From Candidatus Bathyarchaeia archaeon (GTDB lineage: Archaea > Thermoproteota > Bathyarchaeia > Bathyarchaeales > Bathycorpusculaceae): a stretch of 55,206 nt of DNA. The DNA lies in the NCBI GenBank assembly GCA_037481775.1, contig JBBFKZ010000011.1:1-55206 (forward strand), written 5' to 3'. Position numbers and translations under genes: made by a program. Positions 1-55,206 of the stretch are shown piece by piece. A model generated the notes under the pieces. It had not been told where the DNA came from. It was given only the letters and a program-made list of their open reading frames with translations, and did not search any database. Numbering within the stretch: position 1 is the first letter of the stretch; each line of letters starts with the position of its first letter.

Positions 1-583
1 CAGCGTCTTCATCGACGAAAGGTACAGAACGCTCAATGTTACCTTCTCTTATTCTGAAACGAGAAACGTAAACGCCGTAGCCTACAATGCCAGGCGTGTC
101 ATACTCTTTGCTGGGTTGGACGATTTTGTATTCTTGATGGGGATAATACTCGTCAGCGAAAGTGAAAGCCAAAGAAATTGTTGGAACAACATCGCTTTTA
201 CCCACCGAGTAACGTCGTCTAAAGCGTGGAACAACCTCTCTGCCCTCAAGGCTTGAAAAATCAATTTCTTCGCCGTCATTTATTATTTGATCAGTCAGTC
301 TACCTGGAACTCTGATTTGACCGTTATGGAACGAAACTATGCCATGTATATAGCTGCCTAATTTCGTGAACTTGTTTGTTGGTTCCTTGACAAGAGTGCA
401 CAGCTCAAGTTTTCCTTTGTCGTAGAAGAGATCGACACTGTCCATTTTTCCAAAGCTCTTTCTGCCACAATTTCCACAGTAGTCACGCACTTCAAAGTAT
501 TCTTTGCCGCAAATTTTGCAGCGACTAGCTTTTAGTCTGTCGCCGAGATAAGAAACACGTCTCTCTATAGGTTCGCTACTCAT
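1..583 (-). CDS. DUF35 (Zn-ribbon + OB-fold) domain fused to an HMG-CoA synthase-like domain; runs off the window start
   Basis: Manual translation from ATG at 583: MSSEPIERRVSYLGDRLKASRCKICGKEYFEVRDYCGNCGRK...VVPRFRR...TPGIVGYGVYVSRFRIREGNIERSVPFVDEDA, with no stop. CxxC/CxxC plus PRFRR fits DUF35; GIVGYGVY..RFRI..E.SVP..DED fits the archaeal HMG-CoA synthase N-terminus. Starts 1 nt after the thiolase stop. Confidence 0.85.
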   Translation of the reverse strand, partial: MSSEPIERRVSYLGDRLKASRCKICGKEYFEVRDYCGNCGRKSFGKMDSVDLFYDKGKLELCTLVKEPTNKFTKLGSYIHGIVSFHNGQIRVPGRLTDQIINDGEEIDFSSLEGREVVPRFRRRYSVGKSDVVPTISLAFTFADEYYPHQEYKIVQPSKEYDTPGIVGYGVYVSRFRIREGNIERSVPFVDEDA

Positions 584-584
584 T

Positions 585-1784
585 TTACTTTCTCCCTAGA
601 ATGGTAACGTAAGCTTTAGTGCCAAAACCCTCAAACTCAAGAGCACAGCCAAAACGTGGTGGTACTTGATCCACTTTAACTTGACGCGCACCTGCTTCGC
701 CTCTTAACTGCCTAAAAATCTCAAATATTTGGGCACCGCCAGTGGCGCCCAGTGGATTTCCGTCTGCTTTCAAGCCGCCGTTCATGTTAACAAAAAGCTT
801 TTTACCATTTATTTCATAATACCCGCCGCCGTCTTGACAATCGCCACGTATGCTTTTCCAAGCGGTTCCAGGTTCACAGAAGCCTAAATCTTCAAGAGAC
901 ACCATTTCCATCACTGTAGACTGATCATACACCTCAACTATTGGTATATCTACGGGGGTTAAACCAGCCATTTTCAAGGCATTGCCCATGGCAAGTCTTG
1001 TGGCAACAAAATGAGTTAAATCATTTCTTGTAGGAAAGCTCAAATAGTCAGTGGCTGAAGCGGCACCTAAGACGTAAATAGGCTGGGCCGTCATTTTTTT
1101 AGCTATAGCTTCGCTTGTTAGAATCAAAGCAGATGCCCCATCGGAAATTGGGGCAAAATCGTAAAGCCCCAGTGGCTTATTTACTGCTTTCCTTGCACCT
1201 AAAACTTGTTCAACTGTTATCTTCCTCTGGAACTGGGCATACTCGTTTTTTGTAGCATGCGCGTGATTTTTGACTGCAATCTGCGCTAAAGCAACGTTAA
1301 GCTTGTCGAGGCTTTCACCTGTTATTCCATATTTTTTTATGTAAGCTCTGAGCATGAGCTCATGATTTGTTTCCGGCGTTCCGCCAGCGTAGTAACTCCA
1401 CGGATCTTCAAGAAGCATAAGGTCATCACGGATTTTGTCCCAGCGATCCGTCATCTTCTCTATGCCACCTACCAAAACTGTGCTGTAAATACCTGCCTGA
1501 ATGGCGTGGCAAGCAGCTAATAAGGCGGCGCTGACTGAACGGGTAACTTCCATTGGAACATGCAGTTCCGTAAGCTCGGACAAGAAGCCTTCCTCTAGCC
1601 CTAGCTTATTAGTGATTGGCAGAAAACAGTCTGAAAGATAACAGGCTTCCAAGTCTCTACGCTCTATGTCACATTCTTGTGAAGCGGCAAGCCAAGCTTC
1701 TTCGATAAGCTGTTCTGGCTCTTTTCCATAGTGCTCTCCAAACTTGGTTCGGCCAACAGCAACTATTGCTGGGCGATTTTGCAT
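585..1784 (-). CDS. Thiolase-family protein (archaeal acetoacetyl-CoA thiolase/SCP2-like fold) with a degenerate active site
   Basis: VGRTKFGE, GGIEKM, AVKNH.HA.KN.YAQF, APISDGASA, GGLKADGNPLGATG; lies next to a DUF35 gene. Confidence 0.9.
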   Translation of the reverse strand: MQNRPAIVAVGRTKFGEHYGKEPEQLIEEAWLAASQECDIERRDLEACYLSDCFLPITNKLGLEEGFLSELTELHVPMEVTRSVSAALLAACHAIQAGIYSTVLVGGIEKMTDRWDKIRDDLMLLEDPWSYYAGGTPETNHELMLRAYIKKYGITGESLDKLNVALAQIAVKNHAHATKNEYAQFQRKITVEQVLGARKAVNKPLGLYDFAPISDGASALILTSEAIAKKMTAQPIYVLGAASATDYLSFPTRNDLTHFVATRLAMGNALKMAGLTPVDIPIVEVYDQSTVMEMVSLEDLGFCEPGTAWKSIRGDCQDGGGYYEINGKKLFVNMNGGLKADGNPLGATGGAQIFEIFRQLRGEAGARQVKVDQVPPRFGCALEFEGFGTKAYVTILGRK

Positions 1785-1883
1785 GATACTTCCCCCTTTA
1801 TGATAGCAAATATCCTTTTCTGAAAAAGCTATTAAGTGTTTGCCATATTCAGCTTGAATAAGCCGTTGTCCAAGTGCTGTTTT

Positions 1884-2249
1884 TCAGAGAAGGCTAACAA
1901 TGGCAAGAGCGTTATTTGCAACTACAAAGGTGAGAAACATAAGTGACGTGAGATACCCAGTCTCAAGAAAAACTTTTCCTAAATGCGAGCTGATTCCTGC
2001 TGCTTTTTCAATCACATATCCTTTATAAAATAAAAAGCCAACAAGCACGGCGGCGGCGAGCTTTATGCCACTGTAAACCAGAATATTTGAGTTTACCATG
2101 CTTGCAAATAGGGGATTAAGTTCCGCGGCGCCAAGATAGTGCACACCAAGAAGAGTAGTTAACCAGTCTATTACACCCAGCAAAATCAGAATGGTCCCCA
2201 GCACTAATGCTTTCCTGAACGTGGAACGTCCCTCTATTCTTTCACGCAC
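1884..2249 (-). CDS. Small membrane protein (DUF5658-like)
   Basis: Three hydrophobic segments; D.LTT..G....GAAELNPL motif. Confidence 0.7.
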   Translation of the reverse strand: MRERIEGRSTFRKALVLGTILILLGVIDWLTTLLGVHYLGAAELNPLFASMVNSNILVYSGIKLAAAVLVGFLFYKGYVIEKAAGISSHLGKVFLETGYLTSLMFLTFVVANNALAIVSLL

Positions 2250-2523
2250 ATGCTACCTTAGTTAGGGTCGTTCATGCTAGATACGAGTTTTGAATGTTGA
2301 TTAGTAAGAACTGATGTACACTTGTACGAGAATACATACGTAAAAATGTAAAAATTGAATGCGCAAACGCTGTGACTTTAACTTTGAATATTAAAAACAT
2401 GCAGCATTTTTGTTGAACAATAAACCAACATGCTTTTAACTCGTAAACTTTGGTCAGCGAAACACTTTCTGAGAGTAACTCATACTTAATGCTAGTTAAC
2501 TAAGCTAACTAACGACGAGTTGC

Positions 2524-3915
2524 TTAGCTGAAAGTAAGCTCTGTCTTCTTTAATCGCCTCTTCAATTTTTGAATAAGCAGCTCAAGTTCTTGACTTAACT
2601 CTACAGGATACATTGGCGCATTTGTCAACTTCTTGTATTTTTCAGGAAGTCGTGCCACATTTTCCGCTGCGTTTGCGCGTATCTCCTCAAGAGATGGAAG
2701 ATCGTAAACTATTTCACCTTTTTCCATAACTTTAACAAGCAAAGGTTCACCTTGAACGTGTTCATCAGCTAACGCAATGATGTCTCTTGAGAAGTTTCCG
2801 TTTTCATCTTTAAACCGGTAGACCTGCTTACGCCCAGGCAGTGTAGTTTTGCCTTCGCTAAGCTTCATTATAGGCGCAAATGTGCCTTTTCGAGTCATTG
2901 TTTCGCATAACTTGTAGATTACATCAACGTAAGGTCTATCTGCTGAAGTACCCAGTTTTGTGCCAACACCGAAGGCATCAATTTTTGCGCCTTTCAGGAT
3001 CAATTCTTCTATCTTGAATTCGTCCAAGTCTCCGCTCGCGAAAATCTTAACATACCGTAAGCCATTCTCGTCTAGTAACTCTCGAACTTTTTTACTTATT
3101 TCCACGAGATCACCGCTGTCCAGCCGCACACCGCCGAGTTTAAAGCCTTTCGCTTCAAGTTCTTTTGCAACGGTAACAGCTTTTTCTGCTCCTGCAATTT
3201 CATCGTATGTATCAATTAGAAGCGTGGATCTATCAGGGAATGTTTGGACAAACGCTCGGAAGGCATCTATCTCTTTTTCGTAGGACATAATGAAGCTATG
3301 CGCCATTGTGCCGAACACTGGAATGCCATATGCTAAGCCAGCCAGCACATTTGAGGTGCCTTGACAGCCGGCAATGTAGCTGCATCGTGCCACTTTCATT
3401 CCTGCGTCTATGCCGTGCTCACGTCTTAAGCCGAATTCTACTACTGCTTTGCCCTTAGCTGCCTGCACAACTCTGGATGCCTTCGTCGCAATTGTCGTTT
3501 GCAAGTTGACAGTATTAAGCAAAAACGTCTCAACTAATTGCGCCTCGATGATTGGCGCGGTCACGCGGATCAGCGGTTCACATGGGAACATCACAGTACC
3601 CTCAGGAACAGCCCATACATCACCCGTAAACCGAAAATCTCGCAGGTAATCGAGAAACTGCTGGTTAAAACCCTGCTTTTTGAGATACGCAAGATGTTCT
3701 TCAGTGAACTTTACTGTTTTTAAATAGAGCAGAGCTTGTTCTAGCCCTGCAAAAAGGAAATATGAACGGTTTTCAGGTAGCCTTCTTATGAACAAATCGA
3801 AGGTTGCGGGTTCAAACTTTTTGTTGTCAAAGTAGCTGGCACACATTGTTAACTCGTAGAAGTCGGTGAATAAGCTCATGTTTTGTTCGTTCTGATAATT
3901 CAGAAAAGAGTTCAT
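2524..3915 (-). CDS. pncB: Nicotinate phosphoribosyltransferase
   Basis: LFTDFYELTM, EFGLRR, GTSNVLAG, GTMAHSF, LIDTYD, GVRLDSGDL, FGVGT. Confidence 0.95.
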   Translation of the reverse strand: MNSFLNYQNEQNMSLFTDFYELTMCASYFDNKKFEPATFDLFIRRLPENRSYFLFAGLEQALLYLKTVKFTEEHLAYLKKQGFNQQFLDYLRDFRFTGDVWAVPEGTVMFPCEPLIRVTAPIIEAQLVETFLLNTVNLQTTIATKASRVVQAAKGKAVVEFGLRREHGIDAGMKVARCSYIAGCQGTSNVLAGLAYGIPVFGTMAHSFIMSYEKEIDAFRAFVQTFPDRSTLLIDTYDEIAGAEKAVTVAKELEAKGFKLGGVRLDSGDLVEISKKVRELLDENGLRYVKIFASGDLDEFKIEELILKGAKIDAFGVGTKLGTSADRPYVDVIYKLCETMTRKGTFAPIMKLSEGKTTLPGRKQVYRFKDENGNFSRDIIALADEHVQGEPLLVKVMEKGEIVYDLPSLEEIRANAAENVARLPEKYKKLTNAPMYPVELSQELELLIQKLKRRLKKTELTFS

Positions 3916-4113
3916 GCGTTATTACTGAAAGAAAAAGAAATTTAATCCTTTCTGAAGGAGTAGAGCAAGATCACAGGTTACAGTTCTAAGCAAAGGCCCA
4001 GCCTTTACCATCCATTGGTTAGAAAGCGTGAACCTGCTTGTGTAAACTGCTCAATCTGAATTTTGGCTTTGAAACTTTTATATACACCGATGTCAATGCT
4101 ATGTTTGAGCGTC

Positions 4114-4422
4114 ATGGCTGAAGTTTGTCCAACATGCGGCCTTCCAAAGGATCTCTGCGTTTGTGGCGAAATTGAAAAAGAGCAGCAACGAATCCGCATT
4201 AGACTGGAAACAAGAAAATTTGGCAGACCAACAACTATCGTTGACGGCATAGAAGATCGAAACTCAAACCTTGCGCAGACAGCTCAGAAACTAAAAAGTT
4301 TTTGTGCTTGTGGTGGAACATCAAAAAACGGTCAGATAATGCTGCAAGGCGATCACCGCGAAAAAGTTCGAGAATTTCTCATCAAGCAAGGATATCCAGA
4401 AGACAATATAGAACTACAATAA
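4114..4422 (+). CDS. sui1: Translation initiation factor aIF-1 (SUI1)
   Basis: EVCPTCGLPKDLCVC, LKSFCACGGT.KNG.I.LQGDHR; the ATG at 4114 is preferred over the ORF-track start at 4063. Confidence 0.95.
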   Translation: MAEVCPTCGLPKDLCVCGEIEKEQQRIRIRLETRKFGRPTTIVDGIEDRNSNLAQTAQKLKSFCACGGTSKNGQIMLQGDHREKVREFLIKQGYPEDNIELQ

Positions 4423-4450
4423 CCACGCCGTACAAGGTGCAAAGTTTAGG

Positions 4451-4654
4451 ATGAAACTGCTGCAAAATGTTCGTGAAGTATTTAAAACGCTAAAGCATAG
4501 AAAACCATCGCAGATTTTTTGCCCAAAATGCTGTAGCCCAAAAATGCGTTTATACAGTAGTTTGGATTTTTGGCTGACACCTAAGAAATACGTATGTGAA
4601 AAATGCGGTTATGTAGGACCTATATTTATGGAACTAGAAAAAGAAGGCATCTGA
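4451..4654 (+). CDS. Small Zn-ribbon protein
   Basis: CPKC ... YVCEKCGYVG; directly follows sui1. Confidence 0.75.
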   Translation: MKLLQNVREVFKTLKHRKPSQIFCPKCCSPKMRLYSSLDFWLTPKKYVCEKCGYVGPIFMELEKEGI

Positions 4655-4662
4655 TTCAGCGC

Positions 4663-5601
4663 TTAGTCGGGTAACTCTAAACCTAACTGTTTCTTCAAAG
4701 TCTTGTAGCGGTTTCTCACGGTAACCTCGGTTACGCCAGCAGCTTCTGCGATGTCCTTCTGTGTTTTTTTCTCATTGTTCTGCAAGCAGGCTATATACAG
4801 CGCGGCAGCAGCAAGTCCCATCGGATCTTTGCCGGCTGCAGCACGCTTTCTTCTTGCTTCCCGAAGAATTTGTATGGCTAAACCTTGAGTTTTACCTGAT
4901 ATTCCAGTTCGCTCAGCAATCTTTGAAACATAAGTTAACGGGTCAGCAATTGGCATATGCACTTCGAGCTCGCGCAACAAGAGCCTATAACAGCGTGCGA
5001 CATCTTTTTTGTCCACAAGACTTGCTTCAGCAATTTCCCGGAGCGTTCTCGGGGTTCCACTGCCGCGGCAAGCCGCATATAGAGCTGCGGCGGCAATCGC
5101 GGCAATCGATCTGCCGCGAACAAGTCCTTTATCCAAGGCTTTACGGTAAATTACAGCGGCTTTTTCCTTAATTGGCGGTGGAATGTAAACTTTGTCGGAA
5201 AGGCGATCCAACTCTGCCATGGCTTGAGCAAGATTTCTATCTATGGAAGAGTGGACGCGAGATCGAATTTGCCATTTCCTCAAACGCCACATTTGAAGCC
5301 TTGTGGACAAAGGAAGCTTCCTGCCGAATGCGTCGCGATCAAGCTGGCTTATGGCGGTAGATAAGCCTTTATCATGGACGGAGTATGATGTTGGGACTCC
5401 AACGCGGCTTCTTGAGGCTTTCTCTTCTTGAGTGAAAGCGCGCCATTCTGGTCCTTTGTCCATCATCTGCTCGTATAAGACGAGCCCGCAATCTCCGCAT
5501 ACGGTTTCTCCTGTATCGTAATCGTGAACAAGATTGTCGCTTCCGCATTCTGGGCACTTGTCAACCAAGCGCTGTTGCGTTCTGGCTTCTTTTTTGCTCA
5601 A
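4663..5601 (-). CDS. tfb: Transcription initiation factor IIB (TFB) paralog
   Basis: CPECGS..CGDCG Zn ribbon, GPEWRAF, HDKGLST, two cyclin repeats, VTEVTVRNRYK. Confidence 0.97.
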   Translation of the reverse strand: MSKKEARTQQRLVDKCPECGSDNLVHDYDTGETVCGDCGLVLYEQMMDKGPEWRAFTQEEKASRSRVGVPTSYSVHDKGLSTAISQLDRDAFGRKLPLSTRLQMWRLRKWQIRSRVHSSIDRNLAQAMAELDRLSDKVYIPPPIKEKAAVIYRKALDKGLVRGRSIAAIAAAALYAACRGSGTPRTLREIAEASLVDKKDVARCYRLLLRELEVHMPIADPLTYVSKIAERTGISGKTQGLAIQILREARRKRAAAGKDPMGLAAAALYIACLQNNEKKTQKDIAEAAGVTEVTVRNRYKTLKKQLGLELPD

Positions 5602-5874
5602 TGTTCTATTCTCCGTTTGTTATATTTGCGTAGAACCGTCACCATATCCCTTTTGAGCTGAGAAAACAGCACATTCGGTTCGCGCAGTCTAAGCAGATGA
5701 ACAGTTTTAATATATAAGCTTTACGGTTTAAATAAAGAGATTCAACGCATAACCTCTGAATACTTATCCCAACTAATAATTCTCTTTTAACACTAATAGA
5801 AAAAATTGATAAATGAGAAAAAGCCTCAGAAAAGCAGTTAATTTAAAAACTAGCTTTACCATTCAGATAGGCGA

Positions 5875-5950
5875 AGCCCGGTGGTGTAGTGGCCAAGCAT
5901 AGCGGGCTTTGGACCCGCCGACGAGAGTTCGAATCTCTCCCGGGCTACCA
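5875..5950 (+). tRNA. tRNA-Gln (anticodon TTG)
   Basis: Acceptor stem AGCCCGG/CCGGGCT, anticodon arm GCGGG-CTTTGGA-CCCGC, T arm GAGAG-TTCGAAT-CTCTC, encoded CCA. Confidence 0.96.
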
Positions 5951-5966
5951 TTGCTTAGGCATGACT

Positions 5967-6140
5967 TTATACTTTTTGAGGGGCGTTTTCTCGGATTTCT
6001 TTGAGCATCTGCTGTCGTAGGGCGGTGGTCAGTTGGGTTAGTTGTTGATTTTCCAGTTGGTTGTTGTCAATGATTGTGCGGTTGGGTCTTGTGAGGGCGT
6101 CTTTTGTTAGGATTTCTTCTGGTTTTAGTCACCATGCGCG
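5967..6140 (-). pseudogene. C-terminal fragment of a probable tRNA-targeting tyrosine integrase
   Basis: Reads RAW*LKPEEILTKDALTRPNRTIIDNNQLENQQLTQLTTALRQQMLKEIRENAPQKV*, with an in-frame TGA at 6129-6131 and no start codon. It ends 16 nt from the tRNA. Resemblance to archaeal integrase C-terminal tails is from recall and was not searched. Confidence 0.5.
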
Positions 6141-6395
6141 GTTTATGAAAACCTTTTTCTGCCACATGCCATTCGGAAGAAAACAAGCCTACGTAAAAGC
6201 AGTAATTGAAGCCAGCCTCGAAAGACTTGCACATTTAAATCAAGGTTTGCGGGTTCTTAATGCAAAAGTTTACCTGTTTTGGACTCGAATCATCCCCCAA
6301 ACTAATACACAGTAAAACAAACTTAATTTCCAGTACTTCTTTTAGTGTCTCTTAACAGAACTGGAAAAAAGGAACTCGCAGAGTCTCCTAAAAAA

Positions 6396-6507
6396 GAGTT
6401 CAAACTCCATCCCCCGCGCTAAATAGTATAATGAACGGTTAGCAGGTCTGAATTCTCGATTTTTGAGCTCTATAATAAGTTCAAATATCCTTAAAAATAT
6501 CGAAGTT
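6396..6507 (+). repeat. Left arm of mini-cassette 1: degenerate tRNA-Leu 3' end plus arm motif
   Basis: 6396-6420 matches tRNA-Leu 50698-50722 at 19/25; GTCTGAATTCTCGA (6446-6459) matches GTTTAAATTCTCGG at 11/14; GTTCAAATAT (6479-6488) is identical to 50798-50807. Confidence 0.7.
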
Positions 6508-7081
6508 AAGAAACCATTCGAACTCCTACTTTGAACGCCTTTTCCATCAATTTTTTGTTGTTTTCTACACTGCCTAACTTATTATCGTCGTGAGCGTATA
6601 GGATTGTTTCAAACAGTTCGATGTTCGCCCAGTTGAAAAATCCCTTAATTGTAGTTTGAATTGTGTTAAACTCTTGATCTGCGCCTGCCACGGCGATGAA
6701 AACTCCCTTCTTACTTTTTTGTATTCTTCTTTCAAATCCAAATGTTCCATCAAGTCGTTCGACATAAGGCATTAAACAATTGCAACGATCCATCATAAGT
6801 TTTGTTTGCGCACTAACGGTGTCAAAATATACAGGTGAACCAAGCACTATTGCATCACAAGACTGCAGTGCGTTATACACTTTCTTCATATCGTCATCAA
6901 ATAGACAATACTTCGGATAAGGGTCGACTCCACAACTCTGGCACGGTTTAGTGTGGAGATCATTAAGATAGATTTTATATGTTTTTGCTCCTTGGCGATT
7001 CGCACCCTTCAACACTTCGGAAACGAGCAAGTCTACATTTCCATTTTTCTTTGGGCTACCAATAATCCCGCTTACTTTCAT
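6506..7081 (-). CDS. Flavodoxin-fold iron-sulfur flavoprotein (Isf / NADPH-dependent FMN reductase family)
   Basis: IIGSPKKNGN, PCQSC......YC...DDM, IVLGSPVYF..VSAQTKLMMDR. Confidence 0.9.
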   Translation of the reverse strand: MKVSGIIGSPKKNGNVDLLVSEVLKGANRQGAKTYKIYLNDLHTKPCQSCGVDPYPKYCLFDDDMKKVYNALQSCDAIVLGSPVYFDTVSAQTKLMMDRCNCLMPYVERLDGTFGFERRIQKSKKGVFIAVAGADQEFNTIQTTIKGFFNWANIELFETILYAHDDNKLGSVENNKKLMEKAFKVGVRMVS

Positions 7082-7169
7082 AACGTTACTCCATGCATTT
7101 AGATGTAGAGTTTTAAAATGTGCAGAAACTTATATTTTTCTGATTAAATATTGCAGAAGGGCAGGCTCC

Positions 7170-7356
7170 TATAAACGTTGCCGCGAAATGCAACTATTTT
7201 CTCGGCCAGAAAGTATAGAAATCTTGTTTGGAGCTTGTCAAATCATGGAAAACAGATGAATAAAGTCACTTATAGCATAAAATTCCGAGAATTTAAACCG
7301 ATGTCTAAACATAGCCTCCCGCACCTTTCAAGAAAACCGCTACACTTTTTGAGCTT
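7170..7356 (+). repeat. Right arm of mini-cassette 1, homologous to 51403-51605
   Basis: Exact 20-mer ATTCCGAGAATTTAAACCGA at 7282-7301 and 51534-51553; collinear TATAAAC..GAAATG, TCGGCCA..AAAGTA..ATCTTGT and GCACCT blocks. Confidence 0.8.
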
Positions 7357-7484
7357 CTTTCGCTTCCATACGATCATTCCTAAGGCATAGAACCCCCTCT
7401 TCCTAAACAAACTAAAACAAAAAAAGAAGGAAGATGACGGTTTAACCCGAGGCTGAAAAGTATAAATTCTTGCCTAGGCACCCG

Positions 7485-7501
7485 TCTTTCCCGGGCTACC
7501 A
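7485..7501 (+). repeat. attR-like direct repeat of the tRNA-Gln 3' end
   Basis: TCTTTCCCGGGCTACCA vs TCTCTCCCGGGCTACCA (5934-5950). Confidence 0.8.
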
Positions 7502-7665
7502 CCTGCTATATCTCGCGTGTTAGACAAGGGTGATTGCCAACCGCTATTGCTTTTGTTTTTGTGGCCATGTGAATTGCAGGGCAGCGTATGTTAAGTTAAT
7601 GGGTTAGCCAGATGTTGGAAGTTACAAAATTATTATTTAGCTGCTTTAACAATAATTTATGATGG

Positions 7666-8193
7666 GTGTGTCCCATATTGAAAGCCTATATAGGTCTAAC
7701 ATGTAAGGCCGGAGGCTTTAATGAGGTTTTGAAAAAGCTTTTACATCAGCACCTTATTGATCCAAGAGACATATTCCTACTTTTCGGTCCTGTGGACATC
7801 CTCATCAGGTTCGCCAACCTAAAAAGCTTGGAAGAGTTCATTGAGAAGTATTTTAACCCTGTGCGATTGATTGGCGCCGAAGAAAACTTGATCGCCAAAA
7901 CATTGAGTTTTGTTGTTGTGTCTGAGGGGCCGTCCCTTGCTGAGAGCCCGTTTGCCTTTGTGTTTCTGAATGTGCAGCCTAAGCATTTGGAGAGTGTGCA
8001 TAAAACACTACTTAGCTTTCCAGAAGTGATATCAGCTGATATAGTGTTTGGACCTTACGATATAATCTGCTCAGTCAAGGCTGTCGATCAAATGGATCTG
8101 CTATGTACTGTAACAAAAATTCAAGAGATCGCTGGCGTAGAAAACTCGGTGACTTCCATAGTTTCGCCAATACCCATCTTTCCTGAATGGTAA
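7666..8193 (+). CDS. Protein with tandem Lrp/AsnC ligand-binding domains and no HTH
   Basis: Two repeats: LLFGPVDILI and IVFGPYDIIC ... IQEIAGVENSVTSIV. Confidence 0.8.
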   Translation: MCPILKAYIGLTCKAGGFNEVLKKLLHQHLIDPRDIFLLFGPVDILIRFANLKSLEEFIEKYFNPVRLIGAEENLIAKTLSFVVVSEGPSLAESPFAFVFLNVQPKHLESVHKTLLSFPEVISADIVFGPYDIICSVKAVDQMDLLCTVTKIQEIAGVENSVTSIVSPIPIFPEW

Positions 8194-8362
8194 GAGCACA
8201 TAAAGCTTTACAGCGTCTAACTTCCCGTTCTTTTCATTTACATTTTTCAACTTTGAAAGCAAGATTATCTAAAGGCGGCAAATGCTACAAAACATTCAAG
8301 CAATGCACAAACATCAAAGATATTCTAAGTTCTACGGAGTGCAGTATAAAATAGTTTAAGGG

Positions 8363-8614
8363 CTAAATCGAAATTGGACTCCCACACTTTTTGCATACAA
8401 CAACCTTATCAGCTAAATTTTTCAGCCTGTACGGAGTGTAAAGTCCGCAATCTGCACATTTAGCAAATCTTAACTCGTTGAGCGCCTTCTCCCGCATAAC
8501 ATCATGCAACGCGGTGAAGATGCTAATTCTCTGATACTTAGTAGAGTCCACGTTAATTCCTTCGCCTTCAGTAGTCTCAACAGTTAATAAAAGCAAGCTT
8601 TCAGGCCGCAACAT
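8363..8614 (-). CDS. Hypothetical Zn-ribbon protein
   Basis: CADCG ... VCKKCGSPI. Confidence 0.6.
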   Translation of the reverse strand: MLRPESLLLLTVETTEGEGINVDSTKYQRISIFTALHDVMREKALNELRFAKCADCGLYTPYRLKNLADKVVVCKKCGSPISI

Positions 8615-8694
8615 ATTTTAAAAAACAGAATATAACCCATACGAAACAACTGCTTTTATTCGCCTCACAATAGAGAAGAAGTAAGGACGAGAAA

Positions 8695-8796
8695 ATGATT
8701 TGGTCAAACTTGTTTGCGCTAGGATTTTACGGATTAGTTCTCATAATGATAATTGTGGTCATAGGAAGCATTATATGGGCAAAATATCATCACTAA
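8695..8796 (+). CDS. Putative 33-aa single-pass membrane peptide
   Basis: MIWSNLFALGFYGLVLIMIIVVIGSIIWAKYHH*, purine-rich leader; below the ORF-track length cutoff. Confidence 0.35.
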   Translation: MIWSNLFALGFYGLVLIMIIVVIGSIIWAKYHH

Positions 8797-8946
8797 ATAA
8801 TAGACTTGCCACAAATTTTAGAACATAAAAACAGAAAACATATTTTTTCAGCGGAAAACGCGGCCTTCTGAGTGAAAAAAAGAATTAAAACAAAAACAAA
8901 GAATTAGGCAGAAGCCGATTTACGGTGATTCTGCACGTTTATCTTT

Positions 8947-10959
8947 TTATCTTCGCCTTTGAATTATTAGAAAAGCCACCACGACCACGATGACAACGCC
9001 GACAACTGCAAAGGTGATGGTCAACCATGACAAGTCTGTTGAACCCTCAGTTTTTAAAAGCACGGGTGTGCACATAGCAGTTCCGCCTGCGGTCACTGTA
9101 ACCTCTTCCGTTACTGGCTCATATCCGCTCTTGCTTATCTCAATAAGATAGTTTCCTGCTGTAACATCTTTGAAAGACACGTATCCTTGAATATCTGTAG
9201 TGCCGTTTAAGGGGCTTGCTCCACGCGGCTCCGATATGGAAATAACACTTGCTTCGCTTACTGGGTTCCCCTCAGTGTCTTTAACAAACACGTCAAGAGT
9301 TCCTGTACGAATGGTAGGCACCACCTTAACTTGGATGCTGCTATTGCCTGTCGTATATCCAGTCTTAGAGGCATTTATAGAAATCGTGCACACTGTATCC
9401 TTCGTCACTTTAGGCGCATTAAACACACAAACGTAATAACCATCTTTTTCATCAGATACTGCGGAAAAGTTTCCGCCCTTATCTGAAGAAAACTTGATTG
9501 TAGCGCCAGGCGCAGGAGCAAGACCACTATATGTAACATAGATTCGCAAGGTTGCCTGTGCACTGGAGTTAACAGGATTCGGCTCAGCAGTAGCTGAAAT
9601 GGTTAAAGTATACTTGTCTATAAGACTAACTGTCATAGAGGCTTGTCCCGCCGTATAACCTGAAGTTTGAGCGGTTATGGTTGTTGAGCCCGCTGCATAC
9701 ATCGAACTGAATTTAGCAACAGCAAAAGTTTCGCCAAAAGGAATAACCACTTCTGAAGCGACGTCACCTATATCTGTTTTAGAAGAGAACAAGCTGACTT
9801 TGATGGCGTCAACTGGATCGCTCGCAGGGTTACCAGATGAATCCTGAAGCTGAACCACAACAGCATTATAGGATTGACCATCCGCAGGCAAGCTTGAAGG
9901 GGCACAGAACACAGCAAGTTTTGTCGGCACATAGCCAACTGTGGTTATTGAGGCTTGACTGCTTGTATAGCCTGGGGCTGCCGCCGTTATGGTTGTTGTG
10001 CCTGGCCGATATTTTGAATATAACTTTGCCATGGAGTAGGTAGTGCCGGCACTTATAATCACAGAGGAATCCACTGTTCCTATATCTGTTTCAGATGAGG
10101 ACAAACTTATTGATTGGCTTGAAAGCACACATGCCAATTTGCCATTAGCATCTTGAAATTGAACCACAATCATATTATAGGCAGCACCATCAGCAGGCAC
10201 CTTTGATGGGCCAACATAAATCTTCAGCTTTACAGGATTTGTGTTGACGGGTTCAGTTTTAATTGTTAGTTGCCCTGAGGTGTAGCCTGAAGCAATCGCA
10301 GTGATCACGGTTGACCCAACATTACTTGCAAAGAAACTAGCGGTAGCGTACGTGCTTCCAGCGCTTATGGTAACGCTAGATGCAACAGTGCCTACAGTAG
10401 TATTCGAAGATGATAAGGTTACAACGATGCCGCCAAGAGGAGCCCTCGCGGGTACGCCTGCTGCATCTTGAAGCTGAACCACCACTGCTTCGTAACTTTG
10501 TCCGTTTGCTGGAAGAACAGGCGGTAATCCGTAGACCACGAGTTTAGACGGAACAGGCCCAACTGTGGTTATTGAGGCTTCAACAGTTGCAAATCCAGAT
10601 GCCGTAGCAGTTATTTTTGTCGTGCCAGGCGTATAGGTTGAGTAAAACTTGGCTTTAGCATAAGTTTCGCCTTTCTGTATGGTGATTGTTGAATCAATGG
10701 AGCCAACGTCAGTCTGCGAGGAGGATAAGGATATGGTGATGCTGTCAGAAGCCCGTGCAGGATTATTTTTTGAATCTTGCAACTGAACAAAAATAACTTC
10801 ATACGCTTTGTTGTCAGCAGGCACCTTCGTTGGAGCCACATAAATTTTCAGTTTTGCAGGTTCAGATGTTTGTGCGCTTACATCAAAGTGAACCGCGATT
10901 TGAGCAACTACCAATATGATAAGAAATAGCAAGGTTGTACGGAATACTCTTTTGGACAT
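8947..10959 (-). CDS. Membrane-anchored cell-surface protein with Ig-like repeats and a carboxypeptidase-regulatory/PEGA-like domain
   Basis: Signal peptide; repeated KL..Y..P..(V/L)PA....Y....VQ(L/F)QD units; G.Y.I..SK.GY; C-terminal TM followed by RRR. Confidence 0.85.
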   Translation of the reverse strand: MSKRVFRTTLLFLIILVVAQIAVHFDVSAQTSEPAKLKIYVAPTKVPADNKAYEVIFVQLQDSKNNPARASDSITISLSSSQTDVGSIDSTITIQKGETYAKAKFYSTYTPGTTKITATASGFATVEASITTVGPVPSKLVVYGLPPVLPANGQSYEAVVVQLQDAAGVPARAPLGGIVVTLSSSNTTVGTVASSVTISAGSTYATASFFASNVGSTVITAIASGYTSGQLTIKTEPVNTNPVKLKIYVGPSKVPADGAAYNMIVVQFQDANGKLACVLSSQSISLSSSETDIGTVDSSVIISAGTTYSMAKLYSKYRPGTTTITAAAPGYTSSQASITTVGYVPTKLAVFCAPSSLPADGQSYNAVVVQLQDSSGNPASDPVDAIKVSLFSSKTDIGDVASEVVIPFGETFAVAKFSSMYAAGSTTITAQTSGYTAGQASMTVSLIDKYTLTISATAEPNPVNSSAQATLRIYVTYSGLAPAPGATIKFSSDKGGNFSAVSDEKDGYYVCVFNAPKVTKDTVCTISINASKTGYTTGNSSIQVKVVPTIRTGTLDVFVKDTEGNPVSEASVISISEPRGASPLNGTTDIQGYVSFKDVTAGNYLIEISKSGYEPVTEEVTVTAGGTAMCTPVLLKTEGSTDLSWLTITFAVVGVVIVVVVAFLIIQRRR

Positions 10960-11236
10960 TTTTTAATCCCTTTGAACAAAGTTTTCGGTCTCGAGCTTAT
11001 ATTAACATTATGAACCCACAATTCAAATTGTTTTTCAACAAGTTGCCCGGCAAGATTCAAAATTTTAGAAGTGGTTGATTACGCTTTTCCTTTTAAACTA
11101 TGGTTACTGTTTATTGTTGAATTTTCATCAGTAGCTAATTCATGTTTTAAACTTCGACTACGTTGAATATGGCAAGTTTGCTATGATATTTCTGTTGTCG
11201 GAATACTTTTTAGCTTAAACAGGCAAAGTAGTAGAC

Positions 11237-11668
11237 ATGTCTTCAGTTAAGCATATGGTTTTGGAATGGCATGGCAACTATCGTTTAGAGGCTAAAAACG
11301 AGAAAGGTCTAGCAGTAAAGTTTGACGCGCCAAAAGTTTATGGTGGCGAAGAAACCGCGCTGTCACCCATGGAAAACGTCTTGGCAAGTTTAGCTGCATG
11401 CAGCAGCTTTCATGTTTTGACCATTTTGCGGAAGAAAAGACAGAAGGTTACTGGCTATTCTGTGGAGGCAACTGCGGAAAGAAGAGAAGATCCGCCGCCG
11501 AGAGTTTTTACACGAATACATCTCAAGTATAAAGTAAAAGGCGAAAACATTAACCCAGAGGCAGTGGAAACAGCCATAAAACTCTCAGAAGAAAAATACT
11601 GCTCTGTAGGCGGCATGCTAAAGAAAGCTGTTGATATAACTTCATCTTTTGAAATTATAAACGAGTAA
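11237..11668 (+). CDS. OsmC family protein (YhfA-like)
   Basis: SPME..LASLAACS, LSEEKYCSV. Confidence 0.92.
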   Translation: MSSVKHMVLEWHGNYRLEAKNEKGLAVKFDAPKVYGGEETALSPMENVLASLAACSSFHVLTILRKKRQKVTGYSVEATAERREDPPPRVFTRIHLKYKVKGENINPEAVETAIKLSEEKYCSVGGMLKKAVDITSSFEIINE

Positions 11669-11742
11669 GCCAGCCGTAAAAAAAGCAAGTAGGCTTTGAT
11701 TAAATAGCCATTTTTTCTGCCTTTCACTCCGAATTGCAACTG

Positions 11743-14412
11743 CTATTTTTTGGAGAAGATAATTTTGTTGTTTACTTTGTCATAGTCTACTAAAACCGAG
11801 GAGCCGCGAGTGATGTTGCCTGAAAGGATTTCTTGGGCAAGAGGCGTTTCTATTTCATTCTGGATTTGCCGACGTAGTTCTCTTGCGCCAAACTCGGGGG
11901 CATAGCCCAATTCTGCTAATCTGTTTATTACTTCACCGCTGAATTCTAATTCGATTCCTTGTCCTTTGGCTGTACGTTTTACTCTTTCAAGCTGCAACTG
12001 AACTATCATTTTGATTTGCTCCTTAGTTAACGCGTGGAAAATGATGATTTCATCAATTCGATTCAAGAATTCTGGCTTGAAATGCTGCCGAAGTATCGTC
12101 ATTAACTCTTTCTTGAGCTCCTCATAGGACTTTGGATTCTGGACCGTTAGATTTTCCTGTATAAGCCGAGAGCCTATGTTGCTAGTTGCAATAATTATAG
12201 TGTTGGTGAAGTCTACAACCCTGCCTTTTCCATCCGTCAAACGTCCGTCATCAAAAACTTGCAGCAGAATGTTATAAACATCTGGATGCGCCTTTTCTAT
12301 TTCATCCAATAGCACTACGGAGTACGGTCTTCTACGTACCATCTCAGTTAATTGCCCGCCTTCTTCATAGCCGATATAACCTGGAGGCGCACCTACTAAT
12401 CGACTAACCGAATGGCGCTCCATGTACTCGGACATGTCAATTCTCACAAGTGCATTTTCATCTCCGAAAACAACCCATGCTAACGCCTTAGCCAATTCCG
12501 TTTTGCCCACACCTGTGGGACCTAAAAATAGGAACGTGGCGATTGGACGTTTACCTTCTGTAAGTCCTGCGCGGTTACGCAGTATTGCATCAGAAACTGC
12601 CCTTATTGCTTCATCCTGACCAACAATCCGCTCATGCAGTTTATCTTTAAGCTTAAGAAGCTTCTCTCTTTCTTCTTGCGTAAGCTCTGTTACAGGGATG
12701 CCTGTAAGCTTAGAAATCACTTCAGCAATATGCTGGCGTTTAACTTCTGCGGTAGTTACGCCGCGCTCTCTCCGCCATTTCTCCTCAATTTCCAAACGTT
12801 GCTTTTCTAACTTCAAAATTTCCTGCCCTAATTTGTTTACGTCTTCAAATTTTTTGTGGGCTAAAGCAAATTCGCGTTCACGCTTTAAGGCGCTTATCTT
12901 ATCATCTAACGCCTTTACCTCAGTAGGCCTGGAGTTGATGCCAATTCTAACTCGCGCAGCTGCCTGATCAATTAGGTCAATGGCTTTGTCAGGCAAGAAC
13001 CGGTTGGTTATATATCGATCAGCCAATTCTGCGGCTGCAACGATGGCTTCATCCGTGATCTTTACCTTGTGATGCGCCTCATAACGATCGCGAAGACCCC
13101 GTAGTATTTCAATTGTCTGCGCTACTGTGGGCTCAGAAACAAACACCGGTTGAAAACGCCTTTCAAGGGCTGCGTCCTTCTCAATATATTTTTGATATTC
13201 ATTCAACGTGGTTGCGCCAATCAAGTGCAACTCGCCACGGGCCAAATGGGGTTTAATTATTTGGGATACATCCAAGCCGCCCTCCTCGCTTGTGCCTCCT
13301 GCTTTGATTATCGTGTGCAGCTCATCCACGAAAAGAATTAGTTCGTCTTTATGTGCGATGACTTCTTCGATTACCTGCTTGATACGCTCTTCGAATTCAC
13401 CGCGGTACTTGGAACCTGCAACCAGCGAGTTAATGTTAAGCTCCACAACCCGCTTGCCTTGAAGCGCTTCTGGAACTTCCCCGTTCACTATTCGCTGCGC
13501 TAAACCTTCCACAATAGCAGTTTTACCTACACCAGGCTCCCCGATTAACACTGGATTATTCTTAGTTCTACGCGATAGAATCTCAATAGTAGTTTCAATT
13601 TCTTCAGCGCGACCAATAACTGGGTCCAGCTTTCCTTCCCGCGCTAACTTCGTCAAATCCCTAGAGTACTTATCAAGGTTTGGTGTGGTGCTCTTGACTT
13701 CGACACGACCGTCTTGGGCGCCTTTACCTACAACCTTAAGTATCTGCTGGCGTACACTTTCAGGCGTCAGCCCGTACTTGCGTAATAAGTCGCCGGCCAT
13801 TCCATCTTCTTCTTCAATAAGACCAACAAGCAAGTGCTCGGGACCTATGTAACTGTGGCCAAGCTCTTGGGCGGCCTGAAATGCAAGCTCAAGCACATTC
13901 TTTATTCTAGGCGATATGTTAAGTTGCTTAATTTTTTCTGCGCCTGCCTCTTTCTTCCCTTTTGGCGCGTTGTTTTCAATATAATTTTTAATTTCTTCAG
14001 CGCTAAGCCTGAATTGCCTATAAATTTCCTTAATCACATCGCTGTTAGAAATGGAATAAAGCAGGTGCTCAGTGTCTATCTCATCACGTTTGAAATTTAA
14101 TGCAACTTGCGCTGAATCTTGTATAAGCTCCTTGGCATGTTCAGACAAGTACTGATCAATGTCTACGGCTTCACGATGACGCGGCAAAGGGTAACCTATC
14201 CTTGAAGAAAATTCGTCAAAACCTTCTGGTTCAGAGAAGAAATCATCAAAAATGCTGCCAAACATGCGCTCAAATGGCGAAAACGATCTTTGAGTTAGTA
14301 ACTGTAAATCATAATCGCAGACATTCAAAACTTTCTTTTTGCCATGCTCAATTACTGTAACTTGCTCAGTGGCCGGTCTGCGACCGCAAATGTCGCATAT
14401 TTTTGCTGCCAT
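11743..14412 (-). CDS. Clp/Hsp100 AAA+ chaperone, ClpG/ClpK-like, with an N-terminal Zn-binding extension
   Basis: Two AAA modules ([18 protein letters not shown]), Clp-N repeats, short middle domain, N-terminal [10 protein letters not shown]...VCDYD...SPFERMFG; ATG at 14412. Confidence 0.88.
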
Positions 14413-14580
14413 AAACAATCACACTATTCACAAATAATTCATATTAAACATAAGTTACCTATCCAAAATATAAACGTGCCTTAAGTGTGTTATGACACCT
14501 GCGTGTTGATGTTTCATTTTCTAGGGCATAACTGAGTGATAAATACAAAAACCTTGTAAAGGATAAGTGAATTATATCTA

Positions 14581-16185
14581 ATGGCGAGTGAGCGTATGAA
14601 ACAGCGACTTGCTTTTTACGTTACGCTCACAACAATATTATGCATCTATTCTATTACCACATGCAATTTTCCACTTGCAACTGGATGTTATGGTCCGCAT
14701 ATAACCGCAGAAATAAGCGCGACGGAAGCATACATAAACGAGAACATCACTGTAACAGGAAAAATTTGTCCTGCGGCGCCAAATGTAACTGTAAGAGTAA
14801 CCTTTACCAGACCCGACTACACATGGATAGACCAATACGTCACCGCTGACGCAGAAACAGGCGAATTTACAGTTACCCAAACATTGGATATGATTGGATA
14901 CTGGAATATATTTCCAATCTACGGTCACCTCTGCGACCGCTTATACGTGAACGTGACTGACCCCGCGGATCCGCTGGCGCCGTTGCCAATGCCCACCTTA
15001 CCGCCGTATAGGCCTAATGTGCCGCTTGTGACGGTAACCGCCATCTCAATAAGCGTCGGCGTGGTAGCCGTAACTACGGGAAGAAAAAATAAAACGAGAA
15101 ATGTAAGCTCACTGAGGCTGTTTGTCCAAATAGGCATGGTGTTCCTAATATTCTTCGGCATGTTCATTGACCATCGAATTATACCCGTGCCCGCAGAGCA
15201 GATTACGCCACATGAGTACCTTGTTGTAACAAACGTTTTCGGCATCTCAATGCCCGACGGCTTCCCAGTGCCATTCTTCGGATGCTACTACCCATGCGGG
15301 AAAACAGTAACTTGTGCGCTCTGGGAACTTCAAACATACCTATACCCATTCTGGGACACTGGACGCGGATGGGGAGTAGAATATGTTTTCCATGGCATAA
15401 TGAGGTTAGCCGTTGTCCTAGGTGCATTACTAATATTATCGCTCCTTCTTGGAAAATTCTTTTGCGGCTGGATCTGTCCCTTCGGCTTATACATGGATAT
15501 ACTGTCTCGATTTAGAAAAACGCTAAGGATAGAGCATCGAACCTTTTCAGAACACTTCAACGAGAAGTTCCATCAAATAGGCTACGTGATTTTGGCGCTC
15601 ATCATAATTTTAAGCGTCATATTTGGCTCTCAAGCAATATTCGGCGCTCAACTGGTGCCTGGAACAGAAAAAGGCGGCTTCATCTACACTTACTTTTCTG
15701 CGCCTTTCTGCCAAGTCTGCCCGATGAAGCCACTCTGCGTAATGCTGCAAGCATCAGTAGGCCTTATGCGTCCCGAATGGCTCACCGAAAACACAACAGG
15801 CAAATTCTACCAATTGGGCATGTATCTGACCTCACTGAATCTATTCGTGCTAGGTCTGGTGACTGTTGCCGCCTTCTTCTATAGACGCGTATGGTGCAGA
15901 ATATGCCCTCTCGGCGCCTTAATCGCCTTGTTCAGTCGTTTCCCGCCATTCAAATATTTTTCAGGTTTTCGCTTGGAAAAAGTGGAAGAAAAATGCACAA
16001 AATGCGGTATCTGCAGACGTGTCTGCCCTACGCAGGTAACGGATGTGTATGAAAAAAACGGCGGCGATGTGAATAGCCCTAACTGCATACTGTGCCTGCG
16101 ATGTGTGGAAATGTGTCCCTATGAAGATACTTTGAAAGCGAAGTTTCTCGGGAAAACAGTGTTTAAATCACGTAATTGGCTATAA
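14581..16185 (+). CDS. NapH/CcoG-like membrane 4Fe-4S protein with an N-terminal extracellular domain
   Basis: FCGWICPFG, WCRICPLG, CTKCGICRRVCP, CILCLRCVEMCP, multiple TMs. Confidence 0.9.
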   Translation: MASERMKQRLAFYVTLTTILCIYSITTCNFPLATGCYGPHITAEISATEAYINENITVTGKICPAAPNVTVRVTFTRPDYTWIDQYVTADAETGEFTVTQTLDMIGYWNIFPIYGHLCDRLYVNVTDPADPLAPLPMPTLPPYRPNVPLVTVTAISISVGVVAVTTGRKNKTRNVSSLRLFVQIGMVFLIFFGMFIDHRIIPVPAEQITPHEYLVVTNVFGISMPDGFPVPFFGCYYPCGKTVTCALWELQTYLYPFWDTGRGWGVEYVFHGIMRLAVVLGALLILSLLLGKFFCGWICPFGLYMDILSRFRKTLRIEHRTFSEHFNEKFHQIGYVILALIIILSVIFGSQAIFGAQLVPGTEKGGFIYTYFSAPFCQVCPMKPLCVMLQASVGLMRPEWLTENTTGKFYQLGMYLTSLNLFVLGLVTVAAFFYRRVWCRICPLGALIALFSRFPPFKYFSGFRLEKVEEKCTKCGICRRVCPTQVTDVYEKNGGDVNSPNCILCLRCVEMCPYEDTLKAKFLGKTVFKSRNWL

Positions 16186-16208
16186 TACCTTGAGTGAGGC
16201 TGTAAGAA

Positions 16209-17135
16209 ATGAAACGCGTTGTGGTCCTAGTCTTCCTTCTGTTGCTTCTAACAGCAATGCTGACATTGGGTTTGGCAAGCGCAGCAGTAGCAACCTTGCC
16301 CGTAATTCGCATATTGCCCGACGGTCGTATTGACCCGGCAAACGTGCCGATTCAACGTAACGGTGACGTGTATACCTTTACCGATAATGTTTACGCGCGT
16401 TTGGTCGTAGACAGAGATAACCTTGTAATTGATGGGGCCGGCTATATGCTTCATGGAAACTATAATGGAACACGCACGGACTCTTGGGTTGTGGGTCAAG
16501 GCCCAAACCAGATACCTGACGAACACACCATTCCCTGGTCGATAGGAATAGATTTAGCAAACAAAAATCGCTACAACCTAACAGTTAGGAACCTGAACAT
16601 CAAGAATTTTTATATAGGCATATATGTCTGGACAATGAATAACACCATAACCAACTGCGCAGTTACAGACAACATTGTAGGCATTTTGCTTTCAGGAGAC
16701 TCAAACATCATAACAAGAAATTACATAGCACACAATGAGCAAGGCGTATTCTTTGGCGTAAATCAGCCTGGAAATGAACCCTTAAACATAGTGCTCACAC
16801 ACAATAGCTTCATAGATAACATAGTGCACTTCAGCGGTTGCTTTTGCGAAGAATACAATCCCAATGAGCCTGTGCATACATGGGATAACGGCAAGGAAGG
16901 CAACTACTGGAGCGATTACAATGGCGCAGATGCAGATGGCGACGGCATAGGCGACACCCCCTATGTAATTGACCCGCAGAATCAAGATCGCTATCCACTA
17001 ATTCAAAGCGTTGCCACGCCGCCAATACCTAAGCCGAGCATACCTATTGGAACGATAATCGCAGCCATTGCGATTGCAGCAATCACGATGGCTGTGATGA
17101 TTGGATATAGAAGAAGAAAAACAAAAGCCTCGTGA
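16209..17135 (+). CDS. NosD-like right-handed beta-helix surface protein
   Basis: Signal peptide, IDGAGY.L.G, NN.I..N..GI repeats, WDNG.EGNYWSDY.G.D.DGDGIGDTPY, C-terminal TM. Confidence 0.88.
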   Translation: MKRVVVLVFLLLLLTAMLTLGLASAAVATLPVIRILPDGRIDPANVPIQRNGDVYTFTDNVYARLVVDRDNLVIDGAGYMLHGNYNGTRTDSWVVGQGPNQIPDEHTIPWSIGIDLANKNRYNLTVRNLNIKNFYIGIYVWTMNNTITNCAVTDNIVGILLSGDSNIITRNYIAHNEQGVFFGVNQPGNEPLNIVLTHNSFIDNIVHFSGCFCEEYNPNEPVHTWDNGKEGNYWSDYNGADADGDGIGDTPYVIDPQNQDRYPLIQSVATPPIPKPSIPIGTIIAAIAIAAITMAVMIGYRRRKTKAS

Positions 17136-17165
17136 TTCTGAAAGATTTTGGCAAGATGGTAACAG

Positions 17166-17855
17166 ATGTCGTTAATAATTGAAATGGCGAACCCGTATAT
17201 CGAAGCATTTGCCATTGGACTACTTTACGGTCTCGCGTTTTGCACTTCATCGTGTCTTCCATATGTCGCCAGCTACATCGCAGGAGTCGGCGCTGACTTC
17301 CGTAAAGGAGTAATTATCACGTTAACCTATAACATGGGCCGAGTAGCAGCCTATGCTTTGATTGGAAGTTTAGCAGGCATTCTAAGCAGTATATCCCGAT
17401 TTGTGGTGAATGAAACCATAATCGCCACGCTTCAATACTACGCTTCATACGCGCTGGGAATAGTAACAATCGCCATTGGCGTAAACATACTTCTCAAAGG
17501 CAGAAAAGCCTCGCAAGACTGCACCTTGGAAACTAATGACGCCTATTTGAATAGGCACAACGTAAAAATCGACGCCCATGCTTTCCTGCTTGGTTTCAGC
17601 AGAGGCCTAATAATATGTCCACCATTGGCAATGCTGCTTTTATACGCCATACCTTTCGGCTCGCCCTTTGACGGTAGCATACTCCCAGTTCTGTTTGGCA
17701 TAGGCACTGCCATTTCGCCGATACTCTTGCTGGGCGGTGTCACAGGATGGCTTCTCAACAAAGCATCATTATTCAGAAAAGCAATTTCCATAATGGGTGG
17801 CGTAGCGCTAATACTGCTAGGAATAATCACTTTAGCCAACACAATCGTACACTGA
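17166..17855 (+). CDS. DsbD_2 / CcdA-like cytochrome c biogenesis-type membrane protein
   Basis: C...CLP, YNMGRV..Y, G...CPP, FGIGT; about six TMs. Confidence 0.82.
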   Translation: MSLIIEMANPYIEAFAIGLLYGLAFCTSSCLPYVASYIAGVGADFRKGVIITLTYNMGRVAAYALIGSLAGILSSISRFVVNETIIATLQYYASYALGIVTIAIGVNILLKGRKASQDCTLETNDAYLNRHNVKIDAHAFLLGFSRGLIICPPLAMLLLYAIPFGSPFDGSILPVLFGIGTAISPILLLGGVTGWLLNKASLFRKAISIMGGVALILLGIITLANTIVH

Positions 17856-17916
17856 GCATCATAAGAGGAATAGCGTTTTCCCAAAGTACAGTGTAGCAAA
17901 CGCAGCTGGCAAGAAG

Positions 17917-18159
17917 CTATTGCTTTATTATACAAAGCGCTTTTTCCGCGGTGGAGACGCAGAAAAGTAGGTCGTCAATTGTTGCGAGAAAAGTGGCAAA
18001 GCTTCCATTGATTTTGACTTCTGTCAGCACAAGTTTGCCTTTCCTTACTGTTGCAATGGACAAGCTGCTTGGAGCCTTAAAATTATCTGGAGAAACAGCC
18101 TTAGCTACAGCATCAGCAGTTCGCTCATCAGCGTACTCAAGAGTTATCTGCGCTTCCAA
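17917..18159 (-). CDS. pcc1: KEOPS complex subunit Pcc1
   Basis: A.AVAKAVSPDN ... FLATIDDLL; conserved position after the DHH gene. Confidence 0.85.
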   Translation of the reverse strand: MEAQITLEYADERTADAVAKAVSPDNFKAPSSLSIATVRKGKLVLTEVKINGSFATFLATIDDLLFCVSTAEKALCIIKQ

Positions 18160-19606
18160 GGTCCTCGCCTCTTAACTGCTTACCCACAAGCTCATTAACG
18201 CTTCGTATAAAGTTCTCCACTTGGTCGGTGGGAACCTGTGCACCAGCAGCCACATTGTGGCCTCCTCCTTTTCCGCCATATCTTTCAGATGCTATGCGCA
18301 TGACATCGCCGAGGTTGACGCCTTTGCTGAGTGCTGTCTCGGTTGTTCTGGCCGAAAACTTCGCTGCATTCTCCTTCTCAATGTACGTAAAGGCTATCAG
18401 CGGCTTTTCAGGGTTTTCAAGACTAGAAACAAGTATAGACGAGAGGGTGCCAATCATCTTCTCGTTAATGGAAGATTCACCATAAATAACGTAAATGTGC
18501 TCAAACTCCCGCAGCCTCTCAGGCTTCTCCATCACCCAGCCAAGGTAAGTGTTAATATTTTTCTTGTAGGCTTCCAAAACCTTGTTAGCTTCTTCAAGCG
18601 CATTTCCTCTGTCGCCCATGCAGATGGCTATACCAAGGCTCGGGCGATCCATGCGTCCTGTAGAGTTCAGCATCAAAGCAAATTCGCGGCCGTCTCTGAG
18701 CGGCGTCCAAGGCTCTTCACGGTTTAAAACGTACACGTTTCCTATAAGGTTTGACACCTCAGCATGTAAGCCTCTTGAAATTAAGTAATCTGCAAGCGCC
18801 GAGCAAAGCCGTTTTTTCTCGTCATCGGTAAGGTCACGAAGCGCTCGCCACCGTTCACCCTCTTTAAGTTTAATATCCAAGCTTGCAAGAAAAGCTAAAC
18901 ATTTGTCTTCTTCTCCGCTTAAACCTGGAAGAAACGGGCTGGTCGAGGAAGCAAGCGCCTTGTGAATTGGACGCGTTTCTCTGCCGAAAAAAGTTAAATC
19001 CTTCTCCACCGTAACCAGCCCAGCCTTAACAGCATCCTCAACTATTAACTGGTTCAAACCGCAAAGTTTTCTCTCCTCGTTCTTGTCCTGCAAGTCGCCG
19101 AGAGCGCCGACAATCGCAATAGGCGCCAAATCCACATTTTCCATGCTAACAGCTTTAGCCACAAAATAGGCAACGCCGGAACCGCTGACTTCTGTTGCAC
19201 CATCTATGCCCTGCAAATGCGGATTAACATGGAAAAAATTGCCATTATCAACAGCTTCTCCAGTTACTTGATGATGATCCAAAATTAGCACTTTAAAATC
19301 AGAAACTTTATCACTAAGCAGATCAAGGTACCCGCTGCCAAAATCTGTCAAAATCACCAACTGTGGTTTATCTGCAAGAACGGCGCCTATAATTTTCTCG
19401 TCAACCCACTGCATAACGCGTACTCTAAAACGGGCATCAAGCCGAAACAAGGCTTTTCCGATTATGCCCGCAGCTGACACGCCATCGGCATCTAAATGCG
19501 AAAAAACTTGAATAAAACCATCTTTCTCCACAGTTTCCAAAATAACCTTCGCTGCTTCAGCAGCTGAAGCTAAAAAACTTTCAACTGGTGATTGCGCAGT
19601 AGCCAT
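18137..19606 (-). CDS. DHH-family phosphoesterase (RecJ/Cdc45-like)
   Basis: SHLDADG, TDFGSG, LDHH, GALGDLQ, GGGHNVAAGA. Confidence 0.93.
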   Translation of the reverse strand: MATAQSPVESFLASAAEAAKVILETVEKDGFIQVFSHLDADGVSAAGIIGKALFRLDARFRVRVMQWVDEKIIGAVLADKPQLVILTDFGSGYLDLLSDKVSDFKVLILDHHQVTGEAVDNGNFFHVNPHLQGIDGATEVSGSGVAYFVAKAVSMENVDLAPIAIVGALGDLQDKNEERKLCGLNQLIVEDAVKAGLVTVEKDLTFFGRETRPIHKALASSTSPFLPGLSGEEDKCLAFLASLDIKLKEGERWRALRDLTDDEKKRLCSALADYLISRGLHAEVSNLIGNVYVLNREEPWTPLRDGREFALMLNSTGRMDRPSLGIAICMGDRGNALEEANKVLEAYKKNINTYLGWVMEKPERLREFEHIYVIYGESSINEKMIGTLSSILVSSLENPEKPLIAFTYIEKENAAKFSARTTETALSKGVNLGDVMRIASERYGGKGGGHNVAAGAQVPTDQVENFIRSVNELVGKQLRGEDLGSADNS

Positions 19607-19694
19607 GTGGATTCACTCTATGTCTAAAGAGCACATCGAGATTTTAAAGCTGACGTTACATTTTGCACGGCGATTAACATGGAAAAAGAGAAAA

Positions 19695-20135
19695 CTAGGA
19701 TATCGTGGCTACTTTTGTTTCATACTTCCATTTCGCTGGCAAAACGCCTTTCCGTTTATAATACCTAGAAAGCTTGTGAATCCGCGCTTCGACATTTTGC
19801 ATGGCGCGCTTGTTGTGAAGATCCTTCTTATTCTTATCCAAATGTACCGCAAGATTCTGCGCTTTCTTCATCAAATTAGCCAAATCTTCAGGTAGCGACA
19901 GCGCTAAACCTGCGCCTTCAAGTATCTCAGTTATGCTTTTTCCAACGATAGGTTTCACTAAAGGAATGGCATACTGATCTCTAAGAATCGTGCCTATCTT
20001 GCTGGGTGGGTACCCATCTTTAGCAAGCTTTATGACGAAGGCTTCCACTTCCTCCGGCTGATACTTGCACCAGCTCGGCGGCCTCTTGCTAACCGGTCGT
20101 ATTGAATGAGATTTTCCCTTTTCTTGTTTCGGCAT
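19695..20135 (-). CDS. rps15: 30S ribosomal protein uS15 (S15P/S13e)
   Basis: GKSHSIRP, PSKIGTILRDQY, LPEDL, EARIHKLSRYYK. Confidence 0.97.
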   Translation of the reverse strand: MPKQEKGKSHSIRPVSKRPPSWCKYQPEEVEAFVIKLAKDGYPPSKIGTILRDQYAIPLVKPIVGKSITEILEGAGLALSLPEDLANLMKKAQNLAVHLDKNKKDLHNKRAMQNVEARIHKLSRYYKRKGVLPAKWKYETKVATIS

Positions 20136-20329
20136 CTATACACCTTAAGCATTATGACCCACGGAAAACGCATATTTAAAATTTCTTATACTCATAAAAC
20201 AAACCGCTATTTCTCTTATGGCAGTTACAACTAAAAACGCATTTTGAACGGCTTCGCAAACGGCAGAATTTTGCGCTCTCAGCGCGTTTATATACTAGAA
20301 GGAGGAAACGCACTAGTGGGAGAACGTGA

Positions 20330-21097
20330 GTGATAGCCTCAAATTCTGCTCTTAGGTTGTTAAACATTCTGGCTTTTTTGTTCACGATTGTGGTGAACGG
20401 CTTAGCAGGCAGTACCACAATTATTGGAGGCACGAACACGGCTCAAGTTTCTGATGCTAACCCAACTCTCATAACTCCTGCGGGTTACGTGTTCTCGATT
20501 TGGGGCATCATCTACATTTTGCTAGGTGTTTTTGTGATCTTTCAAGCGTTGCCAAGTGAGAAAGGAAAAGAATATCAAAAAAGAGTCAGCTGGCTGTTTG
20601 TCCTAAGCAGCCTATTTAACATTGCTTGGCTTTTCCTTTGGCAATTTGAGTATCTGAGTTTTTCTGTGATTCTCATGTTCCTGTTGCTGGCAACTTTGAT
20701 TGCCATTTATCTGCGACTCAACATCGGCATGTCCACTGTTTCATTGCGTGAAAAACTTGCTGTTCATTTACCCTTCAGCGTTTATCTCGGCTGGATCACC
20801 ATTGCCTCTATCGCCAACGTAGCTACTACACTTGTTTCAGTAAACTGGGACGGGTTCGGAATAAGTCAAGAAACATGGGCTACTCTAATCATAATCATTG
20901 CGCTGGTGCTCACGCTACTTGTTATAGCTACGAGAAAAGACATAGCCTATGGGTTGGTAATTATTTGGGCGTTAGTAGGCATTGCGGTAAAGCAAAGTGA
21001 AAATCTCCGCATCGCTATGATCGCGGAGGTTAGCGCCGTACTCATTGCAGTAGCATTAGGCGTCGTAATTATACTTGCCCTACTCAAACATCGATGA
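20330..21097 (+). CDS. Tryptophan-rich sensory (TspO/MBR-like) membrane protein
   Basis: ITPAGYVFSIWGIIY, N..W...WQ, PFSVYLGWITIASIAN. Confidence 0.82.
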   Translation: MIASNSALRLLNILAFLFTIVVNGLAGSTTIIGGTNTAQVSDANPTLITPAGYVFSIWGIIYILLGVFVIFQALPSEKGKEYQKRVSWLFVLSSLFNIAWLFLWQFEYLSFSVILMFLLLATLIAIYLRLNIGMSTVSLREKLAVHLPFSVYLGWITIASIANVATTLVSVNWDGFGISQETWATLIIIIALVLTLLVIATRKDIAYGLVIIWALVGIAVKQSENLRIAMIAEVSAVLIAVALGVVIILALLKHR

Positions 21098-21244
21098 AAA
21101 TGCATTCTGCTTCAGCCGTGTGTACGGCTTATTATACTGTCTGTGGCTATAAGCACGCGGAAAAGTCAACTTTAACATTTGCAATAAGTAAAAAATAGTG
21201 AGTTGGGCATTATGTTTTTATCAATTAAAAAGGCTAGTTAGATT

Positions 21245-22147
21245 ATGCTTGAACGGGAAGAGAGAGTACGGTTTGCTGCATTTTTAAATGTGGCATTCAC
21301 CATAATAGAGATTATTGGCGGTTTCTTAACTAACAGTTTAGCCATTTTCTCCGATGCTCTTCACGATTTTGGTGACAGCGCCACCCTGATCGCTTCGTGG
21401 ATTTTTGAACGCAAAGCCAAGCAGTCGCCTAACGTTAAATATACGTTTGGCTACCAAAGGCTCTCGCTGTTTTCAGCTCTCTTTGCCGCGTCAATCCTGA
21501 TTGGCGGTTCAATTGTGATAATTCTCCAGGCTATACCGCGCTTCTTTAACTCTGAGGCAGTTAACGCTTTTGGCATGATAGGCATTGCCGTCATAGGTAT
21601 CTCGTTTAATGGCGCGGGTTTCTTTCTGCTGAAAAGGGGTGGAAGCCTAAACGAGAAAGTCCTGTCATGGCATCTTTTGGAAGACGTACTAGGCTGGGTA
21701 GGAATTTTACTCGGCGGCGTAATCATCTACTTCTGGAGATTTTATTTGATCGATCCGTTATTAACCATTGGCTTAACCGCCTTCGTTTTGTGTGGCGTAA
21801 CCGAAAACTTGCGGGAAGCCATTAACATACTCCTTGAAGGGGTGCCTAGGCACATAAATCTTGACGTATTGAAACAAGAAATCAAATCAATTAAGGGCGT
21901 ATTGGACCTACATGATGTTCATGTTTGGTCGCTGGAGGGGGAAACAGACGTTTTTACTGCACATGTAGTTTTGGATGCTGCGGCGTTCCTGAACGCGTCG
22001 GAGCAGACCAGACAAGCCATCAAAGATGCATTACGCCGTCATCACATCGAGCATTCCACAATCGAGTTGGAGAGCCAATACTACTGTGTTGGCGTTGTAT
22101 GCGAAGAACGCTATGAAAAAACGGATAAGCGGGAAAACAATCACTAA
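21245..22147 (+). CDS. Cation diffusion facilitator (CzcD/ZitB-like)
   Basis: SLAIFSDALHD, YTFGYQR, HLLED, HDVHVWSL, IEHSTIELE. Confidence 0.93.
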   Translation: MLEREERVRFAAFLNVAFTIIEIIGGFLTNSLAIFSDALHDFGDSATLIASWIFERKAKQSPNVKYTFGYQRLSLFSALFAASILIGGSIVIILQAIPRFFNSEAVNAFGMIGIAVIGISFNGAGFFLLKRGGSLNEKVLSWHLLEDVLGWVGILLGGVIIYFWRFYLIDPLLTIGLTAFVLCGVTENLREAINILLEGVPRHINLDVLKQEIKSIKGVLDLHDVHVWSLEGETDVFTAHVVLDAAAFLNASEQTRQAIKDALRRHHIEHSTIELESQYYCVGVVCEERYEKTDKRENNH

Positions 22148-22734
22148 AGCTTCGTGTACCATTCGGCGAATTTGCGAATGGCACACGCCCTATGCGAGAA
22201 ACCATTTTTCTCTTCAAGCGTCATTTCCGCGAAGGTTTTAGTGCTTCCCAGCGGCTGAAAAATGGGATCAAAACCGAAACCTGATTTTCCGTTGCCCACG
22301 CGCACTTTACTGGTTATGGTGCCATCGACTTTACCCTCAAAAACCAAGGGCTCTTCTGCTTCGTTGTCGCAGTATGCTATGGCTGACTGGAACAAGGCTT
22401 TTCTGTTTTCCACGTTATCCATAAGTTTTAGCAAGCCTTCATTACCTATTGTTTGATAAACATAAGCAGCATAGGGTCCTGGAAATCCGCGAAGCGCCTC
22501 CACGAAAAGCCCTGCGTCTTCTACTATGACGGGCAGATGGCAACGGTTGAATGCATCTTGCGCGCTTGCTTGGGCTATTTCTTTGAGGCTGTTGCTTTGG
22601 ATTTCCAGCGCTTTAACTCGAAGCATGCCTGCTGCTATGTTATATTTGGTTAGCACACTTCGTGCTTCGTTGAACTTATGAATGTTGTTTGTGGCGAAGA
22701 AAATGACTCTCCCTTTCATCTTAAGCGTCATCAC
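22144..22734 (-). CDS. rdgB: XTP/dITP diphosphatase (Ham1/RdgB)
   Basis: FATNNIHK, EDAGL..ALRGFPGPY, GFGFDPIF, EKNGFSHR. Confidence 0.95.
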   Translation of the reverse strand: MMTLKMKGRVIFFATNNIHKFNEARSVLTKYNIAAGMLRVKALEIQSNSLKEIAQASAQDAFNRCHLPVIVEDAGLFVEALRGFPGPYAAYVYQTIGNEGLLKLMDNVENRKALFQSAIAYCDNEAEEPLVFEGKVDGTITSKVRVGNGKSGFGFDPIFQPLGSTKTFAEMTLEEKNGFSHRACAIRKFAEWYTKL

Positions 22735-23399
22735 AATTCTTCCTCCTTTCTTTCTGACACATATCGTCCGCGCCTTTCTATCTCCGTGATTTTCGCTATA
22801 ACCTCTTCTGCCTCTTCCTCGCCTAAAACTGCAGAGTAGCCTCTAAGCACAGCTTCGAAGCATTCTTGTGCAAACTGGTAGTGTGTGCTCTGTAGGGCGC
22901 GTTTCATCAGATGCAAATCTACCCCTCTGGCTTCAAGCTCAGCGCTTTTCTCACCTAATCCGAAATCAACCAGAAAAATTTTGCCCTCCTCGGTTAATAA
23001 CATGTTTGATGTTGTCAAGTCTCCGTGAATCACGCCATGCCCGTGCAGTTTCCCGATTAACTCGCCGATTTTAACGCATAGCGTCTGCCTTTCTTTCTCT
23101 GGCATGGTACATAGTAACTGCTTTACCTGCTTGCCTTCAATGAATTCCATTATTATCGTAGCGTTTTTTGGATCCACAAGAAAAATAGTTGGAGTAGGCA
23201 CTCCTGCCTTTTTTGCTTCATGCATAAGCACCGGCTCATGTATTGTTCGGTAGCTACGGATTTTTTCATCCAGTTCCATAGGGCGATATTTTTTTGGAAA
23301 TCGGGTCTTGATTATTACCTTCTTACCGTGCCAATCTGCGAGGTAAAGACTGGCTTCAGCGCCCCTTTTAAGCAAGATCTGCGCGGCTACCTCACCCAT
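22731..23399 (-). CDS. bud32: KEOPS kinase Bud32
   Basis: GAEA, IHGDLTTSN, VDFGL, VDLHL, IERRGRY. Confidence 0.95.
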   Translation of the reverse strand: MGEVAAQILLKRGAEASLYLADWHGKKVIIKTRFPKKYRPMELDEKIRSYRTIHEPVLMHEAKKAGVPTPTIFLVDPKNATIIMEFIEGKQVKQLLCTMPEKERQTLCVKIGELIGKLHGHGVIHGDLTTSNMLLTEEGKIFLVDFGLGEKSAELEARGVDLHLMKRALQSTHYQFAQECFEAVLRGYSAVLGEEEAEEVIAKITEIERRGRYVSERKEEEL

Positions 23400-24403
23400 G
23401 GAACATCCACCTTATCTAGGCGCCACCTTAATTTGACGAAACTTTCCTCTAAAGGAGTAACTGCTCCATGCGTATAGGCTAGCACACCTGTCCAAGCGAT
23501 CATCGCGCCGTTATCTGTTGCAAACTCCCGCGGCACAACGTTGAACCGTGCATCATGCTCCTCCGCGATTGCATTGATCATGGCTTGCAAGCGCTTGTTA
23601 GCGGCCACGCCTCCAGTCAATAGGACCTCTTTCTTCTCGGTGTGCGCCAATGCTCTTTCAGTAATTTCCGTAACCATGGAAAACGCATGCTCCTGAAAAC
23701 TATAGCAGAGGTCCTCTAGCTTGTATGCTCCATTATGGAGTAGCGCGGTTGCAGCAGTTAGCAAACCGCTTAATGAAAGATCCATGCCCTTCACGACGTA
23801 AGGTAGAGGAATCAGCTTTTTGCCGTTTGCCGCTAATTTTTCCAACGCGGCGCCAAGCGGCATGCCCGGCTTATGCTTTAGGCCTGCTTCTCTTGCGAAG
23901 ACGTCGAGGCAGTTACCAAGGGCTATGTCTAAGGTTTCGCCGAAAACCCTGTAGCGTCCAGAATCAAAAGCTGAGACAATTGTGTTGCCGCCTGAAACAT
24001 AAAGTGTTACAGGATCCGTTGAGCCAGTTGTTAGTTTGCCAATTTCAATATGCGCTATGGAATGATTTACGCCTACAAGTGGAAGGTTAAGATAAGCGGC
24101 CAATGCTCTAGCGACGGTGGCGCCGGTGCGGAGGCATGGTCCTAAACCTGGACCTTGAGAAAAAGCTATTAGCCTTAGATCTCGTGGTTTTATTCCTGCT
24201 TTTGATAGTGCTTCACTTAGCACTGTATCTGCGACTTTAGCGTGATGTCTAGCGGCTTCTCGCGGATGGATGCCGCCCTCTTCGGGCACGTAATCTCTTG
24301 AAGCGTTGGCTAATATTTTGCCGTTGAAGGCTACTATGCCGACTCCGAAGTCGTCCGCTGTTGATTCTATTCCTAAGCAGTACGCTTCCGCTGAGTCACT
24401 CAT
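23387..24403 (-). CDS. kae1: KEOPS t6A synthase Kae1
   Basis: LGIESTA, GGIHPREAARHH, GPGLGPCL, VNHSIAHIE, VSGGNT, DNGAMIA; start uncertain (24403 or 24445). Confidence 0.95.
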   Translation of the reverse strand: MSDSAEAYCLGIESTADDFGVGIVAFNGKILANASRDYVPEEGGIHPREAARHHAKVADTVLSEALSKAGIKPRDLRLIAFSQGPGLGPCLRTGATVARALAAYLNLPLVGVNHSIAHIEIGKLTTGSTDPVTLYVSGGNTIVSAFDSGRYRVFGETLDIALGNCLDVFAREAGLKHKPGMPLGAALEKLAANGKKLIPLPYVVKGMDLSLSGLLTAATALLHNGAYKLEDLCYSFQEHAFSMVTEITERALAHTEKKEVLLTGGVAANKRLQAMINAIAEEHDARFNVVPREFATDNGAMIAWTGVLAYTHGAVTPLEESFVKLRWRLDKVDVPWVR

Positions 24404-24498
24404 CTCGTTGAGCCTTCGTTTAGTTTTTCCAGTTTTTGGGTACATATTTTTATCTGGAAGTATTGCATATATCTAGTTGGTGCTGGGACTGATAAACA

Positions 24499-24903
24499 AT
24501 GCCGAAGCGTAATGATCTGGAACAAAAGGCGCTCCATTTCGTAATGAATACAGGTTCAGCGGGCGTGCTTCAATCAGACCTGTGGCGAGAATTGGGCGCA
24601 AGCAGTAGGGAAGGCTCTCGAATAGCGATTAAGCTGGAAGAGAAGGGGCTCATTAAAAGAGAAAAGGAGCTGCAGGGTGGAAGGTGGACTTATAGGCTCT
24701 TCCCCAAACGTGTGCCTACTTCAATAGATTCAATAGTTGACTGCCCATGTCTGCTGTGTCAAGATAACGCCCGGTGCGATCCGACGACTCCGATTTCGCC
24801 GACAAGCTGCTCAAAGCTTACTGATTGGATCTTGTCATTGGAAAAAAAGGATCCAGCTCAATTAGGTGACGACGCGCTTGCCCAAGGCTTGGATCCAAGA
24901 TAG
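24499..24903 (+). CDS. TFE beta subunit-like protein (RPC34/C34 homolog: winged helix plus Cys-rich Fe-S domain)
   Basis: GVLQSDLWRELG..SREGSRI..KLEEKGLIKRE winged helix; C-terminal PC..C.....C......ISP..C.KLTDW. Confidence 0.8.
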   Translation: MPKRNDLEQKALHFVMNTGSAGVLQSDLWRELGASSREGSRIAIKLEEKGLIKREKELQGGRWTYRLFPKRVPTSIDSIVDCPCLLCQDNARCDPTTPISPTSCSKLTDWILSLEKKDPAQLGDDALAQGLDPR

Positions 24904-25525
24904 GAAACGAGATTATTACTATAAGAAGGCAAAGGCGGAAAACTATCGTTCAAGGGCAACTTACAAGCTCTCGCAGGCTGCGGCTACATATAATTTTATA
25001 CGTAAAGGCGATGTGGTGGTTGATTTAGGCGCGGCGCCAGGCGGCTGGATACAAGCAGCCAGGAAAATTGTGGGTAAAAGGGGCTTCGTTTTAGGTGTAG
25101 ACTTGAAGCCTATTGAGCCTTTCCCTCAGGAATACGTGAGAACTATTATCGCGGATTTCACCGAGCCTGAAACGCTACAGCAAATTCTCGACTTGTTGCC
25201 TAGAAAGGCGGATGTTGTGCTTTCAGATGCGTCGCCTAACATTTCTGGAATCTGGGAGGTTGACCATGCACGTCAAATAGATTTAGCATCTCACGCGTTA
25301 AAAACTGCCTTGAGCGTGCTGAAGCCTGGAGGGAATTTTTTTGTTAAGGTTTTTGAAGGCGATATGCTCGCGGACTTCGTGAAAAAAGTGACGAAATACT
25401 TTGACACTGTTAATGTTATAAAGCCGAAGGCAAGCCGAGCTAAAAGTTCAGAAATGTTTGTTTTGGCGATGAACTTGAAACCAGAGGCTACGCAGAAAAG
25501 TAAAGCTAATTTTGCCGTTGCATAA
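24866..25525 (+). CDS. rlmE: 23S rRNA 2'-O-methyltransferase RlmE/FtsJ
   Basis: YRSRATYKL, VDLGAAPGGW, SDASPNISG, KVFEG, KPKASR..SSE. Confidence 0.95.
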   Translation: MTTRLPKAWIQDRKRDYYYKKAKAENYRSRATYKLSQAAATYNFIRKGDVVVDLGAAPGGWIQAARKIVGKRGFVLGVDLKPIEPFPQEYVRTIIADFTEPETLQQILDLLPRKADVVLSDASPNISGIWEVDHARQIDLASHALKTALSVLKPGGNFFVKVFEGDMLADFVKKVTKYFDTVNVIKPKASRAKSSEMFVLAMNLKPEATQKSKANFAVA

Positions 25526-25535
25526 TTATGTTTAG

Positions 25536-26237
25536 GTGCAAAATTTGAGAATTATATCTGCGGACTCTGCAGCGGCAATACTAGACGAAAAATTTACGCC
25601 AATATCCCTCGTAGCTTCCGCTTCGGTTCTAGTTAATCCTCCATATAGGGAACCATGTGCTCTATTGGCTAAGCCCATATTTAAAGAAGTAGAAAACGGA
25701 TGCGAAGTAATATTACAGGAGGCTTCGCTCTGCAGGAACCTACTTGATAAAGTGAAAGCAGATGTTGTACATTTAGACATGACGCTGGGCGCGGTTCCTA
25801 TTCAAGAGCTGTCGCCAGTTGAACTGTCAAACATGAAAATCTCCAGCAAAGCACGGCAACAAATTTTGAAAGTGTTACCAGCACTGCGGAAAATAGCTGG
25901 CGAAGTTAAAAGGGCGTATGGTGTGGAAGTTTTGGCAATTGGGAAAGAAAGTGTGCCTGTGCGAGTGGCGGAATTGACAGCTGGCGCTGAAGCGGTTTTG
26001 TTTGCTTGCGCCAAGGCTGTGCAGGAAAAACAGAGCTTACTGTTGGGATTACCGTCCGCGTGCCAGATGGTAATTGCTGAAAACAGGGTTTATCTTTATT
26101 CGCTTTTAGCTGCGGAGCATGATGTTCGCGGCTATGCCGAAGATACGGAGGGAGTTTTAAGCAAAGTTAATATTGTGGAAACCTTAAATCCATGCGCAAG
26201 AGGTTTTCGTACACTAAAAATAAAGCCATTGGGTTAA
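25536..26237 (+). CDS. Conserved archaeal protein (DUF4152-like)
   Basis: RIISADSAAAILDE..P..L.ASASVLV.PPY, VVHLD, IGKESVPVRVAE, NP.ARGF. Confidence 0.7.
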   Translation: MQNLRIISADSAAAILDEKFTPISLVASASVLVNPPYREPCALLAKPIFKEVENGCEVILQEASLCRNLLDKVKADVVHLDMTLGAVPIQELSPVELSNMKISSKARQQILKVLPALRKIAGEVKRAYGVEVLAIGKESVPVRVAELTAGAEAVLFACAKAVQEKQSLLLGLPSACQMVIAENRVYLYSLLAAEHDVRGYAEDTEGVLSKVNIVETLNPCARGFRTLKIKPLG

Positions 26238-26255
26238 AAATAGGAGTTACATGGA

Positions 26256-26804
26256 ATGATTCTGGACATGTGGAAAAATGCTTCTCCGAAGCGCAAGCGT
26301 ATTTACTCGGTTATTGCGGTTTTCGTGTTCGCTGTCATAATTACTTTGGTAGGCAGTTTCGTGCCCGTTGATGCTGAGCAAGCGAGGCAGATTAGCGAGA
26401 AGCTTAATCAGACTTTAACCACAGCACGTGAAAGCGAAATGCTGATGCAGTACATTTTTGGAAACAACTTTTTCATCTGCTTAATCATGTTCATTCCAGT
26501 TGTGGGGCCACTTTTCGGATTTTTCGTGCTTTTCAGTACAGGCGCAGCAGCAAGCGCTGTGGCGGCGGCGCAAGGGTTCCCTTCAATCATAGCGCTGATC
26601 GCTTTAGTTATAACTCCTGTGTTTTGGCTAGAGTATGCGGCGTATTCAACTGCCATGGCTATGAGCGTGTGGCTTTTCCGCCGTATACTGCAGGGAAGAG
26701 GTCGGCAAGAGTTCAGAAACACCTGTCTGTTTATTACCTTATGCGCAGTGTTACTTGTGATAGGTGCCGTTGTTGAAACGGCGCTGATAACCTTAGCCAC
26801 ATGA
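26256..26804 (+). CDS. SpoIIM-family membrane protein
   Basis: IF.NN, P...LE..AY, L...A.VE. Confidence 0.8.
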   Translation: MILDMWKNASPKRKRIYSVIAVFVFAVIITLVGSFVPVDAEQARQISEKLNQTLTTARESEMLMQYIFGNNFFICLIMFIPVVGPLFGFFVLFSTGAAASAVAAAQGFPSIIALIALVITPVFWLEYAAYSTAMAMSVWLFRRILQGRGRQEFRNTCLFITLCAVLLVIGAVVETALITLAT

Positions 26805-26817
26805 AAAGTGCCAGCTG

Positions 26818-27690
26818 CTAAGCTTGATTTTTTCTTTTAATGGGCGTTATTTCTAAACTTATGTCCAACGCGCTAACGCTATGTGTAAGTTCGCCTATGC
26901 TTATGATGTTAACCCCTGTTTGCGCGTAGTCCAAAAGGTTTTCCTCTGTGATTCTGCCACTTGCTTCTAATAGTACCCCTGTAAAGCCTGCTTTTTTCAG
27001 TGCTTCAATTGCTTCTCGAATTTGGTTAGGCGAGAAATTGTCGAGCATGATTATATCCGCTCCTGCTTCTGCCGCTTTCACGGCATCTTTAACGCTTGTA
27101 ACTTCTACCTCGATTTTTTTGCTGAATGAAGCAATTTGCTTTGCTTTTTTCACTGCACTCTCGACATCGCCAGCTATCGCAATATGGTTATCCTTCAGCA
27201 AAATCATATCGTCCAAATGTAGCCTATGCGTGTCTCCTCCGCCGATGAGCACGGCTTTCTTGTCAAAATAGCTAAGCCCAAGTGCAGTTTTGCGTGTTGC
27301 CGCGATTTTAACTGGCAAATTTGCTTTTTCAATTTTTTCTACAAGTCTTCGTGTTACCGTGGCGATGCCGCACATGCGCGACAGCAGATTCAGAATTGTC
27401 CGCTCTGCTGAAAGAATAGTTTGGGCATCTCCGGAAATTGTCATTATGACTTGGCCGCTTCGGATTTTCGCTCCGTCTTCAGTTTTTGTTTGCACATTTA
27501 ATCCGAGGGTTTCCGCAAGAACCGTTGTTTCTTCAATTCCAGCAACTACTCCCGCCTCTTTAGCTAAAATTGACGCTTTGACCATCAAACCTGCGGGCAC
27601 AACAGCGGCTGAGGTTACATCACCCTGTCCAACATCCTCAGTTAATAGTTGCTTTAACTTTTCTTCCAAAATTCTACGCGGCACGAACAT
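26818..27690 (-). CDS. nadC: Quinolinate phosphoribosyltransferase
   Basis: EDVGQGDVTS, ATRKT, HRLHLDD..LLKDNH, IEVEV, IMLDN, EASG. Confidence 0.96.
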   Translation of the reverse strand: MFVPRRILEEKLKQLLTEDVGQGDVTSAAVVPAGLMVKASILAKEAGVVAGIEETTVLAETLGLNVQTKTEDGAKIRSGQVIMTISGDAQTILSAERTILNLLSRMCGIATVTRRLVEKIEKANLPVKIAATRKTALGLSYFDKKAVLIGGGDTHRLHLDDMILLKDNHIAIAGDVESAVKKAKQIASFSKKIEVEVTSVKDAVKAAEAGADIIMLDNFSPNQIREAIEALKKAGFTGVLLEASGRITEENLLDYAQTGVNIISIGELTHSVSALDISLEITPIKRKNQA

Positions 27691-27861
27691 AGCTTTTTAC
27701 TTTTCGCGTTTAGGCTTAAAACACTTACTTTCGCTACACATCATAGATTGAGCGCGCATGGCCTTTTTCATAATCTATACCGCCAACTTGCGCTCTTGAG
27801 ACAAAAGGTATATTTGACAGTTAACCATCTGAGTTTTAGCACCAAAATAGAGGGCCAGCAA

Positions 27862-28023
27862 ATGCCGATATTAGATCCTCTCAAGAAGTCGATTGCGCAA
27901 AAGCGTAGACTTTACATGAAGATATGCAGAGATTGCGGAGTCAGAAACGCTGCTACCGCATTAAAGTGCAGAAAGTGCAAGAGCAAGAATCTCCGCTGGA
28001 AGAAACGAGAGCTCGTAAAGTAA
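27862..28023 (+). CDS. rpl40e: 50S ribosomal protein L40e
   Basis: KICRDCGVRN...A.KCRKC.SKNLR.K; true ATG at 27862. Confidence 0.95.
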   Translation: MPILDPLKKSIAQKRRLYMKICRDCGVRNAATALKCRKCKSKNLRWKKRELVK

Positions 28024-28037
28024 AAGAGGCGCTCATT

Positions 28038-28652
28038 TTAAAGAAGGTTAACTAGTGTTTCCATGTTGAAGACTGTGTTTGCACATCCATTTTTTATTAA
28101 GGGAACAGCTTGCCCAGCCATGCTCATTTGACCTAAGGTGGTCATGGCCAGTTTTAACTCTTCACCACAAGCTATCCCGAGAACACCCTCGTATTGGTTT
28201 CTCTTCAAAATTTTTGAAATGCATGAACCGCCTGGAACTACGTAAACGTCATAGCCTTTTTGCTTGGCGAAGCGTTCTGCCTTATTAATTAAGCAGTCTG
28301 GAGAACAATGTGCACAAGTATAGGAAGGAATACTTGCGTCAAAAAACGCTTTACATCGATTATCCATGTATTTTCTGGAGCAATGAGGAAGCAAAAGAGC
28401 CCGCTTTTTCGTTTGTAGAAATTTTTTTCTTTCTAAGAGATTAACCGTTTGTACTTCGATGAAGTCTTGAAGAAGAGTCACTGCGTCTGAGAAATTTAGC
28501 CCTGTGGCTTCTTGTATTCTAAATCTCCTTATAATGTCCTGCAAATTTTTGAGGAGAGTTTTGTGCATTCCCTTCTGATAGCTGACCTTGGCGATTTCTG
28601 TGAAGAAGAAGCGGGGGACCTTTGAGAGATCAAATGTGAACTTATATGGCAT
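28038..28652 (-). CDS. DUF116 family protein
   Basis: LLLPHC.R....C.A......C..C...C, Y.VPGGS, GIAC..EL, GC.NT. Confidence 0.88.
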   Translation of the reverse strand: MPYKFTFDLSKVPRFFFTEIAKVSYQKGMHKTLLKNLQDIIRRFRIQEATGLNFSDAVTLLQDFIEVQTVNLLERKKFLQTKKRALLLPHCSRKYMDNRCKAFFDASIPSYTCAHCSPDCLINKAERFAKQKGYDVYVVPGGSCISKILKRNQYEGVLGIACGEELKLAMTTLGQMSMAGQAVPLIKNGCANTVFNMETLVNLL

Positions 28653-28713
28653 AACTTGATATTAACGACTTGCAACCTTAAAAGAATACCTCTTGCTTTA
28701 GGCAAATATATGC

Positions 28714-29151
28714 TTAAAGTGACCACTTTACTTCTTCATTGACGCCTAAAAGTTCTCTCAGAGCCTGTATGTCTTCTCGCAACTGTTTTATTTCAACCTC
28801 GAGGGAGCTAGCTCGTGACTCCGCAACTTTCTTAAGCTGCTCAATTTCCATTAGCAGACTCTCGCGCTCCGTTTCTAAGGCGCTTATTTTTTCCCGTAGA
28901 AAACGCAAAGTCTGCGTTAACCCTTCATGTATGTCTTTGACTTTTTCAGCTAAAATTTTAACGTCTTTTGCTTCTACATGCTCTGCTGCAGTGTTTACTT
29001 TGGATCGAAAGGTTGATTTGCACTCGGGACATTTGAAAAGGCCGACACGAAATTCTGGTATAACTCCATATGCCGCTTGTTTGGCGGGCGATACAGTCCA
29101 GCATTTAATGGCGGCGGGTACTGTTGCTCCGCAACTGGGACACCTAACCAA
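28714..29151 (-). CDS. Cren7-like Zn-ribbon domain fused to a coiled coil
   Basis: CPSCG...IKCW.VSP.......VGLFKCPEC...FRSKV followed by a heptad-rich helix. Confidence 0.65.
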   Translation of the reverse strand: MVRCPSCGATVPAAIKCWTVSPAKQAAYGVIPEFRVGLFKCPECKSTFRSKVNTAAEHVEAKDVKILAEKVKDIHEGLTQTLRFLREKISALETERESLLMEIEQLKKVAESRASSLEVEIKQLREDIQALRELLGVNEEVKWSL

Positions 29152-29293
29152 TGTATAGACCCCGCATACCTAGGCGCATTTAATATCCACTAAAGTTATT
29201 CTCTGCGATTAACCTATAAAATTTTGCATTATCTATCTAAAATTGCATCAAAGGAATATTAAAGGAAAAATGTTGAGGATGGAAGTATAATTA

Positions 29294-30268
29294 TCAAATG
29301 CTGATTTGGAACAGTAATTTCTCAACAAGTTCTTTGTACCGGTTGCGGATGGTAACTTCAGTTACCTGAGCAATCTCCGCTATTTCTCGTTGCGTTTTTC
29401 GTTCTCCTGTTAAAACAGAAGCAACGTAGCTTGCAGCGGCTGCAATGCCTGTTGGGCCTCGGCCTGAGGTGAGCTTAAGTTCCTTTGCTGCTGATAGAAT
29501 TTTATGCGCAATCTCTTCAACTTTGCCTTGCATTGTTAGCTGATTGGAAAACTTTGTTATGTACTGGCTGGGTCGAAGCGGCGGGATTGAATAGTTAAGC
29601 TCTTTAATCAGAAAGCGGTAACTGCGCCCAATTTCTTTTTTGTTTACCGCCGACGCTTGCGATATCTCGTCTAGGGTTCTTGGTAACCCGCACTGTCTGC
29701 ATGCCAAGTAAATCGCTGCTGAAGTCACGCCTTGAATAGACCTGCCACGTATCAAGCGCTCCTTTACTGCTTTCCGGTAAATGACTGAAGCGGTTTCCAA
29801 GATATTTTTTGGGAGATTCAGGTTATTGGAGATTTTTGTGATTTCAGATAAAGCAAAGGCTAAGTTGCGTTCTGTAGCGTCTGAAACGCGTATGCGTCGC
29901 TGCCATTTTCTTAGGCGGTACACTTGTGCCTTCTGACCCGGCGAGAGGCTTTTTCCGTAGATGTCTCGGTCATGCCAATCAATTGTTGTCGATAAGCCTT
30001 TGTCGTGGATAGTATAAGTTAGTGGAGCGCCAACCCGTGTTCGTTTTGATCTTTGCTCATCGTCGAAGGCGCGCCATTCAGGGCCTCTGTCAGCGATTTT
30101 GGCGGCTACTACGAAACCGCAGTCCATGCAGACTATTTCGGCACATTCGTAATCGCGCATGAGTCTTGTGCTGCCGCATTCTGGGCAGGACTGAATCTTG
30201 GAAGGTTCAACACGTTGAGATAGATATGAGGGGTCTACATCTTCACGCAGTTTATTATCGCTACTCAT
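29294..30268 (-). CDS. tfb: Transcription initiation factor IIB (gar1-linked copy)
   Basis: [58 protein letters not shown]. Confidence 0.97.
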
Positions 30269-30269
30269 C

Positions 30270-30518
30270 TTATTTTTTACTCCGCCCTTTATTCGAGAGA
30301 AGCAGATAAAGTTGCTTGCCGATTAACTTTTTAGGCTCTTTGGCTGCTGTTTTCACTACTGCATAAGGCGAAGACACGGGGCCTATTACGTCAAAGACTT
30401 TTCCAACAACTTTGAGGTTTTCATCAACAACGGTGGAACCGATTTTCGGGTTTTTGTCGGCCTTGACAACAATGTTTTGAGAAGGAGCCACTCTAAGCAC
30501 TTTGCCCAATCTCTGCAA
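30270..30518 (-). CDS. gar1: H/ACA RNP protein Gar1/Naf1
   Basis: P.IG..V.D.....[15 protein letters not shown]; TTG start at 30518 after GAGGTG; classic gar1-tfb linkage. Confidence 0.9.
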
Positions 30519-30793
30519 GCAAACACCTCTCCCGAAAAATAAGAACGACACCGTATTAGTTTATTTAAACCTTTCTGCGTAATACGATATACAGAAACGG
30601 GGCATGCGGCTTTAAAGCGCCTTAAACGCTTAAAATAGCCATCTAAAGGTAGCATTTTCCTCTATAAACCAAAAAAACTTGACCAAAGAAGAGTCGACTT
30701 CCTGTTGCCGCTGATAGCCCCCTCTATAGGTTTCTGCATTGAATTGCTAATATGTGCCAAATATGATGGCGCTGCTAAGCTGTGCGTGCTATT

Positions 30794-32353
30794 TTATTCC
30801 CATTCTATTGTTGCTGGTGGTTTGTGTGTGATGTCGTAGACTACTCGGGTTACTTCTGGTATCTCATTGGTTATTCTCGTGGAGATTCTTTCGAGGATGG
30901 GATAGGGGATTTTGGCGAAACTGGCGGTCATGGCTTCGCGGCTTTCTGCGACGCGGACAGCGACGACGTAGCCGTAGGCTCTTGCGTCGCCTTTGACGCC
31001 TGTAGCTTTGGTGTCTGTTAAAACAGCGAAGTATTGCCACAAGTTGTCCTCTAAGCCGCCTCTCTCGATTTCCTCTCTAACGATGGCGTCTGCTTTCTTT
31101 GCGATTCTAACTTTTTCTTCGGTTATTTCCCCAATTATCCGTACTGCTAAACCTGGTCCTGGGAACGGCTGTCTAGAGACGATTTCTCTCGGTAGACCCA
31201 GCATTTTTGCTACGCGCCGCACCTCGTCTTTGTACAAATCACGTAGCGGCTCCAGAATCTTTTTGAACTTGATTTTCGCCGGCAAGCCTGCCACGTTGTG
31301 GTGCGTCTTAATCTTGTCCGAGTGCTTCTTGAAGCCTGATTCGATTCTGTCCGGGTAAATGGTGCCTTGAATTAGGTATTCCGCGCCTACCTTTTCGGCT
31401 ATTTCCTCAAAAACCCGTATGAACTCTTCACCAATGATTTTTCGCTTTGCTTCCGGGTCTACAATGCCCTTAAGCTTCTCTAAAAACCGTTGTTGCGCAT
31501 TCGCCATGATAAAGTTGATTTTAAATTGCTTAAACGCGTCTCTGATGGCTTCAGGCTCGCCTTCCCTCATAAAGCCGTGATCCACAAAAACCGCCGTCAA
31601 CCTATCATTCAACGCTTGAGCGGCAATGGCCGTAGCTACGCTGGAGTCTATGCCTCCGCTTAAGCCAATTATGGCTTTGCCTCCGCCTACTTCTGCTCTC
31701 AGCTCGTCGATCATCTCTGTTATTAGGTCTTCCATCTGCCAGTTCGCAGTGCACCTGCACACTTCGAAGATGAAGTTGCGTAGCATACGCATGCCGTTTT
31801 CCGTGTGGACAACTTCTGGATGCCACTGCAAACCGTAAATGGGCTTAGTTTTGTGCCTAAACGCTGCAACTGGGCAACTCTCCGTATGCGCCAGCACCTC
31901 AAACTCAGGCGGCAGCGAGAAGACAGTGTCGCCATGACTCATCCAAACCTTCTCTCTGTGGCTTAAGCCTGACAGCACGTCAACTGGCTTGTCAACCTCA
32001 ACGTATGAAACACCGTATTCCCTGCAAGCCGCTGGCTCCACTTTTCCACCGCACATTTGGGCTATAAGCTGATGACCATAGCATAAGCCTAAAACTGGAA
32101 GGTTTAACTCCAAGATTCCGGCGTCAATGCGCGGCGCGTCTGGCTCGTAAACGCTTGCTGGTCCGCCGGAAAGAATTATCCCTTTAATATTGAATTCGCG
32201 GCTCATGCTTCGAATATTGTCTGGTGTTACGTCTGGCGGCATGATTTCGGAGTAGACGCCGTGCTCTCTTATTCTTCTACCTATGAGGTGGCAGTACTGC
32301 CCGCCAAAGTCCAGCACCAGTATAGTGTCATATTTCGTCTGCATCTTGCTCAC
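30794..32353 (-). CDS. guaA: GMP synthase (fused glutaminase and ATP pyrophosphatase domains)
   Basis: LDFGGQY, GLCYGHQ, QWHPEV, SGGIDSS, QGTIYPD, PFPGPGL, KPPATIEWE. Confidence 0.97.
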   Translation of the reverse strand: MSKMQTKYDTILVLDFGGQYCHLIGRRIREHGVYSEIMPPDVTPDNIRSMSREFNIKGIILSGGPASVYEPDAPRIDAGILELNLPVLGLCYGHQLIAQMCGGKVEPAACREYGVSYVEVDKPVDVLSGLSHREKVWMSHGDTVFSLPPEFEVLAHTESCPVAAFRHKTKPIYGLQWHPEVVHTENGMRMLRNFIFEVCRCTANWQMEDLITEMIDELRAEVGGGKAIIGLSGGIDSSVATAIAAQALNDRLTAVFVDHGFMREGEPEAIRDAFKQFKINFIMANAQQRFLEKLKGIVDPEAKRKIIGEEFIRVFEEIAEKVGAEYLIQGTIYPDRIESGFKKHSDKIKTHHNVAGLPAKIKFKKILEPLRDLYKDEVRRVAKMLGLPREIVSRQPFPGPGLAVRIIGEITEEKVRIAKKADAIVREEIERGGLEDNLWQYFAVLTDTKATGVKGDARAYGYVVAVRVAESREAMTASFAKIPYPILERISTRITNEIPEVTRVVYDITHKPPATIEWE

Positions 32354-32572
32354 GCCTATTGATTTTCCCTACTAATTTAACATTATCACCATATTGCTGT
32401 CAATTGCAACGACACATTTTAGGTTACGCTATTTTTATCTGCTGCCCGCGTCCTTCTAGAAGTTTTCAACATTCCGTTCTAGCAGATGAAACTAAAATTA
32501 TATAAACGTAATCAATTGACTATCAAAAGAGTATCGCGAAAAGTCTGATTTAATTGAAATAATGTGCAGTAG

Positions 32573-33025
32573 GTGATAATTATGGAATTAAATGAAACCG
32601 ATAAAAAAATCTTGGAAAACCTGTTAGCGGATGCGCGTCTCTCAAGTAGGCAAATAGCGAAAAACGTAGGTGTGTCTGTCGGCACCGTGCTCTCGAGAGT
32701 AAAGAAGATGGAGGAAGACGGACTGATAAAAGGCTACTCCGCCATCCTTGACCATCAAAAACTCGGGTATGAACTCACGGTTGTTACGGAGATAACGGTT
32801 TCAAAGGGCAAACTAGTAGAGATGGAAAACGAGGTAGCCAAGCTGCCTGGCGTCTGCTGCGTTTACGACGTAACAGGCTTAACCGACGCCATAATAATCG
32901 CCAAATTCAAAACCCGCGAAGATCTTGGAAAATTCACGAAACATCTGCTAGCCCTACCCTATGTCGAGCGGACAAACACGCATGTCGTATTGACCACGGT
33001 AAAAGAAGACCTCCGTTTACTCTAA
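32573..33025 (+). CDS. Lrp/AsnC family transcriptional regulator
   Basis: D.KIL..L..DAR.S...IA...GVS..TV..RVKKME..GLI.GY; YDVTG..D. Confidence 0.93.
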   Translation: MIIMELNETDKKILENLLADARLSSRQIAKNVGVSVGTVLSRVKKMEEDGLIKGYSAILDHQKLGYELTVVTEITVSKGKLVEMENEVAKLPGVCCVYDVTGLTDAIIIAKFKTREDLGKFTKHLLALPYVERTNTHVVLTTVKEDLRLL

Positions 33026-33282
33026 TTTCCTTACACCTATAACGGCTCATCTGCCGCCTTTTTCTATGACTGTAACGACACAAATCTTAGCACTTTTTTA
33101 TTATCCATGGAAATGCTGCATACCTTTGTATTCTTCCGCTATTCTAAACTAGTGCTGTTGTAGCATTTAAGTGACGCATTTTTTGAAGGCGTCAGAAACA
33201 ACTTTTTTCTGATTATAGAAAAATTTTTAAATTATCTGAATCAAACAAGTAGTTGCCTAAATAATGGAGAGTTATTTTAAGT

Positions 33283-34098
33283 ATGCGTAAAACCTTTTTA
33301 GTGGCAATCTGCATTTTCGCGCTTTGCAGTCTGCTGCTGGCAAACATAAATGTAACCAAGGCTGCGGAGCCAGGCTACACAAGAACAGATTACAATCCCA
33401 CAACAACCCCGACTGTTGATGGAAAATGGACAACCAACAATGAATGGGAATTAAACGGTGAAGTTACCACCATCGGCACAGGCGCCGCCTTCCAAAGCGT
33501 ATGGGTTCTAGAATCAATGGACCCAATAATCGTCACTGACACATTCCTCGTTGAATTCTTTGTTGACACAACAAATGACGCTGGAGACTACTGGCAGTTA
33601 TGCATCGATGGCGACCAAAGCGGAGGTTCCGCTCCCCAATCCAATGACTACAGAATAGACATTATAGGTCACACGACCCTGAAGTTGTACCAAGGTACTG
33701 GAACAGGCTGGACAGAGGTCACCCCTGATCCAGCTGATATAACTTGGAACAACACGCTTAGTGCCTCGCCGTCCAACAGCACCGCACACTGGATTCTGGA
33801 ACTGAAAATCGTCAAACCTGAGCTCGGCGCAGGTCCAACTTGGAATTTCAGGTTAGCCATGTATGACGCAAGTACGGGCACGCTTTTGGCGTGGCCGCCT
33901 ACTCCTAGAGATGAACCAGCCCGCTGGGGCGTTCAAAACTACGTGTCAGGCGCCATCCCAGAAACATTCAGCATAGCCGTCGTGGTGCTGCTATTGTCAA
34001 CCGCGGCCATAGTGAGCTTCTACTTCCTGCGAAAACGCCCAAAAATCGAAAGCAGCGCTTCCATCAAAACAAGTGGTAGCACGCAATCTTATGTGTAA
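33283..34098 (+). CDS. Secreted surface protein with a PEF-CTERM-like sorting signal (paralog 1)
   Basis: Signal peptide; PTVDGKWT...EW; DxTNDAGDYWQ.C.D; IPETF + TM + RKRPK. Confidence 0.85.
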   Translation: MRKTFLVAICIFALCSLLLANINVTKAAEPGYTRTDYNPTTTPTVDGKWTTNNEWELNGEVTTIGTGAAFQSVWVLESMDPIIVTDTFLVEFFVDTTNDAGDYWQLCIDGDQSGGSAPQSNDYRIDIIGHTTLKLYQGTGTGWTEVTPDPADITWNNTLSASPSNSTAHWILELKIVKPELGAGPTWNFRLAMYDASTGTLLAWPPTPRDEPARWGVQNYVSGAIPETFSIAVVVLLLSTAAIVSFYFLRKRPKIESSASIKTSGSTQSYV

Positions 34099-34376
34099 GC
34101 CTTTCATTTAATCTCCTTTTTTTGTCTTTACACCTGTTTAATCGTAAAGTTGTCTCTGGAAAACTTGAATACTCAAAGGTGAGTCCTGTTTAAGCAAAAA
34201 GTAACACTGGGCTTTTGCCCATCCCTGTCATCTCCATTTATTACGGCTTGCAGACTGCTTTATTACACTTTTCGAATGCACCACTAAACGTCGCATTCTT
34301 TATGATATAGGAAAATTTTTTAAGACTAAAGAGTTGAATAAACTATAATTAGCCAACTAAAGGAGAAAAAAGGAAG

Positions 34377-35183
34377 ATGAAAAAATCCTCACATTCTGCA
34401 TTAGCTATGCTCTTTATCTGCAGTTTACTATTCCCGATAATAGCTGGAGTCGCTAAAGCAGGTAACCCCGCTTACTCAATTCTTGAGTACCCAAGCGTTA
34501 ATACGGCGACAGTTGACGGAAAATGGACTGCCAATGACGAATGGACCGACACTCCCGCCACCGACCTAACCGGCAATGCCACAGGGAAATTTGGATACAA
34601 CATACAAGACTTCACTAATCTAGGCTTAGAGTGGATTGTTGAAATCTTCACTGATAACACCAATGACGCGGGAGATTACTGGCAAATCTGCTTTGACGAC
34701 GGCAACGACGGCGGCACGGCACCAGACACTGACGACTTTAAAATAGAAATTACCGGTCACACAACCTTGAAGGTGTATAAGGGAACAGGCACAGGCTGGC
34801 AGGAAATCACCCCTGAAGCAGGAGAAATAAAATGGAATAACACAATTAGTGCTTCGCCGTGGAACAGCACGCCCCACTGGATTCTGGAACTCGTTGACAC
34901 AAGCAAAACAAGCGGACAAGTTCAGATTCCTAGTGCACCGCCAACTGGGATGAGAATTGCGGCTTACGACGCAAGCACAAGCACACTTGCAGCGTGGGCC
35001 CCTAACAGTTCCGCAAATGTTCCAAATACTTGGGGCCTAGTCGCTAACTATTCAACTGAGCCGATTCCTGAAGGCTTCAGCATAGGCGTTGTGGTCTTAC
35101 TTACTTGTACTGCTTTTGCGGTTAGCTTCTACTGCTTACGGAAGCGCCAGAAAACACAAACCCAAATCCTCATTAAACCATAA
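34377..35183 (+). CDS. Secreted surface protein with a PEF-CTERM-like sorting signal (paralog 2)
   Basis: Same core motifs as the upstream paralog; IPEGF + TM + RKRQK. Confidence 0.85.
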   Translation: MKKSSHSALAMLFICSLLFPIIAGVAKAGNPAYSILEYPSVNTATVDGKWTANDEWTDTPATDLTGNATGKFGYNIQDFTNLGLEWIVEIFTDNTNDAGDYWQICFDDGNDGGTAPDTDDFKIEITGHTTLKVYKGTGTGWQEITPEAGEIKWNNTISASPWNSTPHWILELVDTSKTSGQVQIPSAPPTGMRIAAYDASTSTLAAWAPNSSANVPNTWGLVANYSTEPIPEGFSIGVVVLLTCTAFAVSFYCLRKRQKTQTQILIKP

Positions 35184-35381
35184 GTGTCAACCATTTACGG
35201 TGAACTCAAGCAGAACCCAAAGGTAGTTTACTCTCTATTTTTCTTTTCTACCTTCAAAGGCAGGGTTACCGCGAAATTATAAAATTTAAACATTAACTGC
35301 CTAAAGCGCCGATGAGCAGGTGTGGTAAAACAAAAATTTTATACGCATAATTTTAAAGCTTAAATTAGCACTTTACTTAAA

Positions 35382-36437
35382 ATGAGGCAATTAATGATCA
35401 AGATTAGCCGAGTAAAAGTTGCAATCCAACTTATTGTAGGCGTTGCCATACTACTTTGGCTGCTTCAGATAGCGAATTCAGGCGAAGTGTTCACGACGAT
35501 CCTGCAATTCAACCCAGTAAACCTCATCGGCGCAGTAGCCTTCTTTATTACGGCATCCACTTTCGTGGCGCTTGCGCTCTGCGTAACTCTGCGGCGTTCT
35601 AACACGGATGCACCGCTTCGGCACATGATAATGGCCAGTTTCGCAGGCCAACTGCTAAGCGACGTAACACCCGTACGCTCCGGCTACTTTCTCACGCCCG
35701 TCTTCCTCAAGCAGTTAGCCAGTATACCTGTCGAGCAGGGCATGACCAGTGTCCTTGCTACTGGAGGCGTGAACTCTTTAGTGAAAGTGGCCATCTGTCT
35801 AGTAGGTTTAGGCTACTTTGCACGTTACCTCTCTCTGTCTGCGGAAATCACCAATGCGCTGCTTGTTGGCATCATAGTCCTGCTAGTTGCAGGCGCGCTT
35901 CTGCTGCTAATTATGTGGGATAAGCGCTTCTCAAAAATAGTCGCTAAACTCGAGCGAATACCAGTTGTGGGTAAGCGGTTAAGCGCGTTTACTGCAGTAT
36001 TCAGCAACGTTCAGAAGGAAGGGCGGAAAATACGGTGCTCTCTGATCTTTGTCGCCGCCTTGATATTTTTATCCGTAATCGCTCATGCCACAGCGCTATA
36101 CTTGATTTTTAACGGCTTATGGTATTATCCTTCGCTTCACCTAATTGACTTCATCTTCATAGCCGCCTTCGCCTCAGTATTAACATACATTCCAGTTACA
36201 ATTGCAGGTCTCGGCGTGCAGGAAGCAGGCTACGTGCTTTTCCTTCAATTGCTACTTGGGCTTCCTCTCTACGACGTTAATCCAAAACTTGTCGCATTTG
36301 CATTGATCACCCGCGCCTTGTTCACCGGAACAGACATAATCGGCATCAGTCCGCTGCTTAAAGCAGGCTTGTCGCCTGCTGTTCACGCCTCGCTTCGGGA
36401 AGTACCATCAAGCGACGGGACAACACGGCCAGTATAA
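35382..36437 (+). CDS. UPF0104 / lysylphosphatidylglycerol-synthase-TM-like putative flippase
   Basis: Multi-TM; TP..SG; P.TIAGLGVQEAG; ALITR. Confidence 0.85.
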   Translation: MRQLMIKISRVKVAIQLIVGVAILLWLLQIANSGEVFTTILQFNPVNLIGAVAFFITASTFVALALCVTLRRSNTDAPLRHMIMASFAGQLLSDVTPVRSGYFLTPVFLKQLASIPVEQGMTSVLATGGVNSLVKVAICLVGLGYFARYLSLSAEITNALLVGIIVLLVAGALLLLIMWDKRFSKIVAKLERIPVVGKRLSAFTAVFSNVQKEGRKIRCSLIFVAALIFLSVIAHATALYLIFNGLWYYPSLHLIDFIFIAAFASVLTYIPVTIAGLGVQEAGYVLFLQLLLGLPLYDVNPKLVAFALITRALFTGTDIIGISPLLKAGLSPAVHASLREVPSSDGTTRPV

Positions 36438-36530
36438 TCGTCTACACCTGCGCTGCGAATACCGCGGCAAACATGGTAATTCCTGAAAGCCTATCCACTT
36501 TCAAATGTGCCGCGGCTCCTTTTTCTGTGG

Positions 36531-38882
36531 TCATAATTGCTGTTCAGACGCAGAAAGTGTCTTCACATCCCAGTAATTGTAAAATCTTATGTCCACAGTT
36601 ACATTGAAGTTTTCAGTGAACCTTTCCTCACGGTCAATGACAAAGATTGTGAAGTATCCCCACTTATTTATCTGCCACATCAGCGCTGGATCCGCGGCGC
36701 CAGTGCTGTTCGCTGGCTGCTCAGGCCCTTGCTTCAGAGGCCTATACGTTCCCGACGGGTTGGTGACTACATCTGGAATTATTCCCTGCCATAATTCAAT
36801 GCTGACTGAATGATTTGCACTGTTAACTGAGACGATCATTACCCCTTCTCTGTAGTCAACAGGAATGGGCATGTGCAGCTTGCCGCTGGGCAAAGTCGTG
36901 GAGTTTGTTATCGTTAAATTAACTGTCACATGCTTTAGCGGCGGAGTAAAGTTCTTTTCCGCAAATAACGCGTGAACTGTTTCTTCCTCAATTGGCCCGA
37001 CGTGATATACTGCCGTACCGTTCAATCCAACATACACAGGCGGCAAATAATTCAGGTCGCCCAAGTATCTCGTTAGCACACACCATTTGTACGCCGGAGG
37101 CATCCGTGTATCCAAGGGCGCTGCCCAAGGAACGCTGAGAATATATGTTACGTTCCTATCTTTCAGGAAGTTTAACGCATCTTCAATTGCGTTCATTCTG
37201 TAAAGCGGTGCCGCTTCTCTCCCGTCCAGCGTGAAGATGTCGCGTTCAATGTAGTACTCTTTTATGTCATAGGTTGCTACTCGCGCATCTGCTGGGGTGT
37301 TCTCATTTATCCATTTCCAGGCGTCTGCTTCTTCGAATATCTGCGCAAGGTAGCTCCATTTGTCGTTGCCGTGTAACGGCGATGGCTTAAACGAGTTTAT
37401 GCATGGCAAAACCATTATGGTTGAAATAAGCAAGAAAACGATGAAAATCATGGAAGTTGCGCGTTTCCTCTTGTCCAGCTTTGTAATGAGTGTTGTAACA
37501 CCTATGGAAAAGATGACTGCCAAGCTTGGCAAGGCAATTATTAGATAGCGCATAAATGGAATATGCAGTGCCATGATTGCTACACCAGCCAGCAGTAGGT
37601 AGCAGGGAAAAATTAGCATGAACTGTTTTGGTTTGGCAAAATGAAGGTAAATGATAGCTAAAATTAGCACTACAGTGCCTATCATAGAAATAAGGTTGAT
37701 CAAGCCGAAAAATGGCACGGTTGACCAGTTCCGGAAATGCTGCATTGTAGAGCTTAGCAATAATGGATCCAAGTACTTCCCGATGCTGAGAAACGGGAAA
37801 ACAGGGTTTCCAAGCAGCAAGAAATTCCGCAGGTACCATGGCAAAACGATTGGCGCCGCTAACGTGACGAGCCAAAAAGAGCGTTTCACAGATAAGCGCT
37901 TGTTTACGGCGTAAAGCAGCAGCAAACCGAAGGCGGCTAAACCTATGTAGCTCGTAAGTGCTGCAAAGCAGCAGAACAGTGTCCCAGAGTCTTCATATTT
38001 TCTGGCTTCAGCTGCTTCTGTATTGTATGCTTTAAAGAAGAGGAATGTGGCCATTGTTAACATAAAGGTTAGGCACATGAGGTAAGTTTCATGCACAAAA
38101 AGCTCCCAAAACGTGGGTATACTCGCAAGTATAAACGCGGCGAAAACAGCTGTTACGCGCTTTTTCGCAATGTCGGCGGAAAATTTGTAGGTAGCAATTA
38201 ATGTTGCTAAACCAAAGATCGGCTGCAAGATTCTAAAATAAAAATCTTTAGCTCCTCCCGCGAAGGTGTACAAGTAAACGGCAAGTAACTGTGTGCCAAG
38301 CGGATAGCTCGCGCTCATTTCTAAACCAATAGATGGGCCTGCAATCAACGGGATTCTGCCGTTTTCAAAAATGATTTTCGCGTAGTTAACGCCGTACGCA
38401 AGCGAATCCCACTCTACAGCTGGATAAGCCAACGTCTGGTATGCTGCGATGCAGACGTATGCGCCGATCACAGCCAGCAATGTTGCTTCAACGCGATTAA
38501 CTTTTGGTATAGCTGCTCCCTTTAGTCTCGTTTGGCCTTTAAGCTTTAACCCACATCGTAGCGCAGCAGGCAGTAGAACAAGAAGCAGGCTTGTTTGGGT
38601 CAAAATTACTGTTAGAAGGGAGATTTCCCATAAAATTCCAATCGAAATCATTAGCACGTATGTGAATCCGAAGCCCAAGCCCACTGAAAGTAGTAGCCTC
38701 TCTGTAGTGTCTACCCCATTCTTGACGATGATGTATGAAAGTAGAACGCCGTTGACAAATATGAAAGCGAAACCCAGCCATCCGCAGTCAACTGGCACTG
38801 CTTCAATTGGCGCATGAAATATATTCGGCATCGTGAAGTCTGGAGGTTGATAATAAACAAGGCTGAAAATGCTTCCAATCAT
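36531..38882 (-). CDS. GT-C fold glycosyltransferase (GT39/PMT-like) with a C-terminal extracellular domain
   Basis: More than 10 TMs; EWDSLAY...IPLIAGPSIGLEMSASYP; PWYLRNFLLLGNPVFP; AWKWINENTP. Confidence 0.85.
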   Translation of the reverse strand: MIGSIFSLVYYQPPDFTMPNIFHAPIEAVPVDCGWLGFAFIFVNGVLLSYIIVKNGVDTTERLLLSVGLGFGFTYVLMISIGILWEISLLTVILTQTSLLLVLLPAALRCGLKLKGQTRLKGAAIPKVNRVEATLLAVIGAYVCIAAYQTLAYPAVEWDSLAYGVNYAKIIFENGRIPLIAGPSIGLEMSASYPLGTQLLAVYLYTFAGGAKDFYFRILQPIFGLATLIATYKFSADIAKKRVTAVFAAFILASIPTFWELFVHETYLMCLTFMLTMATFLFFKAYNTEAAEARKYEDSGTLFCCFAALTSYIGLAAFGLLLLYAVNKRLSVKRSFWLVTLAAPIVLPWYLRNFLLLGNPVFPFLSIGKYLDPLLLSSTMQHFRNWSTVPFFGLINLISMIGTVVLILAIIYLHFAKPKQFMLIFPCYLLLAGVAIMALHIPFMRYLIIALPSLAVIFSIGVTTLITKLDKRKRATSMIFIVFLLISTIMVLPCINSFKPSPLHGNDKWSYLAQIFEEADAWKWINENTPADARVATYDIKEYYIERDIFTLDGREAAPLYRMNAIEDALNFLKDRNVTYILSVPWAAPLDTRMPPAYKWCVLTRYLGDLNYLPPVYVGLNGTAVYHVGPIEEETVHALFAEKNFTPPLKHVTVNLTITNSTTLPSGKLHMPIPVDYREGVMIVSVNSANHSVSIELWQGIIPDVVTNPSGTYRPLKQGPEQPANSTGAADPALMWQINKWGYFTIFVIDREERFTENFNVTVDIRFYNYWDVKTLSASEQQL

Positions 38883-38908
38883 CAGAATTATTGCAATCCA
38901 AAGAATGA

Positions 38909-41900
38909 CTATCGCATCACGATCACGCGTATTCCTGCGCCTCCTTCCCTAATTTTTTCTACCGGCACCCTTTGTCTTGTTCCACCGATGCTTATTTGGA
39001 GATTCACGCCTGCGTCCTCGGTGTACTCCTCCCTCAAAACTATCACAAGCGTGTATAACCCTGATTTCTCCACTCTCCACGCCAAGGTCGGATTAACCTC
39101 TCCACGGATTATAGAGTCAGGCGTTCTTACTGCCAATTCTCGGTGTTTCCACCACTCACTGTTTTCCCAAGGTTGAATGACGCCTTCAAAGATTTCTATG
39201 CACACTTTCTTCCCAAATGTTTCAGTCTGAACGGTGATGGTTTCGTTTTCGCCTAGCATTGGAAGATACACCATTAACGCTTGCGGCGTGGTCTCAGCCG
39301 CTATTTTTTCTTCCAGCGCGTACAAGGAAACTTTACCTTCTACTTCAATGGGTTTGTTTTCTATCCTGCTTATTGTGAAGTTCTCGGTGTATGAGTGAAG
39401 CCCAAATTCCACAAACCCCTCCTTGTTTATTGGCGCTAGAAACTTGTGCGTCTTCCACTCTTTGGTGTCAGTTTTCTCGATAAATGAATATTCAAACCAT
39501 GTCTCAGAGTATTGGTTGTAAAGGTATATGCTCAGCTTGTCTGTTCCAGCGTCCAAATACGTAATCTCAACGCATGTTAAATTCGGTGTGGCCACAAAAA
39601 ACCGTGGCGAGTCACTTCCGGCGATAACCGCCTGCGCAAGTACGCCGTTAACTGACTGCGGCGCAGTCCAGCCTTTTCCGTTAATGGCTGTGGGCAGCGT
39701 CGAGTTCTCTGTTATCGGCGAATCCACGAGCGGCCCAACTTTATAGAGTTTCTGGCTTCCGCCGTATGGTATTCGGGGGAAAAAAGGTGTTCCCAAAAAC
39801 CGCGCCAACTGCAGCGCATCAAAGTGTCCATGTTCACGCGCCCAATCTACATCTAAAATATACTGCACGTTCTCGCTTTGCAGATACCGCAGTATAGCCG
39901 TCATATCCGTCATGTTGTAGAGTTGCCGCGCTTCCCACCCGTCCAAGTAGAAGAAGTAATCGTTACTGCAGTTTTTCACGTAGTAGATTCGGTTTTCTAT
40001 TGTGGCGACCTTTTCGCCTTCCTTCAAGTGCTCGTTTAACCATTTCCATGCCGCTGCTTCAGGATATGAAAGGCTCAGCGCCGCCCACTTTTCCGCATTG
40101 GGATTTTCTAAGAACCATAAGAAGTTGTAAGGCGGCTGATCATTTAGGTTCTCCATGAATATCTTGCCGCCCATACAGAACGTTACGCTGGGAAATATGA
40201 AGGCGATAATGAGCATCACTGCAATGGAAATTCTGAGTAAATCACTTTTGCGAGGAAGCCTCAACCTGCTTCTAGGCTTACCCGGCGAATCTTTAATCTG
40301 CATTTCCCCGTTTCTATCATACTTCTCGCAGTGCTCCAGCGCTTTCGCAATGGGCAAGGCGCTTAAGAGTGCAAAGCCAGGCATTGCGATTACAATGTGC
40401 CTCGGAAACCCCCATGTTAACCCGCTGAGTATAAACGCAACCAGAATTAAAGGCCACGTAGCCAACAGCCAAAACTTTCTGTTCTGAGCTGAAACCAGCG
40501 CGATTCCTAGAATCGTCAGCAGGGAGATTGCTGGAAAATGAATTCTAAAAGTGAGTAATATGCCGATTTTCTCCGGTAACACTACTTCGCCGCCAAACAG
40601 GCTACGCGTAGCGGACCATTTTATGCCGTTAACAGTTGTTTCCATAATTAACGGGTCAATGTTTACGCCGCCAAGTACTGTGTAGGCATTTGGATAAACT
40701 GGGTTTCCAAGTAGGACAAAATTTCGGATGTACCAGACGCCGCCAACGAGCAAAGCGGGCAAAACTAGCAGCAAGAAAATCTTAGCGCTCACTTTGACGC
40801 AACGCTTATTTTTGATGAATACCGCAATCAAGGCGATGAGGAAAAACGGTGCAAGATACATGGCCAAATACGAAGTTAACAATGCAAACCCATAGAAAAC
40901 GCCGCACATGATCCAGCATCTGTTTGACCCTTTCTTTATGGCGAGAAACAGGAACATAACTGCTGCCGTGCAGAAGAAAGTTAACGTGGAATAGCTTGTG
41001 GCGTATATTGAATACCTGAAAAACAGTGGTGTCATAGCGAGAAGCAAGGCTGAAATTAGCCCATACCGTTTTCCAGCAAGGGTTTCACCAATCTTATAGG
41101 TTGCTAGAACTGTTAAAACGCCCATCACGGGCGAAATAGCTCTAAGGTAAAAATCTTCAATTAACCCCATCTGGACGTAATAGAAGGCGCCTAACGCGGA
41201 GAACAGCGGCGGAAAGTTTGCGCTCATCTGTATGCCAATAGAAGGCCCAGCTATTACAGGAATACCATGGTTATCATACATGATTACAGCCATCGTTGCA
41301 TGGTAAACAGTTGCATCCCAATGCATAACAACACTTAACAGCGCATGGTAAAAGCATAAAACAAATATTACGACGATAGCTGTGCATGGCAACAGCCAGA
41401 ACTTAAGGTTCCTTAGCTTACACGGTTTTACTATAGCTAACCACAATTTGAGTTCGCTTACTGAAGGTTTAATCTGCGCCTTCCGCCCGCGGAAAACTGC
41501 AGCTAGAAAGCCGGCGCATAGCAGCAAAATGGCCGTGTTTAGCGGAATCTGGTATAATGCCCCGAGGATTCCTAGGATGGTTGTTATTAACCCTGTTAAT
41601 CCAACTCCAAGCCCAAGCGTGCTTAAGAGCTTGATAACTGCATCTTTCTCGTTGGCCAATAATGCATGCGCTGAGATTATGCCGAGAACTAAAATTTCCA
41701 CGGTAGCCAAAACCGCCTGAGGTATTCCATTAACCTGAAGTGGACTAAACTTGATTGCGGGCTTGGCTATCCAATCTGCAACCTGCTCCAGTGTTTCTAA
41801 CCATGTCTGATTTGCATAAACGTAAACGGTCCAGGCAAGCGCCAGGAGCACCAGAACGGCCAGTGGCACTGCTAAATTCGCTTTTGCCTGCTTCGCGTCT

Positions 41901-41926
41901 GCTTCCGCCACCCCGTCTGCTTCCAT
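38909..41926 (-). CDS. GT-C fold glycosyltransferase (GT39/PMT-like), paralog with an extra extracellular domain
   Basis: HWDATVYH...IPVIAGPSIGIQMSANFP; WYIRNFVLLGNPVYP; AWKWLNEH. Confidence 0.85.
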   Translation of the reverse strand: MEADGVAEADAKQAKANLAVPLAVLVLLALAWTVYVYANQTWLETLEQVADWIAKPAIKFSPLQVNGIPQAVLATVEILVLGIISAHALLANEKDAVIKLLSTLGLGVGLTGLITTILGILGALYQIPLNTAILLLCAGFLAAVFRGRKAQIKPSVSELKLWLAIVKPCKLRNLKFWLLPCTAIVVIFVLCFYHALLSVVMHWDATVYHATMAVIMYDNHGIPVIAGPSIGIQMSANFPPLFSALGAFYYVQMGLIEDFYLRAISPVMGVLTVLATYKIGETLAGKRYGLISALLLAMTPLFFRYSIYATSYSTLTFFCTAAVMFLFLAIKKGSNRCWIMCGVFYGFALLTSYLAMYLAPFFLIALIAVFIKNKRCVKVSAKIFLLLVLPALLVGGVWYIRNFVLLGNPVYPNAYTVLGGVNIDPLIMETTVNGIKWSATRSLFGGEVVLPEKIGILLTFRIHFPAISLLTILGIALVSAQNRKFWLLATWPLILVAFILSGLTWGFPRHIVIAMPGFALLSALPIAKALEHCEKYDRNGEMQIKDSPGKPRSRLRLPRKSDLLRISIAVMLIIAFIFPSVTFCMGGKIFMENLNDQPPYNFLWFLENPNAEKWAALSLSYPEAAAWKWLNEHLKEGEKVATIENRIYYVKNCSNDYFFYLDGWEARQLYNMTDMTAILRYLQSENVQYILDVDWAREHGHFDALQLARFLGTPFFPRIPYGGSQKLYKVGPLVDSPITENSTLPTAINGKGWTAPQSVNGVLAQAVIAGSDSPRFFVATPNLTCVEITYLDAGTDKLSIYLYNQYSETWFEYSFIEKTDTKEWKTHKFLAPINKEGFVEFGLHSYTENFTISRIENKPIEVEGKVSLYALEEKIAAETTPQALMVYLPMLGENETITVQTETFGKKVCIEIFEGVIQPWENSEWWKHRELAVRTPDSIIRGEVNPTLAWRVEKSGLYTLVIVLREEYTEDAGVNLQISIGGTRQRVPVEKIREGGAGIRVIVMR

Positions 41927-41928
41927 TT

Positions 41929-42705
41929 CTATTTCTTCACCATTCCTCGGCTATTTGTGTGGAATTGTTTGTAAACAATTATGACTGTTAGCGTGATAAG
42001 TGTTGCAATCGCAATCGCCGCGGCGGTAGGCCACCAAAAATCAGCCGCAGCCGTAGCTCGAGTGAATGCTATGAATGAATATCCTTCTGTTGTTGTTTTA
42101 AAGTATAGGAAGTTATCATCTTCTGCAATCTTCTCTAGGGGGCACTCGTAAATTCTTCTTTTATCATAATGGTAAAGCGTAAAGGTGGCTTCTTCCGCGT
42201 TGCCATGTATCTCGCTTTTTTCGAGGGCGAAAAGCATCGTAACATTAGTAATTTTGCTGGTTGTTTCACTCAAAAACCTAATAGTGTAGTATCTAGAAAC
42301 GCCCCCAGCGTTAGGTATATCCGCATAGAAAGGTTTCTCGTTTAAAACGTTCAGCGCGCAACTAAAATATGCCACCGTTTCACTGAGTTCCACTGTCATG
42401 TTTCTCACAAGCGGTTTCGCAGCGTATTTGGTGAAATCTATGAAAAAGACGCTTGAGGGTGAGGTTAAGGCTTCAGAAGCAACAGTTTCTTCGACAATTG
42501 TATGCGGATAAAGCTCGGGGAAGAAAGTGTCAGCGCTTGCTGCTGCACATGGAATAAGCAAAACTGAAAGTACCAGGACAGCGGCAACTGTCAGCTTCAA
42601 GCTTATGTTACCCTTTTTTCCATTTCTTATCCTATTTTTATCCCCCGCTCGAAGCAAGCTTGCAGAGGCTTCACGTAGCCTATGCTTTTCGGGCATTAAA
42701 ATCAC
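41929..42705 (-). CDS. Membrane-anchored secreted protein, PGF-pre-PGF-like domain
   Basis: Signal-like hydrophobic stretch; NVT..F..EK; LYHYD; YF...T.G.SF.A; C-terminal TM; start uncertain. Confidence 0.6.
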   Translation of the reverse strand: MILMPEKHRLREASASLLRAGDKNRIRNGKKGNISLKLTVAAVLVLSVLLIPCAAASADTFFPELYPHTIVEETVASEALTSPSSVFFIDFTKYAAKPLVRNMTVELSETVAYFSCALNVLNEKPFYADIPNAGGVSRYYTIRFLSETTSKITNVTMLFALEKSEIHGNAEEATFTLYHYDKRRIYECPLEKIAEDDNFLYFKTTTEGYSFIAFTRATAAADFWWPTAAAIAIATLITLTVIIVYKQFHTNSRGMVKK

Positions 42706-42868
42706 GCTTTCCCACTGCCCTTGGTTCCGTAGTTAAATGCAAGTCTATTTAAAACCTCTGCTTGCCGTGCTGCACATCGGCAGTTTTCAATTAAACAGCA
42801 AATTTTATTGCCGCAACCAACGAATTAAATTAGCTAAAGCCTAATAGGCCGCAGAAGCTGGGGCTGCC

Positions 42869-44032
42869 TTGAAGAAATCCTGGTTTCACATTACATTGCT
42901 TGTTTGCATCTCCTTCCCAATACTGATGCTGCTCTTCTTAGATTACACCAATCTCGAGGGATACAACTATGTTTACAACACTGAAGCCCGCGCCTTCGAA
43001 GGCTGGTCTAACGTGTTTTTTAATCAAAATTTCCTTTTCGAATTAACTTGGAAAGGCCGCATGTTTCTGCTTGTTTTCCTCTGGATATTCTTAATTGAGT
43101 CAGCCCTCGACTGGAGAAGCATAACAGACGAAACGCCGAAAAGCCGCTCCATAATGCTTGCTTCGTTTCTCTGCGCGTTAATCCCAACGCTTTACATCTT
43201 AGCCATAAACTTCCTCGGCTTGGACCTGGCTTTGCTCCAGTTTGGCCGCGACATTGGTATTCGCAGTGTCACCCCAGAAAATCAGCCCTGGGACTTCCTA
43301 TACCTGCAGTGGCCCATATCCTGCGAATATGTGGTGTTCACAGTATTTTTCGTCAGCGCTGCAGTGCTGGCCTACAAAATGCGTGGACTCAAATACTTCT
43401 CGATCTCCTTCACGTTACTCGGCGGGATAGCCACTGCCTACTTGTTTGACACCATTTACCCATTCGGCATTTTCCGTCCTCTTCAAGCGTTCGCGCTTCC
43501 AACAGCCGCTGTAGCCGCTGCGCTTCTCGATTTGCTCGGCTATGCTGTGAGGTTAACCTTTCCTGTTTACGCTTTCGACTCTTATCTGCCCTCTCTAGCA
43601 ATTAGTATGGGTGGCCAATCTGCAAGTGTTATAATTGCTTGGGCATGCGCGGGTGTTCAAAGCCTGTTGCTTTACATCGTGATAATCCTTGTTTTCTTCA
43701 AAAAAGCAGTGCTTTCCGGCTTCCGCAAATTAGCCTACTTCATCATAGGCTTATTCGGCACTTTCTTCGTGAACGTTCTCCGAGTGATCTCCATCCTTCT
43801 CATCATGCTTGATCAAGGACGCGAGGCTGGCATGGTTTTCCATAATACCTACGGCGAAATGTACTCGGTTATCTGGATTCTACTATACATACTATCAATA
43901 GGTTTCATCCAAAGATTCATGCTGGTTGAAAGAACTAGACATGCTTTTGCCAGATTCTTATCCTTGCTTGGAAGTGCCAAAAATAGGCTTCCGCGGCAAC
44001 CCACGGCAGCAAAGGCTGATGAGCCTAAATAA
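42869..44032 (+). CDS. Exosortase/archaeosortase family protein (thaumarchaeosortase-like)
   Basis: Multi-TM; catalytic triad motifs ACAGVQS, VNVLRV, FHNTYGE; TWKGR. Confidence 0.9.
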   Translation: MKKSWFHITLLVCISFPILMLLFLDYTNLEGYNYVYNTEARAFEGWSNVFFNQNFLFELTWKGRMFLLVFLWIFLIESALDWRSITDETPKSRSIMLASFLCALIPTLYILAINFLGLDLALLQFGRDIGIRSVTPENQPWDFLYLQWPISCEYVVFTVFFVSAAVLAYKMRGLKYFSISFTLLGGIATAYLFDTIYPFGIFRPLQAFALPTAAVAAALLDLLGYAVRLTFPVYAFDSYLPSLAISMGGQSASVIIAWACAGVQSLLLYIVIILVFFKKAVLSGFRKLAYFIIGLFGTFFVNVLRVISILLIMLDQGREAGMVFHNTYGEMYSVIWILLYILSIGFIQRFMLVERTRHAFARFLSLLGSAKNRLPRQPTAAKADEPK

Positions 44033-44111
44033 ACTATAAATAAAATCTATCCAGCAATTCTCTATGTTACTGCACGTTCTTTACTGTGTTTTTGTTGAGA
44101 TGGCAAATAGT

Positions 44112-45167
44112 TTAGCTTACTTCCTGTTTTTTCTTCTTTTGGAATTTGAGTTCTGGTGGCGCCAACGTTATTTTTGTGTCTGGAGCAACTGGCGAGGTAA
44201 TCCAAACGTTTCCGCCTATTACCACGTTGTCGCCTATTACTGCGTCAGGGCCGAGAAGCGTGGCGCCTGAATAAATCACCACGTTATTTCCGACTGTGGG
44301 GTGCCTCTTTCTGCCTCTGATTATGTTTCCCTTCTCGTCTTTCGGAAAGCTTAAGGCGCCCAAGGTTACTCCCTGATACAGCTTCACGTTGTCGCCGATT
44401 TCCGTTGTTTCGCCTATAACCACGCCTGTGCCGTGATCAATGAAGAAGTTTTTGCCGATTTTCGCGCCTGGATGAATGTCTATGCCCGTAAGCGAATGCA
44501 CGTGCTCGCTCATTATTCTGGGAATCAGCGGGACGCCGCGTATGTAGAGTTCATGTGCTATACGGTAAGTGGTTATCGCCAAAACGCATGGATAGCTGAG
44601 TATGACTTCTTCTGTGCTTACCGCGGCTGGGTCGCCGTTGTAGGCGGCTTTGATGTCTCCGCTAAGCACTGCTCTTATTTCAGGAAGCTTCTCTAAAAGC
44701 TCTTTGACAACCACTTGGGCTCTTCTTTGGCAGACATCATGGGGGCACTCGGTGATTTTTCGGCAAATGTACTTGAGGCTTTTCGTCACTTCATTCGTAA
44801 GCCTGGTGTAAATTGACATTAACGTATTGCCCAAAAAGTAGCGGATGTTGGCTTTAGTGACTTCTTCTTTACCGAAGTATCCTGGAAAAAGCACTTTAAA
44901 CATGTCTTCAAGGACTTCTATGACGACTTTTTTGGAGGGCAAATCTTTCCCTTCAAGATGGTCCATACCGCCGAACTTCTCGTAGTTCTTAATCATCTCG
45001 TCGACGAGGAGCGGCAAACCCTTTTCAGGCCAGTTATTCTCTAAGCTTACTTCGCCCTTCACTAGGGCTTCCAGCATTCTCTCAGGTATCCAACAGTACG
45101 TCTCTCTATCTTGACTTTGGGGGTTCATTTTTGTTTCTCTTTGTGGTTGATTTGCCTTGGGTTTCAT
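44112..45167 (-). CDS. cysE: Serine O-acetyltransferase (long EpsC-type)
   Basis: GDPAA...[48 protein letters not shown]; ATG at 45167 after GAGGAG. Confidence 0.93.
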
Positions 45168-45217
45168 TGGGCTCTCCTCTTTCATAATTGAGCAGAGCGG
45201 AATATAAGGAATAATCA

Positions 45218-46186
45218 TCACAGATGGTCTATGTATTCAAAATTGGAGATTACTGTGGTTTCCTGAAACAGCGGAGTGCTGAGGTAACGCTCTCCTGTGT
45301 CAGGTAGAATAACAACTAGTAGTTTGCCTTTGTTTTCTGCTCTTTTGGCAACTTGTAGCGCGGCGTATGTTGCTGCGCCCGCGGATATTCCCACCAGCAA
45401 ACCTTCTTTTAAGGCGAGGAGCCGTGCGGTTTGCATTGCGTCTTCGTCTTTTACTTGGATGACTTCATCTACTAAGTTGAGTTTCAATACATCTGGGATG
45501 AAGCCCGCGCCGATTCCTTGGATTTTATGTGGTCCTGGTTTTCCGCCGCTTAGAACTGGCGAGTTAGCTGGTTCTACGGCTATGGCTTTGAACTGAGGTT
45601 TGAGCGGTTTGATGTATTCGGCTACGCCTGTGATAGTGCCGCCTGTTCCTACACCTGCGACGAGTATATCGACTTGCCCTTCTGTGGCGTTCCATATTTC
45701 TGGGCCTGTGGTTTCTCTATGAATTTTCGGATTAGCCGAGTTCTTGAATTGTTGGGGGACAAAGCTGTTTGGCGTGTTTGCGGCGAGTTCTTCAGCTTTT
45801 CTGACAGCGCCTTTCATGCCCTCAGCACCTGGCGTGAGGACGAGTTCGGCGCCGTAGGCTTTTAGCAAGTTGCGGCGTTCGATGCTCATAGTTTCTGGCA
45901 TCGTGAGGATGAGGCGGTAACCTTTTACAGCGGCGACCATGGCTAAGCCAATGCCCGTGTTGCCGCTTGTCGGCTCAATTATGACGGATGTTCCTGGTTT
46001 GATTAGTCCTTGCTTTTCGGCTTCGTTTATCATGCTTAGGCAGATGCGGTCTTTGACGCTGCCGCCTGGATTTCGCGATTCTAACTTTGCCACAACTGTG
46101 GCTTTTAGGCCTGCTGTTAGGCGGTTTAGGCGTACTAATGGTGTTTGTCCTATTGTTTCGAGGACGTTGTTGTATATTCTGGTCAT
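45218..46186 (-). CDS. cysK: Cysteine synthase A
   Basis: [49 protein letters not shown]; start at 46186 or 46201. Confidence 0.96.
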
Positions 46187-46204
46187 GTTGTTTACATCCA
46201 TGCG

Positions 46205-46221
46205 TTATAACGGCGTTATAA
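46205..46221. promoter_or_regulatory. Palindromic operator upstream of cysK
   Basis: TTATAAC-GGC-GTTATAA with perfect arms, between a TATA-like element (about 46231-46240, minus strand) and the start codon. Confidence 0.7.
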
Positions 46222-46331
46222 TGTAACGGGGAAATATAAAAACCTTTACTACTTCTGCAATTTTTCGGTCAAGTTACAGTGAAAAAGCAGACTTGTATAA
46301 CGGAATCGTCCGCAATTTGTTTTGATTCTGC

Positions 46332-46646
46332 TTAACTCAAAGACATGCAGAGTTTGCAGAATTCTACTGAAATTTCGTCTGCACAAATTTCGTTATTTGC
46401 GAGACGCTTAGCGGTTTCTTCAGCTATCGCCTTAATTTTGGGTAAAATGTCCCCGAATTGTCCGCTGGTTTTGAATGCCCTTTTAGAATTGATATACTGG
46501 CTTATTGCCGCTTGGGTTGTGCCGAGTTTTTGAGCCGCCTCAACCTGAGTAAGCTTATAAGTGGTTACGAGCTCTTTTGCAACAAGTGACCTAAATATAG
46601 GCATTACGTATTTGCTGATTGTTTCACATCGAGCTGCCATGTCCAT
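46332..46646 (-). CDS. HTH transcriptional regulator (COG2522-like)
   Basis: CE......P..R..VAKEL; LTQVEAAQKLGTTQAAISQY...KR; C-terminal C..C; start at 46646 or 46640. Confidence 0.88.
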   Translation of the reverse strand: MDMAARCETISKYVMPIFRSLVAKELVTTYKLTQVEAAQKLGTTQAAISQYINSKRAFKTSGQFGDILPKIKAIAEETAKRLANNEICADEISVEFCKLCMSLS

Positions 46647-46654
46647 CAGTACAA

Positions 46655-46669
46655 TATAACACACTTATA
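46655..46669. promoter_or_regulatory. Degenerate copy of the operator upstream of the HTH regulator
   Basis: TATAAC-ACA-CTTATA, one arm mismatch. Confidence 0.45.
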
Positions 46670-46715
46670 TTTATAAATCAGTTGCTCAAAAGCATCTTTA
46701 AAGGCGCTGCCGCAT

Positions 46716-47270
46716 TTACAGTATTCTTAGCAAGTCTGCCTTGGTGATAATTCCAATGATTTCGCCTTTTTTAAAGACTAAGACTGCAGAGTAAGTTTGA
46801 AGGAGACTTGAAATTAACGATAATGGTGCTTCTTCGCTGATTTGTGGAAATGGTTCTTCCATGATGGCTTCAGCTGGTAACTTGGAAATTTGAGCTAAAT
46901 CTTTCCCGGATATGATTTGACGCAAAATTGTTTTTTCAGATATGCTTCCAACTGCCTGTTTTCCATCGAATACAGGGATCTGCGAGTATCCATATTCTCT
47001 CATTAGTTTGACAACCTTGGAGATCAGTTCATCTTTTTGCACGCCAATAACCTGATTAGGCACAACCTTTTTCTCTTGGATTTTGATTTTAGCTTCTAGG
47101 TGCTCGAGGACATCAAAAATTGCTCTCACTTTAGTGTAGGCAGGGTCGATTTTTCCTGATTCCAGTTTAGCGATAAAAGATTGGCTAACGCCTGCTATTC
47201 TTGCCAATTCTGCTTGCTTTAGGCCGAGTCTTCTTCGTCGTTTACCTATTTCATCTAGTTCTGGAAGCAT
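46716..47270 (-). CDS. XRE-HTH + CBS domain transcriptional regulator (COG3620-like)
   Basis: RRRLGLKQAELARIAGVSQSFIAKLESGKIDP; YSQIPV, GSISE, GIITKADLL. Confidence 0.92.
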   Translation of the reverse strand: MLPELDEIGKRRRRLGLKQAELARIAGVSQSFIAKLESGKIDPAYTKVRAIFDVLEHLEAKIKIQEKKVVPNQVIGVQKDELISKVVKLMREYGYSQIPVFDGKQAVGSISEKTILRQIISGKDLAQISKLPAEAIMEEPFPQISEEAPLSLISSLLQTYSAVLVFKKGEIIGIITKADLLRIL

Positions 47271-47279
47271 GTTTAGTAA

Positions 47280-48692
<1,413 letters not shown>

Positions 48693-48735
48693 AATTCAGC
48701 ATTTAACAACGTAATGCCGCAACATTTTAAGGAGG

Positions 48736-49878
48736 ATGACCAGACTCGCTACAACCGAACTGTTGGAAAAGACAGAAACAAAATACTTCACTTTTGCTCA
48801 TTCACCCGCGGAGTTTACCCTAGAATCCGGAGAAAAGATAGGTCCTATCACGCTGGCATATGAAACATATGGTACGCTTAACAAGAAAAAATCAAACGCC
48901 ATCCTAGTTCTTCATGCCCTTTCCGGTGATGCACATGCTGCAGGCGTAAGCAAAAGTGACGGTACAGTTGGATGGTGGGACAACTTAATCGGGCCGGGTA
49001 AAGGTATAGACACCGATAAATATTTCGTTATATGTTCTAATGTCCTCGGCGGCTGTAAAGGCTCCACAGGTCCTTCTTCAATTAATCCCCAAACAAGTAA
49101 ACCCTACGGCATCGCCTTTCCAATAATAACAATTGGCGACATGGTAAACGCGCAACGTCATCTGATTGATTATTTAGGCATAAAGAAACTTTTAGCTGTT
49201 GTGGGCGGCTCAATGGGCGGCATGCAAGTGCTCCAGTGGATGGTTTCATATCCAGAAAGGATACTCGCGGCCATTCCGATAGCTACCACGTTGAAGCATA
49301 CACCACAACAAATCGCGTTCAACGAGGTCGGTCGGCAAGCAATAATGGCTGATCCAAACTGGCGTATGGGTGACTATTATGGTGGGCCAAAGCCAGTTAA
49401 AGGTTTAGCAGTTGCACGGATGATAGGTCATATCACATATATGAGCGACGTTTCAATGGAAAAGAAATTCGGTAGACGCTTGCGAGCAGATAAAGAACCA
49501 TATAAGTTTAGTGCAGACTTCGAAGTTGAAGGATACCTGCGCTATCGTGGCGACAACTTCGTCAAGCGATTTGATGCTAACTCATATTTATACATAACCA
49601 AAGCCATGGACTACTTTGACCTGCTAAATGGTAAATGCTTAAAAGACATTTTCAGGGGTCTGAAAGCAAGAGTTCTGGTAATTGCATTCAAGTCTGATTG
49701 GCTCTATCCGCCTTATCAATCACTGGAAATAGTTAAAGCTTGCAAACTCGCTGGCGTTGAGGCTGCGTACTGTGAAATTAACTCCACTTATGGACATGAT
49801 GCTTTTCTATTAGAAATCGAGGAAGAGGCGCATCTTATCAAGCATTTCCTGAACAAAGTTTCAAATGAACAAGAGTAA
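48736..49878 (+). CDS. metX: Homoserine O-acetyltransferase
   Basis: [11 protein letters not shown]...[31 protein letters not shown]. Confidence 0.96.
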
Positions 49879-49884
49879 CGGGAT

Positions 49885-50517
49885 GTGATCTGGCTGCCGA
49901 AATCTATCAGACTTGATTATCAAATTATCTTAAACTGGATAAACACTGGTAGTTCAGTGTTGGATCTTGGTTGCGGAGACGGTGCCCTTCTAGCGATGCT
50001 TATAAAAATCAAAAATGTTCATGGGCACGGTATAGAAATAAACGAAAATGCTGTACGCAAATGCGTGGCACAAGGTCTAAACGTTTTTCAACAGGATATC
50101 GACATAGGCTTATCTGAATACGCAGACAAATCTTTCTATTACGTCATATTAAACCAGACTCTACAACAAGTAAAAAATCCAAGTTTCGTTTTGAAAGAAG
50201 CCCTCCGTGTAGGCAAGAGAGTCATCGTCGGCTTCCCAAATTTTGCTCATTATTCGGCTAGATTTTCAATATTTTTCAGAGGAAAAGTTCCCGTGACTCA
50301 TGCGCTTCCATATGAATGGCATAATACGCCAAATCTACATTTCTTAAGTATACTCGACTTCAAGGATTACTGTAAAAAGAAAAATATAAAAATCGAAGAC
50401 CAAGCTTTTACATCAAAAAATAAGCGAGTGCGATTTCTTCCAAATTTCAGGGCAGAATTTGGCTTTTTCTTGCTTTCAGATAAGCTAAGAATAATAGACC
50501 CTCACATTAACAAGTAA
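49885..50517 (+). CDS. metW: Methionine biosynthesis protein MetW
   Basis: VLDLGCGDG, VILNQTLQ, FPNFAH, LPYEWHNTPNLH. Confidence 0.93.
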   Translation: MIWLPKSIRLDYQIILNWINTGSSVLDLGCGDGALLAMLIKIKNVHGHGIEINENAVRKCVAQGLNVFQQDIDIGLSEYADKSFYYVILNQTLQQVKNPSFVLKEALRVGKRVIVGFPNFAHYSARFSIFFRGKVPVTHALPYEWHNTPNLHFLSILDFKDYCKKKNIKIEDQAFTSKNKRVRFLPNFRAEFGFFLLSDKLRIIDPHINK

Positions 50518-50635
50518 TACATGTAATAAGCAAGCCTAAATTTTTAAACAGCAAAGTAAGCCTTTTAATATTCACTACGCTATTATTGCCACATGAAAAC
50601 ACCATAGCTCATGAAACCTCGTAATTCACAAAAGC

Positions 50636-50723
50636 GCGGGGGTTGCCAAGCATGGCCAAAGGCGTAGGACTGAGGCTCCTATCCCATAGGGGTTCGTGGG
50701 TTCAAATCCCACCCCCCGCACCA
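50636..50723 (+). tRNA. tRNA-Leu (anticodon GAG)
   Basis: Acceptor stem GCGGGGG/CCCCCGC, anticodon arm TAGGA-CTGAGGC-TCCTA, long variable arm, GTGGG-TTCAAAT-CCCAC, encoded CCA. Confidence 0.96.
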
Positions 50724-51605
50724 AACTACACAAGTTACGTTTAAATTCTCGGCTTTCTAGTCTAAGTTACCGGTATTAGTTTTGTAGCTCAGTTTAGGTT
50801 CAAATATGGGTCTAAAACGTCGGGTTTTTTTAAAAATGGAAGATTATAAAAAGGTTATGGTTTCAGCAGCGATTAGAGATTTGTTTGACTGAAAGCGAAG
50901 TATGCTATCGGAGTTACTCGAACAGCTTGTAGGTTATGGATAGGCTAACGCCAGCTAAGATTGGAAGGATAACAGTGGACAGAATTGCATCTACTCTTAA
51001 AAATGCGGCGGCGGCAATCGCAGCACCCCAGATAAGAGCATTTCCTAATGCGACTTCATACTTGTTTTTCTGTAATAAAGCCAACTTGTTATATGTTGTT
51101 GTTCTGAGTAAGAGGCTGTAAGCATCTTTCCCTATTGGGGTGAGGCTGTATTTTCCGTTCTCTTGTTTTATAAAAGGGGCCAGACTTCGGAGATGATAGG
51201 AAAGAGTTGGGCTATCAGGTATTTTGCTTGCACTCAGAATCTCAGTGAAAGTAGTTGCCTTCTTTTCACCAACGTATCTGAGGATATCTCTTCTCTTCTG
51301 ATGGTCCAGTGCTTTAAAGACCTCTTGCTCAAGACTCTCAAATTCTTGATCTTCTTTTTCTCCCATGTACTCCACCTAAAATCAGTATAAATCAGAGTCG
51401 ATTATAAACACCTACGTGAAATGAATTTTAGTAAAAGAGATTTTACTTCGGCCAAAAGTACACGTTTTTATCTTGTGCGAGACGCATCGGTAATAATCGC
51501 ATAGAAAGGCTAGGACCATAATTAGGAGGAAAGATTCCGAGAATTTAAACCGAGATTTAAACCTAATTACCTGCACCTACACTGAACCCGCCAAAGCTGA
51601 GCTTT
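50698..51605. mobile_element. Putative non-autonomous mini-cassette 2 at the tRNA-Leu 3' end
   Basis: Perfect 14-bp inverted repeat GTTTAAATTCTCGG (50739-50752) / CCGAGAATTTAAAC (51537-51550) around one gene; both arms are homologous to those flanking the flavodoxin gene. Confidence 0.65.
50914..51366 (-). CDS. ArsR-like winged-helix protein with two C-terminal TM helices
   Basis: VFKALDHQKRRDIL, SPTLSYHL..L, Y.LT..GK.A; hydrophobic hairpin; start ATG 51366 or GTG 51375. Confidence 0.85.
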   Translation of the reverse strand: MGEKEDQEFESLEQEVFKALDHQKRRDILRYVGEKKATTFTEILSASKIPDSPTLSYHLRSLAPFIKQENGKYSLTPIGKDAYSLLLRTTTYNKLALLQKNKYEVALGNALIWGAAIAAAAFLRVDAILSTVILPILAGVSLSITYKLFE

Positions 51606-51738
51606 ACAATTTTGTCCGTTTGTGTCCGATTAGAACGATATGTTTCTATACTATAGGAAATATGGAAGACTTTTACATATGGATTTATATATTTGAATAA
51701 ATTTAATTTTTGGAATCAAATGGAAAGGTGAGAAGGCA

Positions 51739-52557
51739 ATGTCGATGAGGTGCCCTATAATAGCTTTCTGTTTATTGTGCCTTTCAGCTTTAATAATTAT
51801 GCCAGTTATGGGCTACCCGTTAACGCTGGTTGCATACTGGAGCTGCGACGAAACAGGCGGAAACGTCTTGCCTGATTTAACTGGCGGTAACGACGGAACC
51901 ATCTATGGAGCAGCACTTGCTACTGGAAAAATCAGCAATGCGCTCGCTTTTAACGGCGACGATGTCGTTAATGTTGCTGACGCAACAGAACTCAAACCTG
52001 CCCATTTCACAATAGAAGCTTGGATATTTATAAACGAGACTAGCGGCTTAGCTGATATAGTTGCAAAGCATCAATACGGTCCAGATGCGGGCTATGAATT
52101 GCGTCTTTATAATGGGCTCTTGCAGTTTGTAATGGCCGGTTCATCTGGTTGGCAGGTGCTTTCTGCGTCATCATTGTCTCTTAATACTTGGCATCATGTT
52201 GTAGCCACCTATGATGGGAGCCAGATGGTTATTTATGTGAATGGCATTAAACAAGCTTTTATGGCTGCTTCTAGTGTATCTCACTCGGATAGTAAATTGC
52301 AAATTGGTGGTCATGATTCTTGGACTGGTTTCGAGCGGTGCTTTCATGGTTACATTGATGAGGTTGCAATATACAGCGAAGCGCTACCCGCAGATGTCAT
52401 ACTGAGCCATTACTTGCTTGGCGGGGAAGGACACGACTATTTCTTTGCGGTGCCCGAGTATCCCATAGGAAGCTTGGCAGCTATAATTGTTTTCTTCTCT
52501 GCGTTCATGTTGCACTTGCGGCGTACAAAACGCACGAGTTTGCACTTAGTTAACTGA
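51739..52557 (+). CDS. LamG/concanavalin-like surface protein with a PEF-CTERM-like tail
   Basis: FTIEAWI, WHHVVATYDG....YVNG, LQIGG, F.G.IDEVAIY..AL; VPEYP + TM + basic residues. Confidence 0.9.
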   Translation: MSMRCPIIAFCLLCLSALIIMPVMGYPLTLVAYWSCDETGGNVLPDLTGGNDGTIYGAALATGKISNALAFNGDDVVNVADATELKPAHFTIEAWIFINETSGLADIVAKHQYGPDAGYELRLYNGLLQFVMAGSSGWQVLSASSLSLNTWHHVVATYDGSQMVIYVNGIKQAFMAASSVSHSDSKLQIGGHDSWTGFERCFHGYIDEVAIYSEALPADVILSHYLLGGEGHDYFFAVPEYPIGSLAAIIVFFSAFMLHLRRTKRTSLHLVN

Positions 52558-52639
52558 AGAGGAAGCTGAAAGAACAATAACCCCTTTTTTCCGCTGGTTT
52601 TTTATTCTCACGCTGCGCATTTATTATTGTGAGTTTGAA

Positions 52640-52813
52640 ATGCCGAGTGTTTGTTTAGTCAAGCCCTGCAAGGTGTGTGGTAAAAGCACTGAAGGCGCCA
52701 ACTTTACGTGCCCAAAATGCGGGACATCCGTGTGCTTCTACTGTATGGCAGAAATCATGCGCACGGAACGCAGTAATCCCAAGTGCCCTGTTTGCGGTGA
52801 ACCGATCACGTGA
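52640..52813 (+). CDS. 57-aa RING-like (C4C4) zinc-finger protein
   Basis: MPSVCLVKPCKVCGKSTEGANFTCPKCGTSVCFYCMAEIMRTERSNPKCPVCGEPIT*; below the ORF-track length cutoff. Confidence 0.75.
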   Translation: MPSVCLVKPCKVCGKSTEGANFTCPKCGTSVCFYCMAEIMRTERSNPKCPVCGEPIT

Positions 52814-53029
52814 AGCTTCTAAAAGCCTGGGTTCTTTTGTTGTCAGAATATGCGCTTAGCTGCTGAGCAGTAGCTTTGAGAAGCAACTCTTTTATTGAAT
52901 TCCTAAATTATTTAACAAGCACCTGCATTTGGTTCGCCACTTTCAACTTTGGCTCTCCAGTAAACTTGTCATGTTGCCCAAGAAAGGAGGGTTTAAAAGA
53001 TTAAAAGAAAAGCGATTATCGGCTTTGCT

Positions 53030-54262
53030 TTGGTAGCGTTGGTTTTAATTTTGCTCATTTCAGCGGCCATAATCTTGGACAGCGCCTTTAACAAATGGCA
53101 ATCGAACGCAAATGCTTGGCCCATGTTCCACTATGATTCAGCGCGTACAGGCTTTTCTGCTTCCGACGCGCCGAATACCAATCAGACCCTGTGGCGTTTC
53201 CACACTGGCGGCCCAGTGGATTCGCCAGTTGTCTCCGATGGCGTAGTTTACTTCGGCTCGTTAGACGATAAAGTTTACGCTTTGAACGCGATGACAGGCG
53301 CTCTCATCTGGACGTACACTACTGGAGCCAACGTGCTGTCTCCTGTCGCCGTCGCTGAGGGCATGGTCTTCGTTGGCTCGGAGGACTTCCATGTTTACGC
53401 GTTGAATGCTACAACCGGCGCCTACATTTGGAGTTACAAGACGGGGTACTTCGTGGATTCCGCCATCGCCTACGCATCTGGCGTCGTCTACGCTGCTTCG
53501 GAAGACTGGAATGTCTACGCCTTTAACGCCTCAACCGGAGACGTACTGTGGATTTACACCACAAACGGTCAAATCATGCTGTCTTCGCCCATCATCGCCA
53601 ACGGCATGGTTTATGTCGGCTCTGAAGACCATTACGTTTATGCTTTGGATGCTTTTACTGGCGCTCTTGTATGGCGCTATTTAACGGGCGGGCAGATTCA
53701 CTTTTCCTCGCCTGCTGTTGCCGGCGGCGCCGTCTATGTGGGCTCAAACGACCGCCACGTCTACGCTTTGGATGCCCGCACAGGCGCTTTATTGTGGAGA
53801 TACCAGACTGGAGACGCAGTAATTTCTTCTCCTGCTGTTTCGGGTGGTAGGGTTTTTGTGGGTTCTTGTGATGGTAAGGTTTATGCGTTGGATGCTGAGT
53901 CTGGCCGGGTTGCTTGGAGTTTCCAGACGGCTGGTCAGGTTACTTCGTCGCCTGCTGTTGCCGGCGGCATAGTTTTTGTGGGCTCTTATGATGGGAAACT
54001 TTATGCGTTGGATGCTGCTTCAGGCAAGCTTGTCTGGTCTTTTGCTGCTGGAGGCGCAGTGGTCTCTTCGCCTGCTGTTGCCGGCGGGAAAGTTTTCTTC
54101 GGTTCTCATGATGGCCAAGTTTACGCCTTGAACGCTTCTGATGGTAGCGTCGTGTGGTGTTACTTGACGGGTGCCATGGTGGTTTCTTCTCCTGCTGTTG
54201 CCGGCGGCATAGTTTTTGTGGGTTCTTATGATCATGTGGTTTACGCGTTTGGTTCTCCTTAG
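53030..54262 (+). CDS. PQQ-like / BamB-like beta-propeller repeat protein
   Basis: WPMFHYD..RTG, then about nine 40-aa SSP.V..G.V..GS.D..VYAL.A..G...W repeats. Confidence 0.92.
   Translation: MVALVLILLISAAIILDSAFNKWQSNANAWPMFHYDSARTGFSASDAPNTNQTLWRFHTGGPVDSPVVSDGVVYFGSLDDKVYALNAMTGALIWTYTTGANVLSPVAVAEGMVFVGSEDFHVYALNATTGAYIWSYKTGYFVDSAIAYASGVVYAASEDWNVYAFNASTGDVLWIYTTNGQIMLSSPIIANGMVYVGSEDHYVYALDAFTGALVWRYLTGGQIHFSSPAVAGGAVYVGSNDRHVYALDARTGALLWRYQTGDAVISSPAVSGGRVFVGSCDGKVYALDAESGRVAWSFQTAGQVTSSPAVAGGIVFVGSYDGKLYALDAASGKLVWSFAAGGAVVSSPAVAGGKVFFGSHDGQVYALNASDGSVVWCYLTGAMVVSSPAVAGGIVFVGSYDHVVYAFGSP
53708..54250 (+). repeat. 120-bp tandem coding repeats
   Basis: CCTGCTGTTGCCGGCGG, or a close variant, recurs at about 53711, 53831, 53951, 54071 and 54191. 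Confidence 0.8.
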
Positions 54263-54357
54263 CGCCGTGGGCGTAGCGTCTTTTGTTTGGTTGTATGGCT
54301 TTTTGGTGAGATATGTTTTTAAGTTGTGGCGCGGGGATATTTGGTCGGTGACGCTTT

Positions 54358-54975
54358 GTGCTTTTTAAGCAGGTTCAGCAGCACGGAGACAATTTTTCGT
54401 ATATAATAGCGGATGAAGCAGCGGGCGAGGCGGCTGTGGTTGATCCGAGTTATAACGCTGGCGAGTTAATCCGCTTCTTGAGGAAGGCGAATTTGGCGCT
54501 GAAATATATCTTTAACACGCATGGGCATTCTGATCATACCGCGGGGAATGCGGAGTTGTGTTCGGTGTTTACAGGCGCGAAAATTGTTGCGCATAAGCTT
54601 TCACGTGTATCTGCGGATCTGCTGGTTGATGATGGCGATGACCTGTGTGTGGGCAAGATTCCCGTGAAGGTTATCCATACGCCTGGGCATACCCCTGATA
54701 GCATTTGCCTGTTGGTTGATGGAAAGAAGCTGTTGACGGGTGACACCTTGTTTGTAGGCGAGTGCGGCAGGACTGATTTGCCTGGCGGCAACGCCAGAAG
54801 CATGTACATGAGCCTTTTTGGTAAGCTGCTGCGGCTCGGGGATGATGTTGAGGTTTATCCTGGCCATGATTATGGTGTTCGGTCGTTCTCGACGATTGGC
54901 GAGGAACGGCGGTCGAATTATACGTTGCAGCCGCGTAGTCTTGAGGAGTTTGTGGAGTTTATGCGGACACCTTAA
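54358..54975 (+). CDS. Metallo-beta-lactamase fold hydrolase (glyoxalase II-like)
   Basis: THGHSDH, HTPGHT, TGDTLF, GRTDLPGG, YPGHDY. Confidence 0.93.
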   Translation: MLFKQVQQHGDNFSYIIADEAAGEAAVVDPSYNAGELIRFLRKANLALKYIFNTHGHSDHTAGNAELCSVFTGAKIVAHKLSRVSADLLVDDGDDLCVGKIPVKVIHTPGHTPDSICLLVDGKKLLTGDTLFVGECGRTDLPGGNARSMYMSLFGKLLRLGDDVEVYPGHDYGVRSFSTIGEERRSNYTLQPRSLEEFVEFMRTP

Positions 54976-55067
54976 GGTTGTTAGGTTGTTTGCTTGTTGG
55001 GTTTGGATGTTTTTGGGAAAACCTTTAAGCCTTATTGGGTGTATTCATAGTAGTGTTGGTGGGTTTG

Positions 55068-55206
55068 TTGGTTGGTTCGTCCGATGCCAAGGTGAAGCGT
55101 AAAACTTTTGTGGCGCGTGAGGATTTGCTTGATCGCCTTAGCAAGGTTGCTGACGAGCGCGGTTACAGCCTCTACGCTTTGGTGAATGACCTTTTGGACT
55201 TGGCGT
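55068..55206 (+). CDS. Partial ORF with a ribbon-helix-helix-like N-terminus; runs off the window end
   Basis: ...KVKRKTFVAREDLLDRLSKVADERGYSLYALVNDLLDLA; start uncertain. Confidence 0.6.
   Translation, partial: MVGSSDAKVKRKTFVAREDLLDRLSKVADERGYSLYALVNDLLDLA

Follow-up and report, generated by a model that had tools for sequence, protein, structure and literature searches.

CIMEs are att-flanked, integrase-less islets of bacterial ICE/IME systems, and pdif modules carry small cargo between inversely oriented recombination sites on which a host enzyme acts. Integron cassettes, as presented in the main text of the archaeal integron study, are small units of mostly one to three genes with diverse accessory cargo and a conserved end site, and neither Bathyarchaea nor tRNA is mentioned in that main text (10.1101/2022.02.06.479319). 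According to part of the report on them, Prochlorococcus tycheposons gather cargo at few tRNA genes, where they leave partial tRNA repeats, insert in tandem and build up islands; the 937 screened elements carry an integrase, many of them together with replication modules and up to 10 kb or more of cargo (10.1101/2020.12.28.424599). Family 2 casposons of Methanosarcina, in excerpts of the paper describing them, use the 3' part of tRNA-Leu and show terminal inverted repeats, tandem arrays and solo ends (PMC4779613). Archaeal tyrosine-integrase elements that target tRNA genes are multigene and bring their own integrase (PMC8371274, PMC6563490, both seen in part), and the words cassette, non-autonomous and satellite do not occur in the main text of the review among these two sources (PMC8371274).

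We analysed a 55,206-nt stretch of a Candidatus Bathyarchaeia archaeon contig (JBBFKZ010000011.1; the window), in which two small loci, B behind a tRNA-Leu(GAG) gene (50712-51577) and A close to a tRNA-Gln gene (6396-7325), on balance probably belong to a family of small cassettes without a recombinase. With integron cassettes they share their small size, diverse cargo and conserved end site, and with integrons and CALINs the stacking of arrays at one entry site, often with no integrase nearby. Unlike integrons, they enter at a tRNA 3' end and not at an attI beside intI, there is no IntI, and a copy of the tRNA end forms part of the site; exchange lies at a core (GCAC) rather than at a GTTRRRY box in three of four recurring cassettes, cargo orientation is mixed, and the left arm is often missing. 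Whereas attC is an imperfect palindrome (RYYYAAC...GTTRRRY), the site here has the two halves of a 14-bp inverted repeat set 42 nt apart. Like CIMEs, the units are att-bounded, lack genes for recombination or transfer and stand in tandem with integrase elements (L028, L131, L054 and window locus A); unlike CIMEs, their arms differ from those of the neighbouring integrase elements although the core is common, and they are much smaller, far more numerous and diverse, archaeal, and built on three alternative tRNA cores with matching arms. Units of about 1 kb with no integrase set them apart from tycheposons, and the lack of a target-site duplication logic and of any Cas1 or PolB link sets them apart from casposons. 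They use the same targets and core repeats as the archaeal tyrosine-integrase elements. In contrast to pdif modules, the sites are keyed to tRNA ends, and no Xer site resembling dif is evident. No description of these cassettes was found in the literature searched; related elements may be listed in the supplements to the casposon, tycheposon and archaeal integron papers.

Bathyarchaeia rank among the most abundant sediment archaea, and to our knowledge little has been reported on how they exchange genes. The cassettes point to an undescribed route for trading single genes among them, and provide a concrete, sequence-defined exchange vehicle with a searchable 45-bp signature and hundreds of cassettes. 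Their cargo spans redox enzymes, transporters, methyltransferases, regulators and many proteins without known function, and the signature would allow flexible genes to be catalogued straight from metagenomes. They also raise a biochemical question, namely which enzyme recognises the arm-core site. Because the sites are short and the target is the universal tRNA end, the system might serve as a site-specific insertion tool for uncultured or intractable archaea.

Two loci in the window

The features of both loci are collected in Table 1. The right arm of each spans about 45 bp and comprises CCGAGAATTTAAAC, a 16-nt T-loop-like spacer and a copy of the tRNA-Leu 3' end. As the original prediction had it, the loci share this arm: an exact 20-mer occurs at 7282 and 51534 and nowhere else in the 1.82-Mb genome. 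The perfect 14-bp inverted repeat of CCGAGAATTTAAAC around cargo B (51537-51550 against 50739-50752) and the tandem reiteration CCGAGAATTTAAAC-CGAGATTTAAAC at locus B were likewise recovered. The echo of the tRNA end beyond the arm reads CCTCCCGCAC at 7315 (9/10 positions against CCCCCCGCAC) and TTACCTGCAC at 51567 (6/10); we consider it real because the echo position reads CCCCCCGCAC in a 16-copy alignment from relatives, whose right-arm consensus is AAAATTCCGAGAATTTAAACCGAGRTYTAAACCTAA. With a profile built from these 16 copies, the genome gave two matches at E ~6e-14 each (7276-7330 and 51528-51584), a weak one at 50739-50752 and no others.

Direct comparison of locus A with locus B by blastn gave 14 matches, three of them above chance: a 48-bp right-arm block (79% identity, E 2.6e-7), the 14-bp inverted copy (E 0.02) and a 26-bp tRNA-like stretch (E 0.07). 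Since the remaining 11 matches have E >= 0.84, the shared exact GTTCAAATAT (6479 and 50798) and the several collinear blocks, which had been offered as further arm evidence, stand at chance level. From genome counts, blastn and the profile together, chance was rejected as the origin of the right arm, of the 14-mer inverted around cargo B and of the echoed core, and arm similarity lies far above chance by the latter two methods. At three or fewer mismatches, occurrences of the 14-mer in this genome are noise (168 matches against 207 for the reversed control). The left arm as a general feature of sequence downstream of tRNA genes was also rejected: its exact 14-mer lies behind tRNA-Leu(GAG) only, one of the 36 tRNA genes in the genome.

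Table 1. Positions of the features of loci A and B in the window
Feature	Position	Strand	Basis or detail
tRNA-Gln(TTG)	5875..5950	+	ARAGORN, Rfam
Insertion at tRNA-Gln, 1551 bp	5951..7501	.	13-bp direct repeat at bounds
Tyrosine integrase C-terminus remnant	5991..6146	-	tblastn, 65% identity to residues 391-442 of the G000:C27:7816-9171 integrase
Left core of cassette A: degenerate tRNA-Leu-like 3' fragment	6396..6419	+	T-arm and acceptor strand, ...CCCCCGCGC
Left arm of cassette A, degenerate	6446..6459	+	GTCTGAATTCTCGA, 11/14 positions matched
Cargo of cassette A: 191-aa FMN reductase-type flavoprotein	6506..7081	-	Pfam FMN_red, E 7.5e-21
Right arm of cassette A	7282..7325	+	20-mer, inverted repeat 7285-7298, spacer 7299-7314, then core CCTCCCGCACC
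tRNA-Leu(GAG)	50636..50723	+	ARAGORN, Rfam
Left core (attL side) of cassette B	50712-50721		tRNA-Leu(GAG) 3' acceptor strand CCCCCCGCAC
Left spacer of cassette B, core to left arm	50722..50738	+	17 nt, CAAACTACACAAGTTAC
Left arm (L) of cassette B	50739..50752	+	GTTTAAATTCTCGG, perfect inverted copy of the right-arm 14-mer
Cargo of cassette B: 153-aa winged-helix protein, hydrophobic C-terminus	50914..51375	-	ORF call, Pfam
Right arm (R) of cassette B	51534..51566	+	20-mer including CCGAGAATTTAAAC (51537-51550), then 16-nt spacer CGAGATTTAAACCTAA
Right core of cassette B, decayed	51567..51577	+	TTACCTGCACC, 6/10 against CCCCCCGCAC

A tRNA-Leu 3' end had been proposed at both loci; this holds for locus B, where tRNA-Leu(GAG) is a real gene, whereas locus A has the degenerate fragment, called as a tRNA gene by neither ARAGORN nor Rfam. 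The cargo protein of cassette B matches DUF7347 in Pfam (E 9.9e-12) and, weakly, ArsR/HTH_20, and further copies are found in L072 (broken), L192 and L201. Homology to these copies stops at the right core; the left spacer is similar in L072 and different in L201, and the right spacer CGAGATTTAAACCTAA resembles the T-loop and T-stem of a tRNA. Upstream of tRNA-Leu(GAG) the window holds MetX and MetW, with no IntI-type integrase beside the entry site. Among same-genus genomes, the distance from this tRNA to the next conserved gene is 0.57 kb (G005), 0.8 kb (G001), 1.9 kb (this genome) and 17 kb (G004).

Locus A sits within the tRNA-Gln insertion that bears the integrase remnant. The final 13 nt of tRNA-Gln, TCCCGGGCTACCA (5938-5950), are repeated at 7489-7501, and an 11-bp inverted repeat, TTTATACTTTT (from 5966) and AAAAGTATAAA (from 7456), lies 15 and 21 nt off the cores. 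Within the genus, G001 has an empty tRNA-Gln site, G005 has a Gln-type FMN-reductase cassette there, and this genome has the 1551-bp insertion; the G005 homologue of the cassette A cargo shares 75% amino-acid identity and lies at the same tRNA-Gln locus on the opposite strand. No right arm was found within the 3.5 kb examined around the FMN-reductase homologues in G011:C45 and G029:C32. Of the empty sites and circles looked for, the tRNA-Gln site was thus found empty, while neither a precise empty site for cassette B, where G005 and G001 hold a different 570-bp segment, nor a circle was seen. Neither cargo gene encodes an integrase by Pfam. Both copies in this genome look immobilised or decayed, because the right core of B is decayed, as are the left arm and left core of A, which lies within an older integrase-bearing insertion.

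Distribution, cargo and recurrence of the cassettes

The cassette family is widespread but patchy in Bathyarchaeia. A 28-letter right-arm pattern has 42 exact matches on 41 genome contigs, 37 of them titled Bathyarchae- and the other four Nitrososphaerota, Nitrososphaeria, Methylarchaceae and Terraquivivens, and it occurs on at least 120 metagenome contigs. In a sample of 401 genomes of the class, a 17-mer (at most one mismatch) was present in 42, against about 7 matches for the reversed control, with up to 10 copies per genome; it was found in none of the 40 genomes of genus g17 and in none of the three same-genus relatives of this genome in the sample. The loci collected contain 214 non-redundant right arms. 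The core of the original proposal, that small cassettes without an integrase share conserved arms, vary in their cargo and are tied to tRNA 3' ends, is supported and stood up to the refuting tests set out with it.

The 66 right arms of the genome loci divide into 38 with a Leu core, 8 with a Ser core, 1 with a Gln core and 19 with a degenerate core, and 72 of the 97 right arms in 80 metagenome loci have a Leu core; a tRNA core lies at a fixed 16 nt beyond the arm in 110 of these 163 arms. The type of core goes together with the right-arm subtype and with the adjacent tRNA, and L152 shows a further core variant, TGCCGGACCGGCA. Left arms follow tRNA-Leu, tRNA-Gln or tRNA-Ser ends or fragments at 23 sites in the genome loci and 25 in the metagenome loci. 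Inverted arm pairs beside tRNA ends around unrelated cargo, a layout the original prediction expected to recur, form 19 complete left-to-right units in the genome loci (583-3068 bp) and 12 in the metagenome loci (618-6127 bp), and unit size in relatives is 0.6-6 kb with a median of about 1.2 kb. Behind tRNA-Leu, many units form tandem arrays; variants occur at tRNA-Ser and tRNA-Gln, and the junction between tandem cassettes reads right arm-core-spacer-left arm. Recognisable left arms are far fewer than right arms, and some cassettes lie directly 3' of the tRNA without one.

Clustering of the 158 ORFs adjoining right arms gave 111 clusters, and blastp against 12 integrases showed no resemblance for any of these ORFs. 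A Pfam scan of 50 ORFs in or beside arrays returned flavoproteins, methyltransferases, GNAT proteins, an M29 peptidase, a P-type ATPase, transporters and wHTH regulators; many had no Pfam match, and the sole integrase among them belongs to a separate 10-kb element. Cargo orientation is mixed, and in several cassettes the first ORF begins 7-70 nt past the left arm.

The same cassettes recur in unrelated contexts. Cassette B is 91% identical to its copy in L072, the flanks of which share only 66-71% identity with this genome, and 90-97% identical to those in L201 and L192, which lie at tRNA-Leu(CAG) with flanks at 66-69%. Copies of an M29 cassette (94-95% identical, at tRNA-Leu(CAG) and tRNA-Leu(TAG)), a TrmB cassette (93%) and a FIST cassette (85-89%, inverted in L025) all have unrelated flanks. 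In these last three cassettes, homology begins right after the left GCAC(N) and stops at the right GCAC(N), and the right core is unlike the local tRNA core, which argues against target-site duplication. The right cores of the three cassette B lineages all differ (TTACCTGCAC, TCCCACGCAC, TTTCCCGGCGCC), as does the left spacer of L201, so exchange between these copies took place inside the arms or beside them rather than at the core. Recombination within arms, and not at the core alone, thus probably accounts for some of the cargo swapping.

In four metagenome runs (contigs; three studies), bins at att sites were 10-100 times deeper than neighbouring bins, and the cargo side of the right arm adjoined 13-17 different sequences. 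Joints between att sites in those runs were rejected as evidence of excision or circles, the sides matching over only 21-36 nt at 90% likeness, and were read as other cassettes with the same arms; bins without coverage were disregarded. No sequencing run matched as much as half of the words sought, and habitat labels of runs with small shares were left aside. None of the 80 metagenome loci lies on a circular-looking contig and the arm had no match among the viral contigs scanned; a virus or plasmid carrier was rejected on these two counts.

Proposed mobilisation and competing explanations

Neither an integrase nor a fragment of one was detected inside 42 bounded intervals (30 left-to-right or right-to-right intervals in genome loci and 12 metagenome units) by tblastn with 9 integrases of this genome. 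With the same queries, integrase pieces occurred in only 5 of the 80 metagenome loci, none within a bounded cassette. Nor did any autonomous element with these arms turn up. Where integrase elements occupy the same tRNA-Leu core, they carry other arms (TAACAGTTAC repeats), and those at tRNA-Gln have the same layout of core, spacer and inverted repeat with different arms; group-2 integrases (G000:C27, L077) were rejected as the cognate enzyme, being tRNA-Gln specific and associated with other arms. Integrase elements in this genome lie at tRNA-Leu(CAG), tRNA-Gln, tRNA-Arg and others, and one integrase gene begins inside the T-arm of tRNA-Leu(CAG). Integrase-bearing elements stand in tandem with cassettes at the four loci named above, and arrays abut integrase fragments in L054, L090, L131 and L028. 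G378, a 98% complete genome with five exact right arms, has no match to PF00589, PF16795 or PF00239, and the PF00589 match of G413 is an 85-aa fragment only; these two genomes break a strict link between arms and integrase. Cas1 is present in G000, G048 and G378, falls below the cut-off in G413 and has no match in G011.

We consider it somewhat more probable than its competitors combined that these are non-autonomous, att-bounded cassettes that insert site-specifically at tRNA 3' ends through a recombinase supplied from elsewhere, with additional shuffling within the arms. An integrated cassette has, in order, a target core (...CCCCCCGCAC, the end of a tRNA-Leu gene or an earlier copy of it), then, after a 16-26-nt spacer, the left arm GTTTAAATTCTCGG, cargo of one to a few genes in either orientation, the right arm CCGAGAATTTAAAC, the 16-nt T-loop-like spacer and a second core, and sister sub-families combine matching arm variants with a core from the 3' end of tRNA-Ser or tRNA-Gln. 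The free cassette would present a single site of about 70 bp (right arm-core-left arm), which a site-specific enzyme, most likely a tyrosine recombinase, would join to a tRNA 3' end or to the core of a resident cassette. Such an enzyme may be encoded by a co-resident or transient integrative element, or be provided in cis by a tandem helper element; arrays would grow by repeated insertion, and the arms may double as short homology handles for cargo exchange or inversion. The sequences themselves show the architecture, distribution, cargo diversity, lack of a recombinase and recurrence in unrelated contexts; the recombinase that acts on the units, the circular form and any present-day activity are inferred. 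A bolder and rather doubtful version is a native archaeal gene-capture system akin to integrons, with entry at tRNA 3' ends, a 45-70-bp arm-core(-arm) site, a recombinase outside recognised families, and BRE/TATA-like arms that would recruit TBP and TFB as architectural partners and serve as promoters of captured genes. An enzyme of no recognised family is suggested because near-complete cassette-bearing genomes occur without tyrosine, SSV-type or serine recombinases.

The arms could instead be the ends of once-autonomous elements at tRNA genes and the units their deletion remnants, no longer capable of site-specific recombination, their spread and cargo swapping being due to homologous recombination between arms after DNA uptake or to vertical descent. 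This account, to which we assign a minor chance, would fit the position of locus A inside an insertion with an integrase remnant, the integrase fragments that adjoin arrays in four loci, the exchange within arms implied by the differing right cores and left spacer of the cassette B copies, the inverted FIST cassette of L025, and the cassette-rich genomes lacking recombinases (G378, and G413 with its short fragment). It is harder to reconcile with bounded intervals and adjoining ORFs that hold no integrase (0 of 42 and 0 of 158), with the failure to find an autonomous element bearing these arms, with arms that hardly vary between 111 unrelated clusters of cargo or between families at ~66-71% genome identity, and with the co-variation of core type, right-arm subtype and neighbouring tRNA. 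A non-autonomous transposon with terminal inverted repeats and target-site duplication, casposon-derived or MITE-like and moved at tRNA-Leu by a Cas1-type or DDE-type enzyme, is disfavoured and in our judgement very improbable. The inverted terminal 14-mers and the short direct repeat of the target would suit it, as would the preference of family 2 casposons for the 3' part of tRNA-Leu genes and their tandem arrays, reported in excerpts of PMC4779613. Against it, the arms are set 16 nt off the repeat and not flush with it, only the right one of the two spacers is conserved, recently shared cassettes such as the M29 copies have a right core unlike the local tRNA core, and Cas1 was not found in G011 and is sub-threshold in G413.

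The 14-mer might also be a BRE/TATA-type promoter or another protein-binding signal, conserved for transcription rather than recombination and carried along with genes inserted beside tRNA genes, so that the units would be portable regulatory modules; we hold this to be improbable, less so than the transposon. Its CCGAGAA-TTTAAA stretch resembles the BRE and TATA box of archaeal promoters, a rough RAAG-TTTAAAT lies 30-45 nt upstream of the tRNA genes of this genome as their promoter, and the first ORF of several cassettes starts shortly past the left arm. A regulatory module leaves unexplained the tRNA 3' core at its fixed 16 nt in 110/163 right arms, the Ser and Gln variants and the arrays behind tRNA genes, and it sits poorly with cargo in both orientations and with an exact left-arm 14-mer behind only 1/36 tRNA genes here. 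Regulatory and recombination roles of the arms are not mutually exclusive.

Two arm-bearing loci in the window

The 20-mer common to loci A and B is real: the 1.82-Mb assembly has two exact copies and no more, and both lie inside the window. ARAGORN and Rfam called two tRNA genes in the window, tRNA-Gln(TTG) and tRNA-Leu(GAG), and the parts of the two loci follow in identical order. The original prediction had described one architecture at both, namely a tRNA-Leu 3' end, a left arm (inverted 14-mer), a minus-strand gene and a right arm (14-mer-bearing block plus T-loop-like spacer); the order stands, but the tRNA-Leu end and left arm of locus A are degenerate. Cassette B, at 784 bp, is of typical size among the complete units of relatives.

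Positions of tRNA genes, cassette parts and the enclosing insertion in the window
Feature	Position	Strand	Description	Source
tRNA-Gln(TTG)	5875-5950			ARAGORN, Rfam
Insertion at tRNA-Gln(TTG)	5951-7501		1551 bp, containing locus A	
Locus A tRNA-Leu-like 3' fragment	6396-6419		degenerate	
Locus A left arm	6446-6459		degenerate, 11/14 positions	
Locus A cargo	6506-7081	minus	FMN-reductase gene	ORF call, Pfam
Locus A copy of common 20-mer	7282			
Locus A core	7315		CCTCCCGCACC	
tRNA-Leu(GAG)	50636-50723			ARAGORN, Rfam
Locus B left spacer			17 nt, directly 3' of tRNA-Leu(GAG)	
Locus B left arm	50739-50752		GTTTAAATTCTCGG	
Locus B cargo	50914-51375	minus	153-aa DUF7347 winged-helix protein	ORF call, Pfam
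Locus B right arm	51534-51566		ATTCCGAGAATTTAAACCGAGATTTAAACCTAA	
Locus B decayed core			TTACCTGCACC, directly after right arm	

Comparison of locus A with locus B by blastn yielded three signals above chance: the 48-bp right-arm block (E 2.6e-7), the 14-mer, which is indeed inverted around the locus B cargo (E 0.02), and a tRNA-like stretch (E 0.07). The other 11 matches have E values of at least 0.84 and are chance, including GTTCAAATAT and the other short blocks that the original prediction had counted as shared. A right-arm profile made from 16 copies matched only the two right arms in this genome (E ~6e-14) and, weakly, the left arm of locus B, and a scan of the genome for the 14-mer with three mismatches permitted returned nothing but noise. 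Apart from two chance details, the observation is real.

Past locus B (51578-52577) lies a 272-aa ORF (51739-52557) with hydrophobic N- and C-termini. The ORF and its surroundings are absent at the three same-genus loci examined (genomes G001, G005 and G004), and an unrelated 570-bp segment takes their place in G001 and G005; the region is therefore part of the variable region behind tRNA-Leu(GAG).

A patchily distributed family of tRNA-linked units

A search of 40 relatives with both loci gave many short matches to the 48-bp block, grouped near tRNA-Leu genes. An exact 28-letter pattern matched 42 times on 41 contigs of a species-level genome collection, 37 of them titled Bathyarchae- and four labelled Nitrososphaerota-, Nitrososphaeria-, Methylarchaceae- or Terraquivivens-type; it recurred in at least 120 metagenome contigs and in none of the viral contigs scanned. 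Across an even sample of 401 genomes of the class, a 17-mer with at most one mismatch was present in 42 genomes (reversed sequence as control, ~7 matches), with up to 10 copies in a single genome. Its distribution is patchy: 20 of 103 genomes of the own family carry it, as do none of 40 in genus g17 and none of the three others of the own genus.

The aligned right arms read AAAATTCCGAGAATTTAAACC-GAGRTYTAAACCTAA-CCCCCCGCAC and end in the tRNA-Leu 3' acceptor strand (10 nt); the 13 nt before it look like T-loop plus T-stem (GGTTCAAATCCCA). The short "echo" of the tRNA end noted beyond the cargo is thus a decayed form of a conserved core. Further copies were looked for and found: 66 non-redundant right arms in genome loci, followed by a Leu core in 38, by TTCCCGGCGCCA, the 3' end of tRNA-Ser(TGA), in eight, by a tRNA-Gln end in one and by a degenerate core in 19, and 97 in 80 metagenome loci (72 Leu, 4 Gln, 2 Ser, 19 degenerate). 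Among the 37 other 14-mer copies in genome loci, 23 are left arms lying 8-20 nt past a tRNA 3' end or fragment (15 Leu, 5 Gln, 3 Ser), and the metagenome loci hold 25 left arms. Right arms vary in sequence together with the core that follows: TTCCGAG... precedes Leu, TCGCCGAG...GATGTAAACCTA precedes Ser and CCGATAWTTTAAACCGATATKTGAAC precedes Gln. Locus L152 (2704-2792) adds another core type, TGCCGGACCGGCA, which stands between a CCGATATTTTAAAC-type right arm and a standard left arm.

Inverted arm pairs beside tRNA ends around variable cargo, as had been proposed, form 19 complete units in genome loci (583-3068 bp inside the arms) and 12 in metagenome loci (618-6127 bp). Tandem cassettes meet in a ~70-bp junction of right arm, core, spacer and left arm (e.g., L044, L066, L068, L071, L076), and arrays start at tRNA-Leu(GAG), tRNA-Leu(TAG) or tRNA-Leu(CAG) genes or at tRNA fragments with a T-arm. 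Fragments of this kind remain after integrase elements with long att repeats, among them a 10-kb element in G004 and elements whose integrase gene starts at GTG within the T-arm. Many tRNA genes of this genome have a RAAG-TTTAAAT-like box, a presumed BRE/TATA element, 30-45 nt upstream, and the cassette arm is similar to it.

Cargo lies on either strand among units. A Pfam scan of 50 ORFs inside or beside arrays left many without a match and otherwise returned FMN reductases, flavodoxin, SAM methyltransferases, GNAT, an M29 peptidase, an amidohydrolase, a P-type ATPase, transporters (MFS, ArsP, SBF), regulators (TrmB, MarR, ArsR-like), SRPBCC, DUF362, FIST and NHL/fn3 surface proteins; the sole integrase sits in the separate G004 element. 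The 158 ORFs (at least 120 aa) adjacent to 214 non-redundant right arms fall into 111 clusters, the biggest being SAM methyltransferases with seven members, and none resembles any of 12 integrases compared.

Movement, exchange and the search for a recombinase

L072 (6267-7067) matches cassette B at 91% identity, with flanks at only 66-71%, and copies in L201 and L192 match it at 90-97%; the latter two lie behind tRNA-Leu(CAG) in a different neighbourhood (flanks 66-69%). An M29-peptidase cassette, 94-95% identical between copies, lies at tRNA-Leu(CAG) in L047 and at tRNA-Leu(TAG) in G011; G013 and L071 share a TrmB cassette at 93% identity, and three genomes carry a FIST cassette at 85-89% identity, inverted in one of them. 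Flanks align in no pair of these three cassettes, and homology runs from directly after the left GCAC(N) to the right GCAC(N). Each copy has an identical base after its left and right GCAC, and its right core departs from the local tRNA core in the upstream portion. Together these features fit exchange by a site-specific recombinase across a short overlap and are not as target-site duplication predicts. G378 and G013, of one genus, have att sites in common and no cassette in common, and in four metagenome runs, drawn from three studies, att-site bins are 10-100x deeper than neighbouring bins, with 13-17 different sequences beside the right arm per run. Within the genus of this genome, tRNA-Leu(GAG) is followed by the next conserved gene after 0.57 kb (G005), 0.8 kb (G001), 1.9 kb (this genome) or 17 kb (G004); at tRNA-Gln, G001 has an empty site and G005 an FMN-reductase cassette whose Gln-type right arm is decayed (32/42 positions against L103). 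For cassette B, the same-genus loci examined showed no precise empty site.

Alternatively, the arms could be scars of autonomous elements, and cassettes could have spread by homologous exchange between them. Its chief support comes from cassette B itself: the right cores of three lineages differ (TTACCTGCAC, TCCCACGCAC, TTTCCCGGCGCC), as does the left spacer in L201, which points to exchange in or beside the arms for this cassette. We read this as homologous exchange via conserved arms working alongside site-specific insertion. A comparison of integrase elements and cassette-bearing genomes found no recombinase tied to the arms. Where integrase elements use this tRNA-Leu core, their arms are TAACAGTTAC, and tRNA-Gln integrases at G000:C27 (a contig of this genome) and L077 have a like core-spacer-inverted-repeat layout, but TTTRTACT arms. 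In G378, which is 98% complete and carries five exact right arms, nothing matched PF00589, PF16795 or PF00239 (tyrosine, SSV-type and serine recombinases), and in near-complete G413 (seven exact right arms) these families give only an 85-aa fragment. Cas1 was not found in G011, and no circular cassette form was seen in viral contigs or the 80 metagenome loci.

At family level, comparative evidence supports the interpretation of these loci as non-autonomous tRNA-linked cassettes, which a putative recombinase encoded elsewhere may move in trans; the two found in this genome are probably relics. The nearest analogues are integron cassettes, att-bounded integrase-less CIMEs, tycheposons and casposons at tRNA-Leu, for each of which some defining features fail here. 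The openly accessible literature searched contained no description of such cassettes and no paper with the 14-mer. Judged by title and opening of the abstract, none of the papers found there that join Bathyarchaeota, integrase, tRNA and mobile elements concerns them; in the Bathyarchaeia virus paper, the terms integrase, tRNA, attachment site and provirus lead only to provirus-related passages. The main text of an archaeal tyrosine-recombinase review (PMC8371274) uses neither "cassette", "non-autonomous" nor "satellite", and that of an archaeal integron paper (10.1101/2022.02.06.479319) mentions neither Bathyarchaea nor tRNA.

Neighbouring integrase elements

The insertion enclosing locus A is flanked by a direct repeat, 13 bp of the tRNA end. 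Its core-spacer-inverted-repeat layout is that of the cassettes, with other arms: an 11-bp inverted repeat (TTTATACTTTT / AAAAGTATAAA) set 15 and 21 nt away from the cores. Decay of integrase-bearing islands, the other origin considered for the arms, applies to locus A in part, through a 52-codon remnant of an integrase C-terminus within the insertion, but the locus's own arms are of Leu-cassette type, so locus A is a cassette nested in or beside an older element. The arm of the insertion also occurs behind tRNA-Gln(CTG) on G000:C23 and beside an intact integrase on G000:C27, and thus one tRNA-Gln integrase element may be split across both contigs. Elsewhere on G000:C23 (17824-17901, 3' flank), GTTAAATTCGCG stands 13 nt past tRNA-Ala(GGC); it may be a decayed left arm hinting at a further target tRNA.

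At G000:C10:33825-34812 and L131 (1-1030), an integrase open frame starts at GTG inside the tRNA-Leu(CAG) T-arm, and a 29-bp tRNA 3' fragment (G000:C10:29547-29575), ~5 kb from the integrase gene, looks like the other end of this element. Bases past several right cores (CTAYAYTGAACC..., ...CCTACTGCAG) are similar to the start of the G000:C10 tRNA-Leu-type integrase gene (L201 2180-2230; L054 5650-5895; window 51577-51600), a similarity suggesting that cassettes and tRNA-Leu-type integrase elements may have repeatedly inserted side by side.
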